Under the pieces are notes generated by a model that was not told the DNA's origin, did not search any database, and worked only from the letters and a program-made list of their open reading frames with translations. From a bacterium (GTDB taxonomy: Bacteria; UBA8248): 64,000 nt of DNA. Location: NCBI GenBank assembly GCA_963692865.2, contig OY843592.1, positions 384,001-448,000 of the forward strand. Direction: 5' to 3'. Both the position numbers and the translations under genes were made by a program. How positions within the stretch are numbered: the first letter of the stretch is position 1; each line of letters begins with the position of its first letter. Below, in pieces: positions 1 through 64,000 of this stretch.

Positions 1-843
1 GTCGTCCTGCCACAACCGGCCGAGTCGTTTGGCCAGCGCGATTCCCGTGGTCTCGTCGATAATCGTCCTGATTTTCGCGGGCAACCCGTCGTAGCGGGCC
101 TTGTTCATCGTCATCAGGAACAGGACGCAGGACAGGGACACCTCGGTGTGGTATTTCGTCACTTCGTGGAGGCGGAAGGGCCGCATGATGGTCCACGGGA
201 GCCAGGCCCCTTCCACCACGCCCCTTGAGAGCGCCTCGTAGACCCTCGGCACCGGCATGCCGACCGGGGTGGCGCCGAGGGCCTTGAGCATCGCCGCGCT
301 GGCCCGCGAAGGGGCGCGCATCTTCACGCCTTTCAGGTCTTCGAGCGTACGAACCTGCTTCTCGGCCAGGTGGATCTGGCCGGGCGCTGCGGTGTGAAAC
401 ACGAGGGGTCGGGTGTCCTTGTATTCATCCCGCAGCCACTTGCGGTGGAAACGGGTCAACGCCTGGCTGGTCGCTTCCGCGTCCCCGCATACGAAGGGCA
501 GTTCGAAGACCTCGGTCAATGGAAACCGCCCCGCCGAGTAGCCGGGCAGGGTCCAGATGATATCGACCACCCCGTCGCGCGCCTGCCCGTAGAGATGCGA
601 CGGCTTGCCGCCGAGCTGCATCGACGGAAACACCTCGACTTTGACCCGGCCCCCGGACCTCTTCTCGACCTCCCGGGCCCATGGCCGCAAAAACAGGCGA
701 ACGGCGATCGCTTTCGGTGGGTTGAAAGTGTGCACCCGAAGCGTGATCGGTTCCGCGGCGGCGCCGTTCAGGAAGCCGAAGAATACGCCCGCAGCGAGCA
801 ATGCGGACAAGGCATGGGCAAAGGCTCTGCGAATCACATCCAT
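1..843 (-). CDS. dctP: TRAP transporter substrate-binding protein (DctP family), 3' end outside window
   Basis: Manual minus-strand translation from ATG at 843: MDVIRRAFAHAL...ITLRVHTFNPP...EKRSGGRVKVEVFPSMQLGGKP..LYGQARDGVVDI...DLKGVKMRAP...LGATPVGMPVPRVYEALSRGVVEG; signal peptide and DctP motifs. Confidence 0.88.
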   Translation of the reverse strand, partial: MDVIRRAFAHALSALLAAGVFFGFLNGAAAEPITLRVHTFNPPKAIAVRLFLRPWAREVEKRSGGRVKVEVFPSMQLGGKPSHLYGQARDGVVDIIWTLPGYSAGRFPLTEVFELPFVCGDAEATSQALTRFHRKWLRDEYKDTRPLVFHTAAPGQIHLAEKQVRTLEDLKGVKMRAPSRASAAMLKALGATPVGMPVPRVYEALSRGVVEGAWLPWTIMRPFRLHEVTKYHTEVSLSCVLFLMTMNKARYDGLPAKIRTIIDETTGIALAKRLGRLWQDD

Positions 844-1248
844 CCGATGTCCCCCATGAAGCCGGGTATGTCTCGACGCGACGCGGGAGAATCCGCACGG
901 TCAACTCATCATGGCAACTGCCGGTCCTGATCGGGTGATCAGGTTGGAATGTTAGTTTATGTTCGACATCGACTCAAGAAAAATCGAGACGGCACCCGAG
1001 AGGACACTCCGGCGCATCGCTTCGCAGACGGACATCCGCCCGGCGGGCGAACTTCTGCGCCACGGCCCGGAAACCGGCAATGGCCGGCGACAGGCATCCA
1101 CATATCCACTCCCTGGGAGCGGGCTTTGTCAGAGGCGTTCGGGCGACACGGTTCGGTTGGTGGGAGGTTCGTAAATTCGCTCTTGGCCGACTCGTAGGGA
1201 CCGTTCGACGGCAAGACGGCTCGACCCGACCTTGAAGGTGAAAGGAAC

Positions 1249-1326
1249 CGTAGGGACAGGCCCCCGTGCCTGTCCTATGGAGGACAACCACGGGGCAGGA
1301 CAACCCCGAGGAGGGGTTGTCCCTGC
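1249..1326. repeat. GTAG-type REP-like palindrome doublet
   Basis: GTAGGGACAGGCCCCCGTGCCTGTCC...GGACAACCCCGAGGAGGGGTTGTCCCTGC; near copy at 1794-1851. Confidence 0.7.
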
Positions 1327-1338
1327 AATTACGGCATC

Positions 1339-1644
1339 CTATGCGCCCCTCGCTTCGAGCGTCGGTATCCCGCTCACGTCCACCGTGCGTTCGGCGCGCG
1401 CCAGATCGTAGTTGCGCTGGAGGTTGAGCCAGAAACCCGAGCCGTTGCCGAAGAGCTTGCCGAAACGAACCGCCATCTCGGCAGTGACCGGCTGCTTCTC
1501 CTTCAGGATGTCGTAGAGCGTCTGCCGGGATATGCCGAGGGCCGCGGCCACCGCCGTCTTGCTGACGCCCAGGGCGGGCAGGACGTCCTCGCGCAGGATT
1601 TCCCCCGGATGCGCCGGGTCGATGGAAGGGTGTCTCTCGATCAT
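1339..1644 (-). CDS. higA: HigA family addiction module antitoxin (HTH)
   Basis: PAHPGEILREDVL..LGVSKTAVAAALGISRQTL..I...KQPVTAEMAVRFGKLFGNGSGFWLNLQRNYDL; ATG overlaps the upstream toxin-remnant stop (TGATG). Confidence 0.92.
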   Translation of the reverse strand: MIERHPSIDPAHPGEILREDVLPALGVSKTAVAAALGISRQTLYDILKEKQPVTAEMAVRFGKLFGNGSGFWLNLQRNYDLARAERTVDVSGIPTLEARGA

Positions 1645-1755
1645 CAGTGGCAGTCCTCGATGTCGACGTCCTTTGCGCCGTCGTCGTCCCACCCGAAAGT
1701 GACGCGCATGTTGGCGCTCAGGCGAACGGCGTAGCGCCCCGCCATATCGCCTTGA
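1644..1755 (-). pseudogene. higB: HigB (RelE/ParE) toxin C-terminal remnant
   Basis: Translates to GDMAGRYAVRLSANMRVTFGWDDDGAKDVDIEDCH*, matching the HigB C-terminal half; N-terminal half missing. Confidence 0.8.
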
Positions 1756-1793
1756 GGGTCAATTCCGACCAAGGCGGGAGGGGTTTTCAATTG

Positions 1794-1851
1794 TAGGGAC
1801 AGGCCCCTGTGCCTGTCCTATAGGGGACAACCACGGGGGGGTTGTCCCTAC
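1794..1851. repeat. GTAG-type REP-like palindrome doublet
   Basis: GTAGGGACAGGCCCCTGTGCCTGTCC...GGACAACCACGGGGGGGTTGTCCCTAC. Confidence 0.7.
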
Positions 1852-2053
1852 CATTACCGCATCCCAGGCACCCCTCGTCCGTCCTCTCGTCCAATCATCC
1901 CGCAGGCCCTTGTGTCGAATGCTCCCGATCATGGATAAAAGCTAACCACAGCGGCAGGAATTGTCAAGTAATAGCTTACAAAACTTTCGTGCCGCAAAGC
2001 GCCCGAACACGGGGCAGTCCCTGCGAAAGAGAAAAACGCACATCACCTCGCCC

Positions 2054-2911
2054 CTAAAACTTCCTGAGCGGCGTCGCCTCCCGGTCGAAAAGCGCACGTC
2101 TTGCGACGTTCCAGATTTCGAAATGTGTCTTGCGAAGCGTCTCGGGCGAAGCCGCGAGCCAGCGGACAAGCGCGCCGGGGCCGGAGAGCCGCGTGCAGCC
2201 GCCGGCCAGGCCGGAAGCTCCCGCCAGCAGGGCGTCGACCTGCCCGGCAATGAGGTCCAACTCCGCATCCGTCCCGCCTGCCACGTAGAAAGAACCGAGA
2301 TAAGGATAAGGCTCGAAAAGGCCGAGGCGTTCGGGGTTCGATTCTCCGGGCCGCACCTCCATCACGTCGCGCAGGAGCGGCGCGCCCGCGTAGTCGACAT
2401 GCAGCTTTATGTTCAAGGACGTGTAATCAAAATGCTCGCCCGAGGCGACGCGGCCGTGATAGAGCGACTCCCCGTAGAGAAGCCGCGCGCCCTCGGCCAT
2501 GGAGATTCGCGTCTCCTGCGCGTAGATGGAATCGGCATAGGGGATGACGGGGTCGGGCAGGAGTTCGAGGCCGCTTCCCGCGCCCATCTCGATGTGCGTG
2601 GTCGAAACCACCGGCTCGCCCAGGCTCTTGTAGACCTTGGTGGCTCCCTGCGTCGTCCACAGGACGCGCGCGCCTTCATCGAGCGCGATTTCGAGTTCGA
2701 GCACGTCGCCGCCCACGTGCCCGCCCGTCGGGTTGATGAGCGTCAGGTGGGCGGGCGCCTCCCCCTCGGGATAATTGGGGCGCATCACCTGAAGCGGCAC
2801 GCGGAAGAACGAATCCGCGAGGTACGTCCGGCCGCCCGCGCGCGCGAACCGGGCGAGGGCGACGCCGTGGCGTCCCACGCGGGAGGGCGCGGAGGCGCCG
2901 GCGGGCGGCAT
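2054..2911 (-). CDS. ureD: Urease accessory protein UreD
   Basis: INPTGGHVGGDVL, TTQGATKVYKS and LPDPVIPY motifs; last gene of urease operon. Confidence 0.93.
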   Translation of the reverse strand: MPPAGASAPSRVGRHGVALARFARAGGRTYLADSFFRVPLQVMRPNYPEGEAPAHLTLINPTGGHVGGDVLELEIALDEGARVLWTTQGATKVYKSLGEPVVSTTHIEMGAGSGLELLPDPVIPYADSIYAQETRISMAEGARLLYGESLYHGRVASGEHFDYTSLNIKLHVDYAGAPLLRDVMEVRPGESNPERLGLFEPYPYLGSFYVAGGTDAELDLIAGQVDALLAGASGLAGGCTRLSGPGALVRWLAASPETLRKTHFEIWNVARRALFDREATPLRKF

Positions 2912-3528
2912 CAGGCCTCCACGAAGAGGAGTTCGCGCTCGATCCAGCCGATCACCTCACCCAAGCCCTGTTCGGCTTTCAGGTTCGTGAACAGGAACGG
3001 GCGTTCGCCGCGCATCTTGCGGGCGTCGCTGTCCATGACTTCGAGACTCGCGCCCACGAGCGGGGCCAGGTCTATCTTGTTGATCAGCAGGAGTTCGGAG
3101 CGCGTGATGCCGGGGCCGCCCTTTCGGGGAATCTTGTCCCCCGCCGACACGTCGATGACGTAGATCGACGCGTCCACGAGCTCGGGGCTGAAGGTGGCCG
3201 CGAGGTTGTCTCCCCCGCTTTCCACGAAAATGATGTCGAGCGGATGGAAATCGCGCGCGAGCAACTCCATGGCTTCGCGGTTGAGCGATATGTCCTCGCG
3301 GATGGCGGTGTGCGGGCACCCGCCCGTCTCCACGCCGGATATCCGCTCGGGCGCGAGCGCGCCGCTTCGCGTCAGGAATTCCGCGTCCTCTTTCGTGTAG
3401 ATGTCGTTCGTCACCACGGCGATGGCGTACCTGTCGCGCATCCGCTTGCACAGCCTGTCCACCAGGGCGGTCTTGCCCGAGCCGACCGGCCCGCCCACGC
3501 CTATCTTTACGGGCGCCTTATCCATCAT
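2911..3528 (-). CDS. ureG: Urease accessory GTPase UreG
   Basis: [35 protein letters not shown]; AGGAGG RBS before ATG 3528. Confidence 0.97.
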
Positions 3529-3539
3529 CGTCCTCCTCC

Positions 3540-4220
3540 TCAAGAAACGAACAAGCGCGTGTGAAGCCTCCGGTGCGTCACGGCCCTTATCTCGTGCCCC
3601 GGCCCCCAGGAGTGCGCGTCCTCCAAAGGGAGCGCCGCCGCTGTCTCGACCGCCTCGCGCACCGCGCCCTCCAGATTCGAGATGACGCGCTGGCCCTCGG
3701 TCTGGCCGAGCGGAACCAGCCGCACGGCGGCGGAGACCAGGCCGGAGACGGCGCCGTAACAGAGCGATTCGAGGCCCTCTTCACAAGCCAGCCCTAAAGA
3801 TTCTGCGACGCAGCCGAGCACGATCGGATAGTGCGCGCTAACCTGCTCCAGCCTCGCCCGCTCTTCCAACTCGTCCAGAAAAGAATCCTCGATGAATCCC
3901 CGCGCCGTGCGCAGGAACTGGCGCCCCACGCTCCTGCTCGCGTCGCGCAGTGATTTCACGGGCCGCGCGGCGTCATAGGCGGCGTCGAGCGCCATGACTT
4001 TGGGAAGGTCATCCACTTGCTTCGCCAGATAAGCCTCGCGCAGATAGACGCCGTCCAGCGTGGCTACGCCGTGGCGCAGGAGGGAGGCGATGAATTCTTC
4101 AAGCTCCGAAGCCTTGGCGACGGCCCCTTCCGCCACGTAGGTTTCAAGGCCGTAGGAATGGGCGAAGGCGCCGCGCGGAAACGCGGAATCCGATATCTGC
4201 AGGAGCCGGTAGGCGCTCAT
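3540..4220 (-). CDS. ureF: Urease accessory protein UreF
   Basis: [41 protein letters not shown]-terminus. Confidence 0.95.
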
Positions 4221-4223
4221 CTT

Positions 4224-4667
4224 CTAGTGGTGGTGCGAGTGGAAGGCGCCGAAATCGTGCGTGAAGGGCTCTTTCGCCTTCTCGCACCTGACGCCCATCT
4301 TGACGAAATACGCCTCCAGCACGCTGTCGTAGGGCGTGAGAACGCGGCCGTCCTGGACGCAGATCGGCGCGTGGCGGTTTCCCACCTGGTAGCAGAGGCG
4401 GCCCATCTCAAGGGGCGATTCCGCGTAGAGCACCAGCACGTCTTCGGGTATCGCGGCGACGACCACCACGCGCTCCTCATCCTCGAAGAGAACGTCGCCC
4501 TCCTTGAGAGCCTGTCCGGTCGGCAGTTTAACGCCGAGTTCGGCGCCCGAGTCAGTGCGCACGCGCTGGCGGCTCCTGAGCCTGTCCTCCCAGCCCAGGG
4601 CCACGCGCTCGACGCGTCTCGCCTCATCGGCGCGGAGCCTGCCCCGTATCTCTTCGACGAGGATCAT
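4224..4667 (-). CDS. ureE: Urease nickel chaperone UreE
   Basis: LKEGDVL, YQVGNRHAP, His-rich tail HSHHH. Confidence 0.93.
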   Translation of the reverse strand: MILVEEIRGRLRADEARRVERVALGWEDRLRSRQRVRTDSGAELGVKLPTGQALKEGDVLFEDEERVVVVAAIPEDVLVLYAESPLEMGRLCYQVGNRHAPICVQDGRVLTPYDSVLEAYFVKMGVRCEKAKEPFTHDFGAFHSHHH

Positions 4668-4676
4668 CGCCGCCTC

Positions 4677-6389
4677 CTAGAAAAGGAAATACCGCTGCGC
4701 CATGGGAAGCGACTCGGCGGGCTCGCAGGCGAGCGTCTCCCCGTCCGCCTTCACCACGTAGGTTTCTGGGTCCACCTCTATCTTCGGCAGGGCGTCGTTC
4801 AGCCGCATGTCCTTCTTGCCGATCCCGCGGCACTTCGAGACGGGCGCGACGATCTTGGTGAGGCCGAGCGACTCGCCCAACCGATCTTCCGCCGCCGCCC
4901 CCGAGACGAAGGCGTAGGAAGTGGGACCGACCGCCCCCCCCATCGAACCGAACATGGGGCGGCCCAGAACGGGCTGGGGCGTGGGGATGGAGGCGTTGGG
5001 GTCGCCCATCGCCGCGTGGGCGATGAAGCCGCCCTTCACCACGACTTCGGGTTTTACGCCGAAAAAGGCGGGCCGCCAGAGCACGAGGTCGGCCACCTTG
5101 CCGACTTCGACCGAGCCGACGTAATCGGAAATGCCGTGCGCGATCGCGGGGTTGATGGTGTACTTGGCCACGTAGCGCCTGGCGCGGTAGTTGTCGTTGG
5201 CGCCGCTTTCCTCAGATAGCGCTCCGCGCTGGCGCTTCATCTTGTCCGCCGTCTGCCAGGTGCGGATGACCACCTCACCCACGCGGCCCATGGCCTGGGA
5301 ATCCGAGCCCATCATGCTGAACGCGCCCATGTCGTGGAGAATGTCCTCCGCCGCGATGGTCTCCGCGCGGATTCTCGACTCGGCGAAGGCCACGTCTTCG
5401 GGAATCTTGGCGTCCAGATGGTGGCAGACCATGAGCATGTCGAGATGCTCGTCCACCGTGTTCACCGTGAAGGGACGCGTGGGATTCGTCGAGGAGGGCA
5501 GCACGCTCGCCTCCCCGCACACGCGGATGATGTCGGGCGCGTGGCCGCCGCCCGCCCCTTCGGTGTGGTAGGTGTGGATGGTGCGGCCCTTGAGCGCGGC
5601 GATGGAGGTCTCGACGAAACCCGATTCGTTGAGCGTGTCGGTGTGGATGCAGACCTGCACGTCCATCTCGTCCGCCACGCCGAGACAGCAGTCGATGGCC
5701 GCGGGCGTGGTTCCCCAGTCCTCATGGAGTTTCAGCCCCACGGCGCCCGCGCGGATCTGCTCGACGAGCGGCTCGGGCCGCGAGGCGTTCCCCTTGCCCA
5801 GGAAGCCCAGGTTCATGGGGTAGGCCTCCGCCGCCTGGAGCATCCGGGCGATGTTCCACGCCCCGGGCGTGCAGGTGGTGGCGTTCGTGCCCGTGGCGGG
5901 GCCGGTTCCCCCGCCGAACATGGTGGTGACGCCCGAGGAGAGCGCCTCGTCTATCTGCTGGGGACAGATGAAGTGGATGTGGGTGTCGATGCCGCCGGCG
6001 GTGAGAATCATCCCCTCGCCCGCCAGGACTTCCGTGGCGGCGCCGATAGTCATGTTCACCCCCTCCATCAGGTGGGGGTTGCCCGACTTGCCGATGCCCG
6101 CGATCTTCCCGTCCCTGACGCCCACGTCCGCCTTCACCACGCCCCAGTGGTCGAGGATCAGCGCGTTGGTGATGAGCAGATCGAGCGCGCCGGCCTCGCG
6201 CGTCTCGGTGGGCGACTGGCCCATGCCGTCCCGGATGACCTTGCCGCCGCCGAATTTCGACTCGTCTCCGTAGACGGTGCGGTCTTCTTCGACCTCGATG
6301 AAGAGTTCGGTGTCCGCGAGGCGCACCCTGTCCCCCACCGTGGGGCCGAACATGTCGGCGTAGGCGCGCCTGTCCATTCGATAGGCCAT
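4677..6389 (-). CDS. ureC: Urease alpha subunit
   Basis: [56 protein letters not shown]. Confidence 0.99.
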
Positions 6390-6760
6390 CAGTCCGCCCC
6401 CCCGTATCCCCCGGCGCGGGCCTTCTCGAGCGCGGCATCGCGCACGGCGGTCGATTCGAGCGCGCCTTCCGTCAGCGCGTTCAGCCCCATGGCGGTGCGC
6501 GCGCCCGCGAAGGCGACGAGCGTCACCTCCTTCTCATCACCCGGTTCGAAGCGCACCGCCGTTCCCGCAGGGATGTCCAGCCTCATGCCGAAGGCCGCCT
6601 TCCTGTCGAAATCAAGCAGGCGGTTCACCTCGAAAAAATGAAAGTGGGAACCCACCTGTATGGGCCTGTCGCCCCGGTTCGCCACGATGAGCGAGGCGGT
6701 CTCGCGCCCCTCGTTCAGGACGATCTCGCCCTCCGCCAGAATGTATTCGCCGGGTATCAT
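6389..6760 (-). CDS. ureB: Urease beta subunit
   Basis: MIPGE...[17 protein letters not shown]...[15 protein letters not shown]. Confidence 0.98.
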
Positions 6761-6770
6761 GCGCCCTCCT

Positions 6771-7076
6771 TCAGCCGCGTATCGGGTCGTGCACCGTCAC
6801 GAGCTTGGTTCCGTCCGGGAACGTGCCCTCGACCTGCACCTCGTGGATCATCTCGGGCACGCCCTCCATGACGTCGTCTCGCGTGAGAATCGTCGCGCCG
6901 TGGCGCATCAGTTCGGCGACGGATTTCCCGTCGCGCGCGCCTTCGAGCACCTCGGCCGTGATGATGCTGACGGCTTCGGGATAGTTGAGTTTGAGGCCCC
7001 GCGCGCGGCGCTTTTGCGCCAACTCCGCCGCAACGAAAACGAGGAGCTTCTCCTGCTCTCTCGGGGTGAGATGCAT
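6771..7076 (-). CDS. ureA: Urease gamma subunit
   Basis: [11 protein letters not shown]...GLKLNYPEA...[15 protein letters not shown]. Confidence 0.98.
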
Positions 7077-7110
7077 CTTTCGCCTCCTGTCATAAAACTC
7101 CTGAAACCGG

Positions 7111-7806
7111 CTACGCGGTCAGGCGGTCGAGCAGCGCCGCGTCGCACTCGCCCTCCGCTTCGCCCGTGGCCGTGAACTCCCCTTTTTCCATGACGTAGTA
7201 TCGATCCGCAAGCCGCCAGGCGAACTCCAGGTACTGTTCCACCAGGATGATGCCCACGTCGCCGCGCCCCTTGATCTTCCACAGAACGCTCTCGATGTCC
7301 ATGATGATGGAGGGCTGGATGCCCTCGGTCGGCTCATCGAGCAGCAGGAGCTTCGGTTCGCTCACCAGGGCGCGGGCGATGGCGAGTTGCTGCTGCTGGC
7401 CGCCGCTCAGCACGCCTCCCTTGCGTCCGAGCATCTCCTTCAGCACGGGGAAGAGTTCAAAAACAGCCTCGTCATAACTCCTGGGGCGGTCGGGGTGGGC
7501 TTCCAGCCCCAGCAGGAGGTTCTCGTGCACGCTCAACTGCGGGAAAATCTCCCGCCCCTGGGGGACGTAGGCGACCCCGAGCCTCGCGCGCGCCTCGGGC
7601 CTGGCCGCGGTGACGTCTTGTTCCAGAAACGAGATTTTCCCGGCCTTCGGCCGCAGCAGACCGACGATGGATTTCAGGAACGTGGTCTTGCCCATGCCGT
7701 TTCTGCCGATGACGCCCGCGATTTCGCCGGGGCGCACCTCGATGTCGAGGCCGCGCAGAATGTGGCTCTCCCCGTAGTAGGCGTGGAGCCCGTCCACCTC
7801 AAGCAT
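7111..7806 (-). CDS. urtE: Urea ABC transporter ATP-binding subunit UrtE
   Basis: [39 protein letters not shown]; adjacent to urease. Confidence 0.92.
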
Positions 7807-8566
7807 GTTCCTCGCTTCCCCTGCCCAGATAGAGTTCGACCACCCGCTCGTCCTTGTGCACGTGGTCGATGGAACCCTCGCATATCACGGCGCCCTCGTG
7901 CAGCACGGTGACGCGCTCGGCGATCTCGCGCACGAACTTCATGTCGTGCTCGATGACGAGGACCGAGCGATGCTCGGCGATGCGCCTCAAGAGCGCCGCC
8001 GTCTTCTCCGTCTCCCTATCGGACATGCCGGCCACGGGCTCATCGACGAGGAGCAGATCGGGGTCCTGCACCACCACCATGCCGATCTCCAGCCACTGCT
8101 TCTCGCCGTGGGCGAGCAGACCGGCCCGCCAGTCGCTCTTCGAAGCGAGCCCGATGACGTCGAGCGTCTCCTCGACGCGCTCGCGCGCCTCGGGCGCGGC
8201 GCCGCCGAAAAGAAGCGAGGTCACCTTCTTGTCCTGCTTCACGGAGAGTTCGAGATTGTCGCGCACCGTAAGATTCTCGTAAATCGTCGGCGTCTGGAAT
8301 TTTCTGCCGATGCCCGCGTTCGATATCTCCTCCTGGCGCATCCGCGCGAGATTGGTCTTCTCCTTGAAGATCACCCGCCCCGAATCGGGCTTCACCTTGC
8401 CGGTCACGACGTCGAGCAGGGTGGTCTTGCCCGCGCCGTTCGGGCCGATGACGCAGCGAAGCTCCCCCTTGTCCATGCTGAAGTTGAGCGCGTTCAGCGC
8501 CTTGAAGCCGTCGAAGACGACGAACACGTCCTCCATGTAGAGTATGCTTTTCGACGTAAGCGTCAT
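7799..8566 (-). CDS. urtD: Urea ABC transporter ATP-binding subunit UrtD
   Basis: FDGFKAL, GPNGAGKT, GIGRKFQTP, HGEKQWLEIGM. Confidence 0.93.
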   Translation of the reverse strand: MTLTSKSILYMEDVFVVFDGFKALNALNFSMDKGELRCVIGPNGAGKTTLLDVVTGKVKPDSGRVIFKEKTNLARMRQEEISNAGIGRKFQTPTIYENLTVRDNLELSVKQDKKVTSLLFGGAAPEARERVEETLDVIGLASKSDWRAGLLAHGEKQWLEIGMVVVQDPDLLLVDEPVAGMSDRETEKTAALLRRIAEHRSVLVIEHDMKFVREIAERVTVLHEGAVICEGSIDHVHKDERVVELYLGRGSEEHA

Positions 8567-8575
8567 GCCTTCCCC

Positions 8576-9739
8576 CTAGCCTTCGCTTCCAATGGCCGCG
8601 AGAGACTCATCCCCCGCCGCGCGCTCCCTGCGGCGGAACCAGCTTTCGACCTTGCGGGGCAAATCGCGCGCCAGGCCGACGACGCCGTCCGGGAAGAACT
8701 GGACCACGAGAACGAATATGCCGCCCAGGAAGTAGAGCCAGTAATCCGGATAACTCGAAGTGAGGTAGCTCCGCGCCCAGTTCACGCCGACCGCGCCGAT
8801 GACGGCGCCGATGAGCGACCCCCGTCCGCCGACCGCCACCCAGATAACCATCTCGATGGAGGGCAGCACGCCGATCCGACCGGGGGTGATGATGCCCACC
8901 TGGGGCGCGTACAGCGCGCCGGCGACCCCGGCCAGCATGGCGGACACGGTGAAGACGAACACCTTGTAGTTCGCGGGCGTGTAGCCGGAGTAGAGCACGC
9001 GGTTCTCCGCGTCGCGGATCGCCAGGAGTATCTTCCCGGCGCGCGATTTCACTATCCAGCGGCACAGCAGGTACGCGCCGCAAAGCGCCAGCGCGGTGGC
9101 GACGTAAAGCCCCCGCTGCGTGGACGTCTCGGTGAGCGTGAAGCCGAGTATCTTCTTGAAGTTGGTGAGGCCGTTCGTCCCACCCAGGTTCACCTCGTTT
9201 CGGTTGAAGACGAGCCATGCGGAGAGCGCCAGCGCCTGCGTGATGATGGCGAAGTACACGCCGCGCACCCGCGTCCTGAACGCGAGGAAGCCGAAGACGG
9301 CCGCCAGCGCGCCCGGCACCACCGCCACCGCGAGCGTCGTGAAGAAAAACGAATGGAACGGCTTCCAGAAAAGGGGCAGCTCCTTCACGCGGTTCCAGAC
9401 CATGAAGTCAGGCAGCTTGCTCTGGTAGACGCCCTCGCCGCCGATCTCGAGCGTGAGGTACATCCCCATGCAATAGGCGCCCAGGCCGAAGAACACGCCG
9501 TGGCCCATGCTCAGGATGCCGGTGTAGCCCCATATCAGGTCGAGGCCCAGCGCCAGGATGGCGTAGGCCAGGAATTTTCCGAACAGGTTGAGCGTGAAAT
9601 CCGAGACGTGGAAGAACGAGCCCGGCGCCCCGAAGGCGTTGAGCGAGGGCATCGCGACGATGAACCAGAACGCCGCGATCACGAGAACGACGCCGCCGAC
9701 CTTCTTTTCCATCCTGTCCACCAGAGTTTCACCCGGCAT
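8576..9739 (-). CDS. urtC: Urea ABC transporter permease UrtC
   Basis: LDLIWGYTGILSMGHG, LPDFMVWN, SIEMVIWVAVGGRG; start could be 9712. Confidence 0.92.
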   Translation of the reverse strand: MPGETLVDRMEKKVGGVVLVIAAFWFIVAMPSLNAFGAPGSFFHVSDFTLNLFGKFLAYAILALGLDLIWGYTGILSMGHGVFFGLGAYCMGMYLTLEIGGEGVYQSKLPDFMVWNRVKELPLFWKPFHSFFFTTLAVAVVPGALAAVFGFLAFRTRVRGVYFAIITQALALSAWLVFNRNEVNLGGTNGLTNFKKILGFTLTETSTQRGLYVATALALCGAYLLCRWIVKSRAGKILLAIRDAENRVLYSGYTPANYKVFVFTVSAMLAGVAGALYAPQVGIITPGRIGVLPSIEMVIWVAVGGRGSLIGAVIGAVGVNWARSYLTSSYPDYWLYFLGGIFVLVVQFFPDGVVGLARDLPRKVESWFRRRERAAGDESLAAIGSEG

Positions 9740-9745
9740 CGCGTA

Positions 9746-11479
9746 TCAAGCCCCTCTCGTGCGGATGGCGAACAGCCCCTCCGGCCTTCTCTGCAGGAAG
9801 AGGATCACCAGAACCAGAATCACCACCTTGCCGAACACCGCGCCCATCGCCGGCTCGAGCATCTTGTTCATGCCGCCGATGCCGAAGCCCGCCACGATGG
9901 TCCCGAGAATCTTGCCCACGCCGCCCGTCACCACCACCATGAACGAATCCACGATGTAGTTCTGCCCCAGATCGGGCCCCACGTTCCCGACCTGGCTCAG
10001 GGCCGCGCCCGCCATGCCGGCCAGCCCCGCGCCGAAGGCGAACGTGCCCGCGTCCACGCGGCGGGAAGGAACGCCCAGGCAGGTGCTCATGCCCCGGTTC
10101 TGGGTGACGGCGCGAATCCGCAGGCCCGCACGCGTGCGGAAGAGGAACAGGTACGTGCCCGCCACGCAGAAAACGGCCAGCGCGATGATGAACATGCGGT
10201 TGAAAGGGAACTGGACGCCGACCATCAGGTGATACCCCCCGCTCAGCCATTCGGGGGATTTCACGTCCACGTTTTGAGCGCCGAACACCTGGCGGACGGC
10301 TTGCCGGAGAATCAGGCTGATCCCCCAGGTCGTCAACAGCGTCTCCAGCGGCCGGCCGTAAAGGTAGCGGATGATGGAAATCTCCATGAGCCAGCCCATC
10401 AGGGCCGATGCCGCGAATGCGACGGGAAGCGCCAGCAAGAAATACCAGCCGAAGTAGTTTTGCGGCACATACGAGATGAAGACGCCCTGGATGATGAAGG
10501 TGGCGTAGGCGCCGAGCATCATCAACTCCCCGTGCGCCATGTTGATGACGCCCATGAGGCCGAATACGATGGCCAGCCCCAGCGCCATCAGCAACAGGAT
10601 GGAGCCCAGGCTCAAGCCCCGGAACAAGGTGTCGATCGTCGCCGTCCAACTCAGGTAGCCCTCTATCTCCCCGATGGCGTCGCTCGACGCCGCGCGCACT
10701 TCAGCGTCCGCGTCTTTCGCCGCCAGACGCTTGAGCTGGGAGACGGCGTTCAGCCCGTGAATCTCGCCGAGGGCGGCGGCGGCGGAGCGCCTCTCTTCGG
10801 GGTTCGTGGATTTGAGCCGGATCAGCGCCTTCGCCTCGATGAGCGCGTGGCGGCCCAGCCAGTGGGTCTCGCTCTCCAGTACCTTGTCGAGCAGGGGAAT
10901 GAGGTTCTTGTCCCCCTCCCTCGCCAAACGCGTCGCCGCGGCGCGTCGCACGTTCGGGTCGGCGGAGTAGAGCTGCGCCGAGCTTTGGAGCTGGTTCAGG
11001 TAGGGTTTGATCGCGCGGCGGATTCTTCTGCCTGCTCGGATTTTACCGAGTTGCTCATCGTGAACGAAAAGGGGTTTACCGTCCGGGGATGTGAGAGGTT
11101 TTTTTCCGTGAATCGAGAAAAGGGGAACGTACTCCTTATCATCCCCGCGCGTCACGGCGTCTCCGCCGATGACGAACCGGGCCGCGCCCGCATCGGGCTT
11201 CCAGCGATAAAGGCTGCCCTCGCGAAGCGCCAAAAGAAGGGGTAGCAGCTTTGGCTCAAGGCGCTTCGCGAGAACGAGGGCAGCGCGTCTTCTTGCTTTT
11301 CTGTTTTTCGATCCCAACTGCGCGATTTCCGCCTGGATTGCCGGTGAAAACGTTTCGGTTTTCGCTTCTCCCCTTGCCGCCAGGCCAAAGCCGAGCGCGA
11401 AAACCAGAATAAGGACGCGAGATATGAACGATCTCGCCGACGCTCCACGCGGAATCGCCCTATCGCCGGCTTGCTGCAT
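9746..11479 (-). CDS. urtB: Urea ABC transporter permease UrtB with N-terminal HEAT-like repeat extension
   Basis: GLMGVINMAHGE, LYGRPLETLL, DSFMVVVTGGVG; N-terminal DPNVRRAAA/DAEVRAAS helical repeats; AAGGAGG RBS. Confidence 0.92.
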   Translation of the reverse strand: MQQAGDRAIPRGASARSFISRVLILVFALGFGLAARGEAKTETFSPAIQAEIAQLGSKNRKARRRAALVLAKRLEPKLLPLLLALREGSLYRWKPDAGAARFVIGGDAVTRGDDKEYVPLFSIHGKKPLTSPDGKPLFVHDEQLGKIRAGRRIRRAIKPYLNQLQSSAQLYSADPNVRRAAATRLAREGDKNLIPLLDKVLESETHWLGRHALIEAKALIRLKSTNPEERRSAAAALGEIHGLNAVSQLKRLAAKDADAEVRAASSDAIGEIEGYLSWTATIDTLFRGLSLGSILLLMALGLAIVFGLMGVINMAHGELMMLGAYATFIIQGVFISYVPQNYFGWYFLLALPVAFAASALMGWLMEISIIRYLYGRPLETLLTTWGISLILRQAVRQVFGAQNVDVKSPEWLSGGYHLMVGVQFPFNRMFIIALAVFCVAGTYLFLFRTRAGLRIRAVTQNRGMSTCLGVPSRRVDAGTFAFGAGLAGMAGAALSQVGNVGPDLGQNYIVDSFMVVVTGGVGKILGTIVAGFGIGGMNKMLEPAMGAVFGKVVILVLVILFLQRRPEGLFAIRTRGA

Positions 11480-11593
11480 ACCCCCTCCTTCGCCGTATTT
11501 GGCACATCGCCGGTATTTGCGATTCGCTGTTGTTTTTTTGGCCGCCCGTGGGGGAAGCCGAACTACGCGGCTCCCCCCGGGCGGTTCTTGCGA

Positions 11594-12922
11594 CTAGGCC
11601 GTCTTCTTCTTGTATGTTCCCTGGTGATTTACCCAGTCACAGCTCTTGTCCGGACTCGTGTACTTGCTCCAGGGTTCGGGCGCCACGAGGCCCTTCGTCT
11701 GCGAGACGATTTCGAATTGCCCGTTCTTGAGGATTTCGCCGATGAGCACGGGCTTGTGCAGATGGTGGTTCTTCTCGTCGATCTTCTTGAATCCGCCCGG
11801 CGCCTCGAAGCCCATTCCGTAGGCCGCCTTGCGCACGTCGTCCACCTTCGTGGCGCCTGCTTTCTCGACCGCCTGCTTCCAGATGTAGACGCCGAGGTAG
11901 GCCGCCTCGATGGGGTCGTCCGTCACGCGGCTCGCGCCGCCGGGCAGGCCCTTTTTCTTGCAGTAGGTCTTGAAGTTCTTCACGAATTTCTTGTTCTGCG
12001 GCGTGTCGATTGACTGGTAGTAGTTCCAGGCCGCCAGGTGCCCGACGAGCGATTTCGAGTCCATGCCGCGCAGCTCGTCCTCCGCCACGCTGAACGCCAT
12101 GATGGGCACGTCCTCGGAGCGAAGGCCCTGGTTCGCGAACTCCTTGTAGAAGGGCACGTTGCTGTCGCCGTTGATGGTGCTGAGTACGGCGGCGTCGCCG
12201 CCCGAGGCGAACGATTTCACCTTGCCCACGATGGTCTGGTAATCCTGGTGGTGGAAAGGCGTGTACTCTTCCATGATGTTCGAGGCCGGCACGCCTTTCG
12301 CCAGCAGGAAAGCCCTGAGAATCTTGTTCGCCGTGCGCGGGAACACGTAGTCGGTGCCGAGCAGGTAGAACTTCTTGAACCCGCCGCCGTCCTCGCTCAT
12401 CATGTAGTCCGCCGCGGGAATCAACTGCTGGTTCGGCGTCGCGCCCGTGTAGAAGACGTTCTTCGAGCACTCCTCGCCCTCGTACTGCACCGGGTAGAAG
12501 AGAAGGCCGTTGTTCTTTTCATAGACGGGAAGGACGGATTTGCGGCTCACCGAGGTCCAGCAGCCGAAGGTCACGTCCACCTTGTCCTTCAGGAGAAGCT
12601 GCTTCGCCTTCTCGGCGAACAGATCCCAGTCGGACGCCGGGTCGACGACCACGGGCTTGATGGGGCGCTTCATCACGCCGCCCGCAGAGTTGATCTCCTC
12701 CACGGCCATCATGACCACGTCGCGCAGCGAAACCTCGCTGATCGCCATGGTCCCGCTCAGGGAATGCAGAACCCCGATCTTGATGGGCTCCGCCGCCCGG
12801 ATCACGTTCGGGAACGGAAGCGCGCTCATCGCCGCGGCGCCGAGCCCCATCGCTCCCGCTTTCTTCAGAAACCTCCTGCGGGACAAGTTTTCTGCTCCGA
12901 TTAACTTCTTCTTACTCTTCAT
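11594..12922 (-). CDS. urtA: Urea ABC transporter substrate-binding protein UrtA (Tat signal)
   Basis: LSRRRFLKK Tat motif, IGVLHSLSGTMAISE, FGCWTSVSRKSVLP, YPVQYEGEE, GTDYVFPRTAN. Confidence 0.95.
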   Translation of the reverse strand: MKSKKKLIGAENLSRRRFLKKAGAMGLGAAAMSALPFPNVIRAAEPIKIGVLHSLSGTMAISEVSLRDVVMMAVEEINSAGGVMKRPIKPVVVDPASDWDLFAEKAKQLLLKDKVDVTFGCWTSVSRKSVLPVYEKNNGLLFYPVQYEGEECSKNVFYTGATPNQQLIPAADYMMSEDGGGFKKFYLLGTDYVFPRTANKILRAFLLAKGVPASNIMEEYTPFHHQDYQTIVGKVKSFASGGDAAVLSTINGDSNVPFYKEFANQGLRSEDVPIMAFSVAEDELRGMDSKSLVGHLAAWNYYQSIDTPQNKKFVKNFKTYCKKKGLPGGASRVTDDPIEAAYLGVYIWKQAVEKAGATKVDDVRKAAYGMGFEAPGGFKKIDEKNHHLHKPVLIGEILKNGQFEIVSQTKGLVAPEPWSKYTSPDKSCDWVNHQGTYKKKTA

Positions 12923-13131
12923 TCTTTCAATCTCCCCTTCTTTTCTCTGTAAAAGCGGCCGCCTCACGCGGCCTGAAGCAAAATAAACACAGGAAATCTT
13001 CGATGACAGAATGGAAATATAGGGAGGTTTCTTTACGGGAATCTTGCGGTTCGGTTAAATTGCCGTTTCCGTTTTGTTTCATCCATGTTTCGAGGATTCG
13101 CGGTTCCATGACCATCAACCCCCCGCAGGCC

Positions 13132-13297
13132 GGACTGTTGAAAAAGCCAGAGAGGAGAAATTTGCGTGTAGGGGTCGCATACATGCGACCCGGCCTTTGT
13201 TCGCCGCCCGTCATGGGCCGCATATATGCGGCCCCTACAAAAACCGTCCCTTCCCGGTTACGCCAAATCTCCGCTCATCAGGACTTTTTCAACAGCC
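13132..13297. mobile_element. MITE-like element: IS-type terminal inverted repeats enclosing a REP doublet
   Basis: GGACTGTTGAAAAAG...CTTTTTCAACAGCC ends, internal GTAGGGGTCGCAT..ATGCGACC/GGGCCGCAT..ATGCGGCCCCTAC, flanking direct repeat CGCAGGCC. Confidence 0.72.
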
Positions 13298-13358
13298 CGC
13301 AGGCCGGGCGACTACTCATCCTTGAAACGCACACCCCACTCTCGGGGAGGTCACTAAA

Positions 13359-14744
13359 ATGGCGTCGTTAAGCCGCCGGTTCGCGAGATGGGCGGCGGGG
13401 CTTCGCTTCGAGGATCTGCCGGGCGAAGTCGTCGACCGCGCCAGGGGCGTCACCCTGCAAGCCGTCTCCTCCGCTCTTTTGGGCTCTCAAACGGAAGACG
13501 GGCGCAGGGCCGTCGCCCTCATCACCGGGGAAGAAGCGGGCTTTCAGGGCGGCGCGACCATCATGGTGAGCGGGGCCGGGGCGACGAAAGGCGGCGCGGC
13601 CTTCGCGAACTCGGAACTCATCCTGGCGGGCGGCAAGTGGGATACGTTCCGCATGCTCACCCACCCGGGAACCTCCATCATCCCCGCCGCCCTCGCTGCT
13701 GCGGAAAAGAGGGGCGCCTCGGGGGCGGATTTGCTGACGGGCGTCGCCGCGGGCTATGAGGTCATGGAGCGTCTGGCGTCGGACTTCATTCCCACGGTGA
13801 TGTCGCGCGGCTTTCACGCGGGACCCGTTTTCGGGATTTTCGGGGCGGCCGTCGCCGCCGGGAAGATCATGGGCCTGAGCGAGGAGCAGATGAACAGCGC
13901 AATCGCGCTCTGCGCGAGTCTCGCGAGCGGGAATCTCGAAGGCCCGCGCAGCGGCGGAGGGGCGCTGAGAGAAGGCGCGGCGGTGCGAAACGCCCTATTG
14001 GCGGCGGACCTCGCAGAGCAGGGCCACGCCGGCGGAGAGACGGTGCTGGAGGGCGAAGCCGGCTTCTACCACGCCTACACGGGAAACAACGAGGGCCGCC
14101 TCACGTACAGCTTCACGGGCGATGCGAGAACGAGCCTGGAGGGAATCACCGAAGCTCTCGGGGAGGAGTGGCTCTTCCTCGAAACGCTTTTCCGGGTCTA
14201 TTCCACCTCGGGCTACAACCTGGCCCACATCGACGTGACGGCGAGGCTCTGCGAGGAGAACGACATCCGCCCCCAAGAAGTCGAGCGCGTGGAGACCATA
14301 GTGAACTGGCTGGAGACCCGATATCCCAGCCCCGCCTTCGCGAACCGCCGCGAGGACGGGGCGCCGCGCATTGGCGGCACGCATTACTACGCGGCCTTCG
14401 GCGTCGTCGAGCGCGGCTATCCGCTCCTGAACAAGCCCCCCGGCGAGGCCGACCCGCCCGAGGTGCTCGAGATGATGGAGCGCGTCCGCATCATCCCCTC
14501 CCGCGAGATGGGTCTTTTCGCCCCCAGGGTGAGCATCCACACCAAAGAAAGAGGGGTATTCACCAGACAGGCCACCGGGCGGGAGTTCGTCTTCAGCTTC
14601 GAGGAACTCGCGGAGCGCATCGGTGGCATCGCACCGGGGCTGCCGGTGCCGGAGGCGCGCTACAGGGAAATCATCGAAACCTGCCGCACGCTGGAGGCGC
14701 AAGAGAAGGCGGGGAAACTCATCCGCCTCACCGTGGCCGAATAA
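13359..14744 (+). CDS. MmgE/PrpD family protein
   Basis: LRFEDLPGEVV, AAFAN, THPGTSIIPAALA, AAGYEV, RGFH, EGEAGFY. Confidence 0.88.
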   Translation: MASLSRRFARWAAGLRFEDLPGEVVDRARGVTLQAVSSALLGSQTEDGRRAVALITGEEAGFQGGATIMVSGAGATKGGAAFANSELILAGGKWDTFRMLTHPGTSIIPAALAAAEKRGASGADLLTGVAAGYEVMERLASDFIPTVMSRGFHAGPVFGIFGAAVAAGKIMGLSEEQMNSAIALCASLASGNLEGPRSGGGALREGAAVRNALLAADLAEQGHAGGETVLEGEAGFYHAYTGNNEGRLTYSFTGDARTSLEGITEALGEEWLFLETLFRVYSTSGYNLAHIDVTARLCEENDIRPQEVERVETIVNWLETRYPSPAFANRREDGAPRIGGTHYYAAFGVVERGYPLLNKPPGEADPPEVLEMMERVRIIPSREMGLFAPRVSIHTKERGVFTRQATGREFVFSFEELAERIGGIAPGLPVPEARYREIIETCRTLEAQEKAGKLIRLTVAE

Positions 14745-14764
14745 GAGGCCGCTCCCGGAAGCGC

Positions 14765-15901
14765 CTACCAGAGCCGCCCGGACGCCAGGGCCGCGCCCTC
14801 GGCGAGTGCGGCCATCTTCATCCACACGATGCGCCGGTCCACCTGCACCCGGCCGGCGAAGGTGCCGAAACCGCAATCGACGCCGGCAATCACGTTCTCG
14901 CGCCCCACCGCCTCGGCGTAGCTCACGATGCGATCGGCCACCAGTTCGGGATGCTCCACGAAGTTGGACGTCGAATCGATCACGCCGGGGATGATGCTCT
15001 TGCCCTCCGGCAACTCGACTTCGCGCCACACTTTCCACTCGTGGCCGTGGCGCGGGTTCGCGCCGGGGAACGAAACGGCGCAGGGTTTCCCCTTCAAGAC
15101 GATGTCGATGATGTCCTTGATCGGAACGTCCTCATGGTGCGGCCCCAGCGTGCTGCCCCAGCAGATGTGCATCCGCATCCGCTCGGGCGCGATGTTCCGC
15201 ACCGCGTGGTTCAGGGCTTCGACGTGCATCTCGATTTCGGTGCGGAAATCGGCGAGGCTCAAATCGCGGAACACGGTGTGGCGGCTGAGCGCCAGGTCGG
15301 GGCAGTCGAGCTGCAGGAGCAGGCCCGCGTCCACAATCGCCTCGTACTCGCGGCGCATCACGTCCGCGAGCGCGAATATGTACTCCTCCTCGCTCGGGTA
15401 GTGGAGGTTCCTCAGATAGCGCGAAATCTGCCCCGGCGAGGGGGAGGTCATGAACGCCTCCTCCACGTCGGCGCGGCCGAGGACGCTCCTCGCGCGCTCG
15501 ATGTCCACTTGGGCGGCGGGCCAGTCCTTCCACGCCACGGGGCCGGAGCAGGCCGGACGGTTCTGGAGGGGCGAGGCGAATTGGGAGAGAATCTCGGCCA
15601 GTTCGGGAAAGCGCTCCTCGCCCGCGCCGAGCGGGGGCGAACTCGGCCCCTCGTATCCCGTCAGCCTGTGCTTGACGTGGGAGGTGTAATCGGGCCGGCC
15701 CTGCTCGCCGTCGTTGATCACGTCGACTCCCGCCGCCGCCTGTTTCTCCACGACGTCCTCTATCGCGCGCGCCACGGCGGCATCGAAAGCGTCGGAATCC
15801 ACTGCGCCCTCCTCCTGGGCCAGCAACAAATCGACCACCTCTGCGGGACGCGGCAGGCTCCCCGTGTGGGTCGTGAGTATTCTCTCCGTGCTTCGCTTCA
15901 T
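14765..15901 (-). CDS. Cobalamin-independent methionine synthase II family protein
   Basis: RILTTHTGSLPRP, NDGEQ, LQLDCPDLA, MHICWG, ANPRHGHEW, EHPELVADRI, DCGFGT. Confidence 0.9.
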   Translation of the reverse strand: MKRSTERILTTHTGSLPRPAEVVDLLLAQEEGAVDSDAFDAAVARAIEDVVEKQAAAGVDVINDGEQGRPDYTSHVKHRLTGYEGPSSPPLGAGEERFPELAEILSQFASPLQNRPACSGPVAWKDWPAAQVDIERARSVLGRADVEEAFMTSPSPGQISRYLRNLHYPSEEEYIFALADVMRREYEAIVDAGLLLQLDCPDLALSRHTVFRDLSLADFRTEIEMHVEALNHAVRNIAPERMRMHICWGSTLGPHHEDVPIKDIIDIVLKGKPCAVSFPGANPRHGHEWKVWREVELPEGKSIIPGVIDSTSNFVEHPELVADRIVSYAEAVGRENVIAGVDCGFGTFAGRVQVDRRIVWMKMAALAEGAALASGRLW

Positions 15902-15964
15902 GGCTCGATTCTCCTCGTTGCTGTCTCGTTTCGATTCAAGAACCCACATCAATAAATTTGATGA

Positions 15965-17455
15965 TCAAGAGCGGCTCCGCTCCCTCCAAAATGAAGTCCT
16001 CTTCAGAAAGACGCTGACGAGGTAGAGCAAGGCCAGGGCCAGAAACGCCAGGCTGATCGGCTTGCGGAAGAAGATGCCGGGGTCGCCGTCCGAGAGGATG
16101 AGCGACATTCGCGCGTTTTTCTCGAACACCGGACCCAGGATGATCGCCAGGAGCAGGGGCATGATGGGATAGTCGAACTTTTGCATGAAATAGCCCAGCA
16201 ATCCGAATCCGATCATCAGGAAGACGTCGAAAAAGCTGTTCTGGAGCGCGAATGCGCCGATGACGCAGAACACGGCGATGCTCGGGAAGAGAAGCCCCGG
16301 CGGCACGCGCAGCACCTGGACGAACAGGCGGATGCCCAGAAGCGCGATGACGATGGTCAGGAACAGCGCGATGAGAAAAGACCCGAATATCGAGAACACG
16401 AAACCGCCGTGGCTCTCGAACAGGAGCGGCCCCGGCGCGAGCCCCTGGATGGTAAGCGCGCCGAGCATCACGGCGGTGACGGGGTCGCCGGGGATTCCCA
16501 GCGTGAGCATCGGGATCATCGCGCCGCCGGTCATGGCGCTGTTGGCGGCCTCGGGCGCGGATACGCCCTCGAGCTTCCCCTCGCCGAACGATTCGGGCTC
16601 GGGAGAGCGGCGCTGCGCCGTGTTGTAGCTCAGCACGGCGGCGACGGCGCTTCCCGTGCCCGGCAGCAGGCCGATGGTGGTCCCGATGAGGGAGGATTGC
16701 GCGAGCGTCCTCCAGAGGCCGGCCAGGGTTCCGGGTGAGGGCAGCAGGTCGCGCAGGCGCGTCGAGAAATCCGGCAAGGAGACGGCGGAGCCGCGCATGC
16801 CCGATATGATCTCGGGCACGGCGAAAAGCCCTATCATCACCGGCAGGAAAGAAACGCCCTGTTGAATCTGCACGACGGAAAACGTGAAGCGCGGTATGGA
16901 GTCGATGGGGTCCATGCCGACGGTTGCGAAACTCAGGCCCAGTACGCCCGAGATGAGCGCCTTGCTCATCGAGGTTTGCGCGAAACCGCAGATGAGGCAA
17001 AGCCCCAGCAGGACCAGCGCGGCCAGTTCGGGCGCGCCGAACTTCAGGGCGAATTCCGCCAGCTGGGGCGCGATGGTCACCAGGCAGGCGAGGCTGAACA
17101 GCCCGCCCAGAAAACTCGAGAAAAACGCCACGCCCAGCGCGACCCCGGCCCGGCCCTTCCGGGCGAGCGGGTGCCCGTCGAGGCTCGTGACGATGGCGGC
17201 GGGGTTGCCGGGGATGTTGATCAGAATGGCCGAGATGCTGCCCCCCGTCATCCCGCCGACGAAAACGCCCACGAGGAGGCTCATCGACGTGACGCTCGCC
17301 ATGTGGAAGGTGAAGGGCAGCAGGAGAATGATGCCCATGCTCACCGTAAGGCCGGGGATGGCCGCGAAGACGATGCCCATGAAACTTCCCAGAACCGCGA
17401 ACAACAAAGGCTTCCACGCCAGCGCCTGGACGATGCCCTCCACCAGGAGTTCCAT
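15965..17455 (-). CDS. tctA: Tripartite tricarboxylate transporter permease TctA
   Basis: GGSISAILINIPG, DGHPLARKGRAG, APEAANSA, LTLGIPGD. Confidence 0.92.
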   Translation of the reverse strand: MELLVEGIVQALAWKPLLFAVLGSFMGIVFAAIPGLTVSMGIILLLPFTFHMASVTSMSLLVGVFVGGMTGGSISAILINIPGNPAAIVTSLDGHPLARKGRAGVALGVAFFSSFLGGLFSLACLVTIAPQLAEFALKFGAPELAALVLLGLCLICGFAQTSMSKALISGVLGLSFATVGMDPIDSIPRFTFSVVQIQQGVSFLPVMIGLFAVPEIISGMRGSAVSLPDFSTRLRDLLPSPGTLAGLWRTLAQSSLIGTTIGLLPGTGSAVAAVLSYNTAQRRSPEPESFGEGKLEGVSAPEAANSAMTGGAMIPMLTLGIPGDPVTAVMLGALTIQGLAPGPLLFESHGGFVFSIFGSFLIALFLTIVIALLGIRLFVQVLRVPPGLLFPSIAVFCVIGAFALQNSFFDVFLMIGFGLLGYFMQKFDYPIMPLLLAIILGPVFEKNARMSLILSDGDPGIFFRKPISLAFLALALLYLVSVFLKRTSFWRERSRS

Positions 17456-17457
17456 CT

Positions 17458-17943
17458 TTAGAAGAGCCAGTCCTGTGGCAGGGGCACCTTGAGCACGTGG
17501 TGAAATACGTAATTCACCACAAATGCGAAGATAACGACGTAGGGAATGATGATTTTCCAGGAGCGGATGCCGCTCCACCAGATGGAGACGGCGAGAAACG
17601 CCACGACAGCGGCGGAAAAGCCGGCATACTGCATCAAGACCGCGAAACCCACGAGCAGGAGGCAGAGGATCATGGCGTCGAGTACGCCCTTGCGCTCTAT
17701 GGCGGTGTGCGCTTTTTCTTGCGCTTTACCGAGGCAGGCCGTACCGATATCGACCAGCGTCAGGACGATAAGCAGCGATGCCCAGAGCCAGGGGATGAAA
17801 GAAGGCCCCAGGGGACCTTCTTCCCCCGGCCCCTGGGGCAACTCCAGAATCAGCGAACCGTACCAGACGTAAAAAACCACCAGGAGGATCGGAACGCCGA
17901 GGCGTCCGACGCGCAGCCTGATTTTTTTGCTCTCCCCCGTCAT
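17458..17943 (-). CDS. tctB: Tripartite tricarboxylate transporter TctB
   Basis: Small multi-TM protein, LGPSFIP and F...LKVPLP motifs, between tctC and tctA. Confidence 0.85.
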   Translation of the reverse strand: MTGESKKIRLRVGRLGVPILLVVFYVWYGSLILELPQGPGEEGPLGPSFIPWLWASLLIVLTLVDIGTACLGKAQEKAHTAIERKGVLDAMILCLLLVGFAVLMQYAGFSAAVVAFLAVSIWWSGIRSWKIIIPYVVIFAFVVNYVFHHVLKVPLPQDWLF

Positions 17944-17991
17944 GAACACCGGATCCCTTGTGGCTTTTCGTCATCGGCGCGATTCAGAAGT

Positions 17992-18948
17992 TTATTTTTT
18001 CTTCTTCTTGTCCAGGCCCAGCGAAACGACGACCTCCTTGATCAGAGCGTTCTGCTTGGCCACGAAGGCCGGGAACTTGTCCGGGCCCATGTAGGAGACC
18101 AGGAAACCCCTCTTCTCGGCGGTGGACAGGACTTTCGGATCCTTCGCAGCCGCCGAGAAGGCCTTGTGGAGCGCTTGAACCGCCTCTTTGGGCGTTCCCT
18201 TGGGAACGTGCAGTCCCCGGAACTGGTAAAAGCCGACGTCCCACCCGTGCTCGCTGAACAGGGGAACCTTGGGGTAGGCCGGGTGGCGCTTCGGGAAGGA
18301 AACGGCCAGCATGCGCACCTTGCCCGCCTTGTGGAGGGCCAGGACCTCGGGCGGATGGACGGAAATCGCGTCTACCTCGCCGCCCAGCAGGCTGGGCACG
18401 CGGCGTTTGCCCAGGGGGACGTGACGGAACTTGAAGCCCGCCTTTTGTGAGAGCGCGGAAGCCGTGAGCCTGGTGAAGCTGCCCGAACCGGCGCTTCCGA
18501 TCTTGAGCTTCTTCGATTTGGCCGCTTTCACGAGTTCGGGAAGCGATTTATACGGGGAATCGGCCCGGACGACGATGGCGGTTCCCTCGAACACCAGGCG
18601 GGAAACGTAATCCCAGGCGCGGTAGTCATAGGGCAATTTCCCCATGGTGGTGCCGGTCAGGATCGAGGCCGAGAGCCAGCCGATCTTGTACCCGTCGTTC
18701 GGCGCGGTCTTGACGTAGGCGAAGCCGATCGTGCCGCCCGCTCCCGGGCGGTTCACGGCGACGATGGGCTGGCCGAATACTTTCTCGGCCGCTTTCGCCA
18801 CGGTGCGGCCGGAGATGTCCGCAGCGCCGCCGGGTTTGAAGGTGATGGTCATCTCCACAGGCTTCGTCGGATAGGCCGCCGAGGCGGGCGCTGCAGATAC
18901 CCCCGCGACGACGAAGGCAAGTGCGAAAACCAGTAAAAACTTCTTCAT
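17992..18948 (-). CDS. tctC: Tripartite tricarboxylate transporter substrate-binding protein TctC (Bug family)
   Basis: Signal peptide, YPTKPV...FKPGGAADISGR, NRPGAGGTIG, PNDGY, PKGTP. Confidence 0.9.
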   Translation of the reverse strand: MKKFLLVFALAFVVAGVSAAPASAAYPTKPVEMTITFKPGGAADISGRTVAKAAEKVFGQPIVAVNRPGAGGTIGFAYVKTAPNDGYKIGWLSASILTGTTMGKLPYDYRAWDYVSRLVFEGTAIVVRADSPYKSLPELVKAAKSKKLKIGSAGSGSFTRLTASALSQKAGFKFRHVPLGKRRVPSLLGGEVDAISVHPPEVLALHKAGKVRMLAVSFPKRHPAYPKVPLFSEHGWDVGFYQFRGLHVPKGTPKEAVQALHKAFSAAAKDPKVLSTAEKRGFLVSYMGPDKFPAFVAKQNALIKEVVVSLGLDKKKKK

Positions 18949-19013
18949 GGTGTTTCCTCCTTGAGATGCGCATGAAGTGCGCTGAGAAGTTTCTCGAAAC
19001 TCATGATGTCGTC

Positions 19014-20522
19014 TTAATCCCGATTCCAGGAATGCCATCTCGAAAGGCCGATGCAGACGCTCTTGATCTGGGTGTATTCGCGCAGGGCCTCCTCGCCGTG
19101 CTCCCTGCCGATGCCGCTTTTCTTCACGCCGCCGAAGGGAATCTCGGAGCCGTAGCGATAGGTGTTGATGAACACGTTTCCGCAATCAAGCTCCTGAGCG
19201 AGCCGATGCGCCCGGCGCAGGTCGCTCGTCCAGACGTAGCTCGCCAGCCCGAACTCCGTGGCGTTGGCGTCCCGCACCGCATCGTCGAGAGAGTCGTATT
19301 CATGAACGGTGAGAACGGGGCCGAAAATCTCATCGCACGCCGCCTTCATTCCCTGGTTCACGCCCGTGAGCACCGTGGGCTGCATGAAATTGCCGTCCGG
19401 TCCTCCTTCCGGCTTCGCGCTGTCACCACCGCAGGCGACGCGCGCCCCGTCGCCGAGAGCCGATTCGACGTAGCCGACGACGTCGGCGAGATGACCGGGA
19501 GAGATGAGCGGCCCCATGTCGGTCGCTTCATCCATGGCGTCGCCGACGTTTATTCCCTCGACGCGCTCTTTAATCCTCTCGACGAACGCATCGTGAATGG
19601 AACGCGGGAGGAACAGGCGCGTTCCGGCGAAACAGACCTCGCCCTGGCGGGCGAAAACCTGGCTCATCACGCCGTCCGCCGCTTCGTCGAGGTCTGCGTC
19701 CTCGCATACGATGATGGGCCCCTTGCCGCCAAGCTCCGCCAGCACGGGCGTCACGTTCTGCGCGGCGAGCCCCAGGACTTCCAGGCCGCCCTCGGTGCCG
19801 CCCGTGAAGACGATTTTTCTGATGTCGGGATGGCCCACGATCTTGGCGCCCGTCGAGCGCCCCGAACCCGCGACGATGTTGATCACCCCCGGCGGGAACC
19901 CGGCTTCTTCGACCAGTTTTCCGAAATAGAGCACAGACGCCAGGGCGACGGCGGAGGGTTTGACCACCACCGTGTTGCCGCAGGCAAGAGCGGCGGCCAG
20001 CCCCCGCGACATGAGCTTGAGCGGGGTGTTCCAGGGAACGATGATGGCCACGACGCCCAAAGGCTCCCTCGTCGAATACATGAGGCGGTCGTTCATGAGG
20101 GGCTGCGCGCCGCCCTCCACCTTTCCGGCCCATCCGGCGAAATACTCGAAATGGCGCGCGGAGGAGGCGGATTCAAGACGGCTCTCCCGGATGGGGATGC
20201 CCGTGTTGATCGCTTCGAGTCTCGCGAGGGTTTCTGAATGCTCGCGCATCAGGGCCGCGAGCTTCATAATCAATTTTCCGCGCTCCAGCGCGGGCATCTT
20301 CTTCCAGGACAGGTCGTGAAACGCCCGCCAGCAGGAGGCGACGGCCTCATCGACCTGCGCGTCAGAGGCGGGGAACAACTGGAAAATCGTCTCGTTGTTC
20401 GAGGGGTTGAGCACGTCTATCGGCTCGCCGCGCTCGCCCTTGACCCAGGCGCCGTCGATGTACTGCTGCTCCACCTCCTGGGTGAGGGGAAACTCGGCCA
20501 CCTTCACTAAACTACCAGACAT
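19014..20522 (-). CDS. Aldehyde dehydrogenase
   Basis: IVPWN, FTGGT, ELGGK, GEVC (catalytic Cys), EIFGPV, PFGGVKKSGIGRE. Confidence 0.95.
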   Translation of the reverse strand: MSGSLVKVAEFPLTQEVEQQYIDGAWVKGERGEPIDVLNPSNNETIFQLFPASDAQVDEAVASCWRAFHDLSWKKMPALERGKLIMKLAALMREHSETLARLEAINTGIPIRESRLESASSARHFEYFAGWAGKVEGGAQPLMNDRLMYSTREPLGVVAIIVPWNTPLKLMSRGLAAALACGNTVVVKPSAVALASVLYFGKLVEEAGFPPGVINIVAGSGRSTGAKIVGHPDIRKIVFTGGTEGGLEVLGLAAQNVTPVLAELGGKGPIIVCEDADLDEAADGVMSQVFARQGEVCFAGTRLFLPRSIHDAFVERIKERVEGINVGDAMDEATDMGPLISPGHLADVVGYVESALGDGARVACGGDSAKPEGGPDGNFMQPTVLTGVNQGMKAACDEIFGPVLTVHEYDSLDDAVRDANATEFGLASYVWTSDLRRAHRLAQELDCGNVFINTYRYGSEIPFGGVKKSGIGREHGEEALREYTQIKSVCIGLSRWHSWNRD

Positions 20523-20582
20523 CAAAAGCTCCTTTGGTTATAAGAACGTATCGATCAGACGCCCCAGGCGGGCTCCCGGGCT

Positions 20583-21272
20583 TTACATTTTCTCAGAATC
20601 CGGACCGGACCATTCCTCATCGCTCAGAACGTCTTGGTGGACCACGTCCTCCTCCACGGAAGAGACGACGTCCTTCGCCACCTGCTCATACCAGTCGGCC
20701 ACGTCCTTGGGGTAGTCCGTGTGGCTGGGGAGGTCCTTGATGAGGGGGCCTTCCACGGAGGGGATGTCGCTTACGCCGTCGAACTCCTGGGAATATACCC
20801 GCCCTTTTCGCGCGGCGAACTCCTTGTCGATCGTGGCGTCGAGCTTGAGCCACTTGCCGTCCAGATACGCCTCTCCCAGCGAGTGCCACGGCAGCTTCCG
20901 GTCGCCCCATATCTTGGCGACTTCCTCGTTCATGAAAGGCTTGTCGGGGCAATGGAGCTGCTGGAAGCCGATGCGCGAGGGGATGCCCGACGCCCGGCAG
21001 AGGGCGGCGAACATGCTGGCCTTGCCCATGCAGAACGCCTTGCCGTTGTTCAGCACGTCGCTCGCCTGCTTTTTCCCCTCCGCGAGGTAGCGGAACGAAT
21101 CGAGAATGTCATAGGGAAAATCGCGGACGAAATAATAGATATTGTTCAGTTTTTCCTTGTCGTCCGCGCAGCCGTCGGTGAGCTCTTCCGCTTTCGAGAC
21201 GATGTCGGGGTTGTCCGAATCGATGTATTCGGTGGGCTTCAGGTAATCGGCGAGTTCCTGGTTTTCATTCAT
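20583..21272 (-). CDS. Transglutaminase-like domain protein
   Basis: YLKPTEYIDSD, YYFVRD, ASDVL..GKAFCMGKA...ALCRASGIPSRIG, WHS, WLKLDAT (Cys-His-Asp triad). Confidence 0.85.
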   Translation of the reverse strand: MNENQELADYLKPTEYIDSDNPDIVSKAEELTDGCADDKEKLNNIYYFVRDFPYDILDSFRYLAEGKKQASDVLNNGKAFCMGKASMFAALCRASGIPSRIGFQQLHCPDKPFMNEEVAKIWGDRKLPWHSLGEAYLDGKWLKLDATIDKEFAARKGRVYSQEFDGVSDIPSVEGPLIKDLPSHTDYPKDVADWYEQVAKDVVSSVEEDVVHQDVLSDEEWSGPDSEKM

Positions 21273-21301
21273 TGGAAAATCTCCCTGCTCATAAGGGGGC
21301 C

Positions 21302-22309
21302 TCAGCCCCCGTTCGACAGACTCCTGACCTCGGGGAGAATCTCCTCTCCCGCGAGGCGAAGCATATCCATTTCCGCGACATCGGGGATCGTATACAGAAA
21401 ATGACGAACGCCCGCGTCGACGTATTCCATCATCCGCTGTACGCATTCCTCAGGTGTGCCCGCGATTATACCCGTTTGCGGAATGGCGGCAAACCGCTTC
21501 TTCTCCGCCTCGACCCGCGAGCGGTCACGGCTCGGCAAAAGAAGGCACATCAGGGAACGCCTGAGCGCTTCGGGGTCGCGCCCCGCCTCCTCGCAGTTGG
21601 CGTCGATCTCGTCTTTTCGTTCGAGATAGCGCTCCGGCGGCCACCAGCGCACGTTGAAGCCGTCCGCGTACCTGGCCGCGGCGCGAAGAACCTTTTTCCC
21701 CTCTCCGCCGATCCATATCGGGGGCGAGGGTTTCTGGACCGGCGGGGGGTCGCACACCGCGCCCTTGATCGCGTAATGCTCTCCCTCGAACGTGGGGTGA
21801 GGCTCCGTCCATATCTTACGGATCAGCTGAATGGCCTCTTCCATCTGGGCGATGCGGACCGAAGCTCTCGGGAATGGGATGCCGTATGCCTCGTATTCTT
21901 CCTGCATCCAGCCCGCGCCGAGCCCCAGATCGAGCCGCCCGCCGCTGATGTGATCCAGCGTCGCGCCCATTTTCGCCAGCACCGAGGGGATGCGGTAGGA
22001 GTTGCTGAGAACGCTGGTTCCGATGCGGAGCTTCTCCGTGACCTGGGAGAGGGCGCTGAGCGCCGTCCATGTTTCGAGAAGGGGAATGGAGCCCGAGCCG
22101 ACGCCTCCTGACTCTCCCTCGTCTTCGAAGCCTGCGTCTTTGGCATACGAACTCGGGTCGAGGGTCAGGAAGTGATCGCAAAGCCATACCGAATCGAAAC
22201 CCAGACGCTCCGCCTCCCGGGCCACCGATTTCATGTCCTCGAAGTTGCCGACGGCGAGTCCCCGGATGGTCAGGGCCATGATCAAACCGAATTCAACGCG
22301 GGAGTTCAT
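21302..22309 (-). CDS. LLM class flavin/F420-dependent oxidoreductase
   Basis: AERLGFDSVWLCDH, ETWTALSAL, LAKMGATLDHISGGRLDLGLGAGW, PPIWIGGEG. Confidence 0.92.
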   Translation of the reverse strand: MNSRVEFGLIMALTIRGLAVGNFEDMKSVAREAERLGFDSVWLCDHFLTLDPSSYAKDAGFEDEGESGGVGSGSIPLLETWTALSALSQVTEKLRIGTSVLSNSYRIPSVLAKMGATLDHISGGRLDLGLGAGWMQEEYEAYGIPFPRASVRIAQMEEAIQLIRKIWTEPHPTFEGEHYAIKGAVCDPPPVQKPSPPIWIGGEGKKVLRAAARYADGFNVRWWPPERYLERKDEIDANCEEAGRDPEALRRSLMCLLLPSRDRSRVEAEKKRFAAIPQTGIIAGTPEECVQRMMEYVDAGVRHFLYTIPDVAEMDMLRLAGEEILPEVRSLSNGG

Positions 22310-22349
22310 CCAGAATCCTCCTCGTTTCCATTGAAGTGAAAACAAAAAA

Positions 22350-23051
22350 TCATACGGCCAGATAGCGCGATTTCAGTTCCTCGTCCTCTTCAAGCTGCGC
22401 CACCGTGCCGTCGAAACGAACCCTGCCGTTGTCGATGATGTAGACGCGATCGGAGAGCCGGCAGGCGAAGCGGGTATTTTGCTCCACCAGCAACACGGCG
22501 ATCCCCTCCTCCCGGAGCGTCCCGATCATCTCGCCCACGTCCTTCACGATGGCCGGCGCCAGGCCTTCCGAGGGTTCATCGAGAAGAACGAGTTTCGGCG
22601 CCCCCATCAACGCGCGGGCGATGGCGAGCATCTGCTGTTCGCCGCCGCTGAGCTCGTTTCCCTTGTGGGCTTTCAATTGCTCAAGCTTGGGAAAAAGACC
22701 ATATATGCGCTCAAGAGTCCAGCCGCTTGGCCGATCCAGCTTGAAGGCGCCGATTTCGAGATTCTCCTCCACGCTCAGGCGGGAGAATATCCTCCTGTCC
22801 TCGGGCACGAAACCCACCCCTTTTCTGGCGATCTCATGCGGCTTCAGGCGCTGCACCTCCTCGTCCAGCCAGCGTACGCTTCCCTCCCGAGGGGGCGTCA
22901 GCCCCATGATGGAGCGCAGCGCCGTCGTCTTGCCCGCGCCGTTCCTGCCGAGCAGGCTCACCACCTCCCCTTCGGCGACCCTCATATCCACGTCGAACAG
23001 GATATGGCTGTCCCCGTAGAACGTGTTTATTTTCTCGACGGTGAGAATCAA
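22350..23051 (-). CDS. livF: Branched-chain amino acid-type ABC transporter ATPase (LivF-like)
   Basis: GRNGAGKT, VPEDRRIF, LSGGEQQMLAI, DEPSEGLAP. Confidence 0.88.
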   Translation of the reverse strand: MILTVEKINTFYGDSHILFDVDMRVAEGEVVSLLGRNGAGKTTALRSIMGLTPPREGSVRWLDEEVQRLKPHEIARKGVGFVPEDRRIFSRLSVEENLEIGAFKLDRPSGWTLERIYGLFPKLEQLKAHKGNELSGGEQQMLAIARALMGAPKLVLLDEPSEGLAPAIVKDVGEMIGTLREEGIAVLLVEQNTRFACRLSDRVYIIDNGRVRFDGTVAQLEEDEELKSRYLAV

Positions 23052-23800
23052 ACCTCTTCTCCCAGGTAGGCGAGACGAACGAGGTCGTCGTTTCGAATCT
23101 CATCCGGCGTTCCCTCGGCGATGATGCTTCCCTGATGCAGGACGGATATGCGATCGGCGATCGAGAAAACCACGCTCATGTCGTGCTCGGTGAAGACGAC
23201 CGTCTTGTCGTGGGATATCTTCTTTACGAGATCGATGGTGCTCGAGGTCTCCTCGATGGACATGCCGGCCGTCGGCTCATCGAGCAGGATCAGCCGGGGT
23301 TCGAGCGCCAGCGTTATGCCCAGTTCCAGGTTTCTTCTCTCCCCGTGGCCCAGCTCGGTGGTCGGGTGATGCGCCTTGTGTCCGAGTTCCACCTCGCCGA
23401 GGATCGCGAGCGCCTCGTCCTGTTCTTCGGTGTGCTTCTCGATGGGGGAAAACATGTCCAGCGTCTTGCCCCGTCTCGCCAGAACGGCGATGCGGACGTT
23501 GTCCAGTACCGAGAGCCGGGGAAATATGTTCGTGATCTGAAAAGAGCGGCCCACCCCTTTTTTCACCACCGCGTGCGGAGGAAAGCCGGTAATGTCCTCG
23601 CCCTCGAAGAAAACGCCGCCCGCCGTCGGTTCGAGCTTCCCTGAAATCAGGTTGAAAAACGTGGTCTTCCCCGCCCCGTTGGGCCCGATGACGGCGCACA
23701 GTTCACCCGTTGGAACCTGGAAGTCCACCTCGTTCACCGCCAGAAGCGAACCGAACTGTTTGCTGAGAGCCTTGGTCTCAAGAACGGGCGTCGTCGCCAT
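23048..23800 (-). CDS. livG: Branched-chain amino acid-type ABC transporter ATPase (LivG-like)
   Basis: GPNGAGKT, GRSFQITNIF, DEPTAGM, EHDM. Confidence 0.88.
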   Translation of the reverse strand: MATTPVLETKALSKQFGSLLAVNEVDFQVPTGELCAVIGPNGAGKTTFFNLISGKLEPTAGGVFFEGEDITGFPPHAVVKKGVGRSFQITNIFPRLSVLDNVRIAVLARRGKTLDMFSPIEKHTEEQDEALAILGEVELGHKAHHPTTELGHGERRNLELGITLALEPRLILLDEPTAGMSIEETSSTIDLVKKISHDKTVVFTEHDMSVVFSIADRISVLHQGSIIAEGTPDEIRNDDLVRLAYLGEEV

Positions 23801-24806
23801 CGTTTCCACCAATCGATAATCCGGATATCCACCCCTCGAAGAACCCCAGGATTCCGCCGGGGAGGAACAGTACCAGGAGCACCAGGATGCCGCCGACGAC
23901 GATCCGCCAGTACTCCATGAAATTCAATACCGTGTCCCGGATATATAAAAGCAGACCCGCGCCGAATGCCGGACCCAGGAAAGAGTACATGCCGCCCAGG
24001 ATCGTCATCAGAACGATCTCGCCCGATTGGGTCCAGTAGAGCAGATCGGGTGAGATATAACCCTGAAAAGTCGAGTATAGGCCGCCCGCGAAACCGCCGA
24101 GGGCGCCTGCGATGATGAAGGCGTACAGCTTGTACCTGTGCACCGGCAGGCCGATGAACTCCACGCGCTCGGGGTTCTCCCGGATGGCCTGCAGCACCCT
24201 GCCGAAAGGGGAATTCGCGATCTTCCACGCGAGGAAGATGAGCCCCGCCACGATGATCAGCACGAAGTAATAAAAGTTCGTGAACGATTCCAGCGATATG
24301 GTGAACGCGCCCGGAATCCCGATATCGGGCTTCGGGATGCCGAGCATCCCGTCGTCCCCGCCGGTGACGCCGCGCCAGTAGTAGGCGACGGTGTAGACGA
24401 CTTGGGAGAACGCGAGGGTCAGCATGGCGAAATAAAGCCCCGCCAGACGCACGCAAAAAACGCCCATGAACCAGGCGAGAAGGGCGCACGACGCGCCCGC
24501 CACAATCAGTCCGGCCCACATGGAGGGATAGACGTTCTTCGTCAGCAGGGCGAAGGCGTAGGCGCCCACGCCCAGATAGACCGCATGGCCCAGGGAGACG
24601 AGGCCGGTGTAGCCGATGAGAAAATTCAGGCTGATGGCGAGGAGGCTCGCGATCAGGATTTCCGTGCAAAGCTGAATGTAATAGTCACTCGTAACCAGAA
24701 ACGGCGCGAGAACGGCCAGGACGAGCAGGACCGAGACGCCGAAGCGCCCGGTGAGGCGCTCCGCGAGACGGCTTAAGAAAAATTTTCCACTCGATGCGCT
24801 ATTCAT
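23778..24806 (-). CDS. livM: Branched-chain amino acid-type ABC permease (LivM-like)
   Basis: GYTGLVSLGH, YFAMLTLAF, SPFGRVLQAIREN. Confidence 0.88.
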   Translation of the reverse strand: MNSASSGKFFLSRLAERLTGRFGVSVLLVLAVLAPFLVTSDYYIQLCTEILIASLLAISLNFLIGYTGLVSLGHAVYLGVGAYAFALLTKNVYPSMWAGLIVAGASCALLAWFMGVFCVRLAGLYFAMLTLAFSQVVYTVAYYWRGVTGGDDGMLGIPKPDIGIPGAFTISLESFTNFYYFVLIIVAGLIFLAWKIANSPFGRVLQAIRENPERVEFIGLPVHRYKLYAFIIAGALGGFAGGLYSTFQGYISPDLLYWTQSGEIVLMTILGGMYSFLGPAFGAGLLLYIRDTVLNFMEYWRIVVGGILVLLVLFLPGGILGFFEGWISGLSIGGNDGDDARS

Positions 24807-24821
24807 GGTCTTTTCACGTCC

Positions 24822-25703
24822 CTAAATCGTCGTTTCGCCGAACAGGCCGCGGGGTCTCAGGATCAGGATCGGCAGCACGAGGGCGTAGATGAAAATCATC
24901 GCGAAATTCTCCAAAATCTCGATGCCGAACGCCTTGAGCATCCCGATGAGCACCGCGCCCACGAACGCGCCCAGATAGCTCCCCATTCCCCCGATGATGA
25001 CGACGATGAACGATTCGATGATGATCTCCACCCCCATGCCGGGCTCCACGCTCCTCATGGGAGCCGCCAGAATGCCGCCCAGGCTCGCGAGCCAGGCGCC
25101 CAGGGCGAATACGCCGGTGAACACCCGGTTCACGTTCACCCCCAGGGCGTCGAGCATCTCGCTGTCCGTGGCGGCGGCGCGGATGAGTTTCCCGAAGTTC
25201 GTCCGGTGCAGGATGAACCACAGGAATACGCCCATCAGCGGGCCGATAGCGATGATGAACAGGAAATACACGGGATAACTGAAATCCCCGATGGTGAGTC
25301 GCCCCTCGAACAGCGCGGGGATGGGGACGGACTTGTAGTCCCGGCCCCAGATCAGCAGAACCAGATCGTCGAGAATGAGCGTGAAGCCGTAAGTCAGGAG
25401 CAGGGTGTAGAGCCTTTCCCGGCCATAGAGGGGGCGCAGGCAGAACGCCTCGATGATGGTGCCGAACCCCGCCACCACGAGGGGCGCCAGGAGCAGGCCC
25501 ACCCAGAACCAGCTCGGGTTCTTGATGACCGAGCTTGAGAAAATCAGAAAAGCGCCCAGCATGTAGAACGAGCCGTGGGCCAGGTTCAGGACGCCCAGCA
25601 CGCCCAGGAGAATCGTCAGCCCAGATGCGATCAGGAAGAGAACCATCGCGTTGGCCAACCCGTTCAGAAACTGGGTCAACCAGAAACTGACGTCCAATTC
25701 CAT
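24822..25703 (-). CDS. livH: Branched-chain amino acid-type ABC permease (LivH-like)
   Basis: GVLNLAHGSFYMLGA, TNFGKLIRA, VVIIGGMGS, RPRGLFG. Confidence 0.88.
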   Translation of the reverse strand: MELDVSFWLTQFLNGLANAMVLFLIASGLTILLGVLGVLNLAHGSFYMLGAFLIFSSSVIKNPSWFWVGLLLAPLVVAGFGTIIEAFCLRPLYGRERLYTLLLTYGFTLILDDLVLLIWGRDYKSVPIPALFEGRLTIGDFSYPVYFLFIIAIGPLMGVFLWFILHRTNFGKLIRAAATDSEMLDALGVNVNRVFTGVFALGAWLASLGGILAAPMRSVEPGMGVEIIIESFIVVIIGGMGSYLGAFVGAVLIGMLKAFGIEILENFAMIFIYALVLPILILRPRGLFGETTI

Positions 25704-25779
25704 GCGCCCGGGCCTCCGGAAAAAGGTGAAGCGGCGCCCCGGGAATTTCCCGGGGCGCCCGCGGCTTCACGCGATATGA

Positions 25780-27000
25780 TTATTTCCGGCAGCCCTGGCC
25801 CGTGTTCTCGTCGGGGTGAGAACCCTCGACGGGAGATATCACCTGAATGTTCGAGAGGATCGGGAATGGGTAGTCCTTGCCCTTCGAGATCACGCCCCAG
25901 AAGCTGGACTGCCAGCCCTGGTGGTCGGATGGACGCATGATGATCCATCCCTCGGGTGAGTTGAAGGCGACGCCGCCCATGGCGTCAATCGCCTTCTCCT
26001 TGTCCACGGCGCCCGCGCGGCGGATGGACTCCGCGATCACGTGGACGGTCGAGTACGCCTCGCCGGCCGTCATGTCCGGATAGACGTTGTACGCCTTGCG
26101 GAAGTTGTCCACGAAACGCTTGTTGCCCGCGGAAACCGGATAGTTGTGCAGATAGCGCGAACTCGCCCAGTGGCCGAACGGCGCCTGATCGCCCAGCGCC
26201 TTGAGCACCACGTGGTTGCCGCCGAAATCGGTGAATATCTTCACCTTCTCGTACATCCCGAACGAGCGGGCCTGCTTCATGAACTTGATGAGGTCCGCCC
26301 CGAACAGGCCGACGTAGATGGCGTCGGGCTTTGCTTTCTGCATCTTGTTGATGTAGGCGGAGTAATCGTTCTCGCCCAGCTTCGGCCAGGCGGCATAGGG
26401 GCGTTTCGCGCCCGGGTCGCGTTCTTTCAGGTAGTTCCAGAACTGCCGGACGACGGAGCGGCCGTATGAGAAATCTGAAGATATCGTCGCCCAATTCTTC
26501 AAGCCCAGCCGGTGGGCGATGACGGCGCCCGCGCGGGAGGTCTGCTGCGCGCTGCTGCCCACGCGCCAGGTGTAGCGGCTGCAGAATTTCGTGTTGATCT
26601 CCTCGGTCGCCGCCCAGGGGAAGTTCATCGTCTTGAGCTTTTTCGATTCCTGCAGGACCGCGATGGCCGCTCCGCCGTGCAGGGGGCCGAGCAGGGCGAA
26701 AACCTTGTCGCGCAGGATCAGCCGCCGCGCCGTGCGCACCGAACTCGCCGGGTTGGTCTCCGAGTCCCGGATCAGCGCCTCGAACTTGTGGCCCAGGACG
26801 CCGCCCGCGTCGTTGATTTCCTTGACGGCCATGTTGATGCCCTGGCTCGTTCGTTTCCCCACGATGGAATAAAGGCCCGTGAGCGGTGAGAGAACGCCTA
26901 TCTTGATGGTTTTCGCCGCATGTGAGGCGGTCGCGCCGGATGACGCAAGCGCAAGCGACATGACTGCGGCGATGAGCGCTTTTTTTCTGAAACCGGACAT
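25780..27000 (-). CDS. Branched-chain amino acid-type ABC substrate-binding protein
   Basis: Signal peptide, IKIGVLSPLTG, INDAGGVLG, RPSDHQ; heads the liv-like operon. Confidence 0.88.
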   Translation of the reverse strand: MSGFRKKALIAAVMSLALASSGATASHAAKTIKIGVLSPLTGLYSIVGKRTSQGINMAVKEINDAGGVLGHKFEALIRDSETNPASSVRTARRLILRDKVFALLGPLHGGAAIAVLQESKKLKTMNFPWAATEEINTKFCSRYTWRVGSSAQQTSRAGAVIAHRLGLKNWATISSDFSYGRSVVRQFWNYLKERDPGAKRPYAAWPKLGENDYSAYINKMQKAKPDAIYVGLFGADLIKFMKQARSFGMYEKVKIFTDFGGNHVVLKALGDQAPFGHWASSRYLHNYPVSAGNKRFVDNFRKAYNVYPDMTAGEAYSTVHVIAESIRRAGAVDKEKAIDAMGGVAFNSPEGWIIMRPSDHQGWQSSFWGVISKGKDYPFPILSNIQVISPVEGSHPDENTGQGCRK

Positions 27001-27245
27001 GAGAAGCCCCCCTTGAAGATGGAAACATACGAATTCGAATAGCCGGAATCAGTCCGTTCGGGACGGAAAACCGGACGCCGGAGCAGATTTGTTTTCCATG
27101 TAGCGAGCAGGTTAGATGAGCCTCGATTCGGGGTCAAGGCCCAGGTTTTTCGTTCCGAACCGCCACAAGGCGGCTGCGACTAAGACGACGCGGATACCCC
27201 GCCTATGCTTCATTCAGGGGCAGCAAGGGCCGGCCGATGCGCCTT

Positions 27246-28754
27246 CTATGCGGAGGAAGGGATGGATGCGTTCCTCTCCGCCTTCTTCTTTATTCTCCAC
27301 TCGAGAAAGAACGGCCAGGCGAAAGAGATCACCGAGAGGCACAGGAAGAACAGACACCACGGCGACGTGAAGAAAATCGAGATGTCGCCCTTTGACGAGG
27401 CGAGGGCGACCCGCATGTGCTCCTCGAGTTGCCGTCCCAGCACGAGCGCGAGCAGCATGGGGACGACGGGGATGTCGAGCCACTTGAAGGAAAGCGCCAC
27501 GAGGCCGAAGAAGAACATGACGTAGACGTCGAAGAAGGAATTTCTCAGCGCGTACGTCCCCAGAACGCACAGGGCGACGATGATCGGAAGCAGCAGCGAG
27601 CGGGGGATGGACAGCAGCTTGACGATGACGCGCAGCCCCAGGAACGCGACCGTCGCCGTGCTGCAGATCGCGATGAAATACGAGAAGAGCACCGAAAACG
27701 CGAAGGGTCCCTGCTCCACGAAAAGGAGCGGCCCCGGCGCCATGCCGTGCACCAGCAGGGCGCCGATGAGGATGGCGGTTATCGGGTCGCCCGGAATGCC
27801 CAGCGTCATCATGGGAATGAGCGCCCCGCCCGCGATGGAGCTGTTCGCCGACTCGGGCGCGGCCACTCCCTCCACGCAGCCCTTGCCGAACTGCTCCGGC
27901 TCCTTGCTGGCCTTCTGGGCGTAGTCGTAGCTCACGAAGACGGCTATCGGGCCGCCCGCGCCGGGGAGAATACCCACGAAGGTGCCCACGATGGAGCCGA
28001 TGGCCACCGGAAGCCGGATTTTCTTGATGTCCGCCCAACTGGGAAACACGCGGCCGAACCGCGATGCGACCGAGCGGATGTTCCCCTCCGCCAGGTTCGC
28101 CACGATTTCCGGAATGGCGAACAGGCCCACGAGGGCGGGGATGAAGTGGATTCCCGCGAGCATGTTCACGTCACCGAAGGTGAAGCGCGCCGTCCCCACG
28201 AGCGGGTCCATCCCCACCGTGACGATCATGAGGCCCAGGAAAGTGGACAACAGGCCCTTCACGAGCGATTTCGCCGCGAAGGCGGATATGACGGACATTC
28301 CGAAAAAGACCAGCCCGAACAGGTCGGCCGCCCGGAACTGGAGAGCCACTTTCGTGAGTTGGGGAGCGATGAGCAGCAGGCAGAAGAAACTGAAAAGACC
28401 GCCTGTGAAGCTCGATACGATGGAAACGCCCAGCGCGCGTCCGGCCTCGCCCTTTTGAGTGAGGGGGAAACCATCCATCGTGGTGGCCGAGGCCGAGGGC
28501 GATCCGGGAATGTTGATGAGAATCGCGGCGAAACTCCCCCCCGTCATACCGCCCGCGAAGACGCCGAGCAGCAGCGCCACGGCGGTCGTCGGCTCCAGGA
28601 TAAAGGTGACCGGGAACAGGATGATGATGCCCGCGCTCGTCGTCAGCCCCGGCATCATCCCGCATATGAGGCCGTGCAGCGCGCCCAAGGCGGTGGCCAG
28701 AATGCTCGTCGGCGCGAGAGCGAGGTAGAACCCCTGAAGCAGATCACCGTTCAT
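27246..28754 (-). CDS. tctA: Tripartite tricarboxylate transporter permease TctA (second copy)
   Basis: GGSFAAILINIPG, DGFPLTQKG, APESANS, MTLGIPGD. Confidence 0.92.
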   Translation of the reverse strand: MNGDLLQGFYLALAPTSILATALGALHGLICGMMPGLTTSAGIIILFPVTFILEPTTAVALLLGVFAGGMTGGSFAAILINIPGSPSASATTMDGFPLTQKGEAGRALGVSIVSSFTGGLFSFFCLLLIAPQLTKVALQFRAADLFGLVFFGMSVISAFAAKSLVKGLLSTFLGLMIVTVGMDPLVGTARFTFGDVNMLAGIHFIPALVGLFAIPEIVANLAEGNIRSVASRFGRVFPSWADIKKIRLPVAIGSIVGTFVGILPGAGGPIAVFVSYDYAQKASKEPEQFGKGCVEGVAAPESANSSIAGGALIPMMTLGIPGDPITAILIGALLVHGMAPGPLLFVEQGPFAFSVLFSYFIAICSTATVAFLGLRVIVKLLSIPRSLLLPIIVALCVLGTYALRNSFFDVYVMFFFGLVALSFKWLDIPVVPMLLALVLGRQLEEHMRVALASSKGDISIFFTSPWCLFFLCLSVISFAWPFFLEWRIKKKAERNASIPSSA

Positions 28755-28760
28755 GTGGCG

Positions 28761-29243
28761 TCATCCCAAAAAACTTCCCCTCGGAAGGGGAAGCTGAAAA
28801 ATATCGCGGAACAAAAAGAACAAGAACATGGGAACGATAATCGCCAGAGCGAGAAGAACCAGGGGGCGGCGCTCGCCTGAAGTCCACATGAGAGCGGCGA
28901 AGAAGACGGGCGTGGACCAGAAAAACCCGAAGGTCGAGAGCGCGAAGAAATAAAGCCCCGTGAGCAGCAGGCCGGCCGCCGCGCGGGCGATGCTGAAATT
29001 CTCGTTCGCCGATGGTCTTTCGGGCCACAGGTCGGCGAGGCCGCCGGAGCCCTTGAGACCCCTCACCCCCTGGAAGATGAGCGCCGCGGCGAGGACGAGT
29101 ATCGAGACGGTGATCAGGTAGGGGAAAAAATGGGGGCCCGGCGCGTCTGTCGTGGTGCGCTTTGGAAGCAGGGTGGCGAGGCCGCCGTAGTAGAGCGTAA
29201 ACCCGAGGATGACCACCCCGCCGACTATGTTTCTCAGACCCAT
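28761..29243 (-). CDS. tctB: Tripartite tricarboxylate transporter TctB (second copy)
   Basis: PGPHFFP, F...FQLPLPRG; multi-TM. Confidence 0.87.
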   Translation of the reverse strand: MGLRNIVGGVVILGFTLYYGGLATLLPKRTTTDAPGPHFFPYLITVSILVLAAALIFQGVRGLKGSGGLADLWPERPSANENFSIARAAAGLLLTGLYFFALSTFGFFWSTPVFFAALMWTSGERRPLVLLALAIIVPMFLFFLFRDIFQLPLPRGSFLG

Positions 29244-29339
29244 CCCGAATCCGTCCGAAAGAAATGAATACGACTCGAAAACGAAGGCCGCCCCCTCGTC
29301 AGAGAGAGGCGGCCCCCGTGTTTCACGCGATTGGCGTCC

Positions 29340-30314
29340 TTATTTCTTCACCTTGGACTTGTATACCCCCGTCGCCTTCATGATGTCGGCGACAATCTTG
29401 TCGCGCTTGGCGAGCATCTTGCCGAACTCTTCAGGCCCGCTCGGGTCGATCGTGAAGCCCTTCGTCTTGGCCAGCTTCTTGAAAGCAGCCGAGTTGGCGG
29501 CCTTCGTCATGGCGTCCACGAGCTTCGCCTTCACCGCGGCGGGCGTTCCCTTCGGCACGCTCAAGCCCCGGAAGTGGTCGAAGTCAATGTCGTGGCCCAT
29601 TTCCTTCATGGTGGGCACGTCCGGGATCGCCGGGTTCCGCTTGCCCGTGATGTGGGTGATGATGCGGAACTTGTTCGCTTTCGCCAGACGAATCGCCCCC
29701 GTGAGAGGCGCTCCCATGGCGTCGACCTCGCCGCTCAGAAGCGCCGCGTTGCGCCGCTTGACGCCCAGGGGAACGAGGATGGCCTTGCACCCCGTCATGT
29801 CCGTAAAAATGACCGCCGTCAGGTGCGTGGTGCTGCCGGTGCCCGCGTGTCCGATTTTGAGCGTGTTCGGCTTTTTCTTGCAATCCGCCACGAAATCCTT
29901 GACCGTCTTCCATTTCGATTTGGCGTTCACGGCCACCGTCAAAGGCTGGAAGTGGACCCGCCCGATGTGATCGAGTTCCTGATAGCCCCACGGCACGTTG
30001 CCGATGTTCGTGGTGGTGAGAATGGAGGTGGAGTTCCAGGCCACGGTATAGCCGTCGGGCTTCGAGTTCTTGACGAACGTGTAGGTGACGGCCCCGCCCG
30101 CGCCGGTCTTGTTGATGGCCACCACGGGAACGCCGAGCGCCTTCGCCATGCCCTTGGCGAGCAGGCGCCCCTCGATGTCCGCGCCGCCGCCCGCGCCGAA
30201 GGGAATGATGAACTGGATCGGCTTCTCGGGATAGGCGGCCGAAGCGGATTGCAGCGGCATCGCGGCTGCGAATACGGCTATCAGCATTACGCACAGGATT
30301 CGATGTACTTTCAT
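29340..30314 (-). CDS. tctC: Tripartite tricarboxylate transporter substrate-binding protein TctC (second copy)
   Basis: YPEKPIQFIIPFGAGGGAD, GAGG, KPDGYT, PKGTP. Confidence 0.9.
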   Translation of the reverse strand: MKVHRILCVMLIAVFAAAMPLQSASAAYPEKPIQFIIPFGAGGGADIEGRLLAKGMAKALGVPVVAINKTGAGGAVTYTFVKNSKPDGYTVAWNSTSILTTTNIGNVPWGYQELDHIGRVHFQPLTVAVNAKSKWKTVKDFVADCKKKPNTLKIGHAGTGSTTHLTAVIFTDMTGCKAILVPLGVKRRNAALLSGEVDAMGAPLTGAIRLAKANKFRIITHITGKRNPAIPDVPTMKEMGHDIDFDHFRGLSVPKGTPAAVKAKLVDAMTKAANSAAFKKLAKTKGFTIDPSGPEEFGKMLAKRDKIVADIMKATGVYKSKVKK

Positions 30315-30449
30315 CTGTTTACCCCCTTGATGGAAAAGATACGCTCCCGATTCACGGAAACGGGACACCTGAAAATCGTTCCTGACGTTGGAGAATCCTA
30401 TTATCGCTTATTTCGGCGCGAGAATCCATCCCGCTTTTCCGGTGCGCGG

Positions 30450-30834
30450 CGGCGGCCCGCCGCTCCAGCGCGCCGGACGCCTTCGAGTACGCGCAGCCCG
30501 AATCCGCCGCCGCCATCACGGGCTTGAGGCCCGGCAACGCGCATACCGCCTCCAGGTGGGGCTCCATCATCTCCGGCTCGTTCAACGTCCCCTCCGTCAC
30601 CGCCACGTCGAGAACCACGCCCCGCTCATCGTCCACCGCCGCGTGGCGCTTGCAGTTCGGCTCGTACCCCGCGCGAGCGCTCCTGCGCGCCGGACGCGCG
30701 TCGGGGTCCGTCCGGCTCACCGGACCCCCGCCGCCGCCCTTCTTCCCCGCCTCATCCTCGGCGGGGTTCTCCCGAATCACCTCCTCTGCGCGGCGCTCCG
30801 CCAGACTCGCCCGACTCACGTCCGCCCGTATCAT
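30450..30834 (-). pseudogene. IS1182-family transposase internal fragment
   Basis: IRADVS..SL, SRTDPDAR, EPNCKRHAAVDDERGVVLDVAVT.G..NE, AADSG.AYSK resemble the IS1182 DDE region; both termini missing. Confidence 0.75.
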
Positions 30835-30857
30835 TGAGAACCCGCCCCCGCGGGCCT

Positions 30858-31556
30858 GGGGTTGTCGAAAAACCTCACCTCGCTCGATCGATTCCTCCCT
30901 CATCGGGGCTGTTGAAAAACCCCCGGGAAGCAATTTTGAGTTGTGCGCGCGCTTTTGAATTTCACTCCCCCCTTGAGGGTCGGCCTTTCCGCCTCGGGAA
31001 GGCCGACGGCAAGACGAGGGCGAAGCCCGAAGTCGCGCCGGTGGGGGGAGCTTTTTCCTGTGGCTTGTCCCCCCACCGAATCGGCCTTCGCCCAAGGGCC
31101 CGGCCTCTTCGTCGGGCTTTCCCCTCGGGAAGCCCGACCCCCAAGGGGCTGTTGAAAAATCCGTCCCTCTCGGATCAACCACGTTTTACCCGCAGGGGCC
31201 GTTCGCGAACGTGGGGCGTTCATCAACGCCCCGCCCCGGAGAAGAAACGGGCGCTTCACGAAGCGCCCCTACGGTCGTCTTTCAAGAGGGTGTGTAGGTC
31301 AGACATATATGTCCGACATATCATGCGGCCCGGCCTTTTCGCCCCTCCGGCGGCGGGCCGCATGATATGCGGCCCCTACAAAACCATCGCCCCTTTTGCC
31401 TATGCTCGTCATTTCGGCTTTCGCCGGAATGGCGGTGGTTTTCCCGCATTGAGGAGACTTTTTCAACAACCCCGACAAGGGGGGTAGGGGGGGCCGCCTT
31501 TACCCCGTCAGGAAAGTTTTTCAGCAGCTTCTTCTCAGGGGGCTTTTTCAACTATC
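30858..31556. mobile_element. Nested MITE/REP mosaic
   Basis: Several GGCTGTTGAAAAA / TTTTTCAACA ends (about 30907, 31147, 31457, 31541) with internal GTAGGTCAGACATATATGTC and GGGCCGCATGATATGCGGCCCCTAC palindromes. Confidence 0.68.
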
Positions 31557-31576
31557 CCGCTTGGCGCGCCCCCGCC

Positions 31577-32935
31577 TCACGCCTTCCTGAAGCGCCGGCC
31601 GTACATCGTTCGCCCGTAGAAGTTGAACCACTTCCTCGCTTCCGGGTCGCGGAACGGGTAGTCCGCCCCGAGCTGCCGGGCAGCGGCGAGGCCGGTCACG
31701 AAACAGGTCTCCTGGCTGTTGATGAGCGTGTGGGCGCCGCAGTGCCACGTCCGTCTCCTGCCCTGGACGAAGCGGAACATCGGCATGAGCAGGGCCACGT
31801 GGCGCACGTCGTGCACGATGTGCTGGAACCACCACCGCTTGATGATCATCCCTTCGTCGATGGGGCTGACGGGGTTGTACGTCACCAGGCAGGGCTTGTC
31901 CGAGCGCTTCGCCCAAGGCTGCTGGTTGTGCATGATGTAGGTGATCTCGTAGTTGTCGGGCCGCGCGCCGTACTGCTCGATGTGGTTGCTCCGCGTTTCG
32001 AGCGCCCGCACGCCGCTCTCGGGCAGCACCGAGGCGTCCGAATGGACGACCGTGTGGTTGTGCAGTTCGCTCTCATAGCGGATCGAGGAGAGGAGCCAGC
32101 TCTCGAGGCGCGTCGGCGCGTCCAGCATCATCAGCGTCTGGTTCGCGTTGCACGCGAAAACGGCGTCGTCGAACGTCTCGGCCTTCCCCTCCTCGTCCTC
32201 CACGACGACTTCCGATGCGCCCCGGTACACCTTCCGGACCGGGCGGCTCAGGTAAATCCTGTCCTTGAAGTCCGCCGTCAACTCCTCGTAGATGCGCCGC
32301 GTGCCGCGCTCCCAAGTCTGCATCGGCGTGGCGGTTTCGATGTCGAAGAACTCCAGGTACCGCGAGAAGAGCGACGCCGGCATGTCGAACACGTTGGTGG
32401 CCATCAGGAAGTTCACGAACATGGGCTTGAGTATCTTGTACCGGAAATCGCCCGAAAATCGCCCCAGGTTCAAGACCGCGCCCATGCTCACGTAGTTGAA
32501 CGGGTTGAGCGCCGCCAGGAGTCTGGAGCGCGAGCGGCTGAGCGCGCCGAACCACTTGAGGCGTCTTAAGAGTTTCTGGAACTTCTCGATCTCGGGCCGG
32601 AGCTCCCGCCGGATGTCGGAGTCGAAATCGTGCGCGTAGACGCCGCCGCGGTACTTCACGCTGTAGCTGAACCGGGTGTCGAGCAGCTCGATGCCGTACA
32701 TCCGCATCAGCAGGAGGATGTGGTGGTACACCGAGGGGATGCAGGCGGTTACGGAGATGTCGAAGGGGATCGAGGCGCCGTCGTCCTGCGGCATGTCGGC
32801 GGTGACGGCGTTGCCGCCCACCTGCGCCTGCGCTTCGAACACGCGGAAGTCGAACCTCTCGGGGCGGCGGTTCAGCGCCCAGGCCGCCCCCAGCCCCGAG
32901 ACCCCCGCGCCGATGATGGCGACTCTTCTCGGCAT
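31577..32935 (-). CDS. FAD-dependent oxidoreductase (amine oxidase-like, NAD/FAD-binding)
   Basis: VAIIGAGVSGLGAA Rossmann motif, FEAQAQVGGNA, QGRRRTWHCGA. Confidence 0.85.
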   Translation of the reverse strand: MPRRVAIIGAGVSGLGAAWALNRRPERFDFRVFEAQAQVGGNAVTADMPQDDGASIPFDISVTACIPSVYHHILLLMRMYGIELLDTRFSYSVKYRGGVYAHDFDSDIRRELRPEIEKFQKLLRRLKWFGALSRSRSRLLAALNPFNYVSMGAVLNLGRFSGDFRYKILKPMFVNFLMATNVFDMPASLFSRYLEFFDIETATPMQTWERGTRRIYEELTADFKDRIYLSRPVRKVYRGASEVVVEDEEGKAETFDDAVFACNANQTLMMLDAPTRLESWLLSSIRYESELHNHTVVHSDASVLPESGVRALETRSNHIEQYGARPDNYEITYIMHNQQPWAKRSDKPCLVTYNPVSPIDEGMIIKRWWFQHIVHDVRHVALLMPMFRFVQGRRRTWHCGAHTLINSQETCFVTGLAAARQLGADYPFRDPEARKWFNFYGRTMYGRRFRKA

Positions 32936-33022
32936 CTTCGCTCACTCGTTGGCCAAGGATGAAAGACGCCCCCAAGGATAAACGCGATTGCGCGAAAGGG
33001 GAAGGGCAAACGCGATTGATGA
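32829..33022. repeat. ~195-bp direct repeat, copy 1 (5' end and upstream region of the oxidoreductase gene)
   Basis: Near-identical to 34444-34640 by direct comparison. Confidence 0.9.
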
Positions 33023-33024
33023 GG

Positions 33025-33310
33025 GGTTGTTGAAAAACCCCGAGAGGGAGGGTTTGCCGTCATTCCGGCGCATGCCGGAATCCAGGGAATTTGTTTTTGC
33101 CTTGTCGGTTTTGGCAGTCGTTCGGCGGTGTTGCCTTCCTCGTCAGCTCTGGATTCCGGCATCCGCCGGAATGACGATCAAAAGCATATCCGCCGTAGGG
33201 ACTACGCGAGACGCGATGGTTCTGTAGGGGAGGACCTGTGTGTCCTCCCCCGCACGTCGTTTTGGTCGTGAGCCTGACGTAGGGGCGGTTCGCGAACCGA
33301 CCCTACGGTG
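33025..33310. repeat. REP/MITE mosaic (GTCATTCCGG..CCGGAATCC pair and GTAGGGG palindromes)
   Basis: GGTTGTTGAAAAAC end; inverted GTCATTCCGGCGCATGCCGGAATCCAG / CTGGATTCCGGCATCCGCCGGAATGAC; GTAGGGGCGGTTCGCGAACCGACCCTAC. Confidence 0.65.
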
Positions 33311-33420
33311 GATGTGGGTATTGCTCGTCATTCCCTCATCTCTCAGCTTCAGCGCCGAATCACGAAATCAGGGTTTTTTACCGGTCCTCCTCGGTCAAGA
33401 CTGATTGCCAACGGGAAAAT

Positions 33421-33505
33421 TATTCACGCCTATTAGGTAAAATATCGTGAATAAAGAGCATATTCTGCGCATCATTCACGATAAATTGATATTTTAACGT
33501 GAATG
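33421..33505. promoter_or_regulatory. Tandem palindromic operator-like sites upstream of fic
   Basis: ATTCACG-N17-CGTGAAT occurs twice (33422-33452, 33474-33504) in an AT-rich promoter region. Confidence 0.62.
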
Positions 33506-33520
33506 AAGTATGTTCATGGC

Positions 33521-34411
33521 ATGGCTACTCCGGGACCGACAAGAGATCGCATCGGGGCTCTCAAGCGCGAATACGACGCCTTGCGCCGGGGCAGGGAATC
33601 GCTTCTGGCGATGATCGACGAGGTGGAAGCGCCCGAGAGCGTCTACAACTCGAACGCGATAGAAAACTCCACCCTCACCCTCGATGAGACCGAAAGAATC
33701 CTGCTGGAGCAATCCCTCTCGCGCGAGGTGTCCGTGCGGGAGGTCTTCGAGGCCAGGAACCTGGCGCGGGTCACCGAATACAAGCGCGCGCGCGCGGAAG
33801 AGGGCGAACTGGACGAGGAGTTGATACTGCTCTTGCACCGGATGCTCATCGGCGGCATCGACGACGGAATCGCGGGCCGCTTTCGGGGGCGGGGGGAGTA
33901 CGTGCGCGTGGGCGCGCACATCGCGCCGGCGCCCGAGCACGTGGAGCGCATGATGGAGAACGTCCTCCTCACATATTCGAGCGATCTGGATTCCTACTTC
34001 CTGGACAAGATCGCGCGCTTTCATCTCGACTTCGAGACGATTCACCCCTTCTGCGACGGCAACGGCCGCATCGGGCGGGTGATCATCAATTTCCAGCTTC
34101 TGCGGCTCGGCCTGCCGCGCCTCATCGTCCGCAACTCGGACAAGGAGCGCTACTACCGGGCGTTTGATGATTACAGAGACCGCCGGACGGCCCGGACGAT
34201 GGAGAGCATCCTCTCGCTCGCGCTGCTGGAGTCGCTCCACAAGCGGGTGACCTACCTGCGGGGCGAACCGGTCGCGCGGCTCTCCGACTACATCAGGAAG
34301 GGAGGCCTCTCGGCCCCCGCCGCCACCAACGCCGCCCGCCGCCAGACCATCCCCGCCTTCCGGGAGAGGGGCGTGTGGAAGATCGGGGAGGGGGAGTCGG
34401 TCAAGGATTGA
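33521..34411 (+). CDS. Fic family protein with C-terminal putative DNA-binding extension
   Basis: YNSNAIENS inhibitory-helix motif and canonical HPFCDGNGRIGR; alternative start 33503. Confidence 0.93.
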   Translation: MATPGPTRDRIGALKREYDALRRGRESLLAMIDEVEAPESVYNSNAIENSTLTLDETERILLEQSLSREVSVREVFEARNLARVTEYKRARAEEGELDEELILLLHRMLIGGIDDGIAGRFRGRGEYVRVGAHIAPAPEHVERMMENVLLTYSSDLDSYFLDKIARFHLDFETIHPFCDGNGRIGRVIINFQLLRLGLPRLIVRNSDKERYYRAFDDYRDRRTARTMESILSLALLESLHKRVTYLRGEPVARLSDYIRKGGLSAPAATNAARRQTIPAFRERGVWKIGEGESVKD

Positions 34412-34443
34412 CCCCGGCGCCGGATGCGCCGCCGACACACGCA

Positions 34444-34640
34444 TGCGCTTCGAACACGCGGAAGTCGAACCCCTCGGGGTGGCGGTTCAGCGCCCAGGCC
34501 GCCCCCAGCCCCGAGACCCCCGCGCCGATGATGGCGACTCTTCTCGGCATCTCCGCTCACTCGTTGGCCAAGGATGAAAAACGCCCCCAAGGATAAACGC
34601 GATTGCGTGATGAGGGAAGGGGGTCAAACACGATTGATGA
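34444..34640. repeat. ~195-bp direct repeat, copy 2 (truncated duplicate of oxidoreductase 5' end)
   Basis: Encodes MPRRVAIIGAGVSGLGAAWALNRHPEGFDFRVFEA on the minus strand, then breaks off. Confidence 0.9.
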
Positions 34641-34739
34641 ACGAGCGTTTGACGCGAGTGAGGAGGGAGCGATTGTATCAGGATGATTGCGGGGGCCGGA
34701 TGTTGACCTCCGCGTCAGGTCCGCCTCGTACCGGAATGA

Positions 34740-34772
34740 TTATGATGCCGAAGTGTCCGTGAAGAGAATCAA
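34740..34772 (-). pseudogene. PIN/VapC toxin N-terminal remnant
   Basis: TTG start overlapping hicB-like stop (TTGA); reads MILFTDTSAS*, matching the PIN first-strand hhDTSA motif. Confidence 0.5.
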
Positions 34773-35059
34773 GCGTATTCAGGAGCTGTATTGCTGTACG
34801 ATTCTTCCGTCCATCCCGAATACGTCGTGTTCAGATTCTCGTTGGTTCGAATGATGCGCCCGTGGTGTTCCATCATGGATTCGCAAATGCCGCCTATCGC
34901 TTCAATGATATTCGCAATGGCGCTTTCCCTGGTGTCGCCCTCTGAGATGCACCCTTCCAGGTCAAGACACTCGACGACATACCCACCGTCCGTTTCATCC
35001 GGCTCCAGCGAAACCTGAAATGGTCCATGATCCGACGTGTTGATGATGTATCGCTCCAT
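34769..35059 (-). CDS. HicB-family antitoxin
   Basis: LEPDETDGGYVVECLDLEGCISEGDTRESAIANIIEAI. Confidence 0.85.
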   Translation of the reverse strand: MERYIINTSDHGPFQVSLEPDETDGGYVVECLDLEGCISEGDTRESAIANIIEAIGGICESMMEHHGRIIRTNENLNTTYSGWTEESYSNTAPEYA

Positions 35060-35080
35060 GATTCGATGCTCCCGCTGTTT

Positions 35081-35182
35081 TTATCCTGCCCCATTCACTT
35101 CGTCATCCACTTTGGGCTGAGTGATGGGACCGAACTTGCTTTCATATTGCTCGATATTTTCACCCAGCGCCTCCGCCTGCAT
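35081..35182 (-). pseudogene. DUF3467-like protein C-terminal fragment
   Basis: EALGENIEQYESKFGPI matches the AL.ENI..YE.KFG.I end of DUF3467 proteins. Confidence 0.55.
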
Positions 35183-35330
35183 GGATTTTTACAGGAATAA
35201 TAGACGATCTTGCTCACTTACGGCAATTATGGCCAGGAGGCGGCAAGAACGCCCGTCGGGTTGGTTGCCATAGAAGAGGGTAGGGCGCTGTGGGAAAAGC
35301 GGTGAAGGTTGCTTGAATGAGGGTCACGAT

Positions 35331-35453
35331 AAAAAATAAACCCCCGGAGGGGCCGAAGCGTCGCGAGGGTTGAGTCGTTTCCCCGTTCGGGGAATTGCCT
35401 GCGAAGTTTTCTTCTTGTTATGAAAAGCAACGTAGGCATCGATCAGCTATAAT
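35331..35453 (-). ncRNA. tracrRNA
   Basis: 5'-ATTATAGCTGATCGATGCCTACGTTGCTTTTCATAAC is complementary to the crRNA repeat (lower stem UUCAUAAC:GUUGUGGA), followed by AAG nexus, hairpins and a CCCC..GGGG hairpin plus T tract. Confidence 0.85.
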
Positions 35454-35504
35454 CTGATATCCTGATACTTTATTTCTCATACATTGTCAATCGGGAGATT
35501 CATT

Positions 35505-38500
35505 ATGCCGCATCTCACGCTCGGGCTCGACCTCGGCCCGAACTCCATCGGCTGGGCGCTCGTCGAAGAGGACGAGTCCGGCAGCCCGCAAGGTCTCGAA
35601 GCCGCCGGCGTCCGCGTTTTTCAGGAAATGGTCGACAGGCAGAAGAAGACCCCGAAGAACCACAAGCGGCGCGACGCGCGCCAGGCCCGCCGCCAGCGCG
35701 CCAGAAGAAAAATGCGGCGCGACACCCTTACACGCGAACTCATCCGCTCCGGCCTTTTGCCGGAGAGCGCCGAGGATCGCCGGAAGTTATTCGGGTTCGA
35801 CCAGAAGAAAGAGGAGCAGAACGACCCCTACGAAATCAGAAAGCGCGGGCTGGACGATGAACTGACGCCGCACGAACTGGGCCGGGCTGTTTTCCACCTG
35901 AACCAGAGGCGGGGGTTTTTGAGCAACCGCAAGGTGCGCGATTCGGGAGACAAGAAAAAAGAAGACGGCGTGGTCAAAAAGGAGATTGGAGAACTCAGGA
36001 AGGAAATCGAGGAATCCGGCTCCCGGACGCTGGGCGAGTTTCTGGCGGATACGCCCAAAAAGAGAAACCGCCGCACGGAGCGGGCGATGTACGAGGAGGA
36101 GTTCGATGCTCTCTGGAAGAAGCAGGCGGCGTTCAAACCCGAACTGCTCACGGACGCGCTTCGCGCGCGAATTCGCAAAATCCTCTTCTTCCAGCGTCCC
36201 CTGAAGCTCCAGAAGTTTCTGGTCGGCAAATGCACTTTCGAGCCGCACAAGAAAAGGTGCCCCTGGTGCCGCCCCGAGGCGCAGTGGTTCAGGGCGCTCC
36301 AAGACGTGAACCATCTCGAAGTCAGAGTCCCCGAGACGGGCGGGTATCGCCCCCTCGACCAATCGGAAAGGGAAGTCATCAAAGAACAACTCCGGGAGAA
36401 GAAGACGCTCGGGTGGAACGGCGTCCGCAAGGCGCTGGGGTTTCACTCGGGCGAGACGTTCAATATCGAAGAGGGCGGGAAGAAGAACCTGATGGGCGCG
36501 CGCACGCTCATAGACGTCCGGAAAATCCTCACGAAAAAGACGTGGGAGGCCATGTCCGGCGAGCGGGAGGAGTTTCTGGACGAGTTGTTCAGTACCCACA
36601 AGGAAGAAACCCTGTTGAAGCGGCTGGAGAAGCGCTGGCGACTCTCCGATGAGAAGGCGGACGCTCTCCTGAATACGGAGTTTCAGCCCGGCTACGCGAG
36701 CCTCTCCCTCCGGGCGATTCGCAGAATCACGCCGCATCTGGAGAGAGGATTGAACTACCACGATGCCTGCCGGGCGGCAGGCTATCGGCATGAATACGAG
36801 AAGGAAATCGACGCGAAAGAAGCGCTCCCACGCGCTCCCGAACTCAGAAACCCCATCGTCCAGAAGGCGATCTACGAGGTGCGCAAGCTAGTGAATGCCG
36901 TCGTCCGCGAGTACGGGATGCCGAGGCGCATCCGTGTGGAGCTCGCGCGGGACCTGAAGATCGGTAAGAAGCAGAAAGACGCTCTGAACCGCCGGAACAG
37001 GCAAAACCGCGACCTGAACGACGAGGCGCGCAAGGTGATGGAGGAGGTGGGAGTTTCTGACAACGGGGCGAACAGGCTCAGATACCGGCTGTGGAAGCAG
37101 CAGAAGGGCCAGTGCCCCTACACGGGCGCGAGCATCGGCGCGCGCGATATTTTCAGCCCCGAATACGAGGTGGATCACGTTCTCCCCTACAGCCGGACGC
37201 TCGATGATTCCTACATGAACAAGGTGCTCTCCAAGGCTTCCGCCAACCGGGAGAAGGGGGACAGTACGCCTCATGAATGGAGGAGCGGCGATTCGGGAGA
37301 ATTCACCAAGATGCGCCAACGCGTATCTTCTATGAAGGACATGCCTTATTCCAAGAGAAGGCGCTTCGAGCAGAAAGAACTTGAACTCGATAAGTTTATC
37401 GAGCGCCAACTCAACGACACGCGCTACATCAGCCGCGAGGTGAAGGACTACCTCAAGGACCTGGGCGCGGACATGCAGATAACGACGGGACAAGCCACCG
37501 CCGCCCTGCGCCGTTTCTGGGATCTCAACAAGATTCTCGCCGTCGATTCGGACCTCGAAAAAAACCGCGCCGACCACCGCCACCACGCCATCGACGCGCT
37601 GGTCGTCGCTCTCACGAGCCGGAGCCTTTTCAAGAGCATTGCGGATATTGCCGCCGAATACCGGGAACACGCGGTTCTGGTTCTGAACCGGAGGCATTTT
37701 TCGCTCAGAGAACCCTGGCCCGGATTCATGGCCGACGTTCGCGGGGAGGTAGAGAAAATCGTCGTCTCCCATCAGCCGCTCAGGAAGATCAGCGGAGCCT
37801 TTCACGAGGAGACCGCCTACGGGCGTATCTCGCGCGACGGAGAGGACGTGTTCGTCCGAAGAGTCCCCCTCGAATCGCTCAGGCCGCCGCAGGTCGAGAA
37901 AATCGTCGACCGCCGCATCCGCGAACTCGTTCGGGAGCGCATGAAGGCTCACGACGGAAAAGCCAAGGACGCCTTCGCAAAGCCTCTCTATCTGGAGCAT
38001 TCAAACAAGGGAAAGGGCAGAACGCGAATCGAGACGGTGCGCGTCGCCGAGAACCTGAACCCGGACGGCCTATTCGGCGTCAAAAGAAAAGGAGAGGCGA
38101 AACCCTTCAAGTATTACGCATTGGGCAACAACCACCACGTTGAAATCATCGAGAATATAGAAACGGGCAGGCGTGCGGGCCGCGTCGTCACGGCCATGGA
38201 AGCGGCCCGGCGAGCGAGAAGGGCGCGGACCTCAATCGTCCGCCGCGACTGCGAGGAGGGCCAGCGGTTCGTGATGTCGCTCTCGATAAACGACGTGGTG
38301 AAGCTCGATGAGCCCGTGAACGGCTGCGATATGTACCGCGTTCAGAAAATTGGCAATATCGTAGCCACAGGGGCAATACAAATCACATTGCGAACACATG
38401 CAAGTGCTTCGATAGACGACAATGCAACACGACTACTTGTATCACCCAACACGCTCCGGGGACGCAAGATGTCCGTCGATCCCCTGGGCAAACTGGAGGC

Positions 38501-38513
38501 CGCCCATGATTAA
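35505..38513 (+). CDS. cas9: Type II-C CRISPR-associated endonuclease Cas9 (1002 aa)
   Basis: RuvC-I LGLDLGPNSIGWA, Arg-rich bridge helix, RuvC-II VELAR, HNH VDHVLPYS..DDSYMNKVL..ANREK, RuvC-III HHAIDALVVA. Confidence 0.97.
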   Translation: MPHLTLGLDLGPNSIGWALVEEDESGSPQGLEAAGVRVFQEMVDRQKKTPKNHKRRDARQARRQRARRKMRRDTLTRELIRSGLLPESAEDRRKLFGFDQKKEEQNDPYEIRKRGLDDELTPHELGRAVFHLNQRRGFLSNRKVRDSGDKKKEDGVVKKEIGELRKEIEESGSRTLGEFLADTPKKRNRRTERAMYEEEFDALWKKQAAFKPELLTDALRARIRKILFFQRPLKLQKFLVGKCTFEPHKKRCPWCRPEAQWFRALQDVNHLEVRVPETGGYRPLDQSEREVIKEQLREKKTLGWNGVRKALGFHSGETFNIEEGGKKNLMGARTLIDVRKILTKKTWEAMSGEREEFLDELFSTHKEETLLKRLEKRWRLSDEKADALLNTEFQPGYASLSLRAIRRITPHLERGLNYHDACRAAGYRHEYEKEIDAKEALPRAPELRNPIVQKAIYEVRKLVNAVVREYGMPRRIRVELARDLKIGKKQKDALNRRNRQNRDLNDEARKVMEEVGVSDNGANRLRYRLWKQQKGQCPYTGASIGARDIFSPEYEVDHVLPYSRTLDDSYMNKVLSKASANREKGDSTPHEWRSGDSGEFTKMRQRVSSMKDMPYSKRRRFEQKELELDKFIERQLNDTRYISREVKDYLKDLGADMQITTGQATAALRRFWDLNKILAVDSDLEKNRADHRHHAIDALVVALTSRSLFKSIADIAAEYREHAVLVLNRRHFSLREPWPGFMADVRGEVEKIVVSHQPLRKISGAFHEETAYGRISRDGEDVFVRRVPLESLRPPQVEKIVDRRIRELVRERMKAHDGKAKDAFAKPLYLEHSNKGKGRTRIETVRVAENLNPDGLFGVKRKGEAKPFKYYALGNNHHVEIIENIETGRRAGRVVTAMEAARRARRARTSIVRRDCEEGQRFVMSLSINDVVKLDEPVNGCDMYRVQKIGNIVATGAIQITLRTHASASIDDNATRLLVSPNTLRGRKMSVDPLGKLEAAHD

Positions 38514-39399
38514 ACGAATCGTCGAAATCGGAAGTCCCGCCCGTCTCTCGCTCAGCCGCAAGCAACTGAAAGTGGAGCGGGAGGAATTCGCCGCAGAGTC
38601 GCTCCCCGTGGAGGACCTGGGCGTCCTGATTCTCGACCACCCGGCCATCCGCCCCTCGCAGGGGCTGTTGTCCGAGTGCATGAAGAACAACGTCGCCGTC
38701 GTGATGTGCGACGAGAAGCACCTGCCCGCCTCCGTCCTCCTCCCGCTGGACGGACACACGCTGCACAGCAGGATCGTGAAGGAGCAGGCCGCCGCCACCC
38801 CCGGCAGGCTGAGCCGCCTGTGGCGGGCCATCGTGCGCGAGAAGATTCTCGCCCAGGCCGACGCGCTCGACGCCTTCGATGAATATGGAGAACCCCTGCG
38901 CGCCGTCGCCGGGCGCGCGGGGCGGGAGAACCCGGCCCAGGCCGAAGCCCGCGCCGCGAGAATGTACTGGCCGAGGATGTTCGGCGCGGATTTCAGGCGC
39001 AACCGCGCGCTTCCGGGCGTGAACCGGCTCCTGAACTACGGCTACTCGCTCATCCGCGCGGCCACGGCGCGCGCGGTCGTCGCCTCGGGTCTGCACCCCG
39101 CCTTCGGCCTGCACCACCACAACCAGTACGACGGCTTCTGCCTGGCGGACGACCTCATGGAGCCGCTCCGCCCGCTGGTGGACCGCCGGGTGCGCCGGAT
39201 GCGCGATGAGCCGGAGGAGTGGGGCGAGGAACTCGAACTGGAGAAGGAGGAGAAGCGCGAGCTTCTGGGCGTTCTGGCCGAGGACGTGCGGTTCGGCGGC
39301 AAGGCCTATCCCCTTCTCACCGCCCTTCAATACTACGCCGCGGGCGTCCGCCGCGTCGTCTGCGGGGAGGAGAAGGAAACGGAAATCCCCCGGCCATGA
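38506..39399 (+). CDS. cas1: Type II CRISPR-associated Cas1
   Basis: PVEDLG, VMCDEKHLP, EARAARMYW, LNYGY, GLHH.NQYDGFCLADDLMEP.RP. Confidence 0.96.
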   Translation: MIKRIVEIGSPARLSLSRKQLKVEREEFAAESLPVEDLGVLILDHPAIRPSQGLLSECMKNNVAVVMCDEKHLPASVLLPLDGHTLHSRIVKEQAAATPGRLSRLWRAIVREKILAQADALDAFDEYGEPLRAVAGRAGRENPAQAEARAARMYWPRMFGADFRRNRALPGVNRLLNYGYSLIRAATARAVVASGLHPAFGLHHHNQYDGFCLADDLMEPLRPLVDRRVRRMRDEPEEWGEELELEKEEKRELLGVLAEDVRFGGKAYPLLTALQYYAAGVRRVVCGEEKETEIPRP

Positions 39400-39725
39400 G
39401 CTTCGGGGGGTGGCGCAGCATGTGGCTCATGGTGATGTTCGATTTGCCGACCGACACCAAGGCGGCGCGCAAGGCCTATCAGGAGTTTCGGGGTTTCCTG
39501 CTCGAAGACGGCTTCACGATGCTTCAGTATTCGGTCTACGCCCGGCATTGTCCGAGTTCCGAGAACGCGGAGGTGCACGAGCGGCGCATCAACGCCGCCC
39601 TGCCCCCCGACGGGGAGGTGCGGCTCCTGCTCTTCACCGACAAGCAGTTCTCGCGGATGAAGATTTTCTATGGGAAGATACGCAAGGCGACGGAAAAGGC
39701 TCCCGAGCAGATCACGTTGTTCTGA
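39396..39725 (+). CDS. cas2: CRISPR-associated Cas2
   Basis: MWLMVMFDLPT, FRGFLLEDGFTMLQYSVY, TDKQF, QITLF. Confidence 0.96.
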   Translation: MSFGGWRSMWLMVMFDLPTDTKAARKAYQEFRGFLLEDGFTMLQYSVYARHCPSSENAEVHERRINAALPPDGEVRLLLFTDKQFSRMKIFYGKIRKATEKAPEQITLF

Positions 39726-39776
39726 CCTGTCTTCGGGAGCCTTGACCCAATCGGTTCAACCACTTGGAGAGAACCG

Positions 39777-42248
39777 ATTGTAGCTGATCGATGCCTGCGC
39801 GCAATCCACAACCCTTATAGCGCAGAGCCATGCGACGTTTTATTGTAGCTGATCGATGCCTGCGCGCAATCCACAACCTTACTTGCACGGTGTAGACACG
39901 ACCTGCTATTGTAGCTGATCGATGCCTGCGCGCAATCCACAACCGAAGCTTGCCAAGAGTGGCGATGAACGTTATTGTAGCTGATCGATGCCTGCGCGCA
40001 ATCCACAACTCCCCCTTTATTCTTGCCCCTTGTTTTTGATTGTAGCTGATCGATGCCTGCGCGCAATCCACAACTCGTTCCGTGTCCACCGCCAGGATCG
40101 GGTTATTGTAGCTGATCGATGCCTGCGCGCAATCCACAACCAAAGTTACGCTTTCCGAAAACGCGACGCATTGTAGCTGATCGATGCCTGCGCGCAATCC
40201 ACAACAATGACATTCGCCGGGTCGCTTTGGCGGCTATTGTAGCTGATCGATGCCTGCGCGCAATCCACAACTGGTGACGTCATACAACATTTATGACGGG
40301 AATTGTAGCTGATCGATGCCTGCGCGCAATCCACAACTGTGCAGGCCCGTACGAAGAATGGCCTGCATTGTAGCTGATCGATGCCTGCGCGCAATCCACA
40401 ACCCCATGACGAGGCCTTTGATTAGGCTTCCTATTGTAGCTGATCGATGCCTGCGCGCAATCCACAACTCCAGGCGAATTTCATACCCTCAATCACGCAT
40501 TGTAGCTGATCGATGCCTGCGCGCAATCCACAACTGGCCCGCCGTGAAGCCGATCCGGCGGCGGATTGTAGCTGATCGATGCCTGCGCGCAATCCACAAC
40601 CGAGGCGATGGAGGGGATGTCGCCACGATTATTGTAGCTGATCGATGCCTGCGCGCAATCCACAACTTTGACGTTGAGTTTCCGACTGAAACAATGAATT
40701 GTAGCTGATCGATGCCTGCGCGCAATCCACAACTTTGACGTTGAGTTTCCGACTGAAACAATGAATTGTAGCTGATCGATGCCTGCGCGCAATCCACAAC
40801 CCGGAAACATTCGGCCACCTTCCGCACGTATTGTAGCTGATCGATGCCTGCGCGCAATCCACAACCACGTCGTCAACGCCCGCGATGAGGGTTGCATTGT
40901 AGCTGATCGATGCCTGCGCGCAATCCACAACTTGAGCGCCCTCCTGCAACCCATGCCAACGATTGTAGCTGATCGATGCCTGCGCGCAATCCACAACTGT
41001 GTCGCTTTCGTTGTCTGCGGTAGCTCCATTGTAGCTGATCGATGCCTGCGCGCAATCCACAACTGTTCGCCACGGACAGCTTGCGCACGGCTTATTGTAG
41101 CTGATCGATGCCTGCGCGCAATCCACAACTAATTCTTCTACGCCCTAAGCACTCCGCCATTGTAGCTGATCGATGCCTGCGCGCAATCCACAACAAGAAC
41201 AGATCCGTATCCCGACACTTCGCGATTGTAGCTGATCGATGCCTGCGCGCAATCCACAACCACCACCATGATGTGCGCCGCATACAGCAATTGTAGCTGA
41301 TCGATGCCTGCGCGCAATCCACAACTAGATGCGGCCGACGACGTCGATCTCCATCATTGTAGCTGATCGATGCCTGCGCGCAATCCACAACCGCTCCGGC
41401 TCGGCTCCTCCTTCGACTATCATTGTAGCTGATCGATGCCTGCGCGCAATCCACAACAAGGCGCCAAGTACTATCCTGAGCTCTCTGATTGTAGCTGATC
41501 GATGCCTGCGCGCAATCCACAACTCTCAATCGGCTTTGGTGAAAACGCTCCGCATTGTAGCTGATCGATGCCTGCGCGCAATCCACAACTGATGAGGATA
41601 TAGTCATCACTGGCGCAAGATTGTAGCTGATCGATGCCTGCGCGCAATCCACAACAGAACAACACGAATTACCTCAAGGGATGGCATTGTAGCTGATCGA
41701 TGCCTGCGCGCAATCCACAACTCTATTGCGATTGGTATCATTATTGTTGCATTGTAGCTGATCGATGCCTGCGCGCAATCCACAACTGTGTTGCTTTCGT
41801 TGTTTGTGGGAGCTCCATTGTAGCTGATCGATGCCTGCGCGCAATCCACAACGCGGGCGCGATGACGCCAGCCGGAAGGGAGATTGTAGCTGATCGATGC
41901 CTGCGCGCAATCCACAACAATGAGCGCATCAGCCGCTTCGTGTAGTGGATTGTAGCTGATCGATGCCTGCGCGCAATCCACAACTCCATACCCATCACCC
42001 AAGCACCTTGAACAATTGTAGCTGATCGATGCCTGCGCGCAATCCACAACTAGGTTATTGTTGCGGCCCTACCCATGATGATTGTAGCTGATCGATGCCT
42101 GCGCGCAATCCACAACACCTCACGTCGCCGAGCGATGAAGAGGTCAATTGTAGCTGATCGATGCCTGCGCGCAATCCACAACGGATGGGCCGATGGGTTG
42201 CTGGCTATCATGATTGTAGCTGATCGATGCCTGCGCGCAATCCACAAC
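39777..42248 (-). CRISPR. Type II-C CRISPR array, 38 identical 36-nt repeats, 37 spacers (29-31 nt)
   Basis: Repeat (crRNA sense) GTTGTGGATTGCGCGCAGGCATCGATCAGCTACAAT; orientation inferred from tracrRNA pairing; repeats counted manually. Confidence 0.98.
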
Positions 42249-42249
42249 G

Positions 42250-42276
42250 GCTTTCAGTATTTATATCGTCATGGGG
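42250..42276 (-). promoter_or_regulatory. Putative array leader/promoter, copy 1
   Basis: CCCCATGACGATATAAATACTGAAAGC immediately 5' of the first repeat in crRNA sense; identical copy at 42437-42463. Confidence 0.55.
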
Positions 42277-43009
42277 TGGCGTCCTCCCACCCCCTGAAAC
42301 CCAACAAGCCATCGTCGCCGAAATCGAAGCCGAACAGGCCCTGGTCGAGAGGTGGCCGCAAACCACAGTTACTTTGACGACTGGCGCAGGCCCAATTAAA
42401 GTGTAGCAAGTCGAGAGGTGGCCGCAAACCACAGTCGCTTTCAGTATTTATATCGTCATGGGGAGAGGCGTTCTGGACTTTCTCCGGGTCCAGTTTCGCC
42501 AGAATCTCGAAGCTGTGCGCTCCCTTGTTGTAGCATTGTTTCTGGGTGTTGCGAGTGGCATCTTTCAGGCCCTTCTCGATATTACCTTTGGCGATTTGCT
42601 CAATCCGTAGATTTTGCGGGAGCGCATTCTCCCGGTAGCCCTGACCAAAGAATTCCTTTAGCGCATCCTTATCGGCCAGAAACCACGACTCCACGATTTG
42701 CACCATGAGGTGGCACTGGTTGTCCGCCGCGCCCTCGGGACGGGGCCATCCGTCGCGTTTGTTGAGGTGTCGCCATGATCCTGCTTCATTCACCGGTTCC
42801 TCGGCATCTACGAGAAGCATGGCGCTTCCTTGTTGATGGGCGACCACGAAATCATTGTATGCGTTGCCACGACCGCCGCAGGCTACGATTCTGGGCATCA
42901 TTCCAGCCAAACCCGCCTTCTCGATGAAAGTCCGAAAACCTTCGCGGCACGCCGTCCTCAGAATTTTGCCGTCGCCGCCGCCTTCCACACAGAGCTTGAT
43001 GCTCACCAC
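42269..43009 (-). CDS. DUF4276 family (TOPRIM-like) protein; native C-terminus replaced by CRISPR-derived sequence
   Basis: VEGGGD, IVACGGR..AY.DF, LLVDAE, HLMVQIVESWFLAD, YNKGAHS; after ...NASP the frame runs through leader and mini-array. Confidence 0.8.
   Translation of the reverse strand: MVSIKLCVEGGGDGKILRTACREGFRTFIEKAGLAGMMPRIVACGGRGNAYNDFVVAHQQGSAMLLVDAEEPVNEAGSWRHLNKRDGWPRPEGAADNQCHLMVQIVESWFLADKDALKEFFGQGYRENALPQNLRIEQIAKGNIEKGLKDATRNTQKQCYNKGAHSFEILAKLDPEKVQNASPHDDINTESDCGLRPPLDLLHFNWACASRQSNCGLRPPLDQGLFGFDFGDDGLLGFRGWEDATP
42281..42349 (+). pseudogene. Type I R-M specificity subunit (HsdS-like) fragment
   Basis: VLPPPETQQAIVAEIEAEQALVE matches the conserved LPP.E.Q..IV..IE helix of HsdS/N6-methylase fusions. 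Confidence 0.65.
42344..42435 (-). CRISPR. Second CRISPR mini-array with a different repeat (1 full + 1 truncated repeat, 1 spacer)
   Basis: Repeat ACTGTGGTTTGCGGCCACCTCTCGACTTGCTACACT (42400-42435), 30-nt spacer 42370-42399, identical 26-nt partial repeat 42344-42369; 66-nt period. Confidence 0.8.
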
Positions 43010-44202
43010 CTGTTTCCTCCGATATCCCCGCGTGTCCAGAGTTCGCCGAGGCGGTATTTATCGAGCCAGGGTTCGAGTTCGTTTGCGTCGAGGCGGTGAA
43101 GCCGCGTGGCGCCTTCGGACTTCTCGCAGACGACGATGGCTTCCGGCGTGTCCGTGAGCGCATCCACGAGAACGTCGGAGTGCGTCGTTACGAAAATCTG
43201 GCTGCGCGATGACGCCTCGACGAGTAGTTTCGCCACTTCCGGGATGATGTCCGGATGCAGCCCGATCTCCGGCTCCTCGATGCAGACGACCGGCGGCGGG
43301 TCGGGGTGGCAGAGCACGGCGAGCAGGCACAGGTAGCGCAGGCTCCCGTCCGAGAGCCGCGTGGCGGGCACGGAATGTTGCAGGTCTTCTTCGTGGAGGA
43401 ATATCTGCACCTCGCCGGTCGCTATGTCAGTAGTGACATCCCCTATTGATTGATAGAAGGTTCTCAAATGTTCCAGTATCTGGCGTTTTAGGGGAGGGCG
43501 GTTCAACAGATCGTTCAGAACCAAAGCGAGGTTCGAGGCGTCCTCCAGAAGATTTTTCTTTGGCAGGTCGGTTCGCCCCGGACTGCGCGGCGGCTCGCCG
43601 TGCTCGAAACTCCATTCGCGATAGAAGCGCATACGCTCGAATTCATCGGCCAGATAGGTCAACTCGGGATAAGAATCGGGGTCTCGCCGCTGTGAGAGAA
43701 TCGACTGGTCGTACTTTACGTCTTCTCGCTTGAGATGTCGTTTGTGACCGGGTTCCTCCTCAGTGAAAACATTGAGCGCCGGATGGCCGTCTTGATAGCG
43801 GTAGTAGAAAAAAGGATCTTGTTTGTCTGGTGTCGGTTTCTCGTTCTCCACGGCCTCGTCTTTGAGTTCGAAACGCGATCCGGATTCCGTGAACGACAGT
43901 CGATATCTGAGGGGCTGCTGTCCCTTTGGGTATTCGAGGGTAGCGTCCACGGTCGCCTTGCCGGGTTCGTGCGTTCCCTTCCAGAGCCAATGGCGGACGC
44001 CTCCCCCAGTCCGAATCGGCTCTTGAAGCTCTTTGCCGGGTGCGGCGGCGAGAAGGGATAGCGCTTCGATCAGGTTCGACTTACCCGAAGCGTTCGGCCC
44101 GATGAGGACGTTGAGCGGCTCCAGGGGAAACTCTTCGGACGAAGGGCCGTAGGAGAGGACGTTCTCCAGGCGGATCGTCCGAATGAACCTCCTGCCCTCC
44201 AT
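43003..44202 (-). CDS. AAA/ABC-family ATPase (AAA_21-like)
   Basis: IGPNASGKSNLIEAL, LSDGSLR, IEEPEIGLHPD, FVTTHS; stop overlaps DUF4276 start. Confidence 0.9.
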   Translation of the reverse strand: MEGRRFIRTIRLENVLSYGPSSEEFPLEPLNVLIGPNASGKSNLIEALSLLAAAPGKELQEPIRTGGGVRHWLWKGTHEPGKATVDATLEYPKGQQPLRYRLSFTESGSRFELKDEAVENEKPTPDKQDPFFYYRYQDGHPALNVFTEEEPGHKRHLKREDVKYDQSILSQRRDPDSYPELTYLADEFERMRFYREWSFEHGEPPRSPGRTDLPKKNLLEDASNLALVLNDLLNRPPLKRQILEHLRTFYQSIGDVTTDIATGEVQIFLHEEDLQHSVPATRLSDGSLRYLCLLAVLCHPDPPPVVCIEEPEIGLHPDIIPEVAKLLVEASSRSQIFVTTHSDVLVDALTDTPEAIVVCEKSEGATRLHRLDANELEPWLDKYRLGELWTRGDIGGNRW

Positions 44203-44546
44203 GCTCTGCTCTCCCCGGGTTCGCCACAACTGAATCAGGATCATTTTCGGGAACAGGATAGCATACGCGGGCGTATAACCCACCAGCCGCGCGGCTCACA
44301 ATCGGAGGGTCGCCTCGCCCGGCGATTTTTCGCTTATCGGTTGGAATCGCCCCGCCTATTTCAGGATACGCCGCCGATATTTCGCGTTAAAGCCGGGTTT
44401 TTCCCCGTCCGCAAAGCAGGGCGGTTCGCGAACCGCCCTTGCGGGACGCCGGACGAGAGGGTTCCGGCCCGACGGGCGAAGCCGCGCGCGGGGGCAATCC
44501 CCGCCCCGCCCGATCAGGCCCTTCGGTACAAACGCTCCTTTCTCGG

Positions 44547-44770
44547 GGTTGTTGAAAAAGCCCTTGCGGGCCGGTCGGTATCTCACCGTAGGGGCCGCAT
44601 ATCATGCGGCCCTGCCTTTTCGCCTTCACAATACGGGTCGCATGATATGTCAGACATATATGTCTGACCTACGGGTAAAACGTGGTTGATGCGAGAGGGA
44701 TAGGTTTTTCAACAACCCCTTGTCAGGGGGGTGGAAGCGACGCCCCCGGCGAGGGGTTTTTCAACTACCC
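44547..44770. mobile_element. MITE-like element with REP cargo
   Basis: GGTTGTTGAAAAAGCC...GGTTTTTCAACAACC with GTAGGGGCCGCATATCATGCGGCC / GGTCGCATGATATGTCAGACATATATGTCTGACCTAC. Confidence 0.7.
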
Positions 44771-45166
44771 CTTATCGGCTGGAATTGGCCCGCCCGTTCC
44801 GGGATACGCCGCGGATGTTTCGCGTTAAAGTCGTGATTGACTCGCAAAAGCGGCGTGAATTTCAAGCCGCGCATTTCCCCGCAATTGCCGTGTCCAAGTT
44901 TTCGCGCGCGCGGGCGATACTCCCGCGCGGGGAATCGACCCCGGTTGACGGGCAGGGGATTGCCGATCAAGGAGCGGGGGGCGCCGTTCCCGTCGATGGA
45001 GGAGGAGAAAATGATGCGAGCGGTTCGGTCGTCGATGCGCTCCCGGGCGGGGCGCTCCCTCCCCGGCCGGGCGTGCGCCGACTCCGGGAGGAGGACGAAC
45101 GGCGGCCGCTCCCTGCCCGGCGGACCGCGAGCCCCCGCTCATCCGGCCCGGTTCGGCCCCCGCGCG

Positions 45167-45270
45167 GAATTCCTGAAAAATTGTATAAATTCGGATAAAT
45201 TCACGACGTTTTCCGATAAATTCCTGAAAACTTATCTTATTGAATCATAAAGGGTTATGCCGAAACCGGG
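45167..45270. repeat. 104-bp AT-rich inverted repeat, left copy
   Basis: 100/104 identical to the reverse complement of 55191-55294. Confidence 0.9.
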
Positions 45271-45285
45271 CCTGAACGGCGCGCC

Positions 45286-46155
45286 TCAGCGGCCAAGAGC
45301 CACGGCGGCCATGCCCGCCACCGTGACGCATACGCCGAGGACGAGCCGGGGCCGCACGCGCGTCATGTCGCGCAGCATGAGGACGGTGAACAGCACCGAG
45401 AAGATGGGCATCGAGGCGATGATGGGGCCGACCACGCTGACCTCGGCGTCCATGAGGGCGAGGTTGTAGAGGAGCTGGTTGCCCGAGTTCAGCACGCCGA
45501 CCAGGATGATCGTCACGACCGCCCAGCGCGGCCCCCAGTCGAACAGCGCGGGCGGGGAGACGAGCCGGAGGCCGCAGATGATGGGGATGCTCACCATGTT
45601 CGACCACGCGACCGTGAGCGCGACGTTCGGCATGGCGTCCAGGCCCTTCTTGCGGATGAACACGCTCACGCCCAGCGAGACCGCGCTCGCGAAACCCCAG
45701 AGGATCCCCGGCCGGAACCAGCGCCCCCGGGCGGGTTCGTAGCTCACCAGGACGACGCCCGCCACAACGAGGCCCGTGCCCGCCAGAACGGCCGGGCCGG
45801 GCTGCTCGCCCAGGAAGAGGACGGCCAGGGACAGGCTGAGCAGGGGGGAGGCGCTCATGAGCGTCATCAGCCTCGGCGGGCCGATGGAATCAATCGCCTT
45901 GTAGTAGACGAGCCGCCCGTAGCTGTAGGCGGTGACGCCCAGAAGGGCGAACCAGAGCATGCCTTCGAGCGTTACGTCCTCAGGGTCGTATTCCCACCAG
46001 CCGAAGAGGGCCAGGACGAGCATGTTGAAGACGTTGGTGAGCAGGGTGGCGGACATCAGGCCCATATGCCGCAGGGGCCGCGCGGCGAGGACACCCGTGA
46101 ACGCCGCCATGATCGCCGCCGCCAGCGCCCAGACGACCCCCATCGTATTGTCCAT
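45286..46155 (-). CDS. DMT/EamA family transporter
   Basis: About 10 TM segments, two EamA repeats, AVLFLGE motif. Confidence 0.85.
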   Translation of the reverse strand: MDNTMGVVWALAAAIMAAFTGVLAARPLRHMGLMSATLLTNVFNMLVLALFGWWEYDPEDVTLEGMLWFALLGVTAYSYGRLVYYKAIDSIGPPRLMTLMSASPLLSLSLAVLFLGEQPGPAVLAGTGLVVAGVVLVSYEPARGRWFRPGILWGFASAVSLGVSVFIRKKGLDAMPNVALTVAWSNMVSIPIICGLRLVSPPALFDWGPRWAVVTIILVGVLNSGNQLLYNLALMDAEVSVVGPIIASMPIFSVLFTVLMLRDMTRVRPRLVLGVCVTVAGMAAVALGR

Positions 46156-46162
46156 GGCCGGA

Positions 46163-47038
46163 TCAGCCGTGCCGGCCGACGCTCACGGCCACGATGCCCA
46201 GCACGGCGATGAAAATCCCCAGAACCACGCGCGCGTTCAGGCGTTCGATGTCGCGCAGGAACAAGGCCGAGAGGCACAGGGCGAAAATCGGCGTGCTGCT
46301 CAGGATGGGAACCGCCAGCGAGAGCTTCCCCTGGAGAGAGAGGTTGATGAGGATCTGCATCAGCCCGTTGATCGTCGTCCCGAAGACCAGCAGCGGTACG
46401 TAGCGCTTCGAGCCCCACTCGAAATACCGCTTCGGGAGAAAATGCCGCAAGGCCTCGGAAGTCGGGATGGCGACCATGGCCGACCAGGCGGTGAGCAGGG
46501 CGGGCGCCGCCATGTGGGACATTCCCTGCTTGCGCATGAACGCGCTGGCGACCAGCATGAGCATGCTCATGAGCGACCAGCCGACGCCAGCGCGGAACCA
46601 CCTGCCGCCCGAGGGCTCGTAGCTCACGGCGGCTACGCCCAGGACGACGAGGATCGTTCCGAGCAAAACCCACCGGCCGGGTTCTTCCCCCAGGAAGATG
46701 ACGGCCAGAATCAGGCTGGGAAGCGGGACCATGCTCGTGATGGTGATGTGGCGCGAGGGGCCGACGATGTTCATGCCGGTGTAGAAGACCCAGCGGTTGA
46801 TGCTGTAGTTCATCACGCCCAGAACGCCGAACCAGGCGAACGCCTCCCAGCGGAAACTCCCCGGCTCGTAGAGCCAGAAGCCGACGGCCCCCAGCATGAT
46901 GGTGTTGCCCACGTTGTTGAACTGGGCCAGGGCGAACGAACCCATCTGGCGCAGGGCGGGCGCGAAGGTGATGTTCGCCGCCGCGCTGACGAAGGCCGCC
47001 GAAATGGCGAGCAGAATGGTTTGGGATTCGAGACTCAT
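46163..47038 (-). CDS. DMT/EamA family transporter (tandem paralog)
   Basis: Same architecture, shared SYEP..GRWFR motif with the neighbour. Confidence 0.85.
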   Translation of the reverse strand: MSLESQTILLAISAAFVSAAANITFAPALRQMGSFALAQFNNVGNTIMLGAVGFWLYEPGSFRWEAFAWFGVLGVMNYSINRWVFYTGMNIVGPSRHITITSMVPLPSLILAVIFLGEEPGRWVLLGTILVVLGVAAVSYEPSGGRWFRAGVGWSLMSMLMLVASAFMRKQGMSHMAAPALLTAWSAMVAIPTSEALRHFLPKRYFEWGSKRYVPLLVFGTTINGLMQILINLSLQGKLSLAVPILSSTPIFALCLSALFLRDIERLNARVVLGIFIAVLGIVAVSVGRHG

Positions 47039-47310
47039 ACGCTCATCGTTTCAAGTCAGGAAACTCTCACGGGTGACGCCGTGGCCGATCGTTCTCGGGC
47101 GATGGAGAGAATATCCCTCCACCCGCCCCGCGTCGATGCGGACAGCCGGGAATTGCATCGCTTCAGGCGCACGAATCCGCACCAAAGCGATAATCAAGCT
47201 TTTTTCAGCTATTTGTCCATTTTCACATGGATGGAACTTTGGTATATCTAAAACCAGTGTTGTGGTGTTTGCCGCCGCCGACATGTCCGATGCGTAGAGA
47301 AGGGAAAAAA

Positions 47311-48783
47311 ATGCGGAATTCTCCTTATCTTCCAAAACTCGAACCGGTGGGTTCAACCTGCGTTCTCGTCCCGATATTCCTCGGTCTGGCCTTGCTTCTC
47401 GCGCCGGTAAAGGCCCAATCCGCAGCTGTCGCGGGAGGGCTCCGGTCCCTGGCCGACCTGGCCGAAAAACTCAGCCCCTCGGTGGTGAACATCAGTACGG
47501 AAACCAAGATTGAAACGAGTTCAAGAGGCGAATTCCCGGGGTTTCCCGGCGATTTGTGGAACGAATTTTTCAGACGCTTTCATGAAGGACCCTTCCGCCC
47601 GGGACCGCGGGGTGGTTTGAGGCCGCGACCCAGACAACAGAACATGGGCTCGGGCTTCATCGTGAATGAAAACGGGCTGATCATCACGAATAATCACGTC
47701 GTAGAAAAGGCATCGAAAATAACGATCCGCTTCAAGGACCAAAAGAAACGGAAAGCGAAGGTCGTCGGCCGCGACCCCCAAACCGATATCGCGCTACTGC
47801 AGGTGGAAACGAAACCCGGGGATACGTTCACCGCGGCGAAGCTGGGCGACAGCGAGAAACTTCGCGTAGGCGACTGGGTGATGGCCATCGGCAATCCGTT
47901 CGGATTGTCCCACACGGTGACGGCCGGCATCGTCAGCGCCAAAGGCCGCGTCATCGGCTCGGGCAGATTCGACAACTTCATTCAAACCGATGCCTCCATC
48001 AATCCGGGAAACAGCGGCGGGCCGCTCTTCGATTTGAACGGAAACGTCGTGGGCATCAACACCGCCATCTTCAGCAGAGGCGGCGGCAACATCGGCATCG
48101 GTTTCGCCATACCGATCAACATGGCGAAGAAGCTGCTCCCCCAGCTTCGCACGGGCGTGGTGACCCGAGGATTTCTGGGCGTGAACATTCAGCCCGTCAA
48201 TGAAAGCCTGGCGAAAGAGTTGGGCCTGAAAAAACCCCGGGGCGCTCTGGTCTCTAACGTTATTGAAAACGCGCCTGCGAAAAAAGCCGGCATCAAAAGA
48301 GGTGACGTGATCGTAGGCATCAATGAGAAAAAAATTGAAAACCCCCGTCAACTCTCCCTTGCTGCGGCCGACTTGAAGCCGGGCTCCATCGCCAAAGTCG
48401 ATATTATTCGAGACGGCGAAAAACGTTTGGTGAAGCTGAAAGTCGCCAAGTTGCCTGGTTCTTCGGAAGAAGTAGCGAAAGCCTCAAAACCCGCGCTTCA
48501 GAGAAAACTGGGCATCGAGGCGCAAAACATGACCCCTGAAATCAGAAAGCAAATCGGAGCGAAAGCGAAGAAAGGCGTTGTCATCTCCAACGTTTTGCCG
48601 GATAGTCCTGCTGAGATGGCTGGCTTGCGCCGGGGTGACGTCATCTTGGAAGCCAACCGCAAGGCGGTTGCCAACACGGAACAGTTGCGAGAAGCGCTCA
48701 AAAAAGGAGAAAACAAGGGGAATCTGCTGGTCGTCGAGCGGCGAGGCACGACGTTCTACGTGGCATTGGAAGGGAAGGGGTAA
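47311..48783 (+). CDS. Do/DegP/DegQ family serine endoprotease
   Basis: GSGFI, TNNHVV, DIALL, IQTDASINPGNSGGPL, two PDZ domains. Confidence 0.95.
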   Translation: MRNSPYLPKLEPVGSTCVLVPIFLGLALLLAPVKAQSAAVAGGLRSLADLAEKLSPSVVNISTETKIETSSRGEFPGFPGDLWNEFFRRFHEGPFRPGPRGGLRPRPRQQNMGSGFIVNENGLIITNNHVVEKASKITIRFKDQKKRKAKVVGRDPQTDIALLQVETKPGDTFTAAKLGDSEKLRVGDWVMAIGNPFGLSHTVTAGIVSAKGRVIGSGRFDNFIQTDASINPGNSGGPLFDLNGNVVGINTAIFSRGGGNIGIGFAIPINMAKKLLPQLRTGVVTRGFLGVNIQPVNESLAKELGLKKPRGALVSNVIENAPAKKAGIKRGDVIVGINEKKIENPRQLSLAAADLKPGSIAKVDIIRDGEKRLVKLKVAKLPGSSEEVAKASKPALQRKLGIEAQNMTPEIRKQIGAKAKKGVVISNVLPDSPAEMAGLRRGDVILEANRKAVANTEQLREALKKGENKGNLLVVERRGTTFYVALEGKG

Positions 48784-48785
48784 CT

Positions 48786-49709
48786 GTGGGCGAAACGGCT
48801 CAAAAACAAACCGGATTGAGTGAAAGCATTATTGCCGCGGCTTCGCAAATCTGCCATGAACTGGAGGCCAAGGCCATTTTCATTCACGCGGACGCCATGA
48901 AGGACCTCGACGCCTTGATGGACCTCCCCGTCGGCGTGGAGCATTTCACCACCACCTGCTCCCCCGACCTCTACGAAGAACTGGAAAAACGGGATTGTAA
49001 GGTCTTGCAATTGCCCGCCTTGTCCCTGAACCGGATCGACATCATCAAGATGGGCGTCGTGATCGCCTTGAGCGAAGGCTCCATCACACAGAACGACACC
49101 GTGGTCTGCCTTTCAGGCTTGCCCGAGAACGAAGAAATCGACACGCTCATGGTCTTTCATCTGGATCACGAAAAAGAGATGCTCCAGACATCGGAAACGC
49201 AAAGCGCCGTCGAAGGCGTCGATCCGAAGGTGTTCGAAACGGTCTTGTCGCTCGCTCTCGAACTCGGCGCCGAGGGGCGGGAGGGAAAACCTCGCGGCGC
49301 GCTCTTTGTTCTTGGAGACCATGATCTCGTGCTTCAGTATTCACGCCAGCTCGTCATCAATCCCTTTCATGGATACCCGGAAGAGCAAAGAAACATCATG
49401 GACCCGGCCTTGCGCGAGACCATCAAGGAATTCAGCGCCATCGACGGCGCATTCGTCATTCGCGGAGACGGGATCATCGAAGCCGCCGGCAGGCACCTGA
49501 ACGCGGCGCCCGAGAATGATTTGCCCCCGGGGCTGGGTTCGCGTCATATGGCCGGGGCGGGCATAACGGAAGTCAGCACGGCCATATCCTTTGCCATCAG
49601 CGAGTCAACGGGCAGCGTTACGGTGCTTAAAGACGGCAAGGTATTCATGCAGATCAGCAAGTCGCAGCCTGCCAGGACATCAAGACAAGGAAAAGGCAAA
49701 AAGAAATAG
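48786..49709 (+). CDS. Diadenylate cyclase (DisA_N/DAC domain, DacZ-like)
   Basis: EGREGKPRGALFVLGD, NPFHGY, KEFSAIDGAF, GLGSRH, AISESTG. Confidence 0.85.
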   Translation: MGETAQKQTGLSESIIAAASQICHELEAKAIFIHADAMKDLDALMDLPVGVEHFTTTCSPDLYEELEKRDCKVLQLPALSLNRIDIIKMGVVIALSEGSITQNDTVVCLSGLPENEEIDTLMVFHLDHEKEMLQTSETQSAVEGVDPKVFETVLSLALELGAEGREGKPRGALFVLGDHDLVLQYSRQLVINPFHGYPEEQRNIMDPALRETIKEFSAIDGAFVIRGDGIIEAAGRHLNAAPENDLPPGLGSRHMAGAGITEVSTAISFAISESTGSVTVLKDGKVFMQISKSQPARTSRQGKGKKK

Positions 49710-49740
49710 CCGTTGTTCTTACCGTCGGGAGAAAGCAGTC

Positions 49741-49848
49741 ATGGTGTACGGAAAACTTTTCGGATTGTTGGCCCTCATCATCGGTGGAATCCTGGGCTTG
49801 AGCACGATTATCTTGATGCTCGACTTAATCGGTCTCTCGATTTTTTAA
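49741..49848 (+). CDS. Small hydrophobic membrane protein (35 aa)
   Basis: MVYGKLFGLLALIIGGILGLSTIILMLDLIGLSIF; GGAG upstream; fills an operon gap. Confidence 0.5.
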   Translation: MVYGKLFGLLALIIGGILGLSTIILMLDLIGLSIF

Positions 49849-49869
49849 GACCGGTTCACAGCCCGTTTC

Positions 49870-50622
49870 ATGCAACCCGACCTGTTCGAGCGTTTCAAAC
49901 ACAATCACTTCCTCGCTCCCATATCGGTAGACACGCTCAAAAAGATTGGCGAGCACATCGGCTTGTCGGCGGATCTTCTGGTGTTCGACGCATCGTGCGG
50001 CAAGGGAGGAAGCGTCATTTCGCTCGCACGAATGTTTGGATGTTCGGCAATCGGCCTCGATGATCGCCCCGAGTTCGTGGAAGATGGAAGACGGCGAATT
50101 TTATTCGAAGATCTGTCCCATCTCATCGATTTGCTGACGCATTCGAGCGATGATTATCCGTTCGACGACGATTACTTCGATCTGGCGCTTTTGTGCGGAC
50201 CCCCTTACCCCTCGAGCAGCGCAAGCAAGCTGAGGAGTCTGGTTCGGATAGTGAAGCCCGGGGGATGGATCGCCTTCTCCGGGCTGGTCTGGAAACCCGA
50301 AGATGAAGACGTCGACTCCGAACGACTGGCGAGATGGCTCGACGCCTATTTTCCCTGCGAACCGATTGACGCCGAGGAATTCCGAGGCCACCTTACGGAA
50401 CAGGGATATGACGTTGAATTCGTGGAGCACGAATCGGAAACCGCCTGGGAATCCTTTCTGGCTCCCCAGGCGCGCTCCATTATCGAGAACCGGCTTGAAT
50501 ATGCGGATTCACCCGAAGCCAGTGACGTCCTGGACAGCTGGCAGCAAGACCTCGAGATCTACCACGACGGCGGCGGAAAGCAGCTTCTAGGCTACGCCAC
50601 GTTCTTGCTGCGACGCCCATGA
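49870..50622 (+). CDS. Class I SAM-dependent methyltransferase-like protein
   Basis: VFDASCGKGG motif I variant, PFDDDYFD, VKPGGWI. Confidence 0.8.
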   Translation: MQPDLFERFKHNHFLAPISVDTLKKIGEHIGLSADLLVFDASCGKGGSVISLARMFGCSAIGLDDRPEFVEDGRRRILFEDLSHLIDLLTHSSDDYPFDDDYFDLALLCGPPYPSSSASKLRSLVRIVKPGGWIAFSGLVWKPEDEDVDSERLARWLDAYFPCEPIDAEEFRGHLTEQGYDVEFVEHESETAWESFLAPQARSIIENRLEYADSPEASDVLDSWQQDLEIYHDGGGKQLLGYATFLLRRP

Positions 50623-50741
50623 GGGAGACCGAACGCCCGTGCCCGCGGAAATTCCGGCGGCGCGGGTTTGACGAGCGGGTCGCCTGTGGTGTTTTCTCTC
50701 GATTCAAGATGTATTGACGTACACACGGACGAGGAGTGCGA

Positions 50742-52214
50742 ATGAACGAACTGTTTCAACTCGGCATCACGGAAATCACGGAGAGCCTGAGAGCCAGGGA
50801 GTTCAGCGCGGAGGAGCTGACCAGGGCCTATCTCGAACGCATCGGCGAAACCGAAGCGAGGGTGCACGCCTATTTGAGCGTTCTGGAGGATGAGGCCATC
50901 GCCGCCGCCCGCGCCGCCGATGCGAAAATCGCCGCCGGTGACGACGATTCTCCCCTTCTCGGAGTCCCCGTGGCCGTCAAGGATCTCCTTTGCATGAAGG
51001 GCACCAAGACCACTTGCGCTTCTCGGTTTCTGGAAAATTTCGAGGCGCCGTATGACGCCACCGCCGTAGCCCGCCTCAAGGAGGCGGGCGCGGTCATACT
51101 CGGCAAACTGAACATGGACGAATTCGCCATGGGTTCATCGTGCGAGCAAAGCGCGTTCGGCCCGACCCGCAACCCGTGGAACCTGAACACCACACCGGGC
51201 GGCAGCAGCGGCGGATCCGCCGCCGCCGTGGCGGCGCGCTCCTGCGTCGTCTCCCTGGGTTCGGATACCGGGGGCTCCATACGCCAGCCGGCCGCATGCT
51301 GCGGCGTCGTGGGCATGAAGCCCACTTACGGACGCATTTCACGCTATGGACTCATTGCCTTCGCCAGTTCTCTGGACCAGATCGGCCCGTTCGCGAAAAA
51401 CGTGCGAGACGCCGCCGTCCTGCTGGGCGCCGTGAGCGGCCACGACCCGCGCGATTCCACTTCGGCCGATGCGCCCGTGCCCGACTACACGGATGGCCTC
51501 GACGCGGGCGTTCGGGGACTCAAAGTCGGCATCCCCAAAGAATACTTCATCGAGGGGATGGACCCCGAGGTCGAGGCCGCGATTCAAAAGGCGATTGCCG
51601 TCTTCGAGGAACAAGGAGCGGAAATTCTCGAAATTTCTCTCCCTCATACCGAATACGCCTTGCCTGTCTATTACATCCTCGCCCCCGCGGAGGCGAGCAG
51701 CAACCTGGCGCGCTACGACGGGGTCCGCTTCGGTGTGCGCAAAGAAGGGGATTCCACATTTGGCTCCCTGTTCGGCATGTACGCGGCCAGCCGGGAAAAC
51801 GGCTTTGGCGACGAGGTAAAACGCCGAATCATGCTGGGCACCTATGCGCTGTCTTCCGGATATTACGACGCCTTTTATACGAAGGCGCAAAAAGTCCGCA
51901 CACTGATTTGCCGGGATTTCAAGACCGCGTTCGAGGAGGTCGACGTCGTGCTGTCGGCCACGGCTCCTACTCCCGCCTTCGAGATCGGTGAGCGCCTCGA
52001 CGACCCCATCAGCATGTACCTCTCCGACATCCTGACCATCCCCTGCAATCTGGCCGGTCTCCCCGGCATCAGCCAGCCCTGCGGTTTCACCTCGGGAGGG
52101 TTGCCGATAGGGCTGCAACTGGCGGGAAAACCATTTGCCGAAAAAACGATTCTTCAAGCGGCGGCGGCGTTCGAAAGCGCGACGACGCACCACGAAGCGC
52201 AGCCTTCGCTGTGA
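50742..52214 (+). CDS. gatA: Asp/Glu-tRNA amidotransferase subunit A
   Basis: [60 protein letters not shown]. Confidence 0.97.
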
Positions 52215-52239
52215 GCCGTAATTTCGATTGAGGGAGACG

Positions 52240-53688
52240 ATGGCGTACGAAACGGTTATCGGTCTTGAAGTACATGCCCAGTTGGACACGAAAAGCAAGA
52301 TATTCTGCGGCTCGAGCGCCGCGTTCGGGGGAAACCCGAACGAACACACCTGCACTGTGGATCTCGGGCTGCCCGGCGTGTTGCCCGTTCTGAACCGTGA
52401 GGTCGTGGAATTCACCCTGAGGCTTGGGCTGGCCGTCGGGGCGGAGATTGCGCCGGTCTGCCGGTTCGCCCGAAAGCATTATTTCTATCCGGACCTCCCA
52501 AAGGGATATCAAATCTCTCAATACGAAGAGCCCATCTGCACGGGGGGAAGCGTTCATTTCGTCACCAGGGACGGGCGGGACGTGAACATCAACCTCACGA
52601 GAATCCACATGGAAGAAGACGCCGGCAAGCTGATTCATGGAGACGAACTGGGAGACCCGAGCCATTCCTATTCCGATCTCAACCGCGCCGGCGTGCCGCT
52701 TCTGGAAATCGTCTCCGAACCCGAGCTCAGAAACCCCGAAGACGCCGAATCCTATATGAGGAAACTCAGGACGCTGGTGCGCTATCTGGGGATATCCGAC
52801 GGCAACATGCAGGAAGGCAGTCTGCGCTGCGACGCCAACATCTCCCTCAGGCCGCCAGGGTCCGAGAAATTCGGCGAGAAGGTGGAGATCAAGAACATGA
52901 ACTCGTTCCGCAACCTCCGTCGCGCGCTCGAATACGAAGAGGAGCGCCAGCGCGAAGTCCTGGATTCGGGCGGGGCCATTCACCAGGAGACCAGGCTTTG
53001 GGACGAGTCCGCAGGCGTGACGCGGGGCATGCGCTCGAAGGAATACGCGCACGATTACCGCTATTTCCCGGACCCCGACCTGGTGCCCTTGACCGTGGAC
53101 GCGGAATGGCTCGACGAGGTTCGCGCGCAAATGCCGGAGCTGCCCGACGCGAAAAGCAAACGCTTTCAGGAGGAGTTCGGCCTGCCCCGCTACGACGCGG
53201 AAGTGCTGACGGCGGAGAAGGAGTTGGCGGCCTATTTCGACAGGGTCGTCGCGGCCGCCGGAGAGGAACAAGCCAAGGCGGCGAGCAACTGGGTGATGGG
53301 CGACGTCCTGCGCCTGTTGAACGAACGCAAGATCGGCATCGAGGATTGTCCCGTAACGCCTGAGCGGCTGGCTGCGATGATCGCGCTCATCACCGATGGC
53401 GTCATCAGCGGGAAGATCGCGAAATCCGTGTTCGACGAGATGGCGGAGAGCGGTAAGGAACCCGAGGCCATCGTGGAGGAAAAAGGCCTCAGGCAGATTA
53501 GCGACACGGGCGCGATTGAGAGCGTCGTGGAAGAGGTGCTCGCCTCGAACCCCGGTGAAGTCGAAGCCTACCGGGGCGGGAAGACCAAGCTCATGGGCTT
53601 TTTCGTCGGCCAGGCGATGAAGGCGACAGGAGGCAAGGCCAACCCCAAAGCCTTACAGGAGATACTCCGGGAAAAACTGGGGAACTGA
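52240..53688 (+). CDS. gatB: Asp/Glu-tRNA amidotransferase subunit B
   Basis: YETVIGLEVHAQL, YFYPDLPKGYQISQ, HMEEDAGK, DYRYFPDPDL. Confidence 0.98.
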   Translation: MAYETVIGLEVHAQLDTKSKIFCGSSAAFGGNPNEHTCTVDLGLPGVLPVLNREVVEFTLRLGLAVGAEIAPVCRFARKHYFYPDLPKGYQISQYEEPICTGGSVHFVTRDGRDVNINLTRIHMEEDAGKLIHGDELGDPSHSYSDLNRAGVPLLEIVSEPELRNPEDAESYMRKLRTLVRYLGISDGNMQEGSLRCDANISLRPPGSEKFGEKVEIKNMNSFRNLRRALEYEEERQREVLDSGGAIHQETRLWDESAGVTRGMRSKEYAHDYRYFPDPDLVPLTVDAEWLDEVRAQMPELPDAKSKRFQEEFGLPRYDAEVLTAEKELAAYFDRVVAAAGEEQAKAASNWVMGDVLRLLNERKIGIEDCPVTPERLAAMIALITDGVISGKIAKSVFDEMAESGKEPEAIVEEKGLRQISDTGAIESVVEEVLASNPGEVEAYRGGKTKLMGFFVGQAMKATGGKANPKALQEILREKLGN

Positions 53689-53708
53689 CCGCAGAAGGCC
53701 GCCCCGCC

Positions 53709-54593
53709 TTAAGGGGATTCGCGCTCGCCGAACCCGTAGAGCGCGCAGGGATTCTCCACCAGAATCTTCCGGCGCATTTGCTCATCGGGCGCGAACTCCG
53801 CGAGAAGGTCCATCAAGTCGCCGTCATTGGGAATCACGGGCTTCACGTTCGTGTGCGGCCAGTCCGTGCCCCACACCACCCGCTCGGGCGCGGCGTCCAT
53901 CAGCGCGCGCGCCACGGAGACGGCGTCGCGGTAAGGAGAGCCGCTCCTGGAGATCCGATCGGCGCCGCTCAGCTTCACCCATGTGTTTCCTCTTTCCAGC
54001 AAGCCCAGCAGCAATCTGAAATCGGGGTGCGCCGGTGAGGCGCCCGCAGGAACGAGACCCATGTGGTCGAACACCGCGTCGACCGGCAATCGCCTTATCT
54101 CGGGCTCGAGTTCGGCCAACTGTCCGGCGTGTATGTGAAACTGCACGTGCCAGCCGAAGTCCTTGATCCGGGCGGCCAGCTCCTCCATCCGCTCGATTCC
54201 GCTCACTCCGCCCGAAGCCGAGTTGATGCGCGCTCCGCAGATGCCGCGCCTCGTCAGCTCATCGAGCCCGTCTTCGGTGACGTCCGCATCCACCACGCCC
54301 ACGCCCACGTAACCCGGCCCCAGGACGCGGACCGCCTCGATCACCCTCGCGTTGTCGGCGCCGTAAGGACTCGCCTGGACGACGACCCCCCGCTCAAGGC
54401 CCAGGACGCCGGCCATCTTCTTGTAGTCGCTCTCGAGAACCCGGGCGGGCGTGTAGCGCCTCCGCGCCGCGTAGGGGTATTCCGCCTCGGGTCCGAAGAC
54501 GTGGAAATGACAATCCGCCGCTCCCGCCGGGGCCTTGAACTTCGGCGGTTTCGTATCCGGGTCGGGGCCGGGAATGGTGGGCCGGGTCGTCAA
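53709..54593 (-). CDS. Amidohydrolase family protein (PDC lactonase-like)
   Basis: DCHFHVFG, VVQASPYG, DHMG, WVKLSG, WGTDWPH. Confidence 0.88.
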   Translation of the reverse strand: MTTRPTIPGPDPDTKPPKFKAPAGAADCHFHVFGPEAEYPYAARRRYTPARVLESDYKKMAGVLGLERGVVVQASPYGADNARVIEAVRVLGPGYVGVGVVDADVTEDGLDELTRRGICGARINSASGGVSGIERMEELAARIKDFGWHVQFHIHAGQLAELEPEIRRLPVDAVFDHMGLVPAGASPAHPDFRLLLGLLERGNTWVKLSGADRISRSGSPYRDAVSVARALMDAAPERVVWGTDWPHTNVKPVIPNDGDLMDLLAEFAPDEQMRRKILVENPCALYGFGERESP

Positions 54594-54632
54594 GCGCGCG
54601 TCCTCGAATCCATGGATGAGCGAGAGCGGAAC

Positions 54633-55103
54633 CTATCTTCTTTTCTTCTTGCGGTAGGGTCTGTGGCACTGCGTGCAGCTATCCGAAAGCGCGCTGAACG
54701 TCTTGAGAACGGTGGTCTTGTCTTTCGCCTTGGCCGCGCGGGCCAGGTCTCTTGCGGTTTGAACCGAAGCTCTGGCGATTTTCGAGTAATCCTCGAACCG
54801 GCGCCAGACTTCCGCCTTGATGCGCGTCTTGCCGAAGGCGCTTCCCCTGGGGCTCAGGTAGGGAATCGCCGCCGAGAGCAGCGCGATTTCCTCCGCCGCC
54901 GAGGCGACGCGCGCGTAGTTCTCCTTTTTCGAATACACCTTGACGCGGCGCATCGCGCGGCTGATGCTCTTCATCGTCCGCACGCGCACCCTCTGGACGC
55001 CGCGCAGCGTCTGCTCGTCCTGGCCAGCGGAAAAAGAGGGAAGAAGAACCGCCGCCGTCAGAACGGCGCAAACCGTCGCGCACACCCGTTTCGAAATTCG
55101 CAT
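54633..55103 (-). CDS. Cytochrome c' (class II cytochrome c)
   Basis: Signal peptide, helical body, C-terminal SCTQCHRPYR heme motif. Confidence 0.82.
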   Translation of the reverse strand: MRISKRVCATVCAVLTAAVLLPSFSAGQDEQTLRGVQRVRVRTMKSISRAMRRVKVYSKKENYARVASAAEEIALLSAAIPYLSPRGSAFGKTRIKAEVWRRFEDYSKIARASVQTARDLARAAKAKDKTTVLKTFSALSDSCTQCHRPYRKKKRR

Positions 55104-55190
55104 ATCCACTCCTCGCAGATGGCCGGGAACCCCTCTTCCCGAGAGCGTCCGCCCATACTAGGAGGGGGCGGCGAAAGTGTCAACGGAAGC

Positions 55191-55294
55191 CCCGGTTTCG
55201 ACATAACCCTTTATGATTCAATGAGATAAATTTTCAGGAATTTACCGGAAAACGTCGTGAATTTATCCGAATTTATACAATTTTTCAGGAATTC
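55191..55294. repeat. 104-bp AT-rich inverted repeat, right copy
   Basis: Reverse complement of 45167-45270 with 4 mismatches. Confidence 0.9.
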
Positions 55295-55562
55295 GAAGCG
55301 GGGCGTTTTCGTTCCGTTTCCGGGATGCGCCATCGTTTCGGCGCGGCCTGGGTTCGTTTTGTTTTTCCGCAGCGTCCGAGCGCACGGGAACGCCCTCCTC
55401 GCGGCGGATTCTGCCGCATCCAGGCGAGAGCGCGATAACGGCAAATGCGGGGGAATGCGCGCGGGGCCGACCTCCGTGGTTCTTCCCCGCGGGGGCGCTT
55501 CGCGAAGCGCCCGTTCGAGTCCATGGCGAATGATCGACGCCTTGCCGAACCCTGCCGCGAAG

Positions 55563-55766
55563 GGGCTGTTGAAAAAGTCCTGATGAACGAGTGTTTTACG
55601 CGACCGGAGAGGAACGGTTTTTGTAGGTCAGACATATATGTCTGACATATCATGCGGCCCGCCTTGTGGAGGCGAAAATCAGGGTCGCATGATATGTGTG
55701 GGACAACCCCGAGGAGGGGTTGTCACCTACAAACAAATTGTCTCTCTCCGGCTTTTTCAACAGCCC
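55563..55766. mobile_element. MITE-like element with REP cargo
   Basis: GGGCTGTTGAAAAAG...CTTTTTCAACAGCCC flanked by direct repeat CGCGAAG; internal GTAGGTCAGACATATATGTCTGAC. Confidence 0.75.
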
Positions 55767-55776
55767 CGCGAAGCCT

Positions 55777-56436
55777 TTATTTGGCTTTGCCCGATGTGTA
55801 GCTTATCAACTCCCATGAGAAATCTCTCATTCTGGTCTTGTGTTCCCATTCATAAAGCACGTTCGTCTTGAGAACGGGAGAAATGTACATATCGATTTTG
55901 CTGACCCTGGTCTCGCAGAAAATATGATAGGTATCGAAACTGCCCGCGGGCACGCTGACCCGAACCTGCTCCTTGGCTTCACAATCCGTTTTGTAGCTCC
56001 AGCTTCTGCCCGCGTTGTTTGACCCCTTGTATTCCGTGCGCCACTTCTGGCCGACTTTCAGGGGCCAGATTTCACCCTCGATCATTTTGATGGAGCCGGT
56101 TCCGCTGCTTCGCCTGCCTCCGTGCCTGCAATTCGCCCACTTCAAGGATTGCCGTACACCACCTATGAATGACGCATGTCTTGAGATGGTATAATTACAG
56201 TCCCGATTGTTCTCCAAGGTAATCGTGGTTTCATCCGACGCCACGATCGTGTGGGAGTTCTCAAATCCCCTGGAATGTCTCCAAGTTAATACGGTCCCGA
56301 GGGGCAATGCGGGCTTCGGCATCGGCGCAAGCGCGGCCGATACGGGCTTGACGTCGGCCGCCGACGCCGATGGAGTATGGCCGAAGGCGCCGATTGCGAA
56401 TGCGAACGTCAGGCTTGCGGTGATGATACGTTTCAT
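55777..56436 (-). CDS. Hypothetical secreted protein
   Basis: Signal peptide MKRIITASLTFAFAIG...ASA; IWPLKVG and VSVPAGSFDTY motifs common in exported beta-rich proteins. Confidence 0.75.
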   Translation of the reverse strand: MKRIITASLTFAFAIGAFGHTPSASAADVKPVSAALAPMPKPALPLGTVLTWRHSRGFENSHTIVASDETTITLENNRDCNYTISRHASFIGGVRQSLKWANCRHGGRRSSGTGSIKMIEGEIWPLKVGQKWRTEYKGSNNAGRSWSYKTDCEAKEQVRVSVPAGSFDTYHIFCETRVSKIDMYISPVLKTNVLYEWEHKTRMRDFSWELISYTSGKAK

Positions 56437-56591
56437 GGAGCGACTCCTTCCTCTGTTGAATCGCGGACCGGGCGAGGCGACGTTCCGGGATTGAATTGAC
56501 TCGTTGCCCGCCGCACCCGGCGCGGAGCCGGAGCGTCGGGAGGGGGGCGTCCGCCGCGCGGTGGGTATAGGGAATGCGCGGGAAGGGTATA

Positions 56592-56696
56592 TGGCGCCGG
56601 AGGCCGGCACCAAACCGGAGAAACGAAAAACCGAAAACCCTTATATAGTAAAGGGTTGCGGGGTTTGATGTTTTTTGAGTCCCTCAATGAGTCCCT
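56592..56696 (-). other. att-like site: tRNA 3'-end fragment plus integrase arm-type repeats
   Basis: Minus strand GGTTTGGTGCCGGCCTCCGGCGCCA; adjacent palindrome AACCCTT-N8-AAGGGTT and direct repeat TGAGTCCCT x2. Confidence 0.45.
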
Positions 56697-58091
56697 TTAA
56701 TATGGCAATCTAACCGGCGGAGTATCATCGGGAGGATTGAGCGTAGTGTATCTCTCCGGCGCGGTTTTTCTTCGCTTCCCGCCGAATGAGCCTATAACTC
56801 CATGTTTCTCGAATACGCCCGCCACTTCACACGCCTTGCAATCGGCGGTGTTCCCGTAAAAATCCCCGTCGATGTAGCCAAGGGTAGGATGCGGGTTTTG
56901 GTTGTCCGCGTGGTTGCCGTGGCCTTTGTAGAAAAACGATCCGTCGTCGTTTTGCGGGATGTTTTCAAACTTGATGGTTTCCGGCCCCTTATAGAGCGAC
57001 CCGGATATCTCGCTAAATTCCACGTCTACTTGATGATCCTTGAAATCGTAGTTTATCGTCGCCCTGCCGTCGACGTATCCATGAACCGTAAACCCCCCCC
57101 TCTCATAATCGCGCCCGGACATGAAACCATGCCACGTTGCGCCGAGCGCCGCATCCTCCGGCGGTTTTCCTCGGTAGAGATTTCCGAATGCGGCCCCGTG
57201 AGTTTGACTCAAATATTCCCCTTGTTCCCCATATTCAAAGGTTCTAACGTAAAAGACGCTATGTTCGCCCACCCCACCCCAATATGAAATACTTTGATAG
57301 TCACCACCAGATATACTACCAGAAAGAGACGTCATCTCGTAAAATTCGTAACTCGGCTTAACTTCGTCCCGATCTAATATATGAAGAACCACGCCAATCG
57401 AAAAATCTTGTCCACCTACACCGGCAATTTGTGAATAACTCTTATAGTCAACCCCGTCAATCTCAATCCTCTTTACTGTGCATATGTTGCCGTTATGCGC
57501 GAGGCCCGGACAAGTAAGCTTTTGTCGAGCAAGCTCATGTGCGGTTATTTTTCCTTGCTCTGTTCGCATAAACTGGGTGAAACCGTTGCCATAGGTGTTG
57601 ATTTCATCCGTCATTTCAAGGTGGATAACGTCAATATCCACGTTGCTCCCGGCGATTTGATATTTCACCGGCGGGGTTGTTCCTGTAGCCGGCGGCGTTC
57701 CTCCTCCTCCGCCCGTGCCTCCGCCTGTTCCTCCGTCGGTTCCTCCGTCGGTTCCTCCGCCTGTTCCTCCGCCTGTTCCTCCGCCCGTTCCTCCGTCCGT
57801 GCCTCCGCCCGTGCCTCCTCCGCCCGTTCCTCCGCCCGTTCCTCCGTCCGTGCCTCCGCCCGTGCCTCCTCCGCCCGTTCCTCCGCCCGTTCCTCCGTCC
57901 GTGCCTCCGCCCGTGCCTCCGCCCGTGCCTCCGCCCGTGCCTCCGTCTACTATGCCTCCTCCTCCGCCCGTGTTTGCGCTACCGCCGCCTCCGCCGCAGC
58001 CGTAGAGCGCGAGGGCGCAAACCAGCGCGAAAGAGAGCAGCGCCAATGAAAGCGATTTTTTCTTCGAGGGTTGCCTTTCGAGTCGGATCAT
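56697..58091 (-). CDS. Lipoprotein with Gly/Thr-rich linker and TbpB-like C-terminal barrel
   Basis: Lipobox LYGC-GGGGG, about 100 aa of GGGT/DGGT repeats, C-terminal ATWHG..G, IDGDFYG, EVAGVF...GSFGG. Confidence 0.78.
   Translation of the reverse strand: MIRLERQPSKKKSLSLALLSFALVCALALYGCGGGGGSANTGGGGGIVDGGTGGGTGGGTGGGTDGGTGGGTGGGGTGGGTDGGTGGGTGGGGTGGGTDGGTGGGTGGGTGGGTDGGTDGGTGGGTGGGGGTPPATGTTPPVKYQIAGSNVDIDVIHLEMTDEINTYGNGFTQFMRTEQGKITAHELARQKLTCPGLAHNGNICTVKRIEIDGVDYKSYSQIAGVGGQDFSIGVVLHILDRDEVKPSYEFYEMTSLSGSISGGDYQSISYWGGVGEHSVFYVRTFEYGEQGEYLSQTHGAAFGNLYRGKPPEDAALGATWHGFMSGRDYERGGFTVHGYVDGRATINYDFKDHQVDVEFSEISGSLYKGPETIKFENIPQNDDGSFFYKGHGNHADNQNPHPTLGYIDGDFYGNTADCKACEVAGVFEKHGVIGSFGGKRRKTAPERYTTLNPPDDTPPVRLPY
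57700..58000. repeat. Coding 12-bp tandem repeat (CCTCCGCCCGTG/T variants)
   Basis: Encodes GGGT/DGGT units. Confidence 0.9.
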
Positions 58092-58160
58092 TTCTTTCGC
58101 CTCCCCTTCTTAACCGTGAAAATTTCCGTTCTCCGGACCGCGGATGCAGCCGGAGCGTTT

Positions 58161-58276
58161 ACCCGAAAAACCACGAGCAAGAAGAGATGGATTTCCCGCA
58201 GGCTCCGCTCTCCGGGGGATGGAGAGAAGCTTCTGTCCGGCGGGAAGACCGAATCGACCATCGCGGTTCTTGTGGC
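58161..58276 (-). ncRNA. Candidate structured RNA, copy A
   Basis: Long terminal stem with G-U pairs on the minus strand, internal hairpins, AAATCCATCTCTTC motif; TTGACA 30 nt upstream. Confidence 0.5.
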
Positions 58277-58637
58277 AATGAAAATAATTGGATATGCAGG
58301 GTGGAATGTCAAGCGCGCGTGGATGAGCAAAACGGAGAAAGTTTTTTTTGGGGGGCTTGATGTGACATGGCTGTAGATAGAGAGCGGCGGAAAAATATCT
58401 TAAAAAAAAGTCGTTTTTTTGCGCCGAAAAATCCGTTATGGTTGCATCGGGAAGTTGGGAAAATGCGTTTCGTTGTATTGGGTTTCCCGAAGTCGAGTTT
58501 CTTTTTCGCTGAAAGGGGAGGGTGATAATCGAAAAAGCCCCCGGTCGGCGATACGAGTTGAAGATGAATGGGCGGGTCCATCATTCGATGAAATGAAAAA
58601 GGTTGTCCCCGAACCGCAAACGCAGTCCGGGCTGTTT

Positions 58638-58756
58638 GCCACAAAAACCACGATCGAAGAGATGGGTTTCCCGCCTATTCCGGCCTCCAGGAGACTGGAG
58701 GCCGTGTTGTATTCGGCGGGCAGCCCGAAAGGGCCGACTGCCGTGGTTTTTGTGGC
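58638..58756 (-). ncRNA. Candidate structured RNA, copy B
   Basis: 15-bp stem GCCACAAAAACCACG/CGTGGTTTTTGTGGC, internal hairpins, AAACCCATCTCTTC motif; TTGACA 30 nt upstream. Confidence 0.55.
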
Positions 58757-58961
58757 GAGCAAATGATCGGGCATGGAACCCCGTCTTGTCAAACGCGCGT
58801 GGGCGGGCGAAAACGCGAAGAGAAGGGGAGTGCGCCGAAGTCGAGCCTCTTTAGAAGGCGGGGTGAGTTGTGCTAGCCTTGGACCATAGATGCCGTTTTC
58901 CGCGTTGGGTTTTCCGATGCGGTTCAGGTTTTAACAGGCATCACTATTTGGGAGCCGGACG

Positions 58962-60008
58962 ATGTTCAAGAACTTGCGGATACGCAATTTTCGCGCGTTC
59001 GACGATTTGGAGATTCCCCGCCTGGGGCTGGTCAACCTCGTTACGGGAAAGAACAACTCCGGCAAGACGAGCCTGCTCGAAGCGCTTTTCCTGTTGTGCG
59101 GCGCAGGAAATCCCGAGATGGCGTTGCGCATCAATGCGATTCGTGGAATCGACTGGGCGCAAGGTCCAACGGCGCCCGAGACGTTATGGAAGCCGACTTT
59201 CGCTGATTTCGACATGACGAGGACCGTCGAGATTGAGGGAAATTACACGTCATACGGCCCTTTGAGGTTGAGCATCGTGCTCGATCATCCGAATACCATC
59301 CAGCTTCCTTTTGAAATTTCTGACCGTACTTTGGCGGCCGGATTTCCAAACGAAAGCGAGCTCAAGTTTTCGTTCAAAAAAGGATCGGAAAACAGGGTGG
59401 AGAGCCGCATTCGCTTGGCGGGCGAAGGATTTCAGATAGACCCGCCTGTATCTCCTCTGCCGTTTCGGGCCGTGTTGCTTTCGTCTCGTACCGGGAATCT
59501 CAGAGAGGACGCCCAGCGTCTCGGGCAGCTTCGGCAACGAAAACAGGGAGAGCTCGTGGTGAATGCTCTACAAAGCGTCGAACCGAGACTGCAAACCTTG
59601 GAAGTCAATTCCGCGTCCGGCGTTCCCATGATCCGGGGCGATGTCGGCCTGTCGGAACTCGCGCCGCTGCCGATGATGGGTGAAGGCATGACGCGAATCG
59701 CGCGTCTGATTCTGGCGATCTCCGCTGCGCCTAATAGCGTGGTTCTCGTTGACGAAGTGGAAAACGGCCTGCATCACTCTGTATTGGGCAAGGTTTGGAA
59801 AGCGATTGGGGAGGCGGCCAGACAGTTCAACACGCAGGTCGTCGCGTCGACGCACAGTTTCGAGTGCATGGAGGCGGCGCATCAATCCCTCGATGCCGAG
59901 GACTTTCTCGTTCACCGGCTCGAGAACATCGACGGAGCAATACGCTGCGTCACTCTCGGACCCGACGAAATAGAGGCGACGTTCAAACACAATCTCGAGA
60001 TGCGCTAA
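58962..60008 (+). CDS. AAA/ABC-family ATPase (AAA_15/AAA_21-like)
   Basis: IRNFRAF, TGKNNSGKTSLLEAL, MGEGMTR, VDEVENGLHH, STHS. Confidence 0.9.
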   Translation: MFKNLRIRNFRAFDDLEIPRLGLVNLVTGKNNSGKTSLLEALFLLCGAGNPEMALRINAIRGIDWAQGPTAPETLWKPTFADFDMTRTVEIEGNYTSYGPLRLSIVLDHPNTIQLPFEISDRTLAAGFPNESELKFSFKKGSENRVESRIRLAGEGFQIDPPVSPLPFRAVLLSSRTGNLREDAQRLGQLRQRKQGELVVNALQSVEPRLQTLEVNSASGVPMIRGDVGLSELAPLPMMGEGMTRIARLILAISAAPNSVVLVDEVENGLHHSVLGKVWKAIGEAARQFNTQVVASTHSFECMEAAHQSLDAEDFLVHRLENIDGAIRCVTLGPDEIEATFKHNLEMR

Positions 60009-60010
60009 GC

Positions 60011-60620
60011 ATGGCGCAATCAGAGCGAATTGAAAGGCCGAAGCAGCTTCTCGTCGAGGGCAACGACCAACGAAATTTTTTCGAGGCGCTCATCAAGAAT
60101 CTGTCGCTTCCTGATATTCAGATACAAAATTACGGTGGCGGTGACGAGTTGAGAGCCTTTCTGCCTGCATTTGTAAAGGCGCCGAATTTTGATTCCATCT
60201 CAAGCCTCGGTATCGTGCGCGACGCAGAAAGGTCTGCGCCGTCGGCGTTTCAGAGTGTTCAAGGTTCGCTCGGCAAGGTAAGCCTGCCCGTCCCCTCCAA
60301 GACTGGAGCGCGGCAGAGCGGGAACCCGGATGTAAGCGTGCTTATCCTGCCGGATTGAAAGTTCTCCGGGCATGCTCGAAACGCTCCTTTGCCGGACGTT
60401 TGAGGGTTCGGAGGTGGATCGCTGTATCGACGATTTCTTCGAGTGCGCGGAGGCTTCGCCGAACGTGTCCATCGCAAACCCGGACAAGGCGCGCGCCTTC
60501 GCCTATCTGACGACGACGCCCAATCCACGGCATTCCGTCGGCGTGGCGGCGCAGCAAGGCGTCTGGAATCTCGATCATGATGCTTTCGAAGGCGTGCGCG
60601 ATTTTCTGAAGGCGCTTTAG
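60011..60620 (+). pseudogene. DUF3226 (TOPRIM-like) protein, frameshifted
   Basis: LLVEGND, LGIVRDAE, ILPD then premature TGA; removing one T at about 60356 restores ILPDESSPGMLETL...KARAFAYL. Confidence 0.8.
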
Positions 60621-60671
60621 CCACACTGGCCGCAAATCCTCCCTCCTCTGTCAGCGAACCCTCCTTTATCG

Positions 60672-60962
60672 GGGCTGTTGAAAAAGTCCTTCTCGGTCGG
60701 GTTCGATCCGCCGTCATTCCGGCGAAAGCCGGAATCCATTTTGACTTTTCACCGGGCGGACGGCCACGACTTCGTCGCTGCGCAACGCCTGAATGCGGTA
60801 TCCGCGCGGAGTGAATGGCGGCGCGTAGCCGATTCCATCAGCGGATGAAAATGGATTCCGGCTTTCGCCGGAATGACGATCAAAAGCGAAGAGCAAAACC
60901 ACCTTCCCGCATTGGGCGGCGCTCTTTGGGCATCCTTTCCCCGGAGGGTTTTTTCAACGGCC
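60672..60962. mobile_element. MITE-like element carrying a GTCATTCCGGCGAAAGCCGGAATCC inverted pair
   Basis: GGCTGTTGAAAAAGTCC...GGTTTTTTCAACGGCC ends; internal inverted repeats at about 60713 and 60853. Confidence 0.7.
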
Positions 60963-61279
60963 CCTTCCCGGTCGCGTTTGACCTTCGGCGGCTATTCAGG
61001 GTGAGGAAAACAAAAAACACCCTTATCCCGAGTAGGGCCGCAAGGCCGTATCGAGGGACGCCGGAAAACAGCCTCCTGCCTGAAAGGCAACCCCCCTGTC
61101 CTCCCCCTTTTCAGGGGGGTAGAAGTAATGCCCATGACGAGGGGCTTTTTTAATGACCTCTCATCGGCCGGGTTCGACCCCCGTTGACACCGCGCACCCC
61201 GCGTGAAAGCATCGGGGAAACATCATCCATCCAGCGGGCGTTCGCCGCCTCCCCCCCCATTCTCGATAAGGAGAAAAAG

Positions 61280-61876
61280 ATGATTCGGCGTATCGGTCGG
61301 TGTGCGGCCGCGGCGTGTCTTGCGGTTTTCGCGGCGCTCGCGTTTTTCCCCCATCAGGCGCAAGCCGCGAATAAGGACGTCGTCTTCATCAAGGCGTTCT
61401 ATCCCCTGGACGAGCCGAGGTTCCACTGCATCGACATTCCCGGGCACCGGGACCGCGTGAGAACCACAGCCGCCCTCCTCGTCCACACCTGCAAGGAGGG
61501 CATCTGGAACCTGGACGAGCAGTTCGACCCCGCCGCCGTGGGGAAGGGCATGCTCCGGATGCCCGAATACGACCTGTGCGTCGCCGCCGCTTCCGCGGCA
61601 GACGGCGCGAAGCTGATGCTGAAAAAATGCGACGGCTCGGCGCTCCAGGACTGGCGCTTTGCGAACTACCGCTTAAGCCTCAAGGCGCATCCCGGCAAAT
61701 GCCTCACCATCGGCCCTGAACCCTCGCGCCTCACGCGGGGCGGGCGCAGGCTGCCGAGCCGCCACATGGCGCGCTCCCTCGCCCTTGAGACGTGCTCCGA
61801 AGACGCGCTCGAAAGACAGCTCTGGCGGCTGGAGAAACCCATGGAGCGCACCGGCTCCATCATGCCGTTCAAGTGA
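61280..61876 (+). CDS. Secreted ricin-B/beta-trefoil-like protein
   Basis: Signal peptide, paired Cys with QxF/QxW motifs (CIDI..HTC, LCV..KCD...QDW, CLT..TC...QLW). Confidence 0.68.
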   Translation: MIRRIGRCAAAACLAVFAALAFFPHQAQAANKDVVFIKAFYPLDEPRFHCIDIPGHRDRVRTTAALLVHTCKEGIWNLDEQFDPAAVGKGMLRMPEYDLCVAAASAADGAKLMLKKCDGSALQDWRFANYRLSLKAHPGKCLTIGPEPSRLTRGGRRLPSRHMARSLALETCSEDALERQLWRLEKPMERTGSIMPFK

Positions 61877-62039
61877 GGGCGATGCGCAGGCGCCGCAGGG
61901 ACGGGCCCCCGCGCCTGTCCTGTATCGGACCGACGGGCGGACACGCGGGTCCGCCCCTGCGTCTCGTTCCGCAAAGGTTGGCAGGCGGCGGTTCCTCCCG
62001 CATTGGTCGGAATCGACCTCCCTCTTCGGTCGGAACCGA

Positions 62040-62220
62040 CTCCTCGGGAGCGCCCCACGCATATCATGCGACCCGCGTCGTGAAGGCGGAAAGGCCGGGC
62101 CGCATGATATGTCAGACATATACGTCTGACCTGCGGGCGAAAGCCCGATTGATGCGGGAGGAGCCCCTCATCGAAAGGCACCCCCCCCTACCCCCCGGCA
62201 AGGTTTTTTTCAACAACCCC
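62040..62220. repeat. REP/MITE mosaic
   Basis: GCATATCATGCGACCC / GGGCCGCATGATATGTCAGACATATACGTCTGACC and TTTTTCAACAACC end. Confidence 0.62.
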
Positions 62221-62575
62221 TACCAGCGCAGCGAACCGCGAAGCGCCACGCCGTGGACGGGGCCTTCGTTCTCGCGCTCGCGCACGCAGCCCTCGACGCT
62301 CATGCTCAGGCGTTCGCCCAGTCGGTAGGCGCCGCCCGTCCTCCGAGGCCGAGAGGCCCGCGTAGGGCGTGAGCATCCCGCCCGCGCCCCAGTCGCTTAC
62401 GTGTTCCCCTTCATGCGCGAGGAGCCCGCGCGCCTTGAGCTCCAGCGTGAGGCCCGAGGCGGGGTTCGTGAAGCGGAGACTTCCGCCCGCCTCGACGCCG
62501 AGTCCCTCGTCCGCGTCGCCCCCGTCATGGCGGAGGCCCGCCTCCACCGAGGGCGTGAACGCGCCGCCGGATCCG
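62220..62575 (-). pseudogene. Autotransporter beta-barrel C-terminal remnant
   Basis: FTPSVEAGLRHDGGDADEGLGVEAGG...LELKARGLLAHE...LTPY, frameshifted, ending HGVALRGSLRW*. Confidence 0.7.
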
Positions 62576-62846
62576 GCGTCTTGCGCGTTTCGCCGGGGAA
62601 CCGGACGCCGTGAAGGCGCAATCCCCCGAATCACCGCGCGAAACGGCGTCCTCGAAACTCCCGGACGCATCTCGGGCCGTTCGGCGCACAGTCGATGAGG
62701 GGGAATGGAGGTGGGGCTTCCGCTTTTTCGGCCCCCGGAGGAGCCGCCTCGCGTTCAGCGGAAACCCGTGAAGCAAACTTCCGTGGATTGTATGCCGGGA
62801 ATGATCCTGGGCGATTCGGTTCGAGTTGTCAAGCGGGGATAATGGG

Positions 62847-63332
62847 GGGTTGTTGAAAAACTCCTCTCCGCCTCATCCTGAGTAGCGGCGGAGCCGCGTA
62901 TCGAAGGGGACGCCTGCTCGCCACGGCGCGGAGGGCCGGTTCCCCCACCCTTCGATACGCCCCCCGCAAGCTCGGGGCTACTCAGGATGAGGGAGGGGAT
63001 TTGGCAGGTCGAACATATATGTCCGACATATCATGCGACCCTGCTTTCGCCCATGCCGGCCATGGGCCGCATGATATGCGGCCCCTACAGGTGAAAGCCC
63101 GATTGATGCGGGGGGACCGCCTCATCGAAAGGCGCCCCCCCCCCTACCCCCCCTTGTCAGGGGTCAATTTCGAGCGATGAGCGAGAAATTGCGTACCGAT
63201 GTGTTTCTCGTCAACGGCTTATGCAAACGCTCGTTCCTCACTCGCGTTTGACCCCTGACAAGGGGGGGGTGGTTTTCTCTCTTTGTCGGAGGGTGACGGC
63301 GATGCCTTCGGCGAGGGCTTATTCAACAACCC
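62847..63332. mobile_element. Nested MITE/REP mosaic
   Basis: GGTTGTTGAAAAAC...TTCAACAACC ends; CATCCTGAGTAGC/GCTACTCAGGATG pair, REP doublet, inner CTTGTCAGGGGTCAA/TTGACCCCTGACAAG inverted repeat. Confidence 0.65.
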
Positions 63333-64000
63333 CCGGCCTGCGCGCGTTCTCTCTCCAGCTTGCGTAGAGCGCCCCGCTGTATCTTGCCCGTGGCCGTGAG
63401 GGGCAGGCTTTCGAGGAACTCCACCGCTCTCGGGTATTTGTAGGGCGCAAGCCGGGCCTTCACGAAATCCTGAAGCTCTCGGACCAGCGCGTCCCGCGCC
63501 TCGGGGGTATCGGCGACCGAGTCCGCCGAGAGGACGACGAACGCCTTCACGATCTCCCCGCGCTCGGCGTTCGGGGAACCGACCACCGCGCATTCCCGGA
63601 CTTTCGCGTGTTCGAGCAGCACGGCCTCCACCTCCAGGCCCGAGACGTTGTATCCCCCGGTGTTGATCATGTCGTCGGTCCGCGCCTCGAAGGAGATGTA
63701 GCCCTCCGCGTCGACGCGGCAGAGGTCGCCCGTCATGTTCCAGCCCTCGCGCACGTAGCCCCGCTGGCGCTCGGCGTCGTCGAGATAGCGGCACCCGGTG
63801 GGGCCTTTGACGATCATCTGCCCCACCTCGCCGGGCGGCGCATCGCGCATCCCCTCGTCCACCACGCGCACCCGGTAGCCGGGCACGGCGCGGCCGATCT
63901 TGCCGGGGCGCACGTCTTCCCCGCTCGCCGAGATGAAGATGTGCAGAAGCTCCGAGATGCCCAGCCCGTTGATGATCGAAACCCCCGTGCGCCCGCGCCA
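63323..64000 (-). CDS. AMP-dependent acyl-CoA ligase (aromatic acid-CoA ligase-like), 5' end outside window
   Basis: GRAVPGY, GPTGCRYL, TGD, RTDDMI..GGYNV, APYKYPR, LP.TATGKIQR. Confidence 0.88.
   Translation of the reverse strand, partial: WRGRTGVSIINGLGISELLHIFISASGEDVRPGKIGRAVPGYRVRVVDEGMRDAPPGEVGQMIVKGPTGCRYLDDAERQRGYVREGWNMTGDLCRVDAEGYISFEARTDDMINTGGYNVSGLEVEAVLLEHAKVRECAVVGSPNAERGEIVKAFVVLSADSVADTPEARDALVRELQDFVKARLAPYKYPRAVEFLESLPLTATGKIQRGALRKLERERAQAGGC

Follow-up and report, generated by a model that had tools for sequence, protein, structure and literature searches.

Why does the complete type II-C CRISPR-Cas locus studied here carry a second, much smaller array past the last repeat of its uniform main array, built from a repeat of another sequence, and does this unit do anything for the cell? 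An initial annotation made from the letters alone had offered two answers, namely a relic of a displaced II-C system or a scaRNA-like guide that uses the resident tracrRNA and Cas9 for regulation. The analysed stretch of DNA (64,000 nucleotides, hereafter the window, to which all positions refer) lies on a 3.94-Mb contig of a metagenome-assembled genome (MAG) that is 97.4% complete with 6.7% contamination and is referred to as G000.

Organization of the resident locus and the mini-array

In the following, R denotes the main repeat, R' the foreign repeat, S' the spacer of the mini-array, and A1 and A2 the two copies of a 27-nt stretch, A. The names cas9' and tracr' refer to the genes that accompany R'-type repeats in relatives. 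The features of the locus are:

35331-35453, minus strand: resident tracrRNA, recognized from sequence; it begins with the anti-repeat (5') and closes with a hairpin and T-run (3')
35484-38513, plus strand: resident cas9, 1009 aa, of type II-C size (Pfam RuvC_III, HNH_4, Cas9_a)
38422-39399, plus strand: cas1 (Pfam Cas_Cas1)
39396-39725, plus strand: cas2, start taken from the translation; the homologous ORF of the relative G013 matches Pfam CRISPR_Cas2
39726-39776, no strand: cas2-proximal array flank, probable acquisition leader, its last ~24 nt conserved
39777-42248, minus strand (crRNA sense): main II-C array, 38 repeats of 36 nt, all 38 identical, and 37 spacers of 29-31 nt
42250-42276, no strand: A1, 27 nt, belonging to the cas-distal flank of the main array
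42344-42369, minus strand: truncated R', comprising nucleotides 1-26 of the repeat as read in crRNA sense, identical to the full R' over 26 nt
42370-42399, minus strand: S', 30 nt
42400-42435, minus strand: full R', 36 nt, of the type found with the cas9' lineage
42437-42463, no strand: A2, 27 nt, adjoining the full R'

The resident cas9 was the sole copy found by tblastn of the genome. The solved proteins nearest to both Cas9 lineages discussed here, the resident one and Cas9', are Cas9 chains of ~1082 aa, which we take to be the Neisseria meningitidis and Geobacillus enzymes. The tracrRNA that the initial annotation had placed at 35331-35453 proved to be real: its strand is the minus one, and it has both an anti-repeat and a terminator. 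None of the 37 main-array spacers had a self-target in G000 at up to 4 mismatches.

On the plus strand, the last main repeat is followed by a single g, A1, 67 nt, the partial R', S', the full R', a single c and A2. The arrangement of a 36-nt repeat, a 30-nt spacer and a 26-nt partial repeat at a 66-nt period had been described before and was recovered both by our reading of the sequence and by a repeat finder, the starts of the two R' copies lying 66 nt apart. Counting likewise reproduced the reported identity of R and R' at 23 of 36 positions; by our own reading, the agreement clusters at positions 3-7, 9-13, 22-25 and 29-34 in crRNA sense. Between the main array and the mini-array lie 95 nt of non-array DNA, and the full R' starts 187 nt past the start of the last main repeat, which is not a multiple of 66 and puts the mini-array out of register with its neighbour. 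Exact repeats of 26 nt and 27 nt inside 220 nt rule out chance as their origin.

With at least two direct repeats of about 36 nt around a spacer of about 30 nt, the element has the build of a CRISPR array. It is formally a complete crRNA cassette, comprising a full repeat with a -10-like TGCTACACT, which is the 3' end of R' in crRNA sense (minus strand), a 30-nt spacer and 26 repeat nucleotides that include the whole tracr'-pairing part. The -10-like box reads TACACT in the window, against TACAAT in the consensus of the R' array of G013. In a simple sigma-70 scan of 42000-42700 no site appeared on the minus (crRNA) strand, the single site found lying on the plus strand at 42374-42402; judged by its letters, the putative repeat-embedded promoter of R' is a resemblance only. 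A scan of 33000-45000 against Rfam at E values up to 1 gave no match.

An origin from a phage or another mobile element, either as a mini-array or as a solitary repeat unit acting as an anti-CRISPR RNA, was considered and rejected. The neighbours of the unit are cas genes and a HEC-01 gene pair, no phage genes were seen, and the mimicry of the host repeat expected of an anti-CRISPR RNA does not fit an identity of 23 in 36.

R' belongs to a second Cas9 lineage

R'-type repeats occur in 3 of the 42 genomes of the family, G000 counted. In G013, 23 copies stand directly behind cas9' (1067 aa); their consensus differs from the window R' at 2 positions, and the copy at the cas-distal end has degenerated, carrying 8 mismatches. 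In G001, tracr' and cas9' (1085 aa) are followed by two R'-type repeats. In both genomes an anti-repeat lies upstream of cas9' on the opposite strand, and the two Cas9' proteins are 68% identical to each other and each ~31% identical to the resident Cas9. The window R' is predicted to form duplexes of -42.0 kcal/mol with the tracr' of G013 and -44.7 kcal/mol with that of G001. R' is a member of a repeat family that adjoins a cas9 in G013 and G001, and its cognate effector is a Cas9 of a second type II-C lineage. Beyond the family, a collection of 185,579 species yielded R'-type repeats in two MAG records, whose coordinates are those of G001 and G013, and an exact scan of JGI metagenome contigs with the R' core gave 0 matches.

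The initial annotation had proposed searching the genome and its relatives for the second repeat and for a second cas9 and tracrRNA. This search succeeded in G013 and G001 and came back empty for a second cas9 or tracrRNA in G000. With both Cas9' proteins as queries, tblastn of its eight contigs returned the resident cas9 only, at ~31%; blastn with the tracr' sequences of G013 and G001 returned 15-nt chance matches only; and a search for an anti-repeat of R' at up to 7 mismatches in 26 nt found none, all three matches being the repeats themselves. The cognate cas9 and cognate tracrRNA that a functional II-C array has in the same genome were thus both missing from the assembly. In this respect the earlier suggestion of a relic has held up well: the system to which R' belongs exists in congeners, complete with cas9', tracr' and R' arrays, and its effector genes were not found in G000.

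The relatives also show how the two lineages are combined. In G013, 3 nt separate the main-type anti-repeat and promoter (85% identical to window 35419-35473) from cas1-cas2, whose DNA is 91% identical to window 38440-39756 (Cas1 95% at the protein level); tracr', cas9' and the array of 23 R' repeats come next. The main-type cas9 is cleanly absent there, and an IS256-like transposase lies upstream. G013 holds both Cas9 lineages within one genome. In G000 itself there is a second fossil outside the window, at C1:224839-224940 and inside another defence island, in which an R'-type repeat and a 30-nt spacer are combined with a degenerate main-type repeat. The spacer of this hybrid orphan had no self-target in G000 at up to 8 mismatches, and 22 nt of it gave 0 matches in viral contigs. 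Taken together, the opposite swap in G013 and the hybrid orphan of G000 suggest that in this genus, cas9-tracrRNA-repeat modules have been exchanged repeatedly while relying on a common adaptation module.

A variable defence hot spot with a restriction-gene fragment

Two observations had been missed by the initial annotation: the whole locus lies within a variable defence hot spot, and what separates A1 from the partial R' (67 nt) is a piece of a restriction-modification gene. The features concerned are:

34391-42456, no strand: segment of ~8 kb absent from the orthologous site of G022, reaching from a HicB-like ORF through most of A2
42283-42348, plus strand: 66-nt fragment of a type I gene, the fused hsdM-S, corresponding to residues 776-797 of the G012 protein (829 aa)
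42269-43009, minus strand: DUF4276 / HEC-01B gene, 246 residues, its native part ending near 42457
43003-44283, minus strand: AAA_21 ATPase (Pfam) / HEC-01A, partner of the DUF4276 gene

Window positions 33407-34390 and 42457-44200 match positions 456-1440 and 1501-3244 of G022 (L006), where they are only 60 nt apart, so that 34391-42456 is an insertion relative to G022. The segment contains the HicB-like ORF, tracrRNA, cas9, cas1, cas2, the main array, A1, the hsdM-S fragment and the mini-array. At the same site, G012 carries hsdR (847 aa) and a fused hsdM-S gene (829 aa; Pfam N6_Mtase and Methylase_S) together with a solo degenerate main-type repeat (7 mismatches), and in G016 an hsdM-S gene ends ~240 nt from the stop codon of DUF4276.

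The fragment in the window is 82-94% identical at the nucleotide level to the hsdM-S genes of five genomes, and 21 of its 22 residues are identical to those of G012. It is joined to the partial R' at GTCGA, a pentamer common to both parents; at the junction position the hsdM-S gene of G016 reads ...ATGGTCGAATCC.... Such a shared pentamer may be the signature of a microhomology-mediated illegitimate join. The neighbouring gene is altered as well. Homology of the DUF4276 protein to all four relatives compared ends at residue 184 of 246, and the last ~16 native codons, which in relatives encode the C-terminus ...SPHAKRF..S*, have given way to 62 residues read through A2, the mini-array and the hsdM-S fragment up to a stop at 42269, A2 encoding part of this non-native tail. 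The AAA_21 and DUF4276 genes form the PADLOC candidate pair HEC-01A/B.

The shared 27-nt stretch: leader or old end

Both arrays had been reported to share a 27-nt leader. The identity stands (27 of 27 positions); to call the stretch a leader is probably a misnomer. A1 and A2 are the sole two copies of A in the 4.15-Mb genome at up to 6 mismatches, the bases directly after them differ, and an exact scan of metagenome contigs with A gave 0 matches. The distal flank of the main array is homologous up to 42297 to the distal flank of the main-type array of G013, where the homologue of A has diverged. Among the 60 relatives searched, G013 was the only one with a match beyond the distal repeat, and we therefore rejected the idea that A is a leader of wide conservation; in G002, G009 and G007 the sequence past the cas-distal array end bears no relation to A. 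At the other end of the array, the last ~24 nt of the cas2-proximal flank are conserved in all five main-type arrays compared (G000, G013, G002, G009, G007).

In the II-C system of N. meningitidis, the crRNA-downstream end of the array is the cas2-proximal end. The available excerpt of a study of this system (PMC12477760) describes crRNAs that start from repeat-embedded promoters at the sixth nucleotide of each spacer, and an array cut down to its leader-adjacent repeat that makes no crRNA, from which, partly by our own reasoning, the leader would lie at the crRNA-downstream end. By flank conservation and by analogy, A is probably the old-end flank and not a leader, because it lies at the cas-distal end. 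Degenerate terminal repeats are found at the distal end of the R' array of G013 and, with 5 mismatches, of the orphan of G000. In flank alignments, the distal flanks of G000, its orphan, G013 and, weakly, G001 are related to each other, main-type and R'-type arrays included, which fits a common descent of array ends. The full identity of A1 and A2 with divergence right after them points to a recent duplication or conversion, for which the history proposed below offers no specific explanation.

Proposed history of the locus

We consider it quite probable that recombination left the mini-array behind as an inert fossil of a II-C system since displaced, its present lack of function included. At one time, a cas9' with an R' array ending in A would have been present in the population at the hot spot, beside the truncated DUF4276 gene, and the mini-array would be the last one-and-a-half repeat units of the array of this cas9'/tracr'/R' system. 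The present cassette of tracrRNA, cas9, cas1, cas2, array and A would then have displaced it, either carrying or meeting hsdM-S sequence, which would stem from a further occupant of this site, either an earlier or an alternative one. By an illegitimate join at GTCGA, the hsdM-S piece would have been fused into the interior of an R' repeat, with the loss of cas9', tracr' and the R' array apart from its last one and a half units. Given that A is probably a cas-distal, old-end flank carried by both array types in this lineage, its two copies would mark two array ends and not two leaders. We infer the order of these events, the mechanism of the join and the position of A at the acquisition-distal end. 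Since neither an effector Cas9' nor a tracr' was found in G000, such a relic should do nothing. Selection for the unit is conceivable, given that it is formally a complete crRNA cassette.

Alternative explanations

A use for the unit could come from outside the assembled genome. In that case it would be a stand-by crRNA for cas9' and tracr' provided in trans by a plasmid, an unassembled replicon or a re-entering module, with the spacer as a retained memory. Given that G000 is a MAG, these genes may lie on an unassembled replicon; the 26-nt partial repeat has kept its tracr'-pairing part, the full repeat pairing at -42 to -45 kcal/mol, G013 demonstrates that both Cas9 lineages can reside in one genome, and co-existing alleles in which an R' unit follows a cas9'-type flank appear in sequencing runs of the same study (see below). 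However, cas9' and tracr' were not found in the eight contigs of G000, the -10-like box has TACACT in place of the TACAAT of the G013 consensus, and the unit is embedded in the read-through tail of the DUF4276 gene. S' moreover had no target in the genome of G000 at up to 8 mismatches, and its 20 repeat-proximal nucleotides gave 0 matches when scanned against viral contigs. We therefore regard a stand-by function as improbable.

There is likewise little reason to expect an assembly chimera, in which co-existing alleles with a main-type array, R' or hsdM-S would have been stitched together at short repeats, although the contamination of the MAG (6.7%), the 27-nt repeat and the C-rich, low-complexity bases at the joins would all favour such an error. 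We compared 41700-43000 with Logan contigs of four runs from one study, which as contigs carry no abundance. A contig of 811 nt from run X1, which may be the source sample itself, spans 42283-42646 with 2 differing letters and covers the joins from the fragment through the partial R', S', R' and A2 to DUF4276. Among the Logan contigs compared, none crosses the left junction, from the last main repeat through A1 to the fragment; the support for this side is the homology to the flank of the main-type array of G013 up to 42297. The window contig is 3.94 Mb long.

The same contigs revealed further variants of the site. One from run X2 contains 42400-43000, that is R', A2 and DUF4276, with 0 differences, but has 26 other letters before R'; compared by eye and gap-free, these agree with the cas9'-proximal flanks of the R' arrays at 17 of 26 (G013) and 18 of 26 (G001) positions; for the cas2-proximal flank of the main array the count is 16 of 26. 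A contig from run X4 has the hsdM-S piece (2 differences), 1685 other letters and then DUF4276. The hot spot thus seems to be present in at least three alleles side by side, and in one of these a cas9'-type flank precedes an R' unit that adjoins A and DUF4276. The presence of at least three alleles in the contigs of one study also counts in favour of a chimera.

Very improbable, in our view, is the scaRNA-like guide of the initial annotation, according to which an S'-R' RNA would pair imperfectly with the resident tracrRNA, load the resident Cas9 and repress a gene by partial complementarity. The anatomy does resemble that of regulatory mini-arrays, with the upstream repeat intact and the downstream one degraded, as presented in the available excerpt of a survey (PMC10120712), and R and R' share both repeat ends (positions 3-7, 9-13 and 29-34). 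Co-folding, which had been proposed as a check, spoke against it: the predicted duplex with the resident anti-repeat reaches -16.6 kcal/mol for R' versus -46.4 kcal/mol for the main repeat, and 300 shuffles of R' gave -12.1±2.8 kcal/mol, so that R' lies within 1.6 SD of the shuffled level. The pairing of R' with the resident tracrRNA that characterizes a scaRNA is thus lacking from the prediction.

The proposed search for seed matches of S' fared no better. There was no match of at least 10 nt within 33000-45000, and the longest match genome-wide was 13 nt (4 observed versus 1.6 expected from shuffles), none of these covering the repeat-proximal seed end; partial complementarity of S' to a promoter or 5' region, the other feature of a scaRNA, was not found in the genome. 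With neither pairing with the resident tracrRNA nor a target, the scaRNA-like reading fails on both of its testable features. The element was, in addition, not found at the same place in the other 41 genomes of the family.

Ordinary terminal degeneration of the main array can be set aside, as the initial annotation had already done: the element does lie at the array end where old repeats decay, but its R' copies agree with each other and, with 2 mismatches, with the 23-copy array of another repeat family in G013, and they stand out of register (187-nt offset) behind 95 nt of non-array DNA.

Implications and comparison with known systems

The mini-array alone is most likely junk. Read together with its congeners, it documents that Cas9 effector modules have replaced each other in situ at a defence hot spot; within the genus the exchange has run both ways, with cas1-cas2 nearly unchanged. 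This provides a testable case of modular effector turnover in type II systems and raises the question whether one Cas1-Cas2 pair can serve two repeat families. For annotation, the case advises caution, as a second repeat type next to an array does not have to denote a regulatory RNA, even when accompanied by a promoter-like box and a flank in common; co-folding with the resident tracrRNA and a look for a cognate cas9 in relatives settle most such cases.

A bolder view, which we consider rather unlikely, is that the Cas9 lineages share the adaptation module and the array architecture and swap in place as cas9-tracrRNA-repeat cassettes, with the fossil unit serving as reusable memory. If this were true, the old array end would keep fossils of the earlier effector, and their memory would be usable again once a cas9'/tracr' module returned. 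Pressure from Cas9-specific anti-CRISPRs could then drive effector swaps, and the swap in G000 would have run opposite to that in G013, where cas1-cas2 precedes tracr', cas9' and the R' array and the main-type cas9 is deleted.

The locus and its repeats resemble the II-C system of N. meningitidis, as far as the available excerpt (PMC12477760) describes it, in the 36-nt repeats ending in GCTACAAT or GCTACACT in crRNA sense, in a crRNA sense directed towards the cas genes and in a tracrRNA upstream of cas9 on the crRNA strand. In contrast to the repeat-embedded promoters of N. meningitidis, the promoter role of the repeats is putative here, and the sigma-70 scan showed no minus-strand site.

With Francisella scaRNA and Streptococcus pyogenes tracr-L, the mini-array shares two repeat-like units around a spacer, the downstream one degraded, near a cas locus, as described in the excerpt of the survey (PMC10120712), which finds mini-arrays distinct from the tracrRNA in ~6% of type II loci. 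Known regulatory mini-arrays carry a repeat similar to the resident one, depend on the resident effector and have a partly matching target. The mini-array of the window, by comparison, has the repeat of another Cas9 lineage, for which our predictions gave no pairing with the resident tracrRNA, and it yielded no target in our searches. Unconserved, target-less mini-arrays near type III arrays are judged in that excerpt (PMC10120712) to be degraded repeats.

As in other defence-island hot spots, cassettes turn over at this site, which is empty in G022, occupied by type I restriction-modification genes in G012 and G016 and by CRISPR-Cas in G000, and the HEC-01 pair always adjoins it, whichever the occupant. 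Unlike the usual hot spots, the junctions here have kept short fossils of two earlier occupants side by side. The closest likeness is to orphan or degraded arrays left after the loss of cas genes, with which the mini-array shares a canonical repeat and spacer size, the lack of a cognate cas gene or tracrRNA and the truncation of one repeat. It departs from typical orphan arrays in adjoining a complete, different II-C locus, in being fused to a restriction-gene fragment and in having a cognate system that can be named from congeners. The mini-array is best filed with the orphan and degraded arrays of defence islands, as a feature of an ordinary kind that is nonetheless instructive.

Modifications around the mini-array and within the main array

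In the DUF4276/HEC-01B gene, the altered part of which is 42269-42456 (-), the native C-terminal ~16 codons are gone, and a tail of 62 residues has been gained that is coded by A2 (the 42437-42463 copy of the 27-nt stretch A), the mini-array of the foreign repeat R' and the antisense hsdM-S fragment. A scan of 42000-42700 identified a sole sigma-70-like site, TTGACG-17-TAAAGT at 42374-42402 (+), which is located within the mini-array spacer and directed into the full R'; a transcript from this predicted site would be antisense. Inside the inserted block, between its left boundary and the tracrRNA, lies one further ORF, for which no partner toxin was identified:

34769-35059 (-), ORF of 96 aa; HicB-like antitoxin domain detected at E 6e-8

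Two neighbouring repeat-spacer units of the main array, 67 nt each (40631-40764; spacers 40667-40697 and 40734-40764), are fully identical and represent a tandem duplication within this array. The spacers 40998-41027 and 41787-41816 differ at 4 of 30 positions; they were apparently acquired independently, from variant forms of a single protospacer.

Related repeats and loci elsewhere

Beyond the window, a hybrid orphan mini-array was detected in the same genome (C1:224839-224940, L002:1499-1600), in which an R'-type repeat with 4 mismatches to the window R' is followed by a 30-nt spacer and a main-type repeat that has degenerated at 5 positions. Next to the latter come a flank with weak resemblance to A and a poly-C run, and the surroundings are another defence island encoding a BglII-like endonuclease, an N6_N4 methylase, DUF3800 and PDDEXK_11. 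No target of the orphan spacer was found in the genome at <=8 mismatches or, using 22 nt of the spacer, in viral contigs.

In the congener G012, a solo main-type repeat, degenerate at 7/36 positions (L019:6642-6677), sits between the hsdM-S and DUF4276 genes of the same hot spot, which suggests that this site formerly housed a main-type array in that species, too.

The congener G013 carries a composite II-C locus on its contig C1 (L016:2964-9291), in which an IS256-like transposase is followed by a main-type anti-repeat/promoter relic, cas1-cas2 (91% DNA identity to those of the window), tracr', cas9' (1067 aa) and an R' array of 23 repeats. The main-type cas9 has been cleanly deleted from this locus, and a second locus of the same genome (L020) is a complete main-type system with an array of only 4 repeats. 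The composite locus is an effector swap in the direction opposite to that proposed for the window.

Follow-up and report, generated by a model that had tools for sequence, protein, structure and literature searches.

What are the two similar units that lie upstream of a lipoprotein gene in the 64,000-nt stretch of DNA analysed here (the window; positions 384,001 to 448,000 of contig OY843592.1, assembly GCA_963692865.2), and what do they do for the gene that follows? The first-pass annotation had described them as two minus-strand copies of a promoter joined to a structured RNA, with TTGACA 30 nt before a long stem, and had proposed a new small RNA, attenuator or C4-like antisense family regulating island genes. 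Sequence reading, alignment and a promoter scan bear out the description: copy A (58758-58625) and copy B (58278-58148) are both minus-strand units of this kind. The features to which the text refers are as follows.

58787..58792, minus strand: -35 hexamer TTGACA of copy A, with the -10 hexamer GATCAT at 58768-58763
58625..58758, minus strand: copy A, a canonical member (109.8 bits, E 6e-22 with the covariance model, a score that is partly by construction because copy A is one of the nine sequences used to build the model)
58756-58742 and 58652-58638, minus strand: P1 arms of copy A, GCCACAAAAACCACG pairing with CGTGGTTTTTGTGGC
58727-58721 and 58634-58628, minus strand: strands of helix S in copy A, CGGGCTG and CAGCCCG
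58720-58715 and 58675-58670, minus strand: P3 of copy A, a CCCGCC/GGCGGG-type stem
58714-58705, minus strand: internal loop GAATACAACA of copy A, facing GAATA at 58680-58676
58704-58681, minus strand: P3a hairpin of copy A, with arms GGCCTCCAG/CTGGAGGCC
58669-58653, minus strand: linker of copy A
58607..58631, minus strand: hairpin 3' of copy A, CCCGGACTGC-GTTT-GCGGTTCGGGG, which shares the 3' strand of S
58307..58312, minus strand: -35 hexamer TTGACA of copy B, with the -10 hexamer AATTAT at 58289-58284
58148..58278, minus strand: copy B, a diverged member (33.4 bits, E 0.00125 genome-wide with the covariance model; copy B was absent from the model-building set, and its score is independent of construction)
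58276-58262, minus strand: 5' P1 arm of copy B, GCCACAAGAACCGCG, pairing imperfectly with 58175-58161
58131..58155, minus strand: hairpin 3' of copy B, CTCCGGCTGC-ATCC-GCGGTCCGGAG (81-nt fold, -34.2 kcal/mol, z -4.51)
58100..58111, minus strand: Shine-Dalgarno-like sequence AAGAAGGGGAGG, 8 nt upstream of the ATG at 58091
56697..58091, minus strand: lipoprotein gene (464 aa), with a lipobox LYGC followed by a long Gly/Thr-rich repeat and a C-terminus that resembles a TbpB-type beta-barrel
62670..62798, minus strand: third, degenerate copy of the family (38.1 bits, E 1.1e-4 with the covariance model)

The two copies and their locus

Copies A and B have a mean column identity of 80% over 237 columns of a pairwise alignment that includes CCACGCGCG(T/C)TTGACA upstream, and their matches to the covariance model are far beyond chance. 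In both, TTGACA is followed after 17-18 nt by a -10-like hexamer and, about 7 nt further on, by the 5' arm of a 15-bp stem, so that the distance from TTGACA to the long stem is 30 nt in each. Both contain the CCCGCC/GGCGGG-type stem, within which the hairpin differs in sequence and keeps its pairing; here the earlier reading was right for copy A (GGCCTCCAG/CTGGAGGCC) and for copy B (CTCTCC/GGAGAG). After this stem comes GGGAAA(C/T)CCATCTCTTC, and then the 3' arm of the long stem. A short hairpin had also been described; it is clear in copy A (GGCCC-UUUC-GGGCU) and missing from the minimum-energy fold of copy B, and across the family its 3' half turns out to be a strand of S.

The core of copy B is altered, with GGACAGAAGC in place of GAAUACAANAC and GCGGAGCCTGCGGG in place of GGAAUAGGCGGG, and by reading of the sequence four of the seven S pairs can form in it. 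Copy B is the gene-adjacent copy in the window, and its loss of much of the conserved core counts against reading the element as a leader. Folded on the minus strand, copy A gives -69.3 kcal/mol (z -6.92 against shuffles) and copy B -47.7 kcal/mol (z -1.75); the corresponding plus-strand z values are -7.78 and 0.15. Because copy A folds equally well on the plus strand, folding energy alone leaves its strand unfixed.

The 464-aa protein has no match in Pfam or NCBIfam. Over residues 318-440 it aligns (30% identity, E 1e-6) with the TbpB_B_D region of a lipoprotein at locus L063, and that lipoprotein itself clears the Pfam cut-off for TbpB_B_D (31.8 against 26 bits). From these similarities a TbpB-like surface lipoprotein is a plausible identification, short of proof. 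Thus an intact copy A and a copy B with a diverged core stand in tandem upstream of a TbpB-like lipoprotein gene. The order A-(A2)-B-lipoprotein gene, in which A2 is a second A-like copy that is sometimes present, is kept with variable spacing in three other species of the genus; the core at the B position is canonical at locus L148 and diverged in the window's genome and at locus L128. A U-rich run begins 6 nt past the hairpin downstream of copy A, and the terminator caller makes no call there. Since no U tract adjoins this hairpin in the orthologues of copy A, transcription from the A promoter may, as far as sequence can indicate, pass through copy B into the lipoprotein gene. The third copy in the window has its own TTGACA (62832-62827) and GATCAT.

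A multi-copy family in several phyla

Nine canonical copies were gathered from the window's own genome by BLAST with copy A and by a motif regular expression, and they form the basis of the covariance model R1. In that genome R1 gives 16 matches, nine of them at 91-125 bits. Within the same genus 20 of 22 genomes are positive, with 1-17 copies each; 24 of the 61 genomes searched are positive when the window's genome is counted, and a search of the GTDB phylum (51 genomes) returns the same 24. With one genome taken for each species, a search for the exact pattern found 39 loci, the record titles of which are mostly Nitrospinota, Nitrospinaceae or 'bacterium', the others being Terriglobia, Vicinamibacterales, Parvibaculaceae and Alphaproteobacteria. 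Loci titled Terriglobia, Vicinamibacterales and Parvibaculaceae give full-length R1 matches of 68-89 bits, and the Alphaproteobacteria locus (L088) gives weak ones of 21-31 bits. Five genomes bearing these four titles carry 3-7 copies each. In wider samples R1 is positive in four of 150 further genomes from the phylum of genome G070 and in six of 150 from the class of genome G068. The sparse positives in these samples, together with the several phyla represented, indicate a distribution that is patchy yet phylum-spanning.

The exact pattern found ten loci in a metagenome collection, a count that is uninformative on abundance because the pattern is far narrower than R1, which recovers copies that it misses. 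One genome (G002) contains eight matches of exactly 101 nt, a truncated variant; the three that were compared are embedded in a repeat that is 1.2-1.3 kb long or longer, and the ORF adjoining the truncated repeat has no Pfam family. No description of the RNA family was found in a search of the main texts of open-access literature.

Fold, covariation and strand

RNAalifold applied to the nine copies from the window's genome predicts 30 pairs, of which 17 show compensatory changes. For a wider view, the 91 R1 matches (89 distinct sequences) were aligned to R1. In the 89 distinct sequences 95.9% of the cells in the model helices pair and 28 of the 29 pairs of the model have changed at both positions, values to be read with the fact that this alignment is fitted to the R1 helices, S excepted. 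Covarying pairs make up 16 of 16 in P1, six of six in P3 and four of four in the P3a hairpin that caps it. None of 500 shuffle controls attains the observed values, and sliding the partner columns by 1-3 lowers pairing to 34-44%; the rows are related to one another as orthologues and paralogues, and these shuffle controls accordingly overstate significance. The first-pass annotation had asked for covariation in homologues, and a model search of related genomes thus yields it in abundance.

Outside R1 there is a further helix of 7 bp, S, in which CGGGYYG immediately 5' of P3 pairs with CRRCCCG located 3 nt past P1. In S 95.0% of the cells pair. Pair 44:181 is CG in 51 sequences, UA in 31, UG in six and unpaired in none, and pair 43:182 is CG in 36, UG in 29, UA in 11 and unpaired in 12; variants from other phyla read GGGCUU:AAGCCC, GGGUUG:CAGCCC and UGGGUG:CGCCCA. 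Since S crosses P1, the fold is formally a pseudoknot. By reasoning from this fold, S, P3 and P1 could all come together at a single junction, and the 5' end of the RNA would lie there. P3 contains a near-symmetric GAAUA/GAAUA internal loop and a CAANAC bulge, and its P3a cap is variable. The unpaired elements GAAUACAA.AC, GRAAUA and GGGAACCC are near-invariant throughout the family, including the copies from other phyla.

Two further helices were noted in the alignment. A GGG:CCC helix predicted by RNAalifold (columns 40-42 with 138-140) hardly varies: two of its pairs each show a single both-sided change, and each pair has 4-7 cells that do not pair. Through this helix the S 5' strand may have a second possible partner. 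The register of a local P2 hairpin varies between subfamilies. The linker after P3 is constant neither in length nor in sequence among family members, and the conserved AAAYCCATCTCTTC that the first reading had singled out therefore holds within the sub-lineage of copies A and B and not beyond it.

Across the family there are 301 G-U cells against 40 A-C cells, and from this excess the transcribed strand is the minus strand of the window, as had been argued earlier from the G-U pairs of the two copies.

Coupling to a promoter

A scan of the minus strand for promoters returns exactly the sites of copies A and B, each with 10 of 12 matches, compared with 0.2 +/- 0.6 sites in shuffled sequence. 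The same layout recurs throughout the family. Under a criterion of at most four mismatches in 12, a sigma-70-like promoter is present in 81 of 90 copies with 4-11 nt between the end of its -10 and the first P1 pair, and this gap is 7 nt in 50 of them; at random genome positions the scan gives such a promoter in 114 of 5000. TTGACA is perfect in 59 of the 90, and copies from other phyla have the same promoter layout. This register places the predicted 5' end of the transcript at the 5' end of P1, that is, near 58756 for copy A and near 58276 for copy B.

Relation to known RNA families

At gathering score, Rfam 15 gives no match to the RNA family anywhere in the window, where the sole match is 5_ureB_sRNA at another place; the earlier reading, which recognized no known riboswitch in the motif, agrees with this. 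With E values up to 10 the only relevant match in 57900-59000 is sRNA-Xcc1 (RF02221), which reaches 19.5 bits on copy A against a gathering score of 53. The match is not peculiar to copy A. Five different copies are hit by sRNA-Xcc1 below threshold, at 37.6 (L088), 33.0, 29.5, 27.9 and 19.5 bits, and in the 4.15-Mb genome of the window the top three matches of the sRNA-Xcc1 model (23.5, 19.7 and 19.5 bits) are all copies of the family.

sRNA-Xcc1, from Xanthomonas campestris, is 88 nt long and has been mapped by experiment (PMC2996969). It is among the structures of Rfam 15 revised with R-scape, according to PMC11701678, and bioRxiv 10.1101/2025.06.18.660453 reports it upstream of symE in integron cassettes; from this location, Xcc1 too may act as a leader. 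The two RNAs share a GC-rich closing helix (S in the present family) abutting a stem with an AAUACAA.AC / GGAAU internal loop, and these are the parts that the Rfam model aligns. In contrast, the second hairpin of Xcc1 is absent here; in its place are the linker and P1's 3' arm, whose partner lies upstream of S, so that the helices cross. Furthermore, the Xcc1 model closes with CCCuuuu right after S, whereas no U tract follows S in the present family, and the hosts, copy number and gene context (envelope proteins, not symE) also differ. With all scores under the gathering score, no second hairpin, no terminal U tract and an added, crossing P1, the family is a distant structural relative of sRNA-Xcc1 and not a member of it.

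Genes downstream of the element

For each copy we took the first downstream ORF that reaches 80 aa, has a ribosome-binding site and starts no more than 150 nt away. Such an ORF follows 41 of the 91 copies, most commonly at a distance of 40-49 nt. By a crude signal-peptide rule 31 of the 41 downstream products pass (27 of 37 distinct N-termini), compared with 662 of 3948 ORFs (16.8%) in the genome background under the same rule. Among 33 downstream proteins Pfam recognizes OMP_b-brl (three proteins), CsgG, TbpB_B_D, Sel1, glycine-zipper/17-kDa antigen, DUF4875 (two) and Glyco_transf_25, and most of the others among the 33 have no Pfam family. Four downstream proteins match the NCBIfam model for Slam-dependent surface lipoproteins, all below the cut-off. 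In other phyla an ORF of at least 60 aa lies within 150 nt of 11 of 24 matches, and seven of these 11 products are signal-peptide-like, two pairs being duplicates.

The remaining 50 of the 91 copies, copy A included, lack an ORF that fits this definition. Some of them stand in tandem arrays and some before long conserved non-coding stretches. A purely cis-acting role leaves these copies unexplained, which weighs against a leader function.

The RNAs thus constitute an uncatalogued, multi-copy, strongly covarying and promoter-coupled family tied to envelope-protein genes. The family stands upstream of genes for cell-surface and outer-membrane proteins and probably controls their expression. The fixed spacing to downstream start codons fits a leader (cis-regulatory) role; the 'island genes' of the first-pass annotation were too narrow a description, because the family stands before envelope-protein genes at many loci in several phyla.

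The region between the RNA and the start codon

The hairpin that follows the element can draw on the 3' strand of S, and two tests of this arrangement gave different results. A compact hairpin that includes at least six of the seven S 3'-strand bases is present in 32 of 86 distinct copies, compared with 341 of 2580 dinucleotide shuffles, whereas under a lenient definition a downstream hairpin is present in 65 of 86 copies and in 1161 of 1720 shuffles, which is no enrichment. A switch based on S is weakly supported by this pair of outcomes, enriched in the strict test and not in the lenient one.

A U-rich tail follows the downstream hairpin in two of 65 cases, and no minus-strand terminator was found in 57900-59100. 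An attenuator in the intrinsic-terminator sense, as had been suggested earlier, was rejected on these two results. In local folds the Shine-Dalgarno sequence stays largely free of pairing and no platform that would mask it is evident; inspection of a few copies by eye gave no consistent pattern of anti-Shine-Dalgarno pairing. On these results the element is not a classical terminator attenuator. An anti-Shine-Dalgarno role for a conserved AACCCAC linker was also considered; it is complementary at loci L032 and L060 and not at L033, and the idea was dropped.

Function

A cis-acting, ligand-responsive leader resembling a riboswitch is the function that we consider most likely, with about an even chance of being correct. 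The proposed unit is a sigma-70-type promoter fused to a structured 5' leader of 120-140 nt. Transcription would start at the first base of P1, within which P3 and its P3a cap would form, and P1, P3 and S would converge on one pseudoknotted junction beside the conserved GGGAACCC. A ligand, either a small molecule or a dedicated protein, would bind at the junction and stabilize S; with S open, its C-rich 3' strand would be free to pair with G-rich sequence immediately 3' of it. The equilibrium between these folds would then set the translation or the stability of an mRNA whose coding sequence begins some 40-50 nt further on, and which would usually encode a secreted, lipoprotein or outer-membrane protein.

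Riboswitches for second messengers, such as c-di-GMP-I (GEMM), can occur in many copies per genome, before genes for surface and secreted proteins. The present family resembles orphan and GEMM-type riboswitches in its complex, promoter-proximal fold with invariant junction nucleotides, in the presence of several copies, some in tandem, per genome, and in downstream genes that are unrelated to one another and serve one cell compartment. A conserved, covarying, aptamer-like fold in a predicted 5' UTR is a generic riboswitch feature that it also possesses. It differs from riboswitches in that no Rfam 15 riboswitch family matches it by sequence or model, and in that neither a canonical terminator nor a platform that sequesters the Shine-Dalgarno sequence was found. 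More specifically, and tentatively, the family may be a new riboswitch class, related to Xcc1 and built on a connectivity-permuted, pseudoknotted three-way junction. It would sense a small molecule (perhaps a second messenger, or a metabolite related to the envelope), and its 3-17 copies per genome would co-ordinate the surface proteome (outer-membrane barrels, TbpB-like lipoproteins and Sel1-repeat proteins) of uncultured bacteria in at least three phyla, including the clade of Nitrospinota-titled metagenome-assembled genomes to which the window belongs.

The leader could instead be a constitutive expression module that senses nothing, its 5' stem-loop guarding the mRNA 5' end and insulating translation initiation, and the whole promoter-plus-stem unit having spread by duplication before highly expressed envelope genes. 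The 5' UTR of ompA is a known case in which a 5'-terminal stem-loop stabilizes the mRNA of an outer-membrane protein and insulates translation initiation, and the likeness extends to a predicted mRNA 5' end buried in a stem and to envelope-protein genes downstream. Such a module would suit a predicted start that coincides with the first base of a 16-bp stem, -35 hexamers at or near consensus, Shine-Dalgarno sequences that are mostly open, terminator-type platforms that are essentially missing, and downstream genes that are mutually unrelated. However, a protective stem has no need of about 40 nucleotides, unpaired or at the junction, that hardly vary from phylum to phylum (GAAUACAA.AC, GRAAUA and GGGAACCC), nor of the covarying long-range helix S, and the core here is far larger than that of ompA, conserved, pseudoknotted and common to several phyla and to unrelated genes. 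We therefore regard a purely constitutive module as unlikely. Stand-alone, trans-acting sRNAs like Xcc1 would account for the copies without a near ORF, such as copy A, which has its own promoter and then a hairpin; the mapping of Xcc1 itself as an sRNA (PMC2996969) and the family copies at the head of the Xcc1 model's matches in the window's genome point the same way. Against this, the rarity of U-rich tails, none of which adjoins the hairpin in the orthologues of copy A, predicts no defined 3' end, the tight gene spacing and strong gene-class bias are those of a leader, and the conserved unpaired stretches are short loop segments. A trans-acting role is quite improbable on this balance.

Two other readings have very little probability. 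Multiple intergenic copies with inverted termini of 15-18 bp, and the truncated variant inside a longer repeat in G002, are what a DNA-level repeat without RNA function (a MITE with terminal inverted repeats, or a REP-like element) would show; but the termini vary and yet stay complementary, all 16 P1 pairs having changed on both sides, whereas ends bound by a transposase would keep their sequence. Strand-specific G-U pairing and the fixed register to promoters and start codons also disagree with such a repeat, which makes it a very remote candidate. The C4-like antisense pairing with a GAAGAG-ATG-G start region, proposed in the first-pass annotation, arose from the complement of CCATCTCTTC, which reads GAAGAGATGG in copies A and B. 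This segment belongs to the non-conserved linker of the family, no C4 family of Rfam is matched in 57900-59000 with E up to 10 or in the window at gathering score, and no plus-strand gene start lies opposite; the proposal is accordingly abandoned as having almost no likelihood.

Implications

Returning to the leader, which remains our preferred reading, a well-defined, strongly covarying RNA with a fixed predicted transcription start flags a regulon of secreted and outer-membrane proteins from unculturable lineages, whose Sel1-repeat and TbpB-like surface proteins probably mediate contact with the environment or a host. The comparison also places sRNA-Xcc1, hitherto regarded as trans-acting and specific to Xanthomonas, within a wider structural family, of which it would be one branch and which may act in cis. 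If the element is merely a stabilizing leader, it is still a portable promoter-plus-leader module common to several phyla. If the RNA binds a ligand, it would represent a new class of sensor, and the element of about 135 nt is directly testable in vitro.

Additional features of the window

The window holds a third, degenerate copy of the promoter-coupled leader RNA family, scoring 38 bits with the family covariance model. It is preceded by its own promoter (TTGACA and GATCAT), and an ORF begins where it ends (62670-62188), which encodes an Arg-rich product and is unconvincing as a gene. The features recognized are as follows.

Features of the window
5945-6225, plus strand: 5_ureB_sRNA (RF02514), Rfam, 101.4 bits
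about 57700-58000, minus strand: long, near-perfect tandem DNA repeat of GGCACGGGCGGAGGA-like units, within the lipoprotein gene
58962-60008, plus strand: AAA_15/AAA_21 ATPase, Pfam (AbiEii-type family according to the Pfam description)
61184-61876, plus strand: ricin-type beta-trefoil lectin domain protein
62670-62798, minus strand: third, degenerate family copy

The 5_ureB_sRNA is the sole match in the window at the Rfam gathering score, and because of it position 5945-6225 is implied to be a urease ureB region. The ATPase gene is divergent from family copy A (58758-58625, minus strand), and the lectin-domain protein lies beyond it. Within the lipoprotein gene, the tandem repeat units encode the Gly/Thr-rich linker that follows the lipobox; the GC skew there is -0.285, and the number of units may vary between strains.

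Variant forms of the family

One subfamily, represented by locus L034 of the same genome (G000:C1:562300-571500) and its orthologues L064-L070, L124, L130, L134 and L145, is not followed by an ORF. Instead, a non-coding stretch exceeding 400 nt and conserved in part lies 3' of these copies; it contains a second copy of GGATTGTATGGG, which resembles the 3' arm of the 16-bp terminal stem P1, together with a small, conserved inverted repeat, TGACC...GGTCA. A long inverted repeat based on CTCATTA...TAATGAG is present in most of the eleven members.

A truncated, 101-nt variant without the 5' arm of P1 was found in three other genomes: eight matches of exactly this length are located on contig G002:C1 (e.g. 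1031221-1031321), two on G013:C2 and one on G016:C5. This variant is embedded in a longer repeat, and the four copies compared (three of the eight from G002:C1, L170-L172, and one of the two from G013:C2, L173) show 94-96% identity over approximately 1.2-1.3 kb. The adjoining 321-aa ORF matched no Pfam family. The repeat may be a mobile element that has captured part of the leader.

A further observation concerns loci L088 and L135. At L088, in a genome recorded as Alphaproteobacteria, three short copies without the long P1 are arranged in tandem. These copies are followed by a His- and Cys-rich secreted peptide of 58 aa, and a similar 47-aa peptide is encoded downstream of a family copy in genome G022.

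Relation to sRNA-Xcc1

These short forms are the family copies nearest to the Rfam model of sRNA-Xcc1 (37.6 bits). In the most widespread integron cassette of Xanthomonas, according to a preprint (10.1101/2025.06.18.660453), symE lies downstream of sRNA-Xcc1 in the same orientation. This position, taken with the present leader family, suggests that sRNA-Xcc1, too, may function as a leader in addition to being an sRNA.
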